This document shows, piece by piece, positions 1-64,000 of a stretch of DNA of 64,000 bases. The notes beneath the pieces are model-generated. The model was not told the origin of the DNA and did not search any database. It worked only from the letters and a program-made list of their open reading frames with translations. Both the position numbers and the translations under genes were made by a program. Every line of letters starts with the position of its first letter. Positions within the stretch are counted from its first letter, which is position 1. The DNA lies in NCBI GenBank assembly GCA_951406725.2, contig OX597832.1:57350001-57414000 (forward strand). The letters are read 5' to 3'. The DNA comes from Octopus vulgaris. Its lineage: Eukaryota.

Positions 1-619
1 CATTTTCTTTTTGTGCCTTATAATGTAACACACTCACTGGTAAAATTTCCACTTATTTCTTATTTTTATTTCCTAAAATTTTCGTTGTATCTTGCAACCT
101 TTTCAATAGTCTTGACTCTGTCTGTTATTTACACTGCATTCCTTTTTGTTTATTTGTGCATATGTGTGTGGGTCAATGTGTGTGTGTGTGCCTATGCGTG
201 CATGCATGTACGTATGTATGTGTGTATGTATGTATGCATGTGTGTGTATGTATGCATGTGTGTGTATGTATACATGTGTGTGTATGCATATGTATATACA
301 CGTATGTATGTGTGTGCATCTGTATGTATGTATTCTGCATATTCATGTGCTTGCATGTCTGTGATTATGTATTTTCTATTTATGTGTGTGTGAGTGTGTG
401 TTTGTATATGTATGCACATCTGTCTCCTTGTGTGTGTGTGTGTGTGTGTGTTATGCAACTATGTACCATGTTTCTTTGTATGGATGTGTATCTCTATGTG
501 TGTGAACACGTTTCTCCATATGTGTCCTTGTGTGAAGTAAAGTGTGTGTATATATATGGTCATGTGTTTCAGTCTTCATTTGCGTATGTATGCTTGTCTG
601 TTCATATAAACTATGTACC

Positions 620-1060
620 TATCCACCTGTATGTTGTGAACAACATGTTTTGAAGTTATGGATTTCATGTAATAAGAGTGGAGGAACTGCACTCTATTGT
701 TCACAGTCTCTAACCAAAGTTCAGTATCAAGTACAGGGAATCTATTGTTGGGGTGCTTAGTGTGGTAATCTATTGTTACCTTGATACTTTGGTGGATGGA
801 GTTAGCTATTTGCTGGATGCTCTCCATTACGTTCTTCTCAGTCTCTACATTACTGTCACTGGAGTTGGTCCTAACTATGATATTAATGCCATCTACTGTA
901 GAGTAGAAGAGTTGTGGATTGTTCAGCTAAGTATTGTTTAAGTTTTCTGTCCCACCAGGTCCATGAAGAGGCTAGCCACATCTCCAGCTACACTGATGGG
1001 TGCACCTTGAACCTGTATGTATAGTTTGTTGTTAAACTTTACTGTGTGGTTCTTCAAGGG
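620..1060 (-). mobile_element. Decayed Penelope-like element reverse transcriptase fragment
   Basis: Minus strand reads KNHTVKFNNKLYIQVQGAPI..ASLFM, a degenerate YxDD-like TVDGINII, then IANSIHQSIKVTIDY..NRFPVLDTELW..HSYYMK, which are PLE RT motifs; frameshifted. Confidence 0.7.
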
Positions 1061-2116
1061 CTGGCCCCTATTGCATGTGCAACCATTTCTTTCACCTGAT
1101 TGTTGTTCTCAGGGTTTTGGGTGGGTGTGGTCCAGCCACTCCAGCGAACATGTGGTATAAAACCGACAAAAGCACCACAGAGCGCTGGAGTGATTTTATA
1201 TGTGTGTGCATACAGAGAGAAAGGGAGAGAGAGAAAGAGAGAGAGGGAGAGAAGGAAAGAGAGAGAGAGAAGGAAAGAGAGAGAGAGAGAGAAGGAAAGA
1301 GAGAGAGAGAGAATTGAAAAATTGATTTATAAACAACAGAGCCTGAATATATAGTAATTCAGGGCTCAATTAAAAACAGGTCGCTAAATTGGAACAGATT
1401 ATTACATTGCAGTAAATCCAGTAATTATCTATTTGGTGGTATCTATCTGAATGAAACAGCTGTTGATCAGAAATAGAGTATGGAGTACGTTTGAAATTTT
1501 TGCTTTTATGCAAAATATGTTGCTCCTAAATACACACACACATATACACACACATACACACACCCACACACAAAACAATTCTTCGAATGAAGACAGGAAA
1601 AGATGCAGACATTTTTGTGGTGAAAATTTCCTCGAATTAGCATTAAGTTTTCCGTTGTTCTTTTTTTACGTCTTTTTAACGAGACACAATATTCCAGACT
1701 AATGACATGAAATTAAATAAAGTTGGCGGATCGGGGGTACATCTGACAGACTTTGATTTTTCTTTCTTTGTTACATTTTTTGTCTTATCAGCACTTCAGT
1801 GTCTTTTAGCAATTTCTGTATCAATTTAATTCTTCTTCTAATAGGTTGATATGCTCACTACACTCACATTATGGGAAATGAGAATGTAACATTGCTTATT
1901 TTAGTGCACTCAAAGTCAGTTTCAAAGAAAGCTGGAAAATATTTTAAAGTAGACTATTGTTATCGGAATGTATTAACGATATATTGAGTGGCAGCGAAAT
2001 TGGTTTTACGCTATGAACTCTGTCCCTTTTGAACTAAATTTCAGCAGCGTTAAGCTCATACCGAATACCTCCTACCCTGGAAAGATAGTTAATGGTTTTT
2101 TGGAAAGAAATGCAAG

Positions 2117-2535
2117 TTCACCATCATCATCACCATCATCATCACCATCATCATCACCATCATCATCATTGTCATCATCATCATCACCATCATCACCACC
2201 ATCATCATCGTCATCACCATTACCATCATCATCATTACCACCACCACCATCATCATCATCACCATCACCATACCATCACCTTGATCATCACCATCATCAT
2301 CACCATCACCACCATGATCATCACCATGATCATCATCACCATCATCGTCATCATCATCACCATCATTATCACTGTCACCACCACCATCATCATCATCACC
2401 ATCACCATCATCATCACCATTATCATCGTTATCATCATCATCATCACCACCATCACCATCATCATCACCATCATCATCATCATCATCACCATAATCGTCA
2501 TCATCATCATCACGATCACCATCATTGTCATCATT
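2117..2535. repeat. (CAT/CAC)n trinucleotide microsatellite; similar tracts at 37670-38072, 47425-47603 (GAT), 48700-49670 and 41817-41900 (CTT)
   Basis: Directly visible; source of the spurious poly-His/Ser/Ile/Met ORFs. Confidence 0.95.
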
Positions 2536-3313
2536 TAATGCTAGTCTTGTCTACTGGCCTGGGCTGCACAGTTTGACAGGATCCAACAAGCCACAGGATT
2601 ATGTCAAGCTCCAGTGTTTGCTTTGGCATGGTTTTCTATGGCTGGATGTCCTTCCTAAATGCCAACTGTGGAGGCACATGGCTTAGTGGTTAGAGTGTTG
2701 CACTCATGATTGTAAAATTGTGGTTTCGATTCCTGGACTGGGCAACACATTGTTTCCTTGAGCAAAACACTTAATTTCATATTCCTCCAGCCCATTCAGC
2801 TGGCAAAGCTGCGTAGTCCTGTGATGGACTGGGGTCCCATCCAGGAGGGGATTGTATGCATCATGGAACTGGCCCTTTGAATCTATATGACTCAGGAAAG
2901 ATCTTTAATCTTTTATCCTTATCCAAATCCTAATCCTAATCCCAACTGCTTTACAAAGTATTCTTGGTGACACTTGTCAGGTCACTCAGTGACTTAACGA
3001 GATGAGAAAAGGAAAAGGCTACCTTGGCTGAATGGTGGTGGTGGTGGTGGTGGTGGGGGTGTTTGAGAGAGGTGGAGGTGGTTTGACGCTAGGCATTAAA
3101 AGTCTCAGGTATGATAGAGAGACACACACAGGCACAGGTGTCTTGCTACGGAGGAGATTCATAGCTACCCTGACATTATATAACAATGTGTGGGAAAGAT
3201 GATACACACACACAAACATATATATATATATAAAAATATATATATTTATTTATATTTGTGTTATATATATTTATGTGTGTGAGTGTGTGTGTTATATATA
3301 TTTATGTGTGTGA

Positions 3314-3358
<45 letters not shown>

Positions 3359-4272
3359 TATATACATATATATAAAAGCAAAAGAAAAAAATTTCTATGC
3401 CTATATGCTGGGAAATAGACTTTAAATTATCAATCACTACATACACTGTACTTCACTATGAATACACATCATGCTGAATCAAGGAAAGCAAACTACCAGA
3501 ATTTTTTTTAAATGCGTTCTCACTATATTGAATCAATTTCCGGATTATTTCAACAGATATTCCCCTCGTCAGTAGAGAATATGATAAGAAATAAATGAAA
3601 TACTTACAAGCACCCATGGTAAAAAGCAGAAGCAAAAGTCATGACTACACATAAGTACCCCAGTTATATCTAAATATAAAATTCCATAGCGAGCCTCAGC
3701 ACACATGTGATTGGTCAGGAACCGCAACTTAGAGTGGTCACCAGTCCCAAATTGTTTATAATTTTCACCTTTAAAGGTATTTTAATATGCTGGCCATTTG
3801 ATGAAATTTTTGAAAAAATTTTATCCTACATTAGAAGTATATATATATATATGTATATATATATATGTATGTATACATATGTATAGGTATATATATTATA
3901 TTAGAGGAAAAATTGAAACCAAGGAAGAACGAGTATCTCAAGTCATTTAGAATAATTTAATTAGGGTATCACCTTACCATAATTAAATTATTCTAAGTGA
4001 CTTGAGATGCTCATTCTGCCCTGGTTTCGATTTTTCCTCTAATATAATATATACCTGCTATAATGGAACCCTAATACGGATCCCTAGCTCCAGCCTTAGC
4101 TGTGATCTTGGAACCTAATGGTCGACCAACTATAGCGCTTACTGAGCGTACACACACACATTTATATACATACTTGCATACATATATAATACCTTAACAT
4201 CTAATTATTGAAGTTGAAAAATTATCAGTAAAGCCATTTTAATTCGTTTTTTTTTTAATATATAATACTAGA

Positions 4273-4750
4273 GGCACAGGAGTGGCTGTGTGATAAGTAG
4301 CTTGCTTACCAACCACATGGTACTGGGTTCAGTCCCACTGCGTGGCACTTTGGGCAAGTGCCTTCTACTATAGCTTCGGGCCGACCAAAGCCTTGTGAGT
4401 GGATTTGGTAGATGGAAACTGAAAGAAGCCCATCGTATATATGTGTGTGTGTTTCTGTGTCTGTATTTGTCCCCCCACCCCACCATCGCTTGACAACCAA
4501 TGCTGTTGTGTTTGCGTGCCCGTAACTTAGCAGTTTGGCAAAAAAAAACAAAACAAAACAAAAATGATTGAATAAGTAATAAGTAGGCATAGGAGTGGCT
4601 GTGTGGTAAGTAGCTTGCTTACAAACCACAAGGTTCCGGGTTCAGTCCCACTGCATGGCACCTTAGGCAAGTGTCTTGTACTATAGCCTCGGGCCGAACA
4701 AAGCCTTGTGAGTGGATTTGGTAGATGGAAACTGAAAGAAGCCCATCATC
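4273..4750 (+). mobile_element. tRNA-derived SINE family A, two adjacent 3'-incomplete copies (4273-4580, 4586-4750)
   Basis: Head ggcacaggagtggctgtgtggtaag (A-box-like) and ggttcagtccc (B-box-like); sequence recurs many times in the window. Confidence 0.85.
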
Positions 4751-4890
4751 TATATGTGTGTGTGTGTATATATATATATATATACACATATGTGTGTGTG
4801 TGTATATGTTGTTTACACACCCATCTTCATCTTTTGTCTTTTTGGTAAATTGTCACTGTACACACGCATATACACATACATACACACAAT

Positions 4891-4936
<46 letters not shown>

Positions 4937-5004
4937 CAAACATGCATGCATGCATACATACACACACATACACACACACAAACATGCACACAATATATAT
5001 ATAT

Positions 5005-7455
5005 GGTGTTTCGTGTTGCAAGACAGTGTGTGAGAGAGAATCGTGATGTGGTAGGAGAGAAGTGTGTTCGCATGGAAGATGGTTCACTTGCGCTAAATGA
5101 GGATGCAAAGAGAGAGGTTTGGAGATGCCACTATGAAAGGTTGCTGAATGAAGAAAATGAATGGGATAAAGAGAGTCTGCCGAATGTTGACCCAACAGAG
5201 GGACCAGCTATCCGAGTTGATAGTTCCGTGGTAGCTAAGGCAATTAGAAGCATGAAGACAGGGAAAGCCCCAGGCCCATCAGGAATCACTGCAGAGATGC
5301 TCAAAATGTCTGGTAGTGTCGGCTATAGCCTAGTCACCCGTATAGTTAATCAGGTGATACACAAAGGGGTCATACCCAATGACTGGTGTAGCAGTATAAT
5401 AGTCAACTGCTACAAAGGTAAAGGTGATGCCCTAGATACAAATAACTACAGAGGTATCAAGCTGTTGGACCAGGTGATGAAGGTTACGGAGAGGGTCATA
5501 GCCCAACTAATTAGAGAGAGAGTTAGTTTAGATGAGATGCAGTTTGGGTTTGTGCCAGGGAAAAGTACTACTGATGCTATATTCCTGGTAAGGCAGCTGC
5601 AGGAGAAATACCTAGCCAAAGATAAGCCCGTAACCTGGCTTTTGTTGACATGGAGAAAGCCTTCGACAGGGTCCCCCGATCCCTTATCTGGTGGGCAATG
5701 AGGAAAATAGGGATAGATGAATGGTTAGTGAGAGCTGTGCGGGCCATGTACAGGGACGCCGCTAGTAGGGTGAGGGTTGGAAATGTGTACAGTGAAGAAT
5801 TCCGGGTAGAGGTAGGAGTCCACCAAGGCTCAGTACTCAGCCCCCTCCTATTTATCATAGTCCTCCAGGCAATAACGGAGGAATTCAAGACAGGATGCCC
5901 TTGGGAGCTCCTCTATGCTGATGACCTTGCTCTAATTGCTGAGTCGCTATCAGAACTGGAGGAGAAGTTCCAGGTGTGGAAACAAGGATTAGAATCGAAG
6001 GGCCTCAGAGTCAATCTAGCTAAAACCAAAGTCGTAATCAGTAGGAAGGTAGACAAATCACAAACACCTCCAGGTAGATGGCCCTGCTCGATCTGTAGAA
6101 AAGGTGTAGGTAGAAACTCTATAAGATGCACCAAGTGTAAGCTATGGACACATAAGAGATGCAGCAATGTCAAAGGAAGGCTAACTAGGAAGATGGTTTT
6201 TGTATGTGGCAGATGCTCAGGAACAATAAACACTGAAAATGCTCTGAGACCAACTTCCGTCACTTTCCAGGGAGAAAAACTAGAAATAGTTGATAGTTTC
6301 CGTTACCTAGGTGACCAAGTCAGCAGCGGGGGCGGGTGTGCTGAAAGTGTAACTGCTAGAGTAAGAATAGCTTGGGCAAAGTTCAGAGAGCTCTTACCTC
6401 TGCTGGTGACAAAAGGCCTCTCGCACAGAGTGAAAGGCAGACTGTATGATGCGTGTGTACGAACAGCCATGCTACATGGCAGTGAAACATGGGCCGTGAC
6501 TGCTGAGGATATGCGTAAGCTCGCTAGAAATGAAGCCAGTATGCTCCGATGGATGTGTAATGCCGGTACTCACACTCGGCAGAGTGTAAGTACCTTGAGA
6601 GAAAAGCTGGACCTAAGAAGCATCAGTTGTGGTGTGCAAGAGAGATGTTTGCGCTGGTATGGTCATGTGGCGAGAATGGATGAAGATAGTTGTGTGAAAA
6701 AGTGCCACACCCTAGCGGTTGAAGGAACCTATGGAAGAGGCAGACCCAGGAAAACCTGGGACGAGGTGGTGAAGCACGACCTTCGAACTTTAGGTCTCAC
6801 TGAGGAAATGACTAGAGACCGAGACCTCTGGAAGTGTGCTGTGCGCGAGAAGACCCGGCAGGACAAGTGAGTCCATAACCCGTGGCCTTCTACATGGGAT
6901 GGAGCCAGCCTACGTATGCATACCTTCCCTTCTTGGGACACAAAACTCTACTTGTGAAGACGTGATGAGGCAAGTGAGGATCAGAATCGAAATCGATCAA
7001 TGGAAATTGCGGATGTGCTACCAGTGCCGGTGGCATGTCAAAACTCTGCTTGTGAAGACCCGTTGAGGCAAGTGACGATCAGAATCGAAATCGATCAATG
7101 GAAATTGCAGATGTGTTACCAGTGCCGGTGGCATGTAAGAGAACTTTCCGTTTCGCGACCGTTGCCAGCACCGCCCCGTTTCGTGTCCGTTGCCAGCCTC
7201 GCCTGGCACATAAAAAGCACCATCCATTCGTGGCCGTTTGCCAGCTCTGTCTGGCACCAGTGCGGGTGGCACGTAAAAAGCACCCACTACACTCACGGAG
7301 TGGTTGGCGTTAGGAAGGGCATCCAGCCGTAGAAACACTGCCAGATTTGACTGGGCCTGATGAAGCCTTCTGGCTTCACAGACCCCAGTAGAACCGTCCA
7401 ACCCATGCTAGCATGGAAAACGGACGCTAAACGATGATGATGATGATGATGATGA
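5005..7455 (+). mobile_element. RTE-clade LINE, 5'-truncated, with RT ORF2, 3' UTR and (GAT)n tail
   Basis: RT motifs KAPGPSGI, NYRGIKLL, QFGFVPGKSTTDAIF, EKAFDRVPR, GVHQGSVLSPLLF, LLYADDL, FRYLG, GRPRKTW; stop at 6870; frameshift near 5630 joins ORFs 4754-5701 and 5650-6870; ends in gatgatgat repeats. Confidence 0.93.
6941..7136 (+). repeat. Two tandem ~98-bp units in the RTE 3' UTR
   Basis: caaaactct..cttgtgaagac..gaggcaagtga..atcagaatcgaaatcgatcaatggaaattgc..ccagtgccggtggcatgt occurs at 6941 and 7039. Confidence 0.9.
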
Positions 7456-7754
7456 TATATATATATATATATCTAAATATAATATGTGACAATTATTCAG
7501 TAGCCATGATAAAACTCCGAGTTCCCAGGTGGAAACCCACGCCGCCATCTCTTCAGTTATCCAGCCATCGGAAAATTTTTTGTGATGGCTGGATAACTGA
7601 AGAGATGGCGACATGTGTTTCTGCCCTGACATCAAAAACTCGGAGTTTTATCGTGGCTACTAAATAATTGTCACATATCATATTTACAGATAAATTCCTC
7701 TCTTTACATAATATCGAGTTCTCTTTCGTTCTTTTGTTGTCTTACCATCTCTAT

Positions 7755-7796
<42 letters not shown>

Positions 7797-10144
7797 TTAT
7801 ACATATATATCTATGTCTTTACTGGTTTCATTGATATTAAACATGGAGACGAATTAGATAAATTCAATAATGATGTGGCATTGAATAATTATTTCTGTTG
7901 TTGCTGCTCTGTGCCTACGTACGCTTTTCTTCTTTGCTTCAATTAATTCCAGTTTTCAATGTTATAAGTTGGGTTCAATTTATCCATACCGGAGAATAGA
8001 TGAATATATATATATTTTTTGTTGTTGTTATCTCTGCAGTTAATATAAAAGACAAGGCCATACGGTGCTCTCTATGACATCATTTAAATGCAGATATTCA
8101 CTGCTGCATTGATAAAAAAAAAAACTTCTTTAGTTTCGTTTCATAAGTGGATGACTCAGATTATTATTATTATTATTATTATTATTATTTTTTTTTTATT
8201 ATTTTTTTTGGGGAGACCTATAAAAACTATTCTGAATGAATCTCCTAAGTTAGGTCTCTAGTAAGTAATGAATGTTTAATTAAGATTAACTGGAAGTTTT
8301 CATAAGAGGTAAAGAAAAAAAAATGCTGTATTTCTTTAGATGTAAACTTAGTCATGTTAGAGTTCTCAAGGCTTTTGTTGTAATGCTTGTTTGAAATCTA
8401 TGTAGAACATAGTGTTCTGTTCATAATAAAGAACTGGAATAATACTTTTGTGCAGTCTTAAAGGAAACTATTTTGTTTACACGAAATCTTTCTTTGCTAA
8501 TGTTGTAAAACCAAATGATGTGTTGTTGCCTACATTTTCTAAGAAATGTGTCATACCTGTGAGGCTAGAGAATTGGTTTTAATGAATCAGATAAATCTGG
8601 TTCCATCTTATCCGCGAGGAATTGAAATTTAGTATTCCCAAGACAAACCATTTCTGGTTTGTTGTTGCTTGTTACTTGTACTTGGGGTGACTTTTCACCA
8701 TTTTTGTTTTATAAATCTTAATGTTTCCAGTGTAGTTAAAGAAATAAGAAACCGAAGATGGAAATGTTGAGTCTGAATAAATGAAGATTTTCAACATAGG
8801 TGCTGGTGTGGCTGTGTGGTAAGGAGCTTCTTCCCAATCACATGGTTTTGGGTTCAGTCCCACTGCGTGACACGTTGAGCAAGTGTCTTTTACTATTTTT
8901 TAAGCCTAGTACTTATTCTATTGGGATTTTCAGAAAGGGAATTTGACTGGCTAATTCATACATTACATGTGCAGTCTGTGAGTGGAACAGTAAAAATATG
9001 CAAGACTTTTCTCAAATTTCAAATGTGAATTTTTCAGTGTTAACTACACCCCTAAGATGGAGCCTTGTATCTTGGTTGGAAACCAGTTGTCTCTTCAGTG
9101 AAAGATTTATAATAATTAAAGAATTGTAGAGACATCCATCCATCCATACATACATACATATATACGTGTGTGTGTGTGTCTGTGTTTGTTCCCTCCTATC
9201 ACCTGGCTACTGTAACTTAGTGGTTTGGCAAAAGAGAATGCTGGAATGAATACCAGACATAAAAAATAAGTACTGGAGTTAATCTGTTTAGGCAAACCAG
9301 GTAAGGGCAATATTTTCCAAGAATCAGGCTGCTTTCGAAATTGCTCCTCATCAGGTAGGCTACGCTACTAAAACCTAAAACAGTTCAAGGTAACTTATTT
9401 TCAGTTAGGCAAGCCATTGAGAAAACCATACGGGCCACAGTTTGCCCACGACTGAACTCGGCACTCCAAGGTAGAGCTCCAGCATGGCCGCAGTCCAATG
9501 ACTGGGGGACATGTGAAAGTAAAAGATTAAAAAAAAGATAAATAATTCTATTCATATGACTTTGGTTGATTGCAGGCAGTGAGATTGAACTTGGAACCTT
9601 GGGCTTGCAAACTGCTGTGGTGGAATCCGAACACCCCTATGGATGGATAAATGAATGGTTCTGAAATGTATAGATATGTATACGTGCTGGAGATAGAGAA
9701 GAGTGTTGTATGCACAGCCATATATTATACAGAGAGTCGTAGAAGCTAAATAGAAGAGATATCGTTGGTTTACATGTGGGTGATTCGAACGGTTGGTGAA
9801 CAAATATATAATAATTCCACAGTCACGCTTGGGTAGGAATAGGACATTGTATACGAGATGTAGCTGTCGTCTTTGCCAAACAAATATATTTATTTTGTTT
9901 AATTAAACTTGATTATTTCATTTTACTTTAAAAAGAAATAAAAAAAATAAGAACTTTCAAGTTTGTTACAAAAAAAAAATGTACGTAATTTATTAAGTTA
10001 TTTTTGTTAGTTTTTACAGCGTTTCTCTGAAGTGGTTGTCATGTTGAGATTTTGAGATGAAACCCCATGCTGTTGTATCCATAATAAGAACAGCTTAATA
10101 TTTTTCTATTTAAAAAAAAAATCTCTCTAGATTAAGTTTAAGAA

Positions 10145-10178
<34 letters not shown>

Positions 10179-11074
10179 ATGTGTGTGTATTTATAGTATT
10201 GAATCTAGCCGTAAGCCATCTTCATTGGAAATTGACAGAAAAATATATCTCAGACAACCACGATTACTTTTATTTATAGTTCGAATGTAATTTAAGAGGT
10301 AATTTTTATAATGTCTAGGAGGACATCAAGGACATCACTTGTGAAAAAAAACGATTTCAATGAGATGTTTATATAAAGTGATGATGTTCAATTTCTTTTG
10401 AAGTTTTTGAAAAAGTAGAAGGTCCTGTTGTTGTTATAGTGTAGCCCCGAGTCAGATCTGATCGAGCAAGCCTATGATCAAAGATATTCAGTCATGACCA
10501 TGTGATCTTTTTTTCCTTTCTGTTTTTTTTTTCTCTGTCTTTGTTTCTTTTTCGAGACATTGTTATGAAGGTCTACGTTGTTATTTGTGTCTTTCCCATT
10601 TCTTAAGATGATTGTAAGATTTGAGGGTGATTTGTCTGTTGCTTGTAACAGGTTGTAAATCATTCCCATTTCTGAAGATGATAGCATGATTTGAAGGAGA
10701 TTTGCTTGTTGTTTCTAGCAAGTTGAGTAAATCATGTTACGTGAAAAGTCAGACTCTTGTTGTTGCTGTTGTTGTTGTTGTTGTTGTTGTTGTTTAAGTA
10801 CACCATAAGTCACGATGGTACCCTCTACAACTTCATCAGGGGTCCAGGGATGAAGGCAGAGCCAAAATTTAGACAGTTCTAAACCTGCTCTAGCAAACTT
10901 ATGTGATCAGAGCCATGCCAGACATGACAGTCCCATCGTTTTGTATATCTATGACAATATGGTCCACATTATTTCTGTCTGTGTTGGGTGTGTCTGAGTG
11001 TAATTCAGTTGCTATTTTTAACTGGCTAATACTTCGAAGTCACTGTCAGTAAGAGTCTTCTTTAAGAATATTAT

Positions 11075-11444
11075 AGAAGTGGCTGTGTGGTAAGTAGCTT
11101 GCTTACTAACCACATGGTTCTAGGTTCAGTCCCACTGAGTGATACCTTGGGCAAGTATCTTCTACTATAACCTCGGGCCGACCAGAGCCTTGTGAGTGGA
11201 TTTGGTAGGTGGAAACTGAAAGAAACCTGTTGTATATATGTGTGTGTGTGTCTTTGTTTGTCCTCCCACCATTGCTTGACAACCAATGTTGGTGTGTTTA
11301 CATCCCCATAACTTAACGGTTTGGCAAAAGAGACCGATAGAATAAGTACTAGGCTTACAAATAATAAGTCCTGGGGTCGATTTGTTCGGCTAAAAGCAGT
11401 GCACCAGCATGGTTATAATCTAATGACTGAAATAAATAAAAGAA
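11075..11444 (+). mobile_element. SINE family A copy
   Basis: Same head, body and tail (..ccagcatgg..aatgactgaaa..) as the other copies. Confidence 0.85.
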
Positions 11445-11499
11445 TATATATACATACAGATAGCAGAGAATATATTGTTGTCTAAATTATGCAAAAATG

Positions 11500-12190
11500 A
11501 AAATAACACTGACATCTCGTTTTAACAGATATATTTACCAAAATTACATAAAAATATCTTGAAATACTAAAGAGTAAATCTATTCAATAAAATCGCCATT
11601 GGCTTCGACCATAGCCTCCAGACGACTTTGGAATCTCCTGCAACTCTTATGGATGGTCTCCTTGTTTATGTTGGTCAATGCTGCCATAATCCTTGCCTTC
11701 AGTTCATCTTTGATGTCACATAGAGTTTTGTTGGTCTCTCACTCAACTGCACTTCACACATAATAATCAAGGGGGTTGCAGTCTGCTGAGTTAGGTGGCC
11801 AGATGTTATAAGTGATGTGGTTGCAGAAATTGTCTGACAGCCATGACTGGGTTCTCCTGCTTGTGTGTCTTGGTACAGAGTCTTGTCGCCAGACATAGGG
11901 TCTTCCAGCAGCCACCCTCTTCACCCAGGGCAGCACTACCTCCTCCAGGCACTTGATGTACCTCCATGTTGAGTCTGAGCCTGTATGGAAAGATAAATGA
12001 AGGCATAACGTCGCCATCACTAGTGATCACTGCAAACATCATGATGTTGACTGGATGTTTGATTTTTATCACTCTCAGTACATGTAGTCAGATTGCACTG
12101 TTCTCAGATTGACAACCAAATACTCTGAAATGTTCGTATTGGAGCTTCTAGCATGAATGCCAAGCAGTACAGCATGTTGCTTCCAAATTT
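11500..12190 (-). mobile_element. Tc1/mariner transposase remnant, DD37D (maT-type), internally deleted
   Basis: Minus strand WRQDS..H..WPPNSADCNPLDY has 37 residues between the two Asp, followed by ..RRFQSRLEAMVEANGDFIE*; upstream KHPVNIMMFAVITSDG; stops and frameshifts present. Confidence 0.85.
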
Positions 12191-13554
12191 CTCTCTATAT
12201 ATATGTATAAAATTTAGGGAAAAACCACTATTAAACAATTCAATAAAGAAAGATGTTATTTACACCATATAGAAAACATATACTATAAAAAAAACCTTAC
12301 TTTAAAACAATAAAGTACAATAAATAGTAATTAGTAGTAAAAAGACTACACATGTTTCATGGCTATATTTCCAAGTAGATAATAATAATAAAATCAATTC
12401 GATTCAAAATTAAATCGAACTAAAATTAATTCTATTTAAAAATATAGTCACTTATCAGGTCTAAGATAATAAATAATAAAAAATAATAATAGAATAAATG
12501 TACTTATCTTAACTTATACTAATTATCAAATAAATATATAAAAATATGTGTATTAACTATAAATAATCGAAAAACATTTAATGATATTGCTTAAAATAAA
12601 AATATTACTTATCTTTTCGAAGGATTTCCGTTAACTCAGATGTTTAATTATGTTTTGGAATTATATTCCCTACTATTATTATTATTATCATCATTATTAT
12701 TATTACTATTATTATTATCATTAATTTTATTATATATATATATATATATAAGTGTGTGTATGTATGTTTTGGTTTTTGTGAGGAATGATGTGTCATGGCA
12801 TTAAATTTATTCCACTGCTTTTGTGAGTGCATATAAACCACTTTATTTATCATAATTTGGTTGAAAATTTCCATGAATAATTAGTACAAAATTTCAAATG
12901 GCATATTCCATAATTAAAAATCTGATATTTGCTTTCACAAGAAAAAGAAATGTTAATTGACTAATTAATTATGCAGAAAAATTAGTTAAAAACTTACAGA
13001 TTACTACTTGTTCTTGAAAATGCTTAATTAAACAAAACCAGAAAAAAAAAATTGAATTAATTTTTTGACATGTTTATTGTTATGTGTTCCCACAATGGTA
13101 ATTTCTGCTTGTTTTGCTTCAATTACATTTAATTAATTGTAAAAATAATTTTTGCAGTATGTCATAGAGATTTAAACGGTTGCCATAGACTGTGTTCTTG
13201 GTAGTCTCTTGAGTCCAAGACAGATGGCTCTGCAATATCATGCTGAATAACCTGCACGGATGATTTGTTTATAGTGATCAAATGTTTGTGTCTCACATTA
13301 GCTCACATCCTCCATCAGATCAACGTGGCCTGCACTGGGCCCATGGTGTGCCACATGTCAGATGTCAAAGTCGTTGCAGAGTGACATGAGATGAAGTGTT
13401 TTATTCAAGAACGCAATGCACTGCCTGGTCACGGAATCAAAACCAAGGTCTCGCACTCGTAGACAGTGTATGGGACTCTGAAAGGGTGCATGTTATCTTG
13501 GGGTCTGTTTAAGCTGTATCACAGGAAAATATACATTGCATTTTCGAGGGTTAT

Positions 13555-13950
13555 ATCATTTATCGTTGCTTCAGTCATTGGACTGTGGCCATGCTGGAGC
13601 ACCATTTTGAAGGGTTTAGTCAAACAAATTAACCCCGGTACTTATGTATTGTTTTCATTTTATCTGATACTTATTCTGTTAGTCTCTATTGCTGAACTGC
13701 TAAGTTATGGAGATGTACACAAACAACACCAGTTGTCAATTGGTGGGAGTGGGTCACACACAAACACACACACACGTGCACGTACCATGTGACGAACTTC
13801 TGCACAGTTTCCATCTGCCAAATTCATTCATACAGCATTAGATATGAGGCAGTATGGGATTATAGAAGAAGACGCTTCCTAAGGTATTGCATGGTGGGTC
13901 TGAAACTGAAAACACAACATTTCAAAGCAAGCTTCTTAACTGCACAGGTA
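13555..13950 (-). mobile_element. SINE family A copy, diverged
   Basis: Reverse complement of the family A tail (ttcagtcattggactgtggccatgctggagcacc) and body. Confidence 0.7.
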
Positions 13951-14092
13951 TGCCTGTACTTCCTTCGAAAGAAAATTCTAATTTTGGTTAATAAGGCTAT
14001 TAACCCTTTTTTTTTTATTGCACTTTTGCAACAGACTGGGCATTTACATTTTAGACTTGTGATGTCAAAGAGTTTTGGCTTTGTGAACCAAA

Positions 14093-14320
14093 TGAACTCT
14101 TCAGCATTCAGTGTACTCGTTAAATTTAATACTCATTTATTCACATTGTTTTGAATTAATCATGCATTATCTTGTAGCTTTGAGATTTCAATAATATGAT
14201 AGCTTATTTTTAGAGTGACATTGTAGGGTAGGTGTGAGAGGCTGGATCTGGCTAGTTTGAACCTAAAACAGGTAGATTATTTGGGCTGGTTACAACTGGT
14301 TTAAATGCTAAAGTGTTAAC
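14093..14320 (+). mobile_element. Second TTAA-type MITE abutting the array
   Basis: Degenerate TIR pair aactcttcagcatt / aatgctaaagtgttaa; shares its TTAA with the first array unit. Confidence 0.45.
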
Positions 14321-15500
14321 CCTTTAATTACCAACCCGGCTGAAACTGTCACTGGCTCTGTAGTATAAATGTCTTGTTTTCATAAGTTTTGAATTAAAAT
14401 CTTCCACCAAACCTTAGTCACAATTTATGTTCCTAACACTAGCTGAATGATAACTAAATTATTTTACTAAATTCTTTGTTATATTTGAAGTAATTGGAAG
14501 AAACACAGAGCATCTCAAAAGAAACATGGTAACAAAAGGGTTAAAATATGTAATAGAGAAACAATTCTTAACCCTTTTGATACCAACCTGGCTGAAACTG
14601 GCTCTGGCTCTGTAGTACAAATGTCTTGTTTTCAAAAGTTCTGAATAAAAATCTTCCACCAAACCTTAGTTACAATTTATGTTCCTGGCACAAGCTGAAT
14701 AATAGCTGAGTTATTTTACTAAATTCCTTGTTATATTTAAAATTAATTGAAAGAAACGCAAAGCATCTCAACAGAAATATGGTAACAAAAGGGTTAAAAT
14801 ATATAATAGAGAAACAATTCTTAACCCTTTTGATACCAACCCAGCTGAAACTGGCTCTGTTGTACAAATGTCTTGTTTTCAAAAGTTCTGAATAAAAATC
14901 TTCCACCAAACCTTAGTCACAATTTATGTTCTTAACACTAGCTTAACGATAACCAGGTTATTTTACTAAATTCCTTGTTATATTTAAAATTAATTGAAAG
15001 AAACGCAAAGCATCTCAACAGAAATATGGTAACAAAAGGGTTAAAATATATAATAGAGAAACAATTCTTAACCCTTTTGATACCAACCCAGCTGAAACTG
15101 GCTCTGTTGTACAAATGTCTTGTTTTCAAAAGTTCTGAATAAAAATCTTCCACCAAACCTTAGTCACAATTTATGTTCTTAACACTAGCTTAACGATAAC
15201 CAGGTTATTTTACTAAATTCCTTGTTATATTTAAAATTAATTGAAAGAAACGCAAAGCATCTCAACAGAAATATGGTAACAAAAGGGTTAAAATATATAA
15301 TAGAGAAACAATTCTTAACCCTTTTGATACCAACCCAGCTGAAACTGGCTCTGTTGTACAAATGTCTTGTTTTCAAAAGTTCTGAATAAAAATCTTCCAC
15401 CAAACCTTAGTCACAATTTATGTTCTTAACACTAGCTTAACGATAACCAGGTTATTTTACTAAATTCTTTGTTTTATTTTATAATTAATTGAAAGTAACA
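14317..15500 (+). mobile_element. Tandem array of a TTAA-flanked (piggyBac-like) MITE, four full and one partial copy, ~247-253 bp period
   Basis: Units start TTAA-CCCTTTTGATACCA and end TGGTAACAAAAGGG-TTAA (~15-bp TIR) with a 23-nt spacer; starts at ~14317, 14568, 14821, 15068 and 15315. Confidence 0.85.
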
Positions 15501-16080
15501 CAGACAAATATTCCTAAAAACCTTATTCATGATGTTGGCCAGAGTAAATGGATAAAAGGTGTTAATATACTTTATAACAACTTTATTAACAATAAAAGAA
15601 AGAACATGAACTTTTGCAAAGTTTGTGTGCAGAGATATATGGGAAAAATTCGTCCTTATAGTGAGAAGAACAGGGATAGAAATTGTCCAGATAAATGCAT
15701 ACAACTTTTGAGAAGGCCAATACTTGATAAAATTCTCAGTATGTATAGACTAAGTGCAAGGGAAAGAAGTCACATCTGTCAGCATATGAATTTATAAGTT
15801 TCTTTTTTATTGGTTGAAACAACAAAAGATTCTTTAACTTTCACTGATTTGACTAATCAGAAACCAGTGTTATTCACAACTCTAGTCAGGTTCCAATTCT
15901 GAATACATGCTAGTGATTTATATTTGACAGACTATTTTAAAATTTACAAATAATAATAATATATTTTCATATTGAAACTAAGTCAGGAATTGAACCAATC
16001 ATTGCTGTGACTGGATGTTGGACACTCCTGTTTTTGACTGTGCAGCTACACCATGTTTACATTGGTTTCATTTCCAATCA

Positions 16081-18608
<2,528 letters not shown>

Positions 18609-19628
18609 AGCCACGCAGAGAGCCACGATCACAAGTTATGCAGACGATACAAAAGTTTCACAGGCAATACAGAACCCTGAGGACACTAAACACCTGCAAT
18701 GTGAGCTGGACGAAATATACAAGTGGGCTAAAAACAATAGCATGCAGTTCAATGCTGGAAAGTTTCAAGCTTTATACTATCAGCATGCAAAACTGAATGC
18801 AATACCCAATGAATACCCTGGACCCGGAGGGATTGCAATCCCAGAGGCACAATCAGTGCGTGACCTGGGTATTCACATGAGTGATGACGCGACCTTTCAT
18901 GTACATGTTGCTAAACTGACAATGAAATGTAGACGGCTGGCTGGATGGATTCTTAGAACCTTTAGAACAAGAGAACAAGAAACCATGATGGTCCTCTGGA
19001 AGACACTTGTCCTAAGCCACTTTGACTATTGCTCTCAGCTATGGTCACCATCCAGTGTCAAGTTGATCACAGAACTTGAGGCGATCCAACGAAGCTACAC
19101 AAAGAAGATAGCCTCTATGCAGAATGTAAGCTACTGGGAAAGACTCAAGAGATTAAAATTATATTCCCTGGAGCGTAGGCGGGAAAGATATACCATAATA
19201 TACATCTGGAAGATCCTGGAGGGAAGTGTCCTGAACTTTGGCATCGAGAGTTACGCAAATGCCAGAACTGGGCGCACTGCGTGGTGCCTAGGACTCCAAA
19301 CCTGCCATCAAGATGTAGGACAAGATTCTGTGATAGCCTGGGCTTCCGAGGCCCACAGCTCTTCAATATCCTCCCGAAGAACCTGAGAGACCTGCATGGG
19401 GTGGATACAGATGTCTTTAAAATGAAGCTGGATCTCTTCCTGTCAGGTGTCCCAGATGAACCAACTTCACGGCAGGAGGGGCAGATGAGGGCAGCTGCAT
19501 CGAACTCTCTCATGCACCAAATAGCAGTTGCTAGAAAGCCTCCATGAAGTGAAACCAAGTAGCAACACCAAATGGCGGTGCCCCAGCATGGCCACAGCTC
19601 ATAGGCTGAAACTAGAATCAATCAATCA
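18609..19628 (+). mobile_element. CR1-like LINE 3' fragment (RT C-terminus, 3' UTR, (ATCA)n tail)
   Basis: [43 protein letters not shown]; frameshift near 19280; ends ggcggtgccccagcatggccacagctcataggctgaaactagaatcaatcaatca. Confidence 0.85.
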
Positions 19629-19833
19629 TGTATATGTTTATTTATATATATTTTTATTTATATATGTATATGTATATATATGTATATGTATATATATATG
19701 TATATGTATATATATGTATATGTATATATATGTATATGTATGTATATGTATATGTATGTATATGTATATATATGTATATGTATATATGTATATGTATATA
19801 TATGTATATGTATATATGTATATGTATATATGT

Positions 19834-19885
<52 letters not shown>

Positions 19886-19920
19886 GTATGTATATATATG
19901 ATTGGAAATATATATATATA

Positions 19921-20308
19921 GGCACAGGAGTGGCTGTGTGGTAAGTAGCTTGCTAACCAACCACATGGTTCCGGGTACAGTCCTACGGCATGGCACCTTG
20001 GGCGAGTGTCTTCTACTATAGCCTCGGGCCAACCAAAGCCTTGTGAGTGGATTTGGTAGATGGAAACTGAAAGAAGTCCATCGTATATATTTGTGTGTGT
20101 GTTTGTGTGTCTGTGTTTGTCCCCCCACCATCACGTGACAACCGATACTGGTGTGTTTATGTCCCTGTAATTTAGCGGTTTGGTAAAAGGGACCGATAGA
20201 ATAAATATTAGGCTTACAAAGAATAAGTCCTGGGGTCAATTTGCTCGACTAAAGGCAGTGCTCCAGCATGGCCGTAGTCAAATGACTGAAACAAGTAAAG
20301 GAATAAAA

Positions 20309-20311
<3 letters not shown>
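19921..20311 (+). mobile_element. SINE family A, full-length copy
   Basis: Complete head-to-tail copy flanked by (TA)n. Confidence 0.9.
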
Positions 20312-20346
<35 letters not shown>

Positions 20347-20581
20347 AGATGAGAAAATAAAGAGGTAATTAATAAATTATTATTTATTAATTAAAAAATT
20401 GACAATTTATTAATTACCTGTCTATTTTGTCATGTTATTTTAATAAATAAAATATTTATAAACCATGGTTTATATAATTATGTTGCAGTTGAGTTTTAAA
20501 TATAATGTCCAATGCTCTTCGTATAGGTAATTAACCAGTACTTTAATTGTTCTTCTGTTGTATCTATGTGTGTGTGCCTAT

Positions 20582-20855
20582 ATCATCATCATCATCATTT
20601 AACGTCTGCTTTCCATGGTAGCATGGGTTGGACGATTTGACAGGTCTGGCGAACCAGACTCCAATCTGATCTGGCAGAGTTTCTACAGCTGGATGCCCTT
20701 CATAACGTCAACCACTCCGAGAGTGTAGTGGGTGCTTTTACGTGCCACCGGCATGAGGGCCAGTTTGGTGGTACTGGCAACGGCCATGCCCAAATGGTGC
20801 TTTTTACGTGCCACCTGCACAGGAGCCAGTCCAGCGGCACTGGTGATGACATCGC
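20582..20855 (-). mobile_element. RTE 3'-end fragment (same 3' end also at ~29900-30237, 32255-32520, 59865-59985 and 60280-60500)
   Basis: Shares cacccactacactc..ggagtggttg..gggcatccagc..ccatgc.agcatgga..gacgttaaatgatgatg with the RTE at 7260-7455. Confidence 0.8.
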
Positions 20856-21002
20856 TTGAATATATATATATATCAGCCAAAATTGCGAGGATGATCCGGT
20901 TCTTGACTGAAGATTAGAGGCTTCGAATGACCCGTCCGTTTTTTGTATCATCTATTTGTATGTTTTGCGTTCTTATCCCATTTTGTATTTTTTATATATA
21001 TT

Positions 21003-21033
<31 letters not shown>

Positions 21034-21632
21034 ATGTCTGTATCGTTTTAGGCTAGAGTCAAATATTTGAACCTGCATATTCTTACCTAAGATAGTAATG
21101 TTCGCTTAGGCACAGAGATGCTTAAATTCTTCCCAGACATGCCTTATGTATGTAGAACATATAGTTAAGCATTGGTTATTATGCTTGATATAGTTAAATA
21201 AAGGTATTTTCTAATCAGTTGAAATTATGACTGTAATGACATAAAGCCCTCCCCACAAAAATTCAGTCTTTAATGAAAATTCTTGTCTAGAAAGTCATGG
21301 GAGAGAACTCTGAAGTGGAAATTGATTAAAAATTAAAGGAAAACCCTGAATGGTCAGTGAATCCAATCTTTTGAAGGTACACTGACAGTGTTGGATCTGC
21401 CAAATTTTTAGTATTTGATAAAATAATTGAAAAACTTGCCATCACATCTGGAAAAAAATTATATTTAAAAAAGAAAAATCTACAATAATTTTGTAATTTG
21501 TCTTTCTTTTCTTCCTCTGAATAATAATGGCTAAATGTAATAACGAAGAAATTTTTTTAGAAAACATTTTCTTTGAATTACTGTTTTATTTCCATAATTT
21601 TTAATTGTTAAATTTCCTCATTTGTTTTCCAG

Positions 21633-21770
21633 ATTTGGAATTCCTATGGAGTTATTATGTATTCCAGTGCTGCCTATGACTATCCGATAACTTCTTTAGC
21701 CTGGAATCCTAGTGGAGAACTGTTTGTTGTTGGTTCCTTCAGCAGTCTTCGACTCTGTGATCGCAGCGGG
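21633..21770 (+). CDS. IFT80: Internal coding exon of intraflagellar transport protein 80 (WD40 repeat region)
   Basis: Polypyrimidine tract tttgttttccAG precedes 21633 and GTAAAG follows 21770; 138 nt, phase 0/0. Translation IWNSYGVIMYSSAAYDYPITSLAWNPSGELFVVGSFSSLRLCDRSG aligns without gaps to my recollection of vertebrate IFT80 ([46 protein letters not shown]). Confidence 0.9.
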
Positions 21771-21960
21771 GTAAAGTCTTTTATTACTTGCTTTAAATAC
21801 AGAATTAACGATGCCATTAACACTTCAATTGCAGTGAATTAATTACTCTTACTTGTTGTAAATAGCTGGAAACAGTTCTTTTACCAAACATTCCACAAGA
21901 AAACTCCCACCCCTTAATATCAAATATTACAGTTTTATTTAAAATATTACAAATCTCAGT

Positions 21961-22401
21961 GCAGGCATGGCTGTGTGGTTAAGAAGTTTGCTTCCCAAGC
22001 ATGCAAGTTGGGTTCAGTCCCATTGCGTGGCTCCTTGGGCAAGTGTTGTCTTCTATAACCTCAAGCTGATCAATGCCCTTGTGAATGAAAAGTGGCGCAG
22101 GCCCGCCAATACTTGCACTGGCCACAGTTGTCATCTTTCGGGAATTTACGGGACGGACCACGTCGCCGTATCGACCGCGTGTATCTCGTGATATCCTTCC
22201 GGCATCGGTTGCGGGTACGTCCACGTGTACGTGGGCGATACCGTGAGCTTAGGAACCGTAGCCGGACCCGAGTTGTTTTCCAAAAGCATCTCAACCTCAA
22301 GGCACATGCCTTAGCTCGGCGTTCCCCGTCCGCCCGTCGCGTTCGCGCGGCGAGCGGCAGCGTCGCCGGCGGAATTGCCATTCGGGGACACTGAAACAAG
22401 T
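21961..22401 (+). mobile_element. SINE family A copy whose body is replaced by an unrelated GC-rich block
   Basis: Head present 21961-22089 (..cccttgtgaatga); tail motif actgaaacaagt resumes at ~22390; the intervening ~300 nt have no SINE similarity. Confidence 0.75.
22091..22390. other. Compositionally foreign GC/CpG-rich segment of unknown origin
   Basis: Hand count 184/300 G+C (~61%) and ~40 CpG in an AT-rich, CpG-poor window; sharp boundaries. Confidence 0.85.
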
Positions 22402-22407
22402 CTTTTA

Positions 22408-22773
22408 GGCACAGAAGTGGCTGTGTGGTAATTAGCTTGCTTACCAGCCACATGGTTCCTGGTTCAGTCCCACTGTGTGGAACCTTGGGCAAGTGTCTTC
22501 TACTATAGCCTCAGGTCAACCAAATCCTTGTGAGGGGATTTGGTAGAGGGAAACTGAAAGAAGCCTGCTGTGTCTGTTTGTCCCCCGCTACCATTGCTTG
22601 AAATCGATGTTGGTGTGTTTACATCCCTGTATCTTAGCAGTTTGGAAAAAGAAACTGATAGAATAAGTACTAGGCTTACAAAGAATAAGTCCTGAGGTTG
22701 ATCTGTTCGATTAAAGTCAGTGCTCCAGCATGGCCACAGTCAAATGACTGAAACAAATAAAAGAATAAAAGAA
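22408..22773 (+). mobile_element. SINE family A, full-length copy
   Basis: Head-to-tail match to the 19921-20311 copy. Confidence 0.9.
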
Positions 22774-22799
22774 TATATTATGCATGTGTGTGTGTTTTC

Positions 22800-22930
22800 T
22801 TTTTTAGTATTCTCATTTGTGAGAGCAGTTGAGTTTATTTCAGATACTCTCATTTTAAAAATCATCTCTGGCTAATCATTGAGAGGACATTGGTGTTGCC
22901 TTGGTGGAGGTTTGTGCTCTCTGATTGCTC

Positions 22931-22991
<61 letters not shown>

Positions 22992-23345
22992 CATTATTAC
23001 CTCTGCCTTAGCGAAGGTGGAGGTATTGTTTCAGTTGTGTTTGTTTGTTTGTTTGTCTGTGGACAAGATGGCTCAAGAACTGCTGGATGGATTTGGATGA
23101 AACATTCAGGGATATTTGGCCTTGTGACTGGCACAAACTGATTAGATTTTGTGATCGATCCAGTACTGGACAAGGATTCTGGATTATTTTTCCTGCTTTT
23201 TAACTTAATGTTTGAGAGCGTACGGGTTCATTTTTAGTATTCTTGTTTGTGAGAGCAGTTGTTTTAAAAATCATCTCTGGCTAATCGCTGAGAGGAGATT
23301 GGTGTTTCCTTGGTGGAGGTTTGTGCTCTCTGAGTGCTCTTGTTA
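22800..23345 (+). mobile_element. Helentron/HINE (DINE-1-like) non-autonomous element plus an upstream partial copy of its 3' end
   Basis: 22997 ttacctctgcc..ggtggaggta subterminal inverted motif, (GTTT)n/GTCT tract, 3' ccttggtggaggtttgtgctctctgagtgctc stem-loop; the 3' part is repeated at 22800-22935. Confidence 0.6.
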
Positions 23346-23671
23346 TTATTGTTTTTGCCACTTACACCTTGGTGGGGCATCAGTTTTTGATGTATAGAAT
23401 GTAGATTTGATGTAAGGCTAACAGTTGTTTTGCCTTCTTTTAGCTTTAGTGTATTTATATCTAAATTGCTGCTGGTAAACAAACAGACCTGACTTGGCAC
23501 TGCAGCTTTTGAGCAAAATTCCTTACTTGCCATTGCAGGCTTTACAGATTCATTCCATTTTACAGGTGAGATTCATCATAAAAGATAAATAAATAGCAAC
23601 AATGAAGAGATGGGTCAGTGGTTGCTTCATTTACTAGAAATAGCTGCCAAGTACCTTATATCAAACTCTTC

Positions 23672-23906
23672 TTATTTCTTTATTGCCCACAAGGGGCTAA
23701 ACATAGAGGGAGACAGACAAGGACAGATAAAGGGATTAAGTCAATTACATCAACCCCAGTACGTAACTGGTACTTAATTTATCGACCCCAAAAGGATGAA
23801 AGGCTAAGTTGACTTTGGCGGAATTTGAACTCGGAACGTAACGGCAGACGAAATACTACTAAGCATTTTGCCTGGCATGCTAACATTTCTACCAGCTCGC
23901 CGCCTT
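23672..23906 (-). mobile_element. tRNA-derived SINE family B with target-site duplication
   Basis: Reverse complement of ggcggcgagctggtagaa..gagttcaaattcc..; tatcaaactcttct flanks both sides. Confidence 0.85.
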
Positions 23907-26900
23907 ATTATCAAACTCTTCTGTCTTAAGGAGAGTGACGTAGTGAACAATATAGTTCCATATGGTCACTTATGGTAGTGCATTGGTCACTCATGGTTTT
24001 GTCTTGTGTTTCTTTTGTGGTCAGGCACCTGATTTCCTCCTTATAATACCAGTGCACATACTGGCTCACCACTGAGTGCACTCATCCTGTGTCCACTGGA
24101 TCCACCTTGTGTGACACCTGTCGACATGGCAAGGGCTTTGACTATCACAGTTTATTTAATGCTGGTCAGCCCAGGGGTGCTTTTCATTTCTGTCGGTGAG
24201 CATGGCTGTGGTGACCAAAGCAAATACATCTTTTCTCACTCCACTTTTTCTTTTCACCTCACATCCTCCTTTAATGATGAACAATAAATGAGAATAATAA
24301 TGATGACCAGATGCCCACAGCTGTAACATCTATGATCATGCATCTACTTGATCAGGGCTGACCTTGGGATAAACAATAAAAGCAAGATGTAGTGCATTGT
24401 TATTTTGAGTGTATTTGGCCAGCCATTGCTTCCTTTAAAAGCCTCCCAATATTAGCTTTGGTTGTTTAATTGGAGTGTATTAGTATAGAATGTTACAAGA
24501 TAGAGATTTGAATTAAGTAGAGCAATTTTTAAGATATTTCTCTTTAATTCTCTCCAGAAGAAGGGTTCTCAATGATATACAGAATTGGAACATGGCCGAA
24601 TAGAATTGTTGGCATTCTGTTGAATTAAATCTATTTGTGTCTTGACTGAAATCTGATTACAATTCCAGTGAAATCTTCTGTTTAATATGATTGATGTTAG
24701 AACTGTAGGAGACGTTGACCATGTTGTAATGAGAGCCGAGAATAATACTTGGTTCTTTCAATCAATACAAGTATTTAAAAGTTGAAGAGGTTATCACAAG
24801 AGAAAGAGAGAGAATCTGCATTAAGGACTAAGCTCGAATGATGTTCACATAAGAGGTTGTAGGAAAGAGGCATTATTATTTGTAGAGCGCTTGGCAAGTT
24901 GCCATACGTCAGGCTGTAGCCGTGTGTCATGTGGCTGTTGTTGCTTTCACTCAAGTGTGCCTCTGACATAGCTTATTTCTCAGAACAGAAAACGTTGACC
25001 TTTATGTCCCATTGTTTTTGTTATTAGGATCTTGGATGGTGGATGGATAAGTTTACAGACTTACAGACAGTTAACAAATGTTATTGTAGTTATTATGTAG
25101 ACGCAGGCATGGCAGTATGGTGAAGGTGTTTGTGTCTCAATCACATGGTAATGGTTTCAGTCCCACTGTGCGGCAACTCGGGCAGTTGTCCCCTACTATG
25201 CATACACACACACACACGATCATGCATCCGCATACACACATACACACACACACACGTACATAGCCATGCACTCTCTCTCACACAGACACAGACTCACATG
25301 GTCATGCACCATCACATACACACACACACACACATATGATCATGCAACCTCACACACACATAGCCATGCACCCTCACACACACACACACTCACACACGCA
25401 TGGTCATGCATGCTCTCACACACACCCACACACATATATGGCCATGTACCCTCTCACACACAAACTGTGTGTATATGTGAGAGAGCATGGCCTAGTGGTT
25501 AGGGTGTTGCATCCATGATCTAGTAATCTAGCCATCGTGATTTCAGTTCCTGCACCGGGTGGTGCATTTTGTTCTTGAGCAAAACACTTCACCTCACACT
25601 GCTCTGAAATCACTTTGACTCTTGATGTGTGATGCACCATGCACCTGTTCAGGTAACATTGATTTGATGGGACTGAGTGAACTAATGTACAGCTCCTACA
25701 TTTGTTCCCTATAAACAAATCATTTCTGCAGGTCATTTGGTAAAAACTGAACACTCCTACATCGTCTTTGAAGGGAGATTCCATCATATACACTGATACC
25801 TTGCAATATGAGTGTAATTCATTCCATGGCTCGTCTTACGATTTACTCATCTTACAAATCAATTTTCCTCATTGAAATTAACTAAAATATAATTAATCCG
25901 TTCCAGTCCCCCAAAACCACTCAAAACTAATTTTTTATGGGTTTTAAAGCAGAAAAGGTGTTGTTACAGGTAAAATGACAATTATAAAAAAGGGAATGCA
26001 AAAGAAATATGTAAACTGGTTTTATTAAATGAATTACTTTATAGATGGGATGATTTGTGTGCTTGTACTGTGGATTTCTATTTGTATTTCAAGACAAAGA
26101 TTTGCACAAATCTTGGCTCGTACAGCAAATTATTCGTACAATGGTGCACTTGTACTGTGAGGTTCTACTGCATATCTATAAATAGTGAAGGCATTGAATG
26201 AAAATAAAAAAAGATTCAACACAGACAGGTCAAATTTTAACAAATATTGTATTAGTTTAATGCTTAAAAAGAGAGTCTTAACATTTTGGACACTAATCCT
26301 TCATCAGAAAGAAAGTACAGAAGTGTGTGAAAGAACAAAAATGGTTGAGAAGTGAGAAAGTGTGTGGTGGGGGTGGGTCGGGAGGTGAACATAAAAAGGA
26401 AAATGTGTATAGAAGTCAGGTGGGAATTAGTTCTAGGGAGGGGAGGAGTAAGAAGGGAAGAAATGGCATATAGGAATGTATCCATATTTTGGGATGGGCA
26501 TAGGTGGTGGTATGGGTGTGCTGGTGTATGCATCTGTGTGTGTGTGTATGTGTGTGTTTGTGGTGTGTGTGTATATGTGGGTTGAAGTATGTATGTACAG
26601 TAGTGCTATTGGTTAGCGTGTGTGTGTGTGTATGTATATGCTAGATGACAAAAGTGTTTTATTGATTGTAGTCTGAAATTTTGCTGGTCAGTTTAAGTAT
26701 ATTGAAAGTATTATTTCTTCAGAGAAAGAAGATAACTAATAAATATCATTGTTTTTAGGTTTTGTTTTATTTCTGTTTTACTATTTTTTTTTTCTTACAT
26801 CATCAAATCAGTTTATCTGACATTTATGAGTAAGTCTTTAGGAAGTAATATGTCTAACAGTCTTCATAGAATCTCATTGCAACTGATAAAAGAGGGTGAC

Positions 26901-27403
26901 CGTTCATCTTAAGTGTTCTTCAAAAGATGAATACTCCAGATAAAACCGATTTCAATAGATCTTTGTGCAGCTGTTTTTGGAGTAAGTTTGAAATAATTTC
27001 ATTTGTTTGGCTCCAAAACACTTTTGACTTAAAAGTAACTAAAAAAAAAAAACAACAAAAAAGAGAAGAGAAGAAACAGAAAAAGAAAATAAGTGTAATG
27101 TTTCATTTCTTTTTAAAATTACAAAATGTTAATTGAAAATTGTTTGCTGAAGTTAAAAGTAAAAACGAAAAAGGAAATTGTATAACTATTAAAATAATCT
27201 TTTTTATTCCTTAGAATATATCTGAAAATTCATTTAGGTGTGAAATTTTGCCATGCTGGCGACAACAACTCCAACATATTGTATATATTTTATCTTGCGT
27301 TTTCCCACTTTCATGGAATCGGAGCAAGGTGTCTGCCAGGCTTCAATTTGTCAGAATTATTATTTCTCTTACTGTTATTGTTCTGTTACTCTACTACTAC
27401 TAC

Positions 27404-27436
<33 letters not shown>

Positions 27437-27442
27437 GACGTA

Positions 27443-27857
27443 AGGTAGTGAGCTGGCAGAATCATTAGTGCACCGGGTGAAATGCTTAGCAGTATTTCAT
27501 CAGTCTTTATGTTCTGAGTTCAAATTCTGCCAAGGTTGACTTTGCCTTTCATTTTTTGGGGTTTATGAATTAGGTACCAGTTACGTACTGGAGTCGATCT
27601 AATCGAATGACCCCCTTCCCCAAAATTTTGGGTCTTGTGCCAAGAGTAGAAAAAGTTATTATCATTATTATTATTATTATTATTATGTAAGGCGGCAAAG
27701 CTGGCAGAATCGTTAGCGTGCTGGATGAAATGCTTAGTGGTATTTCGTCTGTCACTGTGTTCTGAGTTCAAATTCCATTGAGGTTGAATTTGTTTTTTTC
27801 AGGTCAATAAATTAAGTACCTTCCCCAAATAGCTGCCCTTGTGGCAAAATTTGAAAC

Positions 27858-27860
<3 letters not shown>
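27443..27860 (+). mobile_element. Two SINE family B copies within (ATT)n tracts
   Basis: Heads ggtagtgagctggcagaatc (27443) and ggcggcaaagctggcagaatcg (27691). Confidence 0.8.
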
Positions 27861-27898
<38 letters not shown>

Positions 27899-28659
27899 AT
27901 TATATCTTTTCTATATTATTGTTACTATCATTATTATCATCATCATCATCATCATTTAATGTCCGTCTTCCATGCTGGTATGGTGGAAGCATGTGGTTTA
28001 GTGGTTAGGGGTGATTGTGGTTTTGATTCCTGGACCCAGTGATGCATTGTGTTCTTAGGCAAAACACTTCATTTCACATTGTTCCAGTCTACTCAGCTGG
28101 CAAAATGAGTAATCCTGTGATGGACTAGCATTCTGTCCAGGAGGGGAATTTATACACCACTGAAACCAGGAAACTGGCCCTTATGAGCCTGGCATGGCTT
28201 GAGAAAGAAACATTTTATAGAGGAGACTGAATGCTTTTTTTAAGTGGCATATTTAGCGCTAGAGTTGAGTATTTAGTAAGAGAGTAAGAGGGTATTTTTT
28301 AAAGCATAACAGCCTAATTCAGAAAAGAGTGTGAAAATTTCATAGTTGTATTGCCTGAAACCAGAACCATGCAGTTGGGATGCAGACTTCTTCCCACATG
28401 GCCATAGATGAACCTTTGATTTAAATACTTATTAGGCAACCCAATGAATGACTCTCTTACATGGTTCTTGAGGTTGCTTGGTGTTTGCTGCTAAATATCC
28501 TCCAAAGCTACTTCCTACATGTTAGTGCCATGTAAAAAGGTGATGGTGCCATGTAAAAGCCACTGGTAATGGTGCCCCAGAAAAAGGACTGGTGATGGTG
28601 CCACATAAAAGCACTGGTGATGTCTTCTTCTTCTTCTTCTTCTTCCAATCAGGAGACAA

Positions 28660-29140
28660 TGGGATTCTGTTTGTGAGTGAAGTGCAGATTGTTGATACTT
28701 GTGTACAAAGTGTGGTGCTGCATGGCAGCAAAACATAAGTATCGAATGTGGAGAATGTGTGGAAGCTGGAAAGAAATGAGAAGAGGATGCTGTGTTGGAT
28801 GTGTAAAGTTATTGTGGATGAATGATGGAGCAGGAACGAGCCAAGAGAAAAAGTGGGTACAAGGAGAATTAGATGTAGTGTGCTGGAGAGGAGAAGACTA
28901 CTGATGTTGGCTTCTGATGAGTATGAAGGATGACGTTTGGATGAAAAAAGGTGCCAAACAATCCAAGTGGAAGGAATCTGCTGAAAAGAGAGACTGAAAG
29001 AGATGTGGAAAGAAGAAACGGTAAGAGCAAATCTCAAGAGGATTGAACCCGATGAAGAAGATGGCAAAGAACTGCTGCATGTAGTGAGGTACTCTTCAAA
29101 TGCATGTAGTGAGGTACTCTTCAAATGCATGCTGGCATGA
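28660..29140 (+). mobile_element. Old decayed RTE LINE 3' fragment
   Basis: Nucleotide similarity by eye to 6420-6870 (gagtgaagtgcagattg.., ggatgctgtgttggatgtgtaa). Confidence 0.6.
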
Positions 29141-31052
29141 GGAAGGATTGGTGGTGGTTGTGGTGGTGGTGATAGTTCTTGTTGACAGTGGTAAGGAGTG
29201 GGAAAATGAGAGAAAGTGAAACACATTGAGAGATACATAAGAAAAAGGGAAAGATTGAGAGAGAGAGCACTAAAAACAAATAAATATTCTGCATATCTTT
29301 CAGAAAATAGAAAACTAATTTCTGTCTTTCAGAATTATGAAATGGTAAATATCCATTTTTTGTGGGGGGGATGAAATGCAAAATCTTGATGCATGTGCCA
29401 AAAGCAATTGTGTATTAATATTTAATATTTTCTGAAATTCACGAAAGATGTGCATTTCTTCGAAAAAATACTAAATGGAAATTTATTGTTCGCAACAATT
29501 CTTCAAACATGGGAGGGGAAAAAAATTCATTTTTTAAAAATTTACAGTGGGAAGGTTAGACAGATTGGTAATGGATATATGGAATCCATGCAGGTGAAAG
29601 TATCACTGAAGAATTTTCTATGAATAATAAACAGGATTCTTTGATCGTTACTTTTGTATTTTACCTATTTTAGTCATTAGACTGCGACCATGCTGGGGCA
29701 CTAGCTTCAAGAATTTTCAATCAAATGAATTGCCCCCCAGTACTTATTTCGTTTCAAGCCCTAGAACTTATTCTGTCAGCCTGTTTCTCTCTTTTGCTGA
29801 ACCATTGAGTGACAGGGATGTCAACAAACTAACACTGGTTGTCAAGTTGTGGTGGGGAGCAAACACAGGTAGAAAGATGTACACACACTGATGTGAGGGC
29901 TGCCCAACTGGCTCCCGTGCTGGTGGCATGTAAAAAGCACCAGCTGAACGTGGCCGACGCCAGTACCCTCTGACTGGTTCCCATGCCAGTGGCACATAAA
30001 AAGTACTATCCAGACATGATCGATACCAGGCACGCCTGACTGGCTCCTGTGCTGGTATCACATAAAAAAACACCCACTACACTTTTGGAGTGGTTGACGT
30101 TAGGAAAGGCATCCATCTGTAGAAACATTGCCAGATCAGATTGGAGCCTGGTGCAGCCGCTGGCTCTCCAGACCTCAGTCAAACCGTCCATCTCATGCCA
30201 GCATGGAAAATGGACACTAAATGATGATGATGATGATATACACATACACACACAATTGGCTTCTTTTTCACTTATATATACCAAATCTTCTGTATACCAA
30301 ATCCACTCACAAGGCTTTGGTCAGTCCAAGGCTATAGTAGAAGACACTTGACTATGGTGCCACACACTGGGACTGAACCCAGAACCATGTGGTTTGGAAG
30401 CAAGTCTTCTTACTGCACAGTCACACCTTTTCTCTAAAATAGTCAGAAACTATGTTTGATCATCATCATCATCATCAGTTAATGTCCATTATTCCACGCT
30501 TCCATGGGTCAGAAAGAATTTGTTGAGGCAGACTTTCTACGGCTGGATGCCCTTCCTGTCATCAGCCCTCACCCGTTTCCAAGTAAGGTAATGCTTATCG
30601 CTAGCCATGACTTCGTAAAATATTGGAAATGAATGATGCTGATTGTGTGATAGTGACGATCATTTATCACATGATATCAAGTGATATGAAAAGAAGGAGA
30701 CACAAACGCGTACACATACACATGTATGTGTTTATACATCACATGGTCATGTGATTGACCAGACCATCAGATGTTGTTGTACAACACTGGTCATAATGCA
30801 CTTTACATCATTTTGGCTTTCAAATTATGCGACCCCCACTGGCTAAGTGAGCAGGCCAACATTCCCCCTGAATGGAATGTTAATCCGATGCAGGGTTATC
30901 CATTTTCAGCCGAGTGGACTGGAGCAATGTGAAATGAAGGGTTTTGCTCAAGAACACAATGTGCCAGCTGGTCTGGAAACTGAACCCATGATCTTTCGAC
31001 CATGAGTATAACACCCTAACTACTGTGCCATGCACCTTCACATATGTTTATC

Positions 31053-31450
31053 TCTCTTTACTCTTTTACTTGTTTCAGTCATTTGACTGTGGCCATGCTG
31101 GAGCACCGCCTATAGTCGACCAAATCGACCCCAAGACTTATTCTTTGTAAGCCTAGTACTTATTCTATCGGTCTCTTTCGCCAAACCGCTAAGTTACAGT
31201 GACGTAAATACACCAGCATTGGTTGTCAAGCGATATTGGGGGAACAAACACAGACACACAAACACACACATACATATACATATATACGATGGGCTTCTTT
31301 CAGTTTCTGTCTACCAGATCCACTCACAAGGCTTTGGTCAGCCTGAAGCTATAGTAGAAAACACTTGTCCAAGGTGCCATGTAGTGGGACTGAACCTGGA
31401 ACCATGTGGTTGGTAAGCAAGCTACTTACCACACAGCCACTCCTACACCT
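31053..31450 (-). mobile_element. SINE family A, full-length copy
   Basis: Reverse complement of family A. Confidence 0.9.
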
Positions 31451-32049
31451 ATCTGTATATATATATATTACCAAATTCCCCTACTATAATTTGGTTGACC
31501 TAGGGCTGTAGCCAAAAGACAGCTGCCCAAAGTAGTACATGCTGGGACTGAATCCAGAACCATGCAGTTGGGATGCAGATTTCTTTCTACATGGCCATAG
31601 ACGAACCTTTGATTTAAATACTTATTAGGCAACCCAATGAATGACTCTCCTATATGGTTCTTGAGGTTGCTTGGTATTTGCTGCTAAATATCCTCCAAAG
31701 TTACTTCCTACATGTTAGTGCCACGTAAAAAGGTGATGGTGTCATGTAAAAGCCATTGGTAATGGTGCTCAAGAAAAAGTACTGGTGATGTCTTCTTCCA
31801 ATCAGGACTCACGCCATTAGCCACAAAGAATAATCTCTAATTCGAGCCTACTCCAAGCTACTAAGAATGTGTGTGGCAACTTGAAGATCCACCCACCACA
31901 TGTGATAGACTGGCGGTTGCATGGGTGTGAAAGCTTTTTTTTAACGGGTGGAGAGCTGAACCATCCTGGGGTACAGAGGATTCACAATCTAGACTAGGGT
32001 CTGAAAATTTTACCACACCATAGTGGGTTACACCATGGTTCCTTTGCTT

Positions 32050-32250
32050 TGTGGCAAAAGTAGGAAGAAAGAGTGAGAGAAAGTTGTGGTGAAAGAGTAC
32101 AGCAGGGTTCACCACCCCTCCCTGCCAGAGCCTTGTGGAGTTTAGGTGTTTTTGCTCAATAAGCACTCACAATACCCGGTATGGGAATCGAAACTGCGTT
32201 CTTACGACTGCGAGTCTGCTGCCCTAACCACTGGGCCATTGCGCCTCCAT
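32050..32250 (-). mobile_element. tRNA-derived SINE family C
   Basis: Minus strand ggaggcgcaatggcccagtggttagggcagcagactcgcagtcgtaagaacgcagtttcgattccc is a tRNA-like head; the same head occurs at 57221. Confidence 0.75.
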
Positions 32251-33809
32251 GCACTGGCGATGTTGCATAAAAAGCACAGGTAATAATGCTTTGTAAAAAG
32301 CACTGGTGATGGCACCATGTTAAAAGCTGGCGATGGTGCCACATAAAAACCACCCAGTACACTCTTTAAACTGGTTAACGTGACGAAGAACATCCAGCTG
32401 TTGAAACCAAGTCAAAACAAACTATAGAACCTGGTGTGGCCCTGGTACTTGCCAGCTCCTCTTCAGCCTTCCAACCCATGCCAGCATGGAAAAATAGACG
32501 TTAAATGATAACGATGACAACAATTATGATGTATGTTTTAAAATGGAAATATAAATGGAATTTGTGTGGAAAATGTCACTCTGACACACACATGATTTAA
32601 TCAATCATTTATCTTTCATATATTTTATACACTGTAAACAATTAAGTTGGTGTCAACATCGTTCGTTGTATTCTGTTCTTATTGATTGTTATGAGAAATA
32701 CTTCATTGGTTTTTACTTCTGTCGAGAAATTTTCATTAGCTTTTAAGTTTTCTTCCATGCGTCTATGTCTATGGTTGTGTGTGATGTGTGTCACTATTGC
32801 GAATGTGTGTGGCTTCTTGGTTGATGTATCTGGTTCACAACTGTCAGGTCTGGTGTTTGATTCTTAGTGGTCTGTTGTTTTTTTTTGAGCAAGACACTTT
32901 ATTCCATGGTGCTCCAGTCCATTCAGCTGGCAAAAACGAGTTGTACCTGTAATTCACAAGGGGGTCAGCCTTGTCACAATCTGTTTCAGCCTGGATCTCT
33001 CTGAGAACTGCATTAAGGGTATACATGTCTGTGGAGTACTCGGCCTCTTGCATTTTAATTTCATGAGGCAGATGTTCCGTTGATTGGATGAACCGGAGCC
33101 CCTGTTGCTATAACTGGTAGACTGCCAGTTAATGTCATAGTCATCATCATCGTTATTGTTTTAACGTCTATTTTTCCATGCTTGCATGGGTCAGATGGAT
33201 TTTATTGAGACAGAATTTTATCCTACCAAATGCTCTTTTCAGTTGCCAACCCTCACCTGTTTCAAGCAAGGTAATATGGCCAGACAAGTTTGCCGCAAAA
33301 TATTCAAAATTAATGACATCCATTTGTGACAACCATGAAACACAAACACACACACACACTCTCTTTCTCTCTCTCTCTCTCTCACACATGCACATGCACA
33401 CACATATTGAACTTCTTACAATTTCCATCTAACAAATCCACTTATGAAGCTTTGGTTGGCCCACAACTATAATAGAAGCCTATGATGTCATGCGGTGAAA
33501 CTGGGCCCAAAACTATGTGTATGGCAAGGAAACTTTTTAACCCCTCCCTGCCACATGCACACAGATACACACACATATCTTGTCTTTTATTTTCATTTTG
33601 ACTTGTTGCTACTGGTACAAGTAGAAGTGAAAAATGATCACTTTGTCTTTTGTGACAAAGTGAGAAGCAATCACCTTGTTTTTTGTTAATTTCTCATCTA
33701 TGCTCACAGGTTCTATAGACTATTCCAGTGCCAGTCGAATTGACGGGTTTCCAAGACCAAGATTTATAAAAGTGTAATTTGTTCTGCAAACTGGGAAAAA
33801 ATCCAAAGA

Positions 33810-34915
33810 CAAAGAATTTTCTATGCTTTGCATTTCTATTCCTGACCACCAACCCGGTTTCCAATGATTGTGACATTTCTGCTCTCTTTTTAGGGCTTCA
33901 AGATTTCCCCATGATCCTGGAAGGGTGGCTAATATGCGCTATGTCTTATTTCTTATGCGCATTTATTTCACACAGAGGGGCTAAACATAGGACAGACAGA
34001 CGGGTTAAGTCGATTATATCGACCCCAGTGCGTAACTGGTACTTATTTAATTGACCCCGAAAGGATGAAAGGCAAAGTTGACATTGGCAGAATTTGAACT
34101 CAGAATGTAGCGGCAGACGAAATACCACTAAGCATTTTGCCTGGCATGCTAATGTTTCTGCCAGCTCGCGGCCTTAATATGCGCTATGTCTTGCCAAAGG
34201 GCAAACTGATTTTGTCTAGGACTGCTTATTGAGTATTCGCAGTTAACCTGTATATCTACAGGCTGTCTCCCTTTCCATAAAGAGGGACCAGATGGATGGG
34301 AGTTTTCATCATCACCAATAGACATCATACACAAGTCTATTTTTATCATTAGCAAGACACAGCACATATTAGCCACCTTTCCAGGATCATGGTGTAATCT
34401 TGAAGCCCTAAAAAGAGAGCAGAAATGTCATTATCATTGCAAAGCAGGATGGTGGAAGTCATTAGCATCATGGCAACCAAGGAACAAGAAACAGAAGACT
34501 CTCTTTACTCTTTTACTTGTTTCAGTCATTTGACTGTGGCCATGCTGGAGCACCGCCTTTAGTTGAGCAAATCGACCCCAGGACTTATTCGTTCTAAGCC
34601 TAGTACTTATTCTATCGGTCTCTTTTGCCGAACCGCTAAGTTATGGGGACGTAAACACACCAGCATCGGTTGTCAAGCGATGTTAGGGGGACAAGCACAG
34701 ACACTCAAACACGCACACATGTATATATACATATATACGACGGGCTTCTTTCAGTTTCCATCTACCAAATCCACTCACAAGGCTTTGGTCGGCCCGAGGC
34801 TATAGTAGAAGACACTTGCCCAAGGTGCCACACAGTGGGACTGAACCCGGAACCATGTGGTTCGTAAGCAAGCTACTTACCACACAGCCACTCCTATGCC
34901 TAGACAATTCTCTTC
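33810..34915. mobile_element. Long-TIR DNA element carrying two nested SINEs
   Basis: ~33840-33936 is an inverted repeat of ~34365-34456; SINE B (33948-34175, -) and SINE A (34499-34900, -) lie inside. Confidence 0.65.
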
Positions 34916-35265
34916 TATTTAGAAAACTGAATAAAACGATTTTAATCATTCTCCACGGGAATCACCTGATATATTGATGCATATGGTTCCCAGAGTGACC
35001 CCTATCCTGGTTATTATAGTTCTCTGGGAGTAATTTCAGAGAATTTATTATCAAATCAGCTGTTTATGGGAGGTTTTGTGTGTTTATGACTTGGTTTTCT
35101 AAACTGAAGAATTAGAGAAGAAATTCCAAATGTTTGAAGCAAAACCTAGAATTGAGAAATGTCAAAGTAAACTCAGCAAATGCTGACATCTTGGCAAGAA
35201 AGGAAACAACACTGCTACCATTAGTGAGTTGACCATGTGACCATGCTTAGTGTAGGGATAAAGAA

Positions 35266-35725
35266 GGGTGGCGAGCTAGCCGAATCGCCAGCATGCTGGG
35301 AAAATGCTTAGTGGTATTTCGTCTAGCTTCGTGCTCTGAGTTCAAATTCCACCAAAGTCAGTTTCATCTTTCATCCTTTTGGAGTCAGTAAAATAAGTAC
35401 CAGTTATGCACTGGGGTCTATGTAATCAAGTAACCCCCTTTCCTGAACTTGCTGGCCTTGTGCCAAAATCTGAAACCAATCTTTCTGTAATGCATTCTAG
35501 ATGTGAATAGAAGGTGGCAAGCTGGTAGAAATGTTAGCGCACCAGGGCGAAATGCTTAGCGGTACTTCATCTGTCTTTATGTTCTGAGTTCAAATTCCAC
35601 CAATGTTGAATTTGCCTTTCATCCTTTTGGGGTTGATAAATTAAGTGTTAGTTGCATACTGGGGTCAATCTAATTGACTGGCCTCTCTCCAAAAATTTCA
35701 GGCCTTGTGGCTAGAGTAGAAAAGA
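35266..35725 (+). mobile_element. Two SINE family B copies
   Basis: Heads at ~35266 and ~35512; the second has TSD attctag(a/g)tgtgaataga. Confidence 0.8.
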
Positions 35726-35927
35726 TTCTAGGTGTGAATAGATTTGTAGAAGTTAGGGTCTTGGGATGTTGAGATCACTGCCTTAATTGCAGATCATACC
35801 ACATCATACCATTAATTCCTGAATTTTTGTGGTGCTTTCTCAATAGAAATCTCTCAGTTCTGACAGAAACTACAGATTTTGATGGAATGCAGTTAATCCA
35901 GTATAGAAACCATAAAAATATGAAAGG

Positions 35928-36311
35928 GCACAGGCATGGCTGTGTGGTAAGCTGCCCAACCACATCGTTCTGGGTTCAGTCCCACTGTGTGGCACCTTGG
36001 GCAAGTGTCTTCTACTATAGCCTCGGGTCAACCAAAGGCTGTAAAAAGCCCATCAAACATATATATGTGTATGTGTGTCTGTGTGTGCGTGTGTGTTCAT
36101 GTATGTGTGTGTCCTCACAATCACTTGACAACTGGTGTTAGTATGTTTTTCTATCTGTAACTTAGCAGTCGGGCAAATGAGAACCAACAATAGTACCAGG
36201 ATTAAAAAAAGAAGATGAATATTTAGGTTGATTCATTCAATTAAAATTTCTTCAAGGTGGATGCTCCTGCATGGCCACAGTCTAATGACTGAAACAAGTA
36301 AAAGAAGAAAG
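35928..36311 (+). mobile_element. SINE family A copy
   Basis: Family A head and tail motifs. Confidence 0.8.
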
Positions 36312-37910
36312 ATTGTTTGAATTTGAATGTAAATTAACGATTATTTGTGTACATTGTGATTGTTGGGGTTATCTGTTGTTAATTTTTATTTGTTGTCATG
36401 TCACTTTCACCTGCCAAGGCAGGCTGAATACAGTTTAGTTGATTGCATATAGGTAGTGTTTCCACATATATTTTACAAGGTATCGATTCCTGGGCATAGA
36501 TTTCTTTCTCTGTCAGAGTTGAATTTGTACTCCACTTAATCTCTGTAACTAGGAAGCTGCACAACTCCCATTAGAGAAAGTATTCTGAGATATACATCCA
36601 TTTACACTAGTAAGGCCCATATCACTTACAAATAAATACTTACCCTAATTACAAAATAATGTTCTTTTCATAAACCTACCAATATGCAGTGATTCTACCA
36701 ATATCAGTAAATTGTATTTTTTGTCTGATATTTACCGTTTACTAATGAAATCATCAATCACCTATATGATCATTGCATCTCTCTTGAAGACATATATTCT
36801 TAGATAAACTCCATGCTGGTGTGTACAGATGACACTGCAGAATCAGTTTGATTAGTTTCTCAAAGTCCAAGCTCTCTTTCTCTAATTAAATCAGTAAACG
36901 ATAATAAATAAATGATATCTCTGAATTCTTACCCTCAGCTTGAGGTGTTTATCTGCCATGGAATTAGAAAATTGAAGAAAAGTTTTCAAGAAAGTCAGTT
37001 AATAAACTGCAAAGAATAAATACACATGTTATAAACAAGAAGCCGTTTAGAAAATTATTATTTTTAAATCTCACAACATGAGATATTCAGCAACAGTACT
37101 TTGTAGTAAAGAGTGTTGGCCAACATAACATGACAGTCCTGATTTAGGACAAATGTTGCTATAATTTAGCCCCAGGAGACATCTTCTCCAGCTGGCTATA
37201 TGACACGATCTCTGTCCTTATATTTGACAGGAACTTCTTTCTAAGATGAGGCCAAACTTTGCCTCTCACACAGAAGAGTGCTTAGTTCTTGTTTTTGCTT
37301 TTTTTAAAAAAAAATTTTCAACTGCAAAAACCACAACACTTTAAATCAGAGTTACATGCAATTCTGAATTTGGCAAAAGTTGTGGTTACAGGACTTTAAG
37401 AGATAATTCTGTTTTGCTAGGGTTCCACACCCATTGTACAGTCAAGGGTTAAATAAACAATCATGCCTGGATTCTTGGTGTGATTGTTTATTTGTCGGAG
37501 AAATACAAGCAGAGAAGAAACAAAAATGTAAATCTGAAAAAAAACCCCAGCAAAAAAAAAGAAACAATGAAAATTAAAAAAGAACAATATAAAACACAAA
37601 GAATAAGTTTCTCTTATCTCAGCTGATTTCATGTATAAAAACAAAAAGGAGTAATATGTGCACAAGCTTAATTATCATCATCCTCATCCTTACGATGATC
37701 ATGATGATCATCACCATCATCATCATCACTATCACCACCATTATTATTCTCATCATCGTTATCATTATCATCACCATCATCATCATCATCATTATCACCA
37801 CCACCACCACCATCATCATCACCATCATTGTCATAACTACTATCATCACCATCATCACCACCACCATCATCATCATCATCAGCATCATCATCATCATCAT
37901 TGTCATAACC

Positions 37911-37944
<34 letters not shown>

Positions 37945-39052
37945 CCATCACCATCATCACCACTACCACCATCATCATCTTTATCATTATCATCATCGTC
38001 ATAACCACCACCACCATCACCATCACCATCATTATCATCATCATCCTCACCATCATCATCAGCATCATCATTTCCTTTGCTTGCATCACATTGTACTGGT
38101 GGGTGGGGGGGACGGGGACGTTATTCAAGCACACAAGTATTGACACTAGTTGCTATCCTTTTGTCGTTGCCCCTTCAGATCTGTGCGTTCCTGTGTATTC
38201 CTGTATCTTCCTCTTTCCCTCGTCCATTCCCACCGGAACAACTTGGCACTCCTCCATTCCTCTGTCATCCTTCATATGCATCACATGTCTGTACCAGCGC
38301 AGTCTCTTCTCTCTCCCCTCCCCCTCCCCATTTCCCCTCTCCCCTCTCCCTGCTCTCCCTTTCCTCCTTTCTCTCTTTTGCACATTACATCCGATTCTTC
38401 ACCTCTATTTTCTTCTCCCAGCTCATCTGTCCTCTGCCGTTCATGCAAACTAACGTAGCACATTCAGTAGAGCACGCCTGCCTAATTCCTATCCAGTCTT
38501 TACACAGCCTTTATATTTCCAGTATCCATGTTCCACTGCCATGTAGCATCGCACTTTGCTAACAAGCATCAGAGTCAGCCCTTCACTTGGAGAAAAAGAG
38601 AGAGAGAGAGAGAGAGAGAGCGTTTCTTTGTTGAAAGAGTTCAGTTACTATCAAAGCGGGTTTAACAGCCTGTTAGACAATAATTTAACCAGTAAAGCAA
38701 ACTTGATATTCCTTAATGGTTTCTTGGATAAAGATTTCAAGGTTCAGTACACCAGACTTAAAATCATTTTTGAGTCTTCCTTTAACTCCCATGAATCATT
38801 CCGTTTCTTTAAATTCCTGAATAAGGGAAATACACCGAACGTGTAAAAAGAATTCAGAAATTATGAACCTTTGCAGTTCAGTTTTGAACTGAATAATGAT
38901 CAGTTTAAGTGGCCCCACTTTTGTGCTGGGGTGTGGTGTCTGTCTGGTTTGTTTGTTTCATTTTGATGATAAGGGCTGGAGATATATTGAGATGTAGAAG
39001 CTCCCTACTCTATTTTTGACAATGGAAGGAAATGGTTTCAAGTGCTGGTTTC

Positions 39053-39097
<45 letters not shown>

Positions 39098-39143
39098 TAA
39101 TAAATAACATATATGCATACATACATACATATATGTACGTACC

Positions 39144-39175
<32 letters not shown>

Positions 39176-39299
39176 CCTATATATATATATATATATATAT
39201 AGTGTAATAAATAACATATATGCATACATACATACATATATGTACGTACCTATATATATATATATATATATACATACCTATATATATATATATATATAT

Positions 39300-40192
39300 A
39301 TGGAGCTGGTCAAAAGTCACCTGACAGTAAATCAAACCCCATTTAATTCTAAGAAGGAAACAAAAAATTATTTTGTATGCGACTTTGCTAATAAATAGAC
39401 AAATGTTGAAATTAGAAAAGAACTCGGAGAGGGCAGACCTCTGCCAAGCAGCTCATTTCCACCTATATACAAGCATGCTGAAAATCGCCCAATTTCCCAA
39501 ACCAACGCTGGCAAAAACATAACCTCCTTAGCAGGGGTTAAAAAAAATATTAACACAGCCATATGTTTAAAAAAAAAAACCCTTTAAAAACAGGAATCAT
39601 CTGAAGCAGTTATAATACATCAATGACAACAGCAAGCTTGTTTCACCATACAACTAAAAAGAAACAACAATTTCCTAAAACTTGAGTGATACACACCCAA
39701 CGCGAGTAAAATTACTAATAGAGAAACGAAAATAAACTTTGGAAACAGCAACGCCACCATAGGTTACGTTGAGACGACGAACGTGTTTTCAAGGGAGATA
39801 ATCAAAGAACGTAACATTGTAATACTTAATGTAAAGAAAATATAACAAATGAAAAATCCTTCAAGAATCGATAAAAATCATCGGGTCTCTACCAAAATTT
39901 CATCATCTGTTCCTTGTGTCATTACCAACTTTCCCTGCAAGTTTCATCAAATACCGTTCACTACTTTTTGAGTTATTTTGCACACAGACAGACAGATCGA
40001 CAGATGTGCAAACCAATGCTGATGAAAACATAACCCCCTTTCTTGGTGGAGGTAAAAGAAAAAAAAAATTGGTGATTTTAACTCACAGCATTCATTTATT
40101 AAACATTCGTAATTGGAATGAATAAATAAAATTGAATATTAAGTATTTATGTGGTTTTGATTGACTATCGGGTGACTTTTGGCCATTCCTAT
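39300..40192. mobile_element. TA-flanked non-autonomous DNA transposon (Tc1/mariner-like TIRs) containing HINE-like fragments
   Basis: Left tggtcaaaagtcacctgacagtaaatcaaa matches the reverse complement of the right end (tggccaaaagtcacccgatagtcaatcaaa); internal aaaacataacc..ggaggtaa motifs at ~39515 and ~40025. Confidence 0.65.
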
Positions 40193-40539
40193 ATGCATGA
40201 AGGGTTCTGAAAAGTTCCTTGACAGGGTTTCTATGACCGGATGCCCTTCCTAATGCCAACCACTTTACAGAGTGTACTGGGTGCTTTTACGTGGCACTGC
40301 AGGTGTCACATGGGTGCTTTTATTTAGTACTGTACAGGTTCTTTTACATATATATATATTTATATCGTTGGTGATTTTCTTTCTCCGTCTTCCCTACTTT
40401 TACTATATTTCTGATGAAGAGCTCTGCTCAAAACATGAAATCCTCTTTCTTTACTTTCCTTTCCTGAGTGTCCAGTAACACAGTACTTGTTCCACGTCCT
40501 TGCATTGTTGTTTTTTCTTGCTTGTTCTTCTTTGGATTG

Positions 40540-40588
<49 letters not shown>

Positions 40589-40823
40589 TTCTATGTATTT
40601 TACCACTGGTATATTTGTCATATATAACAGTGGTAAAATATATGTATATATATATATATACACACACGCACACACACACATATATATATCAGTATATATG
40701 TCATATATATACCAGTGGTATCATATAAGAATTGAATGGTCTTCTTTCATCTTGCCCAAGATTTAATCATAGCAGGGGAGGGGGTGGGGGTGCAGAATGT
40801 AATATTTAAAAAATTTATTTATT

Positions 40824-40865
<42 letters not shown>

Positions 40866-41984
40866 ACATTTAACATTCGCACCAAAGTAAATCAATCAGA
40901 AAATTCTCTGTCAGAAAAGCATTAATATCGCAGGGGAAAGAAGAACTCCAATTCCATTTGATATTCTAGTCAAATTGATGGAGTGCATTGAGCCTAATCT
41001 ATTGTTATTAGCAGATAACATTTAATGCTTTTTTTTCTTCTTTTCCTTGCATAACTCGGTTAAATATATAAAAATAATTGACAATTTTCACATAATCAGC
41101 TCTAAAACACAAGCCAGCATACTTAGAAGTTTTTTGATTTCTTTCATTCGAGAAGTTTATTAATTTAACAAATGTTCTACTTTGATAGTATCTTCTGCGA
41201 GGTACAAAATGAAAAAAAAAAAAAGAAAACTAAAAAAAAAAAAACAACAAAAGGAGAAAAATGCTGTATGAAAACAAATATTTCTGTAATTAAATTTCAG
41301 TTCTATTGAAAGGAAAAAATATTATACTTTCTTTGTGTTTGTTTATTAATGAAGTTTCTTTGTAGATATTTTAATACATAACGATTAATATCTTACCACT
41401 AGGTATTTTAAAGTTTAAATCAGTAAACGGTAACGGTGATGGTGGTGCCCCAGCATGGCAACAGCCCACCAGCTGAAACCAGTCGGAACGTAATGATTTT
41501 AATAGAAATAGTAACAATCCTTTCTACTACACGCTCTAAGCCTGAGATTTTGCGTGCAGGCTTTAGTTGATTACATTGATGCTAGTATTCAACTGGTGCT
41601 TATTCTGTTGGCCCTTTAAAGACAAGAGGCAAAGCTGGCCTCGGTGGCATTTGAACTCGGAACTTAAAGCCAGGAGAAATGCTGCTGGGCATTTTGTATG
41701 GTGTGTTAAAGATTCTGTCAGCTCACAACCTTAACGATGCCCAATATCAGGCAGTGGCTCTCATGGGTTCTGATCTTCTTGACTGATTGGAAGTGTTATC
41801 TTATACATTGTTTTGCCTTCTTCTTCTTTTTCTTCTTCTTCTTCTTCTTCTTCTTCTTCTTCTTCTTCTTCTTCTTCTTCTTCTTCTTCTTCTTCTTCTT
41901 CCCCCCCCCTCCCTTTTCCTCCTTCCCCTCCGCTTCCTCTTCCTACCCCTTCTTTCTCCTTCCTTCTCCCTTGCTCCAATGGGA

Positions 41985-42330
41985 AGTGTTATCATGTACA
42001 TTGTTTTGTCTTGGTATAAAAGATGGGCTACAGCAAATGTTCTGCTCAATACCACAGTTTTGCTTGTCAGTTGTTTGACCTTAACCAGAGGAATTCTTTG
42101 GGGTTTGGATAATTCACCTCTGGGTGAATTCACATGGGTTTTTTGTTCATCATCCTTAAATAACTCTTATTCAGGGACCTTTTGAGTAGAATGGGCTGCA
42201 CGACCTGAAGAAAAATTCTAACTGGGCCCCACCTGCAAGGTCAATTGCTGTTTATCTTGATACGAGATCACCATGTCGTGCACATATTGTTGTGATGCAT
42301 GTACTTGGCGTACCTTTATCAGACAGGTAG
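41985..42330 (-). repeat. Interspersed repeat, also present at 60895-61345 (+) and partially at 61383-61490
   Basis: Shared ccttgca(a)ggtggggccc.agttagaattt..caaaaggtccctgaataag..ggttaaggtca.acaactgacaag..gtattgagcaga. Confidence 0.75.
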
Positions 42331-42914
42331 TCCTCCTCCATTTGTAACAAATGCTTATGAAAACTATGCACGAAACAATTACAACCAAATGTTTCTGTAT
42401 CTTTGTCGGTTCATATGCTTTTAAGAAATTAAGTCAATCATTTTATATCGCAATCAAAAAGCAGAAGATAGTTTTAAAGGTTTTTTTTGTTAGATTTCAG
42501 TGATTTGTTTCTTCTTGCTTTTGTTTTTTTCATATTGTCAGCCACAAACGCTTTGGACTTATAACCTCAAATTTGTTGACACAAGAAATAAACTTTCTCA
42601 TTAAGGTGTTAAATACATATTCCACACACTTGCATTTCGTTTGGTGAGGAAGAAAATGAGGAAAAAGACGCATAATAAAAAAACCTTACCGAAAGATCGA
42701 ATGCTGTAGTCGTTTAAAAGTAAAAGCATATTTTCTCAATGTTCAAACATAGCATATTCGTAAACCTAATAAATAAAATTAGATTGAAGTGTTCAAATAG
42801 ATTTTAAGCTTTTGCTTTCTTTGTTTTGTTGGAGGATGATATCTGATGGCAAACTAATATTTTATTAATATTTTCAGTTTGTTTTGTCTATTTGTAAAGA
42901 TTAAATGAATGATA

Positions 42915-43042
42915 TATGTATGTGTGTGCGTATGTATATTTATATATATTTGAGTGTGTGAGTGTCTCTGTGTATATCTATATGTATGTGTGTGTGTTTG
43001 ATATATGTGTATATATATATGTTTATACATATATATATATGA

Positions 43043-43079
<37 letters not shown>

Positions 43080-43703
43080 AAATGTATATGTATATATTTA
43101 TGAACACATGTATGTATATGTATGTATATATGTATGCATATATATGTGTATACATATGTGTGTGTGTGTGTGTATGTATGTATATATATACATATATATA
43201 GCCTCTGATTTAGAGCAATATTTATATTTTATTTATATATTTTATTTATACATTTGTTAATTATATTAATTGAACGTTGCCTATTTTCCAAATAAAATTC
43301 GAAAATTTTCAAGATGCAATAACAACAAACAAACAAGAAAAACAAAGACAGAAGTAAAGCAAGGAATTTATCTCTCTCCCCCACCCCACTCTCCACCCCA
43401 CATTTCCATGAAAAACTCATCCGGCAACACAGTCAGTAGATACACTTCTTGTTGATTTCTTCAAAGAATATATTCTATGATATATAAAATATCAATGGAC
43501 CATTCAGTATATTACAGAAAATAGAAGTTATATGTGTGTGTGTGTGTGTGTGTGCGCGTATGGATCTGTGTGTATGTATATATATATGTGTGTGTTTTCT
43601 ATGTATCTATGTATATATGTGTGTGCGTATGTTTGTGTATATATACATGTACGCATGTGTATATACGTGTGTGTGTGGATGTATATATGTATGTGTGTGT
43701 ATG

Positions 43704-43744
<41 letters not shown>

Positions 43745-44558
43745 ATGTCTGTGTGTGTATATATATATATATGTATATATAGATGTGTATATATGTGTGT
43801 AAGTATATGTGAGTGTGTATATATGTGTATATAATTTTTGCATATATATGTATATTTATGTGTGTGTATATATGCGTGAATTTCTATATGTATATGCATA
43901 TATGCACATATGTATATATTATATACACATGTTCACATGCATGTGTATAAACATACCTGTTACTCTCGTGCGCATATCTACTTAATGTATGCAATCTAAA
44001 CATATTTTTGATATACATACATAAACACATATGTAGATATACATACTAACACACACACACACATGTGTGCGCACACACATGCGTGCGCACACACACACAC
44101 ACACATACACACACACACACATGCAAACACACGCACCACACATTTAACTACAGACTATTATTTCTTATGAAGATTATAGAGTTTAGCTGTAGTTATGGTT
44201 TTAAAGAAATTCATTATGTCTTATACAGACTCTAAATATGATCTCATTAAAAATAGTTGACTTATCATAAGAAGTTTGAGCGGTGCGTGTATTTTGTGTG
44301 TTTGTATATTTATGTATGTGTATGCATACATGCACATGTGTGTGTTTGTGTGTGTGAGCATGTGTGTATATGTATCTATGTATATATATATATCTATACA
44401 TATATGTATGTATATATGCCTGTGTGCTTGTATGTATGTAAATATATACATATATATGTGTGCGTGTGAGTGTACATATATGTATATATATATATATTTT
44501 TATACATATATGTATGTTTATGTATATATCTCTACCTATCTATCTATCTATCTATCTA

Positions 44559-44602
<44 letters not shown>

Positions 44603-44800
44603 TACATATATGTATGTGTATATATACATATGTTCATACATATATTTATGTCTGTGTATATATATATAGATATATGTATTCATACATATATGTATGTATA
44701 TATATATATATGTGTGTGTGTGTGTATGTATTTATACATACATGCATACATATATGTATATATATATATATATAGGTATACATGTATGTATGTATATGAC
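42915..44800. repeat. Degenerate (TA/TG/CA)n fields; similar fields at 150-600, 47690-48300, 50100-51960, 53930-54830, 56160-56570, 58790-59480, 61760-62580 and 63420-64000
   Basis: Purine-pyrimidine alternation visible throughout. Confidence 0.95.
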
Positions 44801-45149
44801 TGTATAAAAGTGCATGAAAGTCATGCCTCTCTTCCTTGTACTCCATGGGTTGTGCTGTTGCTCTGTCTATTTTCTGTTCTTTTTCTGTCTTGCAGCTAAC
44901 TTAGTCACCTCTCTAGTGCTGGTGCCGAGAAAAATATGCACCCCATACACTCTGTAGGGTTGTTGGCATTAGAAAGGGCTTCCACCTGTAGAAAACATGC
45001 CAAAAAGTTAATGGTTCTTGGAACAACACTGTGGCTTGCTTGATCTTGTCAAATCATTGAGCCCTTATAAACATAGAAAATAATGATGATGATGATGATG
45101 ATGATACCGCCTGTCTGTCCCTCGTGCCAGTGGCAATCCTTTTGCAGAT

Positions 45150-45600
45150 TACCTTGATGATTGAAGATAGTTACCTCCACTTTGTGGCTGGTGGTTTCAG
45201 TGAATGCATTGCACAAAAACCTGTTGGATTCCATGGTGTACATAGAAAGTATGACTTTGTTTCTAGAAATGAAGTGGAAAGACAGTTCTTTGAGTTCTGT
45301 GATGAAAATGATCTGATGATGTACAAGACTAACTTCAGAAATCAGCTCATCACCCGATCACCTGTCAATTTGGTGTGCACAGAAGCCAAAATAACTAGGT
45401 TGGCACCAAATAGACAGATGGTTGTAAATATCAAGTTCTTCCCTGGTGAAGAACGTATAACCCAACATAGGTCAGTGGCGAGCTGACTTCACAGTTTTGA
45501 AGGATCAAAGACACAAGTTTGTCTGGTAAAGAAAGATATGAAAGCTTAAAGCTCTAGTGAACTGCCAGAAATTTAGAGAAGTATTATTTGAAGTATTTTG
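45150..45600 (+). mobile_element. Decayed RTE-type AP endonuclease fragment
   Basis: GFHGVH..SRNEV..FEFCDENDLMMYKTNFR..FPGEE..QHRSV matches RTE APE domain motifs. Confidence 0.7.
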
Positions 45601-45663
45601 ATTAGGAGTAGGAGGTGAGAGAGAACATTGTCCATCAGAAAAATTTAAGTAAGCAGAAATATA

Positions 45664-46066
45664 GGATCTTTTCGGTTTGAATGGCAGGTTTTTCTAGTGG
45701 TGTCATATGAAATTGTTACCCCTAATTATGATCCTAGTATCGATCTATTGCATTTCAATCTGTTTTAGGGTTAGGGTTAGTTAGGGTTAGGGGGAAAGGT
45801 ATATTTTTTTTCTTCACAAATGTAAATAAACCCAATCTGTTTCTTAAACGAGGGACATATTCATACGGCACAGAATGTTTTTTACCTCAGTAGACGTCAG
45901 TGATTGGTTAAAATTGCAGAAATTGAAGAAAAAAAACAACAAATATCTTACAAACTATAGAATTTTCTCAATAAAGCCAAGAGAAAAAGCTGTTTTATAA
46001 ACACATTCTACCAGTATACGAAGTTTAAAATTATGTTAAAAACTGCCGTTCAAAACGAAAAGATCC
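45664..46066. mobile_element. MITE with ~28-bp TIRs and an internal TTAGGG tract
   Basis: ggatcttttcggtttgaatggcag at 45664 and ctgccgttcaaaacgaaaagatcc ending 46066; ttagggttagggttagttagggttaggg at ~45765-45792. Confidence 0.8.
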
Positions 46067-46819
46067 AAAATATTTATCTAGGGTGAGTAAAATTCCCAAG
46101 ATCCATGGATGAGTTCTCTCCAACGGTCCTTGTCTCTCACCATTGCTGCCATGTCCTGCCTCTCCCAGAGACCAATGTCTGTCCTTAGGGCATCGATGTA
46201 TGTCATCCTCAGTCTCCCTCTTTGAGTGTATCCATGATATGTACCCTGCTTAAGGGTTGCAATCTGTGTGGTTTAGAAGTTCACTTCCCAACCACATGGG
46301 TTCATGTTCAATCCCACTGCATGGCACCTTGGATAAATTCCTTCCATTATAGCCCCAGGCTGACAAAGACCTTGTGTGTGGATTTAGTAAATGGAAACTG
46401 AAAGAAGTTCATTGTGTCATCATCATAATCATCATCATCAATACTATTTGATGTCGATCTTCCATGCTCGTATGGGTTGGACAGTTTGACAGTATCCAAA
46501 GAGCCGAGGAAAGTGGACATTAAATTGGTGATGATGAGGATGATGACGACGACATTGATGATGGTTATGATGATGGTGATGATGATGAGTATGATGATGA
46601 TGATGATGATAATGATTTGATTTCTACAGCTTGATGACTTCCTAATGTCAACCACTTAGAATATTGGTGGGGCTTTTTGTAGGGCACTGGAACTAGTTAG
46701 GCCATCAAGTAACTTAGAAGACAAAAAGCTCCTTAACTGCTTGACTGAGTGGTGGTGAGAGAGTGAAAGAGAAGGCTTTGTGCCTTGTGTTGAGAGGCTG
46801 TTTACATAATATCTATTTT

Positions 46820-47178
46820 TTATCTTTTACTTGTTTCAGTCATTAGATTGTGGCCATGCTGGAGCACTACCTTGAAGATGTATTTTTGGTTTTGTTTTTA
46901 GCCTGGTACTTATTCTATCAGACTCTTTTGCTGAACTGCCAAGTTATGGAGATGTAAACACACCAACTCTGGTTGTCATGTAGTGGTGAAGGAGACACAC
47001 AAACACACTCACATTGAGGGCTTCTTCCAGTTTCCACCTACAAAATTTACTCACAAGGCTTTGGTTGACTTGAGGCTATAGTAGAAAAAACTTGCCCGAG
47101 GTGTCACACAGTAGGACTGAACCTGGAACCATGTGGTTGGGAAGCAAGCTTCTTACTACACAGCTATGCCTGCACCTA
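46820..47178 (-). mobile_element. SINE family A copy
   Basis: Reverse complement of family A. Confidence 0.8.
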
Positions 47179-47730
47179 TGTGTGTGTGTCCGTGTGTCCC
47201 CCCCTTTGTGTTGACATAAGATAATCAGTATAATAGTTTGTGAATGTCTCCATTGTCATTCATTTCCATCCTTCTCTGGAAACATGATCAGCCATTGAGA
47301 AATACTACCTTGCTTGGAGAGAGGTAAAGGTTGGTGATGGGAAGAGCATCCGGCGGTAGAAAAAAAACTGCCTCAACAAAAATTCGTCTGACTCATGCCA
47401 GCTGAGGAAACTGGACGTTAAAATGGTGATGATGAGGACGACAACATTGATAATGATGAGGATGACATTGATGATGGTAGTGATGATGTTGATGACACTG
47501 ATGGTTGTTATGATAATGGTGATGATGATGATGATGATAACGGTGATAATGATGAATGTGATGGTGATGACGATGACAATGATGATGAAGGTGATGATGA
47601 TGACCTACTTAGAAGTTCAGTTCTTAACTTCACTTCATAGCGCCATACATCACAGCGGTAAGGCAAAATAATACTGCATATTTGTATCTATGCATACATA
47701 TGATGTGTACTGAAATGTATACATACATGT

Positions 47731-47764
<34 letters not shown>

Positions 47765-47869
47765 TCACACTCATACTCACACCTACCACGCAGATGTGTT
47801 TAAAAATTTCTGTCTTTTACTTTTTCTGAAAATATGAAATTCTGAAATATCCCTGCTAACTTTAAAGTA

Positions 47870-47912
<43 letters not shown>

Positions 47913-48126
47913 GCATGTGTATGTATGTGTATTTCTGTATGCCTGTATATGTTTGCATATATATAGGTGTGTGTGTAAATGTATGTATGTATATATATTT
48001 GTGTGTATATGTATGTATATGTTTATATATATTCATATATATATATTATATAAATATATACATACATGCATATATATGTACATATATATATATATATATA
48101 TACATGTATCATATATAAACATATGT

Positions 48127-48168
<42 letters not shown>

Positions 48169-50150
48169 ATACTGGGAGAAAGAAACGAAACGAATATATA
48201 TATATATATATATATATAAATATATTCAAATATAAATATATGTATATATATATATATATGCATCCATATATATATGCATTTATAGACAGACATACACACT
48301 GATTGGCAATAAAGTTTGTGACTGAAGTAGGTATTTTTCCGATTTAAAATAAAAATAATGAAAAAAAAAGGAAACAAAACTAATAACGTAAAAAAACAAA
48401 GAAAGTAGAAGAAACGGTTTTTTTTTTGTCTTTTTGTTTAGTTTTGAGACCCTCTTATTCCCAGGTGGAATGCTTTTAACTGAAATAAACCAGTTCCAAT
48501 CCCCCTTTAGTTGCAATCTCTGCGAATCCATGGGGTGACATTCTTTACATATTTCAACCGATACTTAAGTAAGCACCCCAGGAGGTAAAAATGGTAGATG
48601 TTTTAGATCATTAAAGCCTATTCAGTGAAAATAGTTTCTGCCATCCCTCGCACCGGCCCTCCTGCCCTCCACCTCCCATCCCACTCCACCCCACGCTTCA
48701 TCATTACCAGCATCATCATCATCACCACTATCATCTTCGTCGGCAACATCGTTGTTGTCATCATCATCGCCATCATCGTCGTCGTCGTCAGCATCATTAT
48801 CATCATCATCATCGTCGTCATCATCACCATCATCATCATCATCATCATCATCATCATTATTGTCATCATCATCATCAGCAGCAGCAGCAGCAGCATCATC
48901 ATCATCAGTAGCAGCAGCCTCAGTATCATCACCATTGCCTCTGTGATCAGCAGCACTGTCATCGAATTCACCGTTCTCATCACCACCAACATTATTGCCG
49001 CCACTCCATCATCATCATTATCATCATCACCAACATCACTGCCACCACCATGACCACCACCATTACTGACATCCACATCGTCATCATTACCACTATCATC
49101 ATCAGCATTGCCGTCATCAACTTCATCATCTACATCGTCTTCATCGTCAGGGTTATTGCTGTCAGTGTCCGTCATCAACATCATCACTCTCATCGTCATC
49201 ATCAATCAATGTCATCATTTATCATCTCCGTCCCTGCCGCTGTCATCATTGTCATCATTGTCATCATCATCATCCTCCTCCTCATCATCATTATCTTCAT
49301 TTCTGTTAGCATTATCGTCACCTTACCATCACTACCACCATTACCACCATCATCAACATCATCATTACTGCTGGCATTATCATCACCTTACCACCACCAC
49401 CACCAACACTACCACCACCACTGCAAACACCACTGCAATTACCACCACCACCACTGCAATCACCACTGCAATTACCACCACCATCACCACCACCACCATC
49501 AACACTACCACCACCACTGCAATCACCACTGCAATTACCACCACCACCACCAGCATTACAGTCACCAGTGATGCCACTGCTACCACTATCTCCATCATCA
49601 CCACCACTACAACCACTACTGATGCCACCACACCAGCACCTCCACTACCACCACCACCACCACCACCATTCTCACCTCACGCACCCCGGCCCCACCAAGT
49701 GGTATTGTTAGATACTTTACCTCCTTGTCACCTCGAAACTCACCAGCATGATTATCATTCAACGTCTTTATTCTTTTACTTCCATTCCTTTTTTTTAAAT
49801 TTTTTTCAAAAAAATAAAATAAATTTAAATTCATTTCTTTATCCCTTTTCCCCCTCCCCTTTTATTTATATGCATACCTTAGAACTGCCTTTCCTTGTTT
49901 GGTGTTTTTTTTCTCTTTTTGTTTCCTTTTTTTTTTTCTCCTTCTTTGCATAGATAGGTTAGGTGTGTTGGCCTCCCAGCCCATGTGCTGACATTGTTTT
50001 CCTTGGATATTTCACTGTAACAATTGACAAATTCTCCTGTAATCATTCATTAATTCAGATCATAAGAGCTCACAGCTTACCCCCTACCCACCTTGCCTTT
50101 ATATATATATATACACACACACCTATATATACATGCATATATATATATAT

Positions 50151-50181
<31 letters not shown>

Positions 50182-50675
50182 CCTATATGCATATATATAT
50201 ATACAGATAGAAATATATACATATATATACATATATGTATGCATGTATGTGTGTGTGTGTGTGTATATATGTGTGTTTGTGTGTGTGTGTATATATACAT
50301 ATATATATGTATATATATATATAAATATGTGTATATATATGTTTACATATATATGTATGTATATATATATGTGTGTATATATATATATATGTATATATAT
50401 ATTTGTATATATGAATGTATATAAATGTATATATATATGTGTGTATATATATATGTATATATGTGTATATATATTTATATATATGAATGTATATAAATGT
50501 ATATATATATATATGTGTGTATATATATATATATATATGTGTGTATCTATATGTGTGTATATATATTTGTGTGTATATATATATATATGTGTGTGTATCT
50601 ATATATGTGTATGTATATATATTTGTGTGTATACGTATATATATATATATATATGTGTATATATATGTGTGTATA

Positions 50676-50722
<47 letters not shown>

Positions 50723-51068
50723 GTAGGTCTAATTTACTATTTATAGTTACATATATTTTTTTTCCTGAAAATATTTTTCTATTTTATCTCACTTTCTCTG
50801 TATTTGATTATTTTGTTTTGTTCTTTTTTTTGGGGGGGGGGGTTGAAATTATGTATTTTTTTTCTGTGTTTGGTGGTGGTGGCGATGGTGGGTGGTGGGG
50901 AGAAAATTGCCTTGATATATTTATTTATCTATTTATCTCCCCCTGATTTGTATTCACTGTCTAAGCAGCGAATTACATAAATAACTGTGAATTGAAGTAA
51001 AATTTACATGAATGGGGCAAATTGGTGAACACACACATACACACACACACACACACACACGTGTATAT

Positions 51069-51110
<42 letters not shown>

Positions 51111-52229
51111 ATACACACACTCATATACATATTGTTACATGTATATAAATATATAGATATGCAGATATATAAATACATAGGAATATGTATGTATGTGCAT
51201 ATACATATATACATGCATATATATGTACACACACATACACACACACATACATACACACATATGTGTGCATGCACATACATATTTATAGAGCAATTCCTTG
51301 ACACATTCATTGAATTTGTCTTTTTATTTTTCATTTTTTTCTTTATTTTTGTCATTTTTCTATTTCTTACCCTCTTTTCAAAAATTGTGGGGGCTTTTCT
51401 TCTTCTTTTTCCTTTCACTTATTTATCATGTTTTTTTTTTGTTTTTTTTTTAATTTTTTTATTATAGAAATTTTGTTATCTTATTTTCCGCATTTCTTCT
51501 TAAGTCTTTTATCTTCGGCAAACTATTTATCACACATATCTACCACTTGCAAAATAAGTTTCATACTTTACCAATCAATCATTGTATCACATGTGCGCGC
51601 ACACACTTGCACACACACACACACGCACACACACACACATGCATATGTATTTATTTCAATAAATGCACATATATGTGTGGTGTGTGTAAATGTGTATATA
51701 TATATATATATATTCCTGCATGAGAATACACTTCTCTCCACACACACATACATACATATATATACATGCACACACACATATTTATATATGTATATAATAT
51801 TCACACAATATATACATTTATAAATAACAATATACATATATAATATGTATATCTATTTCTGGCTATCTGTCTGCCTGTTTCTGTAGCTCTCTACACATCC
51901 ACACTGATCAATGTGTAATTATACATTCATATATATATATGTGTGTGTGAGTGTACGTGCATGCTCTCTCACACACACTCCCGCATTAATGAATTGTGGT
52001 TCACCATATCTATATTTCCCTGTTTTATAGCATCATATTTTAGCAAGGAGTTTCATAGTTTAAACCATCTCCAGATGAATATTTACAAAGCAATGATAAC
52101 TGTAACTCAGTGGATTTGCTGATATAACTCATAAAAATACTTTCAATAATGTAAGAAATTTTGAAGTGAATTTTATTTTAAATGAAATTAAATCCAAATT
52201 ATTATTATTGTTGTTGATTCAGAATGGAT

Positions 52230-53050
52230 TTGAACTTCTCACTAAGATTCATTTTATTTTATCCTTCTTCATTGAGACAAAGTTTATGAAATAGAAATAT
52301 TAAAACATTTTGATTGTACCATGTTTCCAAATGATCACTTAGTGTGATCTCTCTGACATCAGGGTTCTTAATTTCTTACTGGTGTACTTGTGTATTTGAT
52401 CTGATAGTAAATTTCCAGTCTGGCCAGTATACATGTCTTCACAATTTGGGCATTTGATGGAGTAAATCAGATTTCTGCTTTTACTGTTAATATTTACATT
52501 TGTAGCTATTTTTCTTCTGGTTTTCATGTTAATTTAATGACAAGCATGTATAAACTGATGGTTACCACAACGACTGTCATCACACTTAGATAATGTGAAG
52601 TTTTTATTGTTTTTGCTTAGATCTAACTTTGCATTTGTCAATAATTGTTTCAAGTTCTATTTTGGTGATGTTTGCTTTTGAACAAGTGTTCTATCAGCAA
52701 TTAAATATTTTAATGTATTTCTTTGTATTGTAATCAGCAAATTCGAATTAGTGATATTAAAAATATTCTAATCACTTGTATTATATGCGACTATGTATAA
52801 CATACTGTATTCTGGTTTTTCCTTAGGTTACTTGAAGTTGTTCTATACTCTTTACTCTCTTTTACTTGTTTCAGTCATGTGACTGTGCCCATGCTGGAGC
52901 ACCGCCTTTTAGTCGGGCAAATCAACCCCAGGACTTATTCTTTGTAAGCCTAGTACTTGTTCTATTGGTCTCTTTTGCCAAACTGCTAAGTTACGGGGAT
53001 GTAAACATGCCAGCATCGGTTGTCAAGTGATGATGGGGGGAACAAACACA

Positions 53051-53092
<42 letters not shown>

Positions 53093-53780
53093 CGAGGGGC
53101 TTCTTTCAGTTTCCGTCTACCAAATCCACTCACAAGGCTTTGGTCGGCCCGAGGCTATAGTAGAAGACACTTGCCCAAGTGTCTTGGGACTGAACCCGGA
53201 ACCATGTGGTTCGTAAGCAAGCTACTTACCATACAGCCACTCCTACACCTTTATTTGCTTTTTTTTTGTATGTTCTGTAACACTTTGTATTTGTGGAAGT
53301 GATGATGGGTAGATTTAAGTAAGAAATCCTTTGAGTTTTAATACTTACAGCATAAACAATGGTAAAAAGTCTTCCTGGCTAGAGAGTATGGAATGTTATA
53401 TTTTGTATGTTCTGGTAACATGATTTAAATTTCTGGCACATGATTTAAAGACTTCTGTTTCCTCCTAATATATATCCATTGTGATGCTGCAGTTATTTTT
53501 AATTGTCATTAATTAAAAAAATGGTAATTTTGTGGTGCTCATATCCTTTGTAATTTTCAGGTTCTTGTCACTGATGTTTTAGTTGCTACAGATTTTGTTC
53601 ATATTAGAAAACTGTCAAGAAATCTACTATTAGTCTTCTATATGTCTTCTAAAATTAATGTTATTACTTCTGTTTTTTGGTATAGTTTTTGTTCCAATGA
53701 TTCCATTACTGAATTTGCATATACTGGAGTCGACTTGGTTCCCATGATTGTACCTCTACTTTATAGATAGGTTTTCACAA
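52230..53780 (-). mobile_element. Penelope-like element remnant (RT plus GIY-YIG endonuclease), interrupted by a SINE A at 52847-53250
   Basis: Minus strand near 53690-53770 reads RGTIMGTKSTPVYANSVMESLEQKL (PLE GxxMG..P.YAN motif); 52339-52527 reads SKSRNLIYSIKCPNCEDMYTGQTGNLL (GIY-YIG with CxxC). Confidence 0.82.
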
Positions 53781-54574
53781 TTCAGGATGCAAGATTTTTC
53801 TGAACTGAATAATCAGATCAAATAGCACCATTCACTTCTGTAACTCCTCATTTCACACTTAAAAGTTACACTCTGGATTTTGATAGTAACTAATCTACTA
53901 AGTAGATTAACCCTAAGAAATCAGATATAGATTTTAGTACATATGCGTATGTGCATATGTGAAATTTTATATGTACAATGTGTATACATATGCATATTTA
54001 TCTGTATATAAAAATAGACATTTTTCTGCATTAGTATGGTTATACAGGTGTTTAAATGTGCATAGATTTCATAAAAGCTATATATGATGATGATGATGTA
54101 TATATTTGAATTTGCAAGTAGATCCAAACACATGCATTATGCTGGAGTATATATAGAGATTGGATTGTATATGTATGTAGGTATCTGTCTAAATATAATC
54201 ATGTGTGCATGTCTGCAAACACGAACTAGTATGCATGTATGCATGGTTCTTTATATATGTATGTGTAATATGTGTGCATTTAGATATATACATTTAAGTT
54301 TGAGCATGTATGTGTGCATTTAGATATATACATTTAAGTTTGAGCATGTATGTGTGTACATATATGTGTGCATTTGTCTATATGTATGCACACACACACA
54401 CATATATCTGTCTGTCTGTCTCTCTGTTTGTCTGTCTGTCTATATATATATACATACGCACACTCACACTCAATTTATATATATACACACACACTCTCTC
54501 TCTCTCTCTCACACACACACATATATATACACACACATATACATTTATATATATTTATACACACACATATTTAC

Positions 54575-54610
<36 letters not shown>

Positions 54611-55011
54611 TTATATACATAAGTGCACATGTATATATGTATACATATATACATATATACATACATGCACATGCACACATACACATGCACACATACACAT
54701 ATACACACTTAGATAGAAATGAATATGTGGATGCATGTGTGTATTTGGGCCTATAGAATATTCCTTGCACAAACATACATGTGCACACGCTACATGAGCA
54801 CTTGCACATGTTTAAAAGATACATTTGCTGATACACCACTCATGTGATTAGATCTATTTATGCATTTTCCAATTTATTATAATCTATTATTATTATTGAT
54901 TTTGTTAGGTCTATATATTCTGCATATCATTTCATTTGGTTTTCCATTTATTCATTCATTTGTATATGTGTATATTATTTAAGTACATGTGTGTGTTTGT
55001 TTGTATGTGTA

Positions 55012-55042
<31 letters not shown>

Positions 55043-55126
55043 ATTTAAATGTTGAAATACGATTGAAAAGCAGTCTTAGGTATATGCGTTCACTTAATAT
55101 GAAGTTGTCATTGGTTTATTCGACTT

Positions 55127-55517
55127 TTTTTTTTACTTGTTTCAGTCATTTGACTGCGGCCATGCTGGAGCACCGCCTTTAGTCGAGCAAATCGACCCGG
55201 GGAATTATTCTTTGTAAGCCCAGTACTTATTCTATCGGTCTCTTTTGCCGAACCGCTAAGTGACGGGGACATAAACACACCAGCATCGGTTGTCAAGCAA
55301 TGCTAGGGAGACAAACACAGACACACAAACACATACATACACACATATATATATATATCGATATACGACAGGCTTCTTTCAGTTTCCATCTACCAAATCC
55401 ACTCACAAGGCATTGGTCGGCCCGGGGCTATAGCAGAAGACACTTGCCCAAGATGCCACGCAGTGGAACTGAACCCAGAACCATGTGGTTGGTTAGCAAG
55501 CTACTTACCACACAGCT
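55127..55517 (-). mobile_element. SINE family A flanked by a 39-bp direct repeat
   Basis: gttcacttaa(t/c)atgaagttgtcattg(g/c)tttattcgactt at 55088-55126 and 55518-55556. Confidence 0.88.
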
Positions 55518-55656
55518 GTTCACTTAACATGAAGTTGTCATTGCTTTATTCGACTTATGACTGTTATGTTATGAAATTCGTTCTGAATGTTTCAACCGTG
55601 TCTTTTACCTTTTATTATTCATTTGCTTCAAAGGCGGTGAGCTGGCAGAATCGTTA

Positions 55657-55775
55657 GCTTGTGGCCATATCACTTTGAAAACACCGGTCCTTGTCTGATC
55701 ATCGAAATTAAGCAACATCGAGCCTAGTGAGTACTTAGATGGGTGACCGCTTGGGAAACCTAGGTGCTGTAAGCA
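55657..55775 (+). pseudogene. Retroposed 5S rRNA pseudogene
   Basis: gcttgtggccatatcac..gatcatcgaaattaagca..agtacttagatgggtgaccgcttgggaaacctaggtgctgtaagc is a full-length 5S with A/C boxes and many CpG transitions; followed by an A-rich tail instead of an oligo-T terminator. Confidence 0.88.
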
Positions 55776-55792
55776 TAAAAAAAAGAAAAAAT

Positions 55793-56000
55793 GGTGGTGA
55801 GCTGGCAGAAACGTTAGCACACCAGGGGAAATGCTTAGCGGTATTTCGTCTGTCTTTACGTTCTGAGTTCAAATTCCACCGAGGTCGACTTTACCTTTCA
55901 TCCTTTCGGGGTCGATAAAATAAGTACTAGTGAAACATTGGGGTTGATGTAATTAATTAGTCCTCCTCTTCCCAAATTTCATGCCCTGTGCCTTTAGTAA
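55793..56000 (+). mobile_element. SINE family B copy (target of the 5S insertion)
   Basis: Family B head and body; the first 24 nt are duplicated at 55633-55656. Confidence 0.85.
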
Positions 56001-56206
56001 ATGGGAATACTATTATTATTATTATTATTGTTGTTGTTGTTGTTGTTATGCTTTTGCTAGATCAGCAATGTAATTGTGATTACAGGCGTTTGTTGGAACC
56101 TTGACTCTTTTCTTTCTTAATGACATCAGAAATGATCAATGCTGCTGTGATACTTATGCATGCTAATGTGTATATATACATACATACACACATACATATC
56201 TATCTA

Positions 56207-56245
<39 letters not shown>

Positions 56246-56486
56246 GTATGTGTATGTATATATGTATGTATATACATATATACACATATATAGATATGTA
56301 CATTTTTACATCTACATACATGTATATATATATTATACACACACACAGATATATATATATATACATGCATATATATATATATGAACATGTAGTATTTGTG
56401 CATGCTAATGTGGATATATATATATATATATATATATACATACACACATAACATATACATATGAATATATATGTATATGGATAAAT

Positions 56487-56518
<32 letters not shown>

Positions 56519-57220
56519 GAACATGTAACATTTGTGTATGCTAATGTGGATATGTATGTGTGTGTGTGTGTGGTGTGTAATATTTATACATATTAATGTG
56601 GACCGGTGATCAAGATGGATAACGGTTGCTGGGTGAAAGATTGTCTTGAGATGGCGATGGGATGATGACAAAGTGAGAAAGTGAGTTTGGTCATATTGGC
56701 ACAGATATGGCTGTAGTTGGATGCTTGCTTCCCAACCGTGTGGATCTGGGTTCAGTCCTATTCTGTGAGACATGGGGCTAGTGTTTTCTACTATAACCCC
56801 GTGCTACCCAAAGCTTTGTGAGTGGATTTGGCAGATGAAAACTAAAAGGTTCATGACTGCAGTGCAACACTTTGATCAAGTTTCTCTTCAGCTGCTGCCA
56901 TAAATCAGCTAAAGTCTTTGTCTGAAATGGGTTGGAGTGGAAACTGTACAGAAGAGCCTCAGAAGGACTGTAACTGTTCTTGGTTTAGAAATTTTGTCTG
57001 TCGCATGGTTTAATCATCTTTTGTTATCAACCTAGTTGAAATCATTCTCCTTTCTGTGGGTGTAAACTTTGTATTTCAAAGCGATCTATGGTGGAAACAT
57101 TTCATGAAAATTGTATGTTGATTTATGCTCCAAACACCAACATGGAATACAGACACTAAATGAGGATGATGATGATAATAATAATAATAACAATATATAC
57201 AGTATATATATATATATATA

Positions 57221-57530
57221 TGGAGGCGCAATGACCCAGTGGTTAGGGCAGCGGACTCCTTGTTGGAGGATCGCAGTTTTGATTCCCAGACTGGGCCTTG
57301 TGTGTGTTTATTGAGTGAAAACACCCAAAGCTCCATAAGGCTCCGGCAGAGAGTGGTGGCAACCCCTGTTTTACTCTTTTGCCCCAACTTTCTGTCTTTC
57401 TTCCTGTTTCTTGAGTAACGTTGTGATGGACTGGCGTCCCGTCCAGCTGGGGGAACTCACATGCCATAGAAACCAGGAAACCAGGCTCATGAGCCTGGCT
57501 AGGCTTGAAAAGGGTGCATAATAAAAAATA
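57221..57530 (+). mobile_element. SINE family C copy
   Basis: tRNA-like head ggaggcgcaatgacccagtggttagggcagcggactc; A-rich tail. Confidence 0.75.
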
Positions 57531-57569
57531 AATATATATATATATATATATATCAGGTAGAATTATTTG

Positions 57570-57690
57570 AAATTATGGAAAGATTTTCTCATTTTTAGGA
57601 GGCATCTATAGAGATGATGGGTTGTTAGTTATGCGCAATATGAAGGGTCATGAATTAAATTTAGAAAAGCCCTCATAACACTCATAAAAC
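57570..57690 (+). mobile_element. Short Penelope-like RT fragment
   Basis: Translates GGIYRDDGLLVMRN, the YRDDG catalytic motif found in some PLE RTs. Confidence 0.5.
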
Positions 57691-60000
57691 TATCTAATAA
57701 AATATGTTTACATAATACAGTGGGTTCGTAATCTTTTTATATTTAATTTTTTTCTGAACACTATCCATAATTTAGCTATGAATGAATTTTGCTCTTACTA
57801 AAATCCTAATGAGAGGCTCTTTTTTCTCCCTCCTTCCTTGAGTTTTTATCTCTTCTGGTGTTGTAAAGTAGTTACTTGGAGTATTAATTTATGAAGCATT
57901 ATGTAAATTATATATTATAATATATTATAACTATTTATATGAATATTCACATTTGCACATTCACACATGCACACAGGAAATCTTGTCAATACAAGTGTGT
58001 GCACAAATGTTCAATTTATGTACATAGGATCTGTGTGTGTGTCTATATGTGTGTGTGTTGTAACAATGTATTGCATATTAAAAACAAAACAAGGTATGTA
58101 TGTATATATATATATATGTGTGTGTGGGGTGGTGGTGGTGGTGGGAGGTAAATTTTGTTTACTTTCTTTTAAATATGGCAAGAAAAAAAATATTAAATAA
58201 ATACGTAGAAATGAAATATTCTTGAGGAATTAAACAGTAGAGTCTAATGTGGCTTTCTCCTTCAACTTCAAAGTGGGAACTTCAAAGATGGTACTGTAGT
58301 TCATTGGTTTCTTTTAAAATCTCTCTCATGTGTGTGTGTGTGTGTGTGTGTGTGAGTGTGGAGAAACTGCATGGTTCCCACATGTTATGTTTCTTTTTCT
58401 GGATAGCTCTTGGCAAAGTTTGCTGTTTACCATTTCTTCTTTACTTTTCTTCCATTCCTTCATCTCTCTCTCGTCTTTCACTACTGCTCTCTCTCTAGCT
58501 CCCCCTCCTCCTGCACCACTCTTTCTTCTCCTCCCACTCTCTCTTAACCTCATATTACGTGCTGTTTTCTCTATTCATTTACCTCTCACTATCTCTCTCT
58601 CTCTCACTCTCAACACCTCTCTTTCTGTCTCTGTCTGTCTGTCTGTCTGTCTGTCCGTTTGTCTCTCTCTCTCTTATTTACTTTTGTTTCTTTGCTCTTC
58701 TTTTCCACCCATTAATATTCCAAAGTGAAAATTTTTTCCCTCTGTTTTGCTGCTTCTTGTGGAAAAATTATTAATGTCGTTATAATAAACTTCATGCGTG
58801 CGTGTGTGTGGCTGTGCATAAGAATGTGCATGTTTGATTATGTCTATGTGTCTGCATATGCATGTATGCATGTATGTGTATGTGGGTGTGTGTATGAACA
58901 TATATGAATATATATGAGTGTGTATGTGTGTGTGAATGCCTTTTAAGTATATATGCATTTGCATGTATAAGTGCATATGTATGTATATAAATACATACAT
59001 GTACATAAATACACACACACAAACATATATACACATACATGTATATATATATATATATATACATACACACATATATATATATATATATATCTATATATAT
59101 ATATACATGCATACATATATATAGATATACATACATACATGTACATAAATACGCACATACATACATATATATATATATATATCTATATCTATATATATAT
59201 ATATATATACACGCATACGTATATATAGATATACATACATACATGTACATAAATACGCACATACATACATATATGTATATATATATATATATATAAACAT
59301 ACATGAACACACACACACACATATATAATTTACACGTGCACATGCTTGTACATATATACTATTTCATTAAAATGCATGTATATGCATATGTATGTGAAAT
59401 ATATATATATATAAATGTATGTATGTAGTTGTATATTAGTGTTAGTTTAACCATACATATTTATGCGTGTTATATACACACTTTCTCATACCTCTACAAC
59501 TTAATTACTATTATTTTTTTTTAATTTATTCATTAGGATTACTAAGAATTACCCTTGTTCATGTCTTAATATGGTTTCTTCCATTCAATTTTCTTCAATT
59601 TTTAAGGGTTTGAAAAATATTTTCATTAGCTGTCTTAAGTACATGCTTCTTCGATTTTTAATTTCTGTTTTATTTTGCTTTTAAAACCAGAAATATTTCC
59701 TCATGTACATTTATTAACATTTGCCTCTAAACTGAAATCACTGTAATTCCATTTTTTTTTTTCTTTTAAAAAGCTTTCTTTTTGTTTTAAAATTTGTTAA
59801 AATCATTATCTCCCCTGTTATTAATTATATTTTCAATTATTGTATTTATAATATATGTTTTGCTGTAGAAACCATGCCATATCAGTCTGGAATCTCCTGC
59901 AGCCCCTCAGCTTACCAGCCCTGATTAAACCGTCCAACCCATGCCAGCATGGACAATGGATACTAAATGATGATGGTGATGATGATAAATGACTCTTTAA

Positions 60001-60231
60001 GGTGGCGAGCTGGCAGAACCATTAGCATGCTGGGCGAAATGCGTAGCAGTATTTCGTCTGCCGTTACGTTCTGAGTTCAAATTCCGCTGAGGTCGACTTT
60101 GCCTTTCATGCTTTCGGAGTTGATAAATTAAGTACCAGTTACGCTCTGGGGTCGATGTAATTGACTTAATCCGTTTGTCTGCCCTTGTTTGTCCCCTCTG
60201 TGTTTAGCCCCTTGTGGGTAGTAAAGAAACA
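60001..60231 (+). mobile_element. SINE family B with 18-bp TSD
   Basis: gataaatgactctttaag occurs on both sides. Confidence 0.88.
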
Positions 60232-62465
60232 GATAAATGACTCTTTAAGCCATGTGAAATCACAGTTGTGGCTGTTGCCAGTGTCATGTGAATGGCACCT
60301 GTGCCAGTGCCACATAAAAGGCACCCATTATACTCTTGGAATGGTTGGTTTCAGGAAAGGCATCAAGCCATACAGACCTTGCCAAATCAGACCAGAACAT
60401 GGTGCAGCCCCTCGGCTTACCAGCCCTGGCCAAACCATCGAACCCATGCCAGCATGGACAACGGATGTTAAATGATGAGGATGATGATGATAATGATGAT
60501 GGTGGCTTTACCGTTTTTGCTCCCATGTATTTTTTGTGTGCTCACCACTTTGGGAATAAATGATGATAGAATATACTGAAGTTAAAAAAAAGGGGAACTG
60601 TAATCATTTGCAGATATTTTCTATATCGATCGGTTATTGGTTTGATTGATTGATTATGTAAAATACAGGGACGAAAAAGTATTTCTACTGAAATATAGTT
60701 GATGACAATGTTGGCAAGCAAACACAGGAGCACACACACACACTTGGACGTATATCATTTACATATATATATATGTGTGATTTTTAGAGATGGAATTATT
60801 AAAGGGTTTTTTTTTTCTAATCTAAAGTGTTTTTTCTTTCCTTTTGTAGCTAGATTGCAATGGTTTTTCGTTTAAAACTATTATTATTATTATTGAGTGA
60901 GAGAGCAGTGCATACCATCAAAGTGACACTGAGGTATAAATATGCAAAGCCCAATATACACATCATGACTACCCGTCAGATAAGGGTACACTAGGCACAT
61001 GCATCACAACCATATGTGCAGGACATGGTGATCTCATATCAAGATAAACAGTGCATGACCTTGCAAGGTGGGGCCCTAGTTAGAATTTTCTTCTGGTTGA
61101 GTAGCCCATCCTGCTCAAAAGGTCCCTGAATAAGGATTGCTTAAGGATGTTGAAGGAACCACCCATGTTTCCAAAGGTGAATTATCCAAACCTCCAAGAA
61201 TTTCTTTCAACACACGGCTATGATGCTCCCCCACTACTTCTGCTCGTGATCAGAGATGCACATATCGTCTGCCACTAAGGGACGTGCTCAACTGGTTAAG
61301 GTCAGACAACTGACAAGAAAATCTGTGGTATTGAGCAGAATATTTGCTGTAGCCCATTATTATTATTATTATTATTATCATTGAGTGAGAGAACAGTGCA
61401 TGCCATTAAAGTGACACTGGGGTACAAATATATGAAGCCCAATATACCTGTCATGACTATCTGTCTAATAAAAGTACACCAGGCACATATTGCCTCCTCC
61501 TCCTCCTCCTCCTCCCACCACCACACTGAGTAAAATGCTTAGTGGCATTTCATCTGCCTTTATATTTCTGAGTTCAAATTCTGGTGAGGTTGACTTTGCC
61601 TTTCAACCCTTTCAGCGTTAATAAAAAAAGGTACCAGTTAAACACTGGGGGAATCGATGTAATCAACTTATACCCCTCCCCCGAAATTGCTGGCCTTACG
61701 CCAAAATTTGAAACCAATATTATCATTATCATTACAGTTCAGTTTTTATGATATTCGGGTGTGTGTATAAATATGTTCTCGTACATATGCATTTATACAC
61801 ACACATATATAAATATGTATATCTGCACATATATATGTACACATACACACACACATGCAAACACACACACACAACAGAAAGACAAAAAAAAAAACCTAGC
61901 TGGAAATTAATTAAATATAGCCTAGTGACACCTGGTGGTAAAAGTAATATTGGAACTAGGTTCTTTTATATTTCCTGCTATGAGAATGGTATTATGATTC
62001 CAGTATTTGTTTCCTATGGACTTGAGTATGCATGTGTGCATGTAGACACACACATACACACACACATATATAAATATAAATATATATACCCACACATACA
62101 CACACACACAGACACACACACATCTAAATATACATACACATACACACATACATATATATACACATATACACACACACATACACACATGTATATATAAAAT
62201 ATATATATATACCCACACTTACACACACATCTATATATACATACACATACACACACATACATATATATATACACATATATACACACATGCATATACAGAT
62301 ACATACATACACACATATATACATATATACACACACATGTATATTTAAAAAAAAATATATATATATATCTATATATATATATATAGATAGATGTACACAC
62401 ATACACAGACACGCACATATAAACACACATACACACACATACATATAAACATGTACACACACACG

Positions 62466-62513
<48 letters not shown>

Positions 62514-63430
62514 TAGATAGATTGATAGATGTACACACACACACACACACACATACACACACACATGTATGTGTTTAAAGAGAAGGTGCAGGATGTGGTT
62601 GTGTCTATGTATGTGCAGTGACAAACACAGCTCACACCTTCAGTGTTTGTCATTCCACATGTAGTGACAGAAAGAACTATGGGTACTACTACTACTGCTA
62701 CTACTGCTACTACTACTACTGCTACTACTGCTGCTGCCGCTGCTTTTGCTAATGCCATGTATATTAATCCATTTGCATCTGGTTAAAAGACTAATTACTC
62801 TAATGGCCACTATCTTCTGATTTTTAGTTCCTTGAGGTTTTCAGTTTTTGTGGTTCTCTCTTTGCGTTTCATGTCATTTTTTTTTTTTCTTTCCATGGTT
62901 TTTGTAGCTCAAAGAAACATGTTGCTTCATTGTCTTTTGAAGTTCTGCCGGGGACACTTTCACTGCTGTTGTTTTTTTTTTCTTTCTTTTTCGTGTTTTT
63001 TTTATTCCTTAATTCCAGCAAAAAAAAAAAAAAAACCCACCGTAATATCAACCCTTCTTCATTCCATTCCTTGCTTATGTGTGTGTTTTTGTTGTTGTTG
63101 CTATTGCTGTTGCTGTTGTTGTTGTCGTTGATGTTGTGGTTATCTGCAGGTGGGCAGGTTCATTAGATGGCAGCTGCGGTATTTGAAACAGCTTTCTTTT
63201 AGTTTGCAACTGTAGATAGGTGTGATATGGAGGGTTGGTTGGGTGGGGTGGGGGTGGGGTGGGGGGGTGGGGGTGCAGGTTATGCACTCTGGCTGTCAAG
63301 TTGGTCGGTGGGTTGGTCGGTTGTGCTCGCTGTGTGTGGCTGGCAGTGAGCTGAATGCCTCATGTTCTGTGTTTCTTTCAGATCTCTTTAGCTGCAACCG
63401 ATACTTATCAGTATTGGGGGTTTGTATGTA

Positions 63431-63464
<34 letters not shown>

Positions 63465-64000
63465 TGTGTGTGTGCTTGTATATGTGCATGTATGCATATG
63501 TGTGTGTGTTTGTATATATTTATATATATATGTGTGTGTGTGTGTATGAATATGCGTGTGTGTGTATGTATTTGTGTGCTTGTTTATGTGTGTGTGTGTG
63601 TGTTTGTATGCATATGTGTGTTTGTGTGATTGCTTGTATATGTGTATGTGTGTTTGTATGCATATGTGTGTGTGCTTGTGTGTGTGCTTGTTTATGTGTA
63701 TATGTGTTTGTATGCATATGTGTGGGTGTTTGTATATATTATTTATATATGTATGAATATATGTGTTTGTGTACGTGTATGTGTGTTTGTATGCATATGT
63801 GTGTGTGTTTGTGTATGTGTGCTTGTTTATGTATATGTGTGTTTGTATGTATATGCGTGTGTGTTTGTATATTTATATATGTATGTATATTGTGTGTATG
63901 CTTGTATATGTGTATGTGTTTGTATATATATATATATGTATGTATATACTTAGATATGTGTGTGTATGTGTTTGTAATATACATGCATGCACACACACAC

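Follow-up and report, generated by a model that had tools for sequence, protein, structure and literature searches.

The GC- and CpG-rich block at positions 22091-22390 of the window (the whole 64,000-nt stretch of Octopus vulgaris DNA that was analysed) is, as judged by comparison with the rest of the genome, made up of two pieces of the host's own rDNA that lie back to back within an interrupted SINE. The identity of the donor, the orientation of the pieces, the unique junctions, the lost SINE body and the lack of a TSD or poly-A are direct observations. The explanation preferred here, to which we assign a probability of about 0.72, is that the block is a templated rDNA patch at a germ-line double-strand break that was repaired by end joining with the loss of about 240 nt of the SINE. 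Parsimony favors the deletion and the insertion having been a single event. Coordinates of the features discussed are given in Table 1.

Table 1. Features at and around the rDNA block (positions in the window)
Feature	Position	Strand	Remarks
IFT80 coding exon	21633..21770	+	46 codons; AG before, GT after; IFT80 residues 212-257
5' head of old SINE	21960..22089	+	Best genomic matches 81-86%; cut at insert start
Probable filler AAG	22090..22092	.	Found neither in SINE copies (mostly TTT) nor in donor (GAC/ACC)
Piece A, rDNA intergenic-spacer sub-repeat	22093..22253	-	161 nt; antisense to rRNA; subtype adjoining 141-bp spacer array
GG microhomology	22252..22253	.	Common to end of piece A and start of piece B
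Piece B, 28S rRNA 3' region	22252..22389	+	138 nt; sense; from about position 3137 of RF02543
SINE 3' tail remnant	22390..22401	+	Joined blunt to piece B, without microhomology
Complete second SINE copy	22406..22770	+	Directly behind tail; neighbor outside the event

The first-pass annotation had described the block as foreign-looking and as a stretch of 300 nt rich in GC and CpG, and the composition is as it stated. The block has 61.3% GC and 40 CpG (CpG o/e 1.42) against a window background of 35.3% GC and a CpG o/e of 0.41. Sliding 300-nt windows over the 64,000 nt hold 3.9 CpG on average (SD 3.7, 99th percentile 18), and the four that are richest in CpG all overlap the block. The look is foreign because host rDNA has the same composition, the rDNA array having 64-65% GC and 45-46 CpG per 300 nt; the foreign origin was not upheld, since both halves are multi-copy host rDNA. 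As had also been noted, no second copy of the block was found in the window. CpG is also raised, though less so, at 6300-7450 of the window (up to 21 per 300 nt), and this second stretch, with its internal duplication of about 130 nt and its GAT-repeat tail, resembles the 3' end of a young retroelement.

The nearest coding sequence is an exon whose best match is IFT80 (PDB 8bd7/5n4a over the residues given in Table 1, E 3.9e-17), with WD40 proteins scoring close behind. The insert begins about 320 nt beyond the 5' splice site of this exon, and we infer an intronic location for the block; a search with short peptide motifs did not find the next IFT80 exon. A crude splice-motif scan of the block found a single GTGAG at 22243 and no polypyrimidine-AG acceptor on the + strand, for which reason the block was rejected as a new exon. 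Its longest stop-free stretch is 142 codons on the minus strand, and no coding role is proposed. The block is probably neutral intronic DNA, and no function is proposed for it.

The SINE head aligns with the 5' part of eight longer SINE copies in the window and ends at GTGAATGAA, and the 12-mer ACTGAAACAAGT at 22390 is the tail motif of the SINE family. Alignment to the window copies thus agrees with the earlier placement of the head stop at about 22089 and of the resumption of the tail at about 22390. The head end and the tail motif are separated by 205-251 nt in seven of the eight window copies, and the eighth lacks the exact tail motif. Genome-wide, seven of the 14 best matches to the head have the tail motif at most 330 nt away, at distances of 123-269 nt (six at 227-269 and one at 123). 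These alignments support the view, already taken in the annotation, that about 240 nt of SINE body has been lost with other sequence in its place, so that the change would be a substitution and not an insertion. Judging from its best matches elsewhere (Table 1), the SINE head is old. Further along the window, an ATT microsatellite is flanked by two copies of another repeat (22805-22930 and 23227-23356) that are about 76-79% alike.

A search of the host genome with the block, in which 40 of 320 candidates were scored and gave 56 matches, split the block into query positions 3-163 and 162-299, each of which is multi-copy elsewhere. The only full-length match among the scored candidates was the block's own locus. 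The insert was refined to 22093-22389 (297 nt), preceded by three unassigned bases at 22090-22092, and rDNA covers 297 of its 297 nt. The block itself had no match in Rfam at E up to 1 (21900-22800 searched), and its identity was read from the surroundings of the donor loci.

The donor loci of piece B fall within Rfam LSU_rRNA_eukarya matches, and the piece is identical to 13 fetched loci at 135 of 138 positions. It extends into the last variable expansion region, which we take to be ES39/D12, and stops 187 nt short of where the LSU match ends. Seven copies of piece B form a tandem array on C20 with a period of 17.9-19.1 kb, a stretch of which contains 18S, 5.8S and 28S. An exact 25-mer of the piece occurs at 22 places in the genome, which are the seven in the C20 array, its own locus and 14 elsewhere. 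Piece A maps to spacer sub-repeats located between the 141-bp array, which is downstream of 28S, and the 18S leader. The 5' part of piece A belongs to the subtype bordering the 141-bp array, which is found at six genomic places including piece A itself. Its closest copies among the best 40 of 257 candidates are 93% identical (G000:C14:30212630 and C16:14279634), and with the best scored copy differing by 7% the exact donor of piece A was not found in that set. Within rDNA units A and B are oppositely oriented, and at five loci the distance between the end of B and the nearest A is 0.9, 1.5, 1.7, 2.0 and 3.4 kb.

Copies of the donor type are intact on other contigs. The C20 tandem array is unlikely to be the donor of piece A, as its spacer repeats are 77-87% identical over partial lengths. 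At least two spacer types coexist in the genome, one in the array at C20:23.95-24.07 Mb and another in units on C14, C16 and C33, and the assembled tandem array is without the A subtype seen in dispersed units. Since the A subtype is absent from the assembled array, the block may record another or an older rDNA variant.

Each of the three junction patterns has one match in the genome, its own locus, when two mismatches are allowed, which indicates that this composite exists as a single copy and does not form a repeat family. An rRNA-derived SINE or a young chimeric repeat family was rejected on this ground, as was the ordinary young repeat with many genome-wide copies that the annotation had kept in reserve. 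No poly-A or poly-T lies beside the insert. There is also no TSD, the longest direct match between the flanks being 7 nt, which equals the 95th percentile of the null, and lying 30 nt off the junction; on both points the initial description was correct. The three bases at the left junction are likely untemplated or locally templated filler.

The insert has accumulated changes of its own. Seven changes separate it from its donors, and four of these are CpG transitions, for which the binomial P lies at 0.003-0.035 according to the share of transitions that is assumed. Piece B has three changes, each found in none of seven distinct donor copies, of which those at 22288 and 22304 are CpG to CpA and that at 22325 is a transversion in a CpG. 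Relative to its subtype, piece A has a 1-nt gap and four changes, consisting of CpG transitions at 22124 and 22210 and non-CpG changes at 22113 and 22192. Decay of this CpG type is as expected of a resident copy, and it fits a location inside a gene, given the methylation reported for octopus gene bodies (PMC9476566). The divergence of the insert from its donors is about 2.4%, mostly at CpG, which supports the insert being young relative to the SINE, though not brand new.

Public runs were compared over 21600-22960, with 76-100% of X1-X3 read (76% for X1), eight pieces per run and a filter that drops some records. In X1 a 165-nt contig lies whole on 22010-22174, reaching about 80 nt to either side of the left junction, with four other letters and no gaps. 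Its depth of 22.7 is about half that of the unique flank contig (47.3), which differs from the assembly at 21677, so that X1 probably represents a haplotype other than the assembled one. Were the same allele present in X1, a contig of about 175 nt should run through the private letters, and none was found among the matches listed. The A|B and right junctions are unbridged in X1, X2 and X3 among the matches listed, so that of the two junctions over which the annotation had called for reads only the left is bridged. X2 and X3 have no left-junction piece among the matches listed, and the sole contig counted at 22076 in these runs has a 1-nt gap there, a pattern that may reflect another allele, possibly an empty one, or missing records. 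From 3% of a further run, X22, no reads were obtained at the locus.

The gaps in bridging just described are what could be said for an assembly chimera, a contaminant or horizontally acquired DNA, all of which the annotation had entertained along with an artificial sequence. Against such an origin, host rDNA at 93-98% identity explains 297 of 297 nt, as compared within the host genome. A chimeric read should reproduce the rDNA of today, in whose copies the private CpG transitions are absent, and the left junction is present in X1, where the flank allele differs. An artefactual or foreign origin is thus extremely improbable, with a chimera in particular being made unlikely by the bridged left junction and the CpG-type decay.

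According to the preferred explanation, a double-strand break would have occurred inside the SINE, about 240 nt of the SINE would have been lost at the break, and two segments would have been copied or captured from one rDNA unit. The pieces would have been joined to each other by the 2-nt microhomology and to the host by the 3-nt filler or blunt joins, and the decay of about 2.4%, mostly at CpG, would have followed. A more detailed version, whose chance of being correct within the break-repair explanation we put somewhat short of even, is that both broken ends were primed on one sense-strand rDNA molecule, an idea that comes from both pieces reading antisense from the host junction inward. 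The donor flanks discarded at the A|B join, which in rRNA sense are the 28S immediately preceding B and the spacer immediately preceding A, are identical at 19 of 25 positions, a likeness that was found post hoc and is reached by one of 3000 random 28S-spacer pairs. The two flanks also form the best duplex among about 4860 28S 25-mers (-15.5 kcal/mol, with the next site at -15.4). The tail of the spacer copy could thus have paired with the 28S immediately preceding B and stopped the second copy there, after which the second end could have switched onto the first through a pairing of two bases. Single-stranded DNA or read-through RNA may have served as the template.

A repair patch of this kind has counterparts in other organisms. 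The signature described for class 2 TSIs is a patch templated at a distance, with a deletion, no TSD or tail, short microhomology and filler (PMC5110952). On the evidence of its sequence the block has three class 2 TSI features, namely a distant template, no TSD or poly-A and the marks of end joining. Like the class 2 TSIs and TSIPs reported by Onozawa and Aplan (PMC5110952), it is a short patch (experimental TSIs are 73-414 bp) from a distant locus, and the lack of a TSD and poly-A, the deletion, the microhomology, the untemplated bases and the germ-line origin are further points of likeness. It differs in having a multi-copy rDNA donor in two inverted pieces and in belonging to a cephalopod and not to human; in addition, the deletion of about 240 nt exceeds a microdeletion (PMC5110952). 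In yeast, complex insertions at breaks often consist of two pieces from a single locus in inverted arrangement (PMC11724301), and both wild-type and aged cells capture rDNA at breaks (PMC11372161), which makes rDNA a known donor. The block resembles the inverted yeast insertions in its two pieces of about 150 nt from one locus, their inversion and the end microhomology of 0-4 nt (PMC11724301). Its donor gap, however, is 0.9-3.4 kb versus 2-119 bp, and its internal microhomology is 2 nt versus a median of 6 bp, in a yeast count that left rDNA aside (PMC11724301). The octopus event is moreover a natural one in a metazoan germ line, whereas the breaks in yeast were induced (PMC11724301).

The loci fetched with A or B include at least nine further rDNA patches, 151-1014 nt long, that stand isolated in ordinary DNA. 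None of the nine has poly-A beside it, and one has a flank repeat above the 95th percentile of the null (an 8-mer versus 7), which is not so for the other eight. Many dispersed patches are pure spacer. When eleven other small patches were re-oriented, ten had a single orientation and one was a two-piece inversion. In this inversion, at C7:59961224-59962209, 363 nt of antisense 141-bp repeats are followed by about 620 nt of sense A-type repeats; this patch consists of spacer only and has no TSD, and a genome search with its left flank for an empty site returned one match, the patch itself. At C3:181409636-181415479 is a rearranged rDNA orphon with antisense pieces of the 18S end, ITS and 28S followed by sense spacer repeats, which includes about 900 nt of other sequence. 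In human, small strings of 45S and spacer are likewise scattered outside the rDNA arrays (Robicheau et al. 2017, PMC5381670). The resemblance lies in the small, decaying 45S and spacer fragments outside arrays, with the difference that the human ones are old and degraded and the octopus copy is 93-98% identical to its donors, with resolvable junctions (PMC5381670). Dispersed rDNA patches in octopus were not found in the titles and abstract openings of the papers listed on octopus or cephalopod rDNA, spacers and R2, which does not prove that reports are absent. A 632-nt 28S patch at C5:7247002-7247633 repeats 20 nt of its own end in inverted orientation at its right junction, which is the scar of a snap-back.

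Alternatively, a LINE reverse transcriptase could have twin-primed on a Pol I read-through RNA at a pre-existing break, which would leave a 5'-inverted, tailless insert with a target deletion. The geometry of twin priming (PMC2837659), an inverted upstream piece followed by a sense downstream piece, is that of the block on the spacer-sense strand, and the inverted composites in the window, on C7 and on C3 have this polarity in three of three cases. Three of three would arise by coin toss one time in eight, and the composites are a selected set found by searching with the block, so that their common polarity is a weak signal. Endonuclease-independent L1 insertions show target deletion at 18 of 21 loci together with filler, and like the block they are short and tailless, although the insert here is not a LINE (PMC1920257). 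RNA templating has been proposed for class 2 TSIs (PMC5110952), and RT-like ORF fragments and R2-type junctions are present in the rDNA of this genome. On the other hand, the TSD and the 3' poly-A or tail of a twin-primed retrocopy are absent, a hypothetical RNA reaching 0.8-3 kb past the 28S end into the spacer repeats would be needed, and a DNA source simply explains the many pure-spacer patches. Such retro-capture is therefore regarded as unlikely. The annotation's suggestion of template-switch capture by a retroelement survives as this possible rival, with nothing to connect it to retrotransposition of the SINE itself. Tailless retropseudogenes resemble the block in that they are short, have no tail and derive from rRNA (5S in that case), but they are defined with flanking TSDs, and half of the insert is spacer and not mature RNA (PMC5322556). 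As TSDs are required by definition (PMC5322556) and none is found at the insert, the block was not placed in that class.

It is also conceivable that the 297 nt were copied in one piece, either from a rearranged rDNA orphon or extrachromosomal circle that already had the A|B junction or from an inverted precursor that had lost a hairpin with the 19/25 stem. B and A at the C3 locus are oriented such that a 3.5-kb deletion would yield the A|B junction, and the first rank of the flank duplex would suit a hairpin. The assembly has the A|B junction only once, however, and the C3 spacer copy is 90.7% identical and has subtype letters, shared with C14, C29 and C33, that are missing in the window. These letters rule out the C3 inverted orphon as direct donor, and capture in one piece is considered very unlikely.

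The rDNA units of this genome have other unusual features. The spacer between the 28S end and the 141-bp array contains degenerate copies of the 28S stretch that surrounds the R2 target site, with 80-100% identity over 25-104 nt, in most of the units examined (for example at C33:240904-241005). Two of these copies in the C14 unit are separated by about 1.8 kb of sequence low in CpG. The copies may be secondary or decoy R2 targets. Several units have related sequence that is not rDNA in place of the 28S upstream of GGTAGCC at the R2 site, one of these units (L026) having a 267-aa RT-like ORF fragment; these sequences are likely R2-type insertions. The R2 site is intact in the two C20 units that were checked.

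As an intronic repair scar of host rDNA, the block matters little on its own. It does carry a caution for genome scans, as the GC-rich expansion segments and spacer of host rDNA look foreign in an AT-rich, CpG-depleted genome and Rfam misses a fragment of this kind. The locus would be a usable presence/absence marker between populations or species if an empty allele exists, and dispersed patches keep rDNA spacer variants unlike those of the assembled array. The polarity of the patches bears on whether RNA or DNA templates the repair of germ-line breaks in a mollusc. It has been considered, as a quite unlikely generalization, that tailless 5'-inverted rDNA patches form a small class in which a single Pol I read-through transcript, running from 28S into spacer, primes synthesis from both ends of a break, with a 25-nt imperfect repeat guiding the switch in the present copy. 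If this were true, the patches would record, in a natural germ line, break repair that is RNA-templated and homeology-guided, and would show how far read-through of cephalopod pre-rRNA extends.
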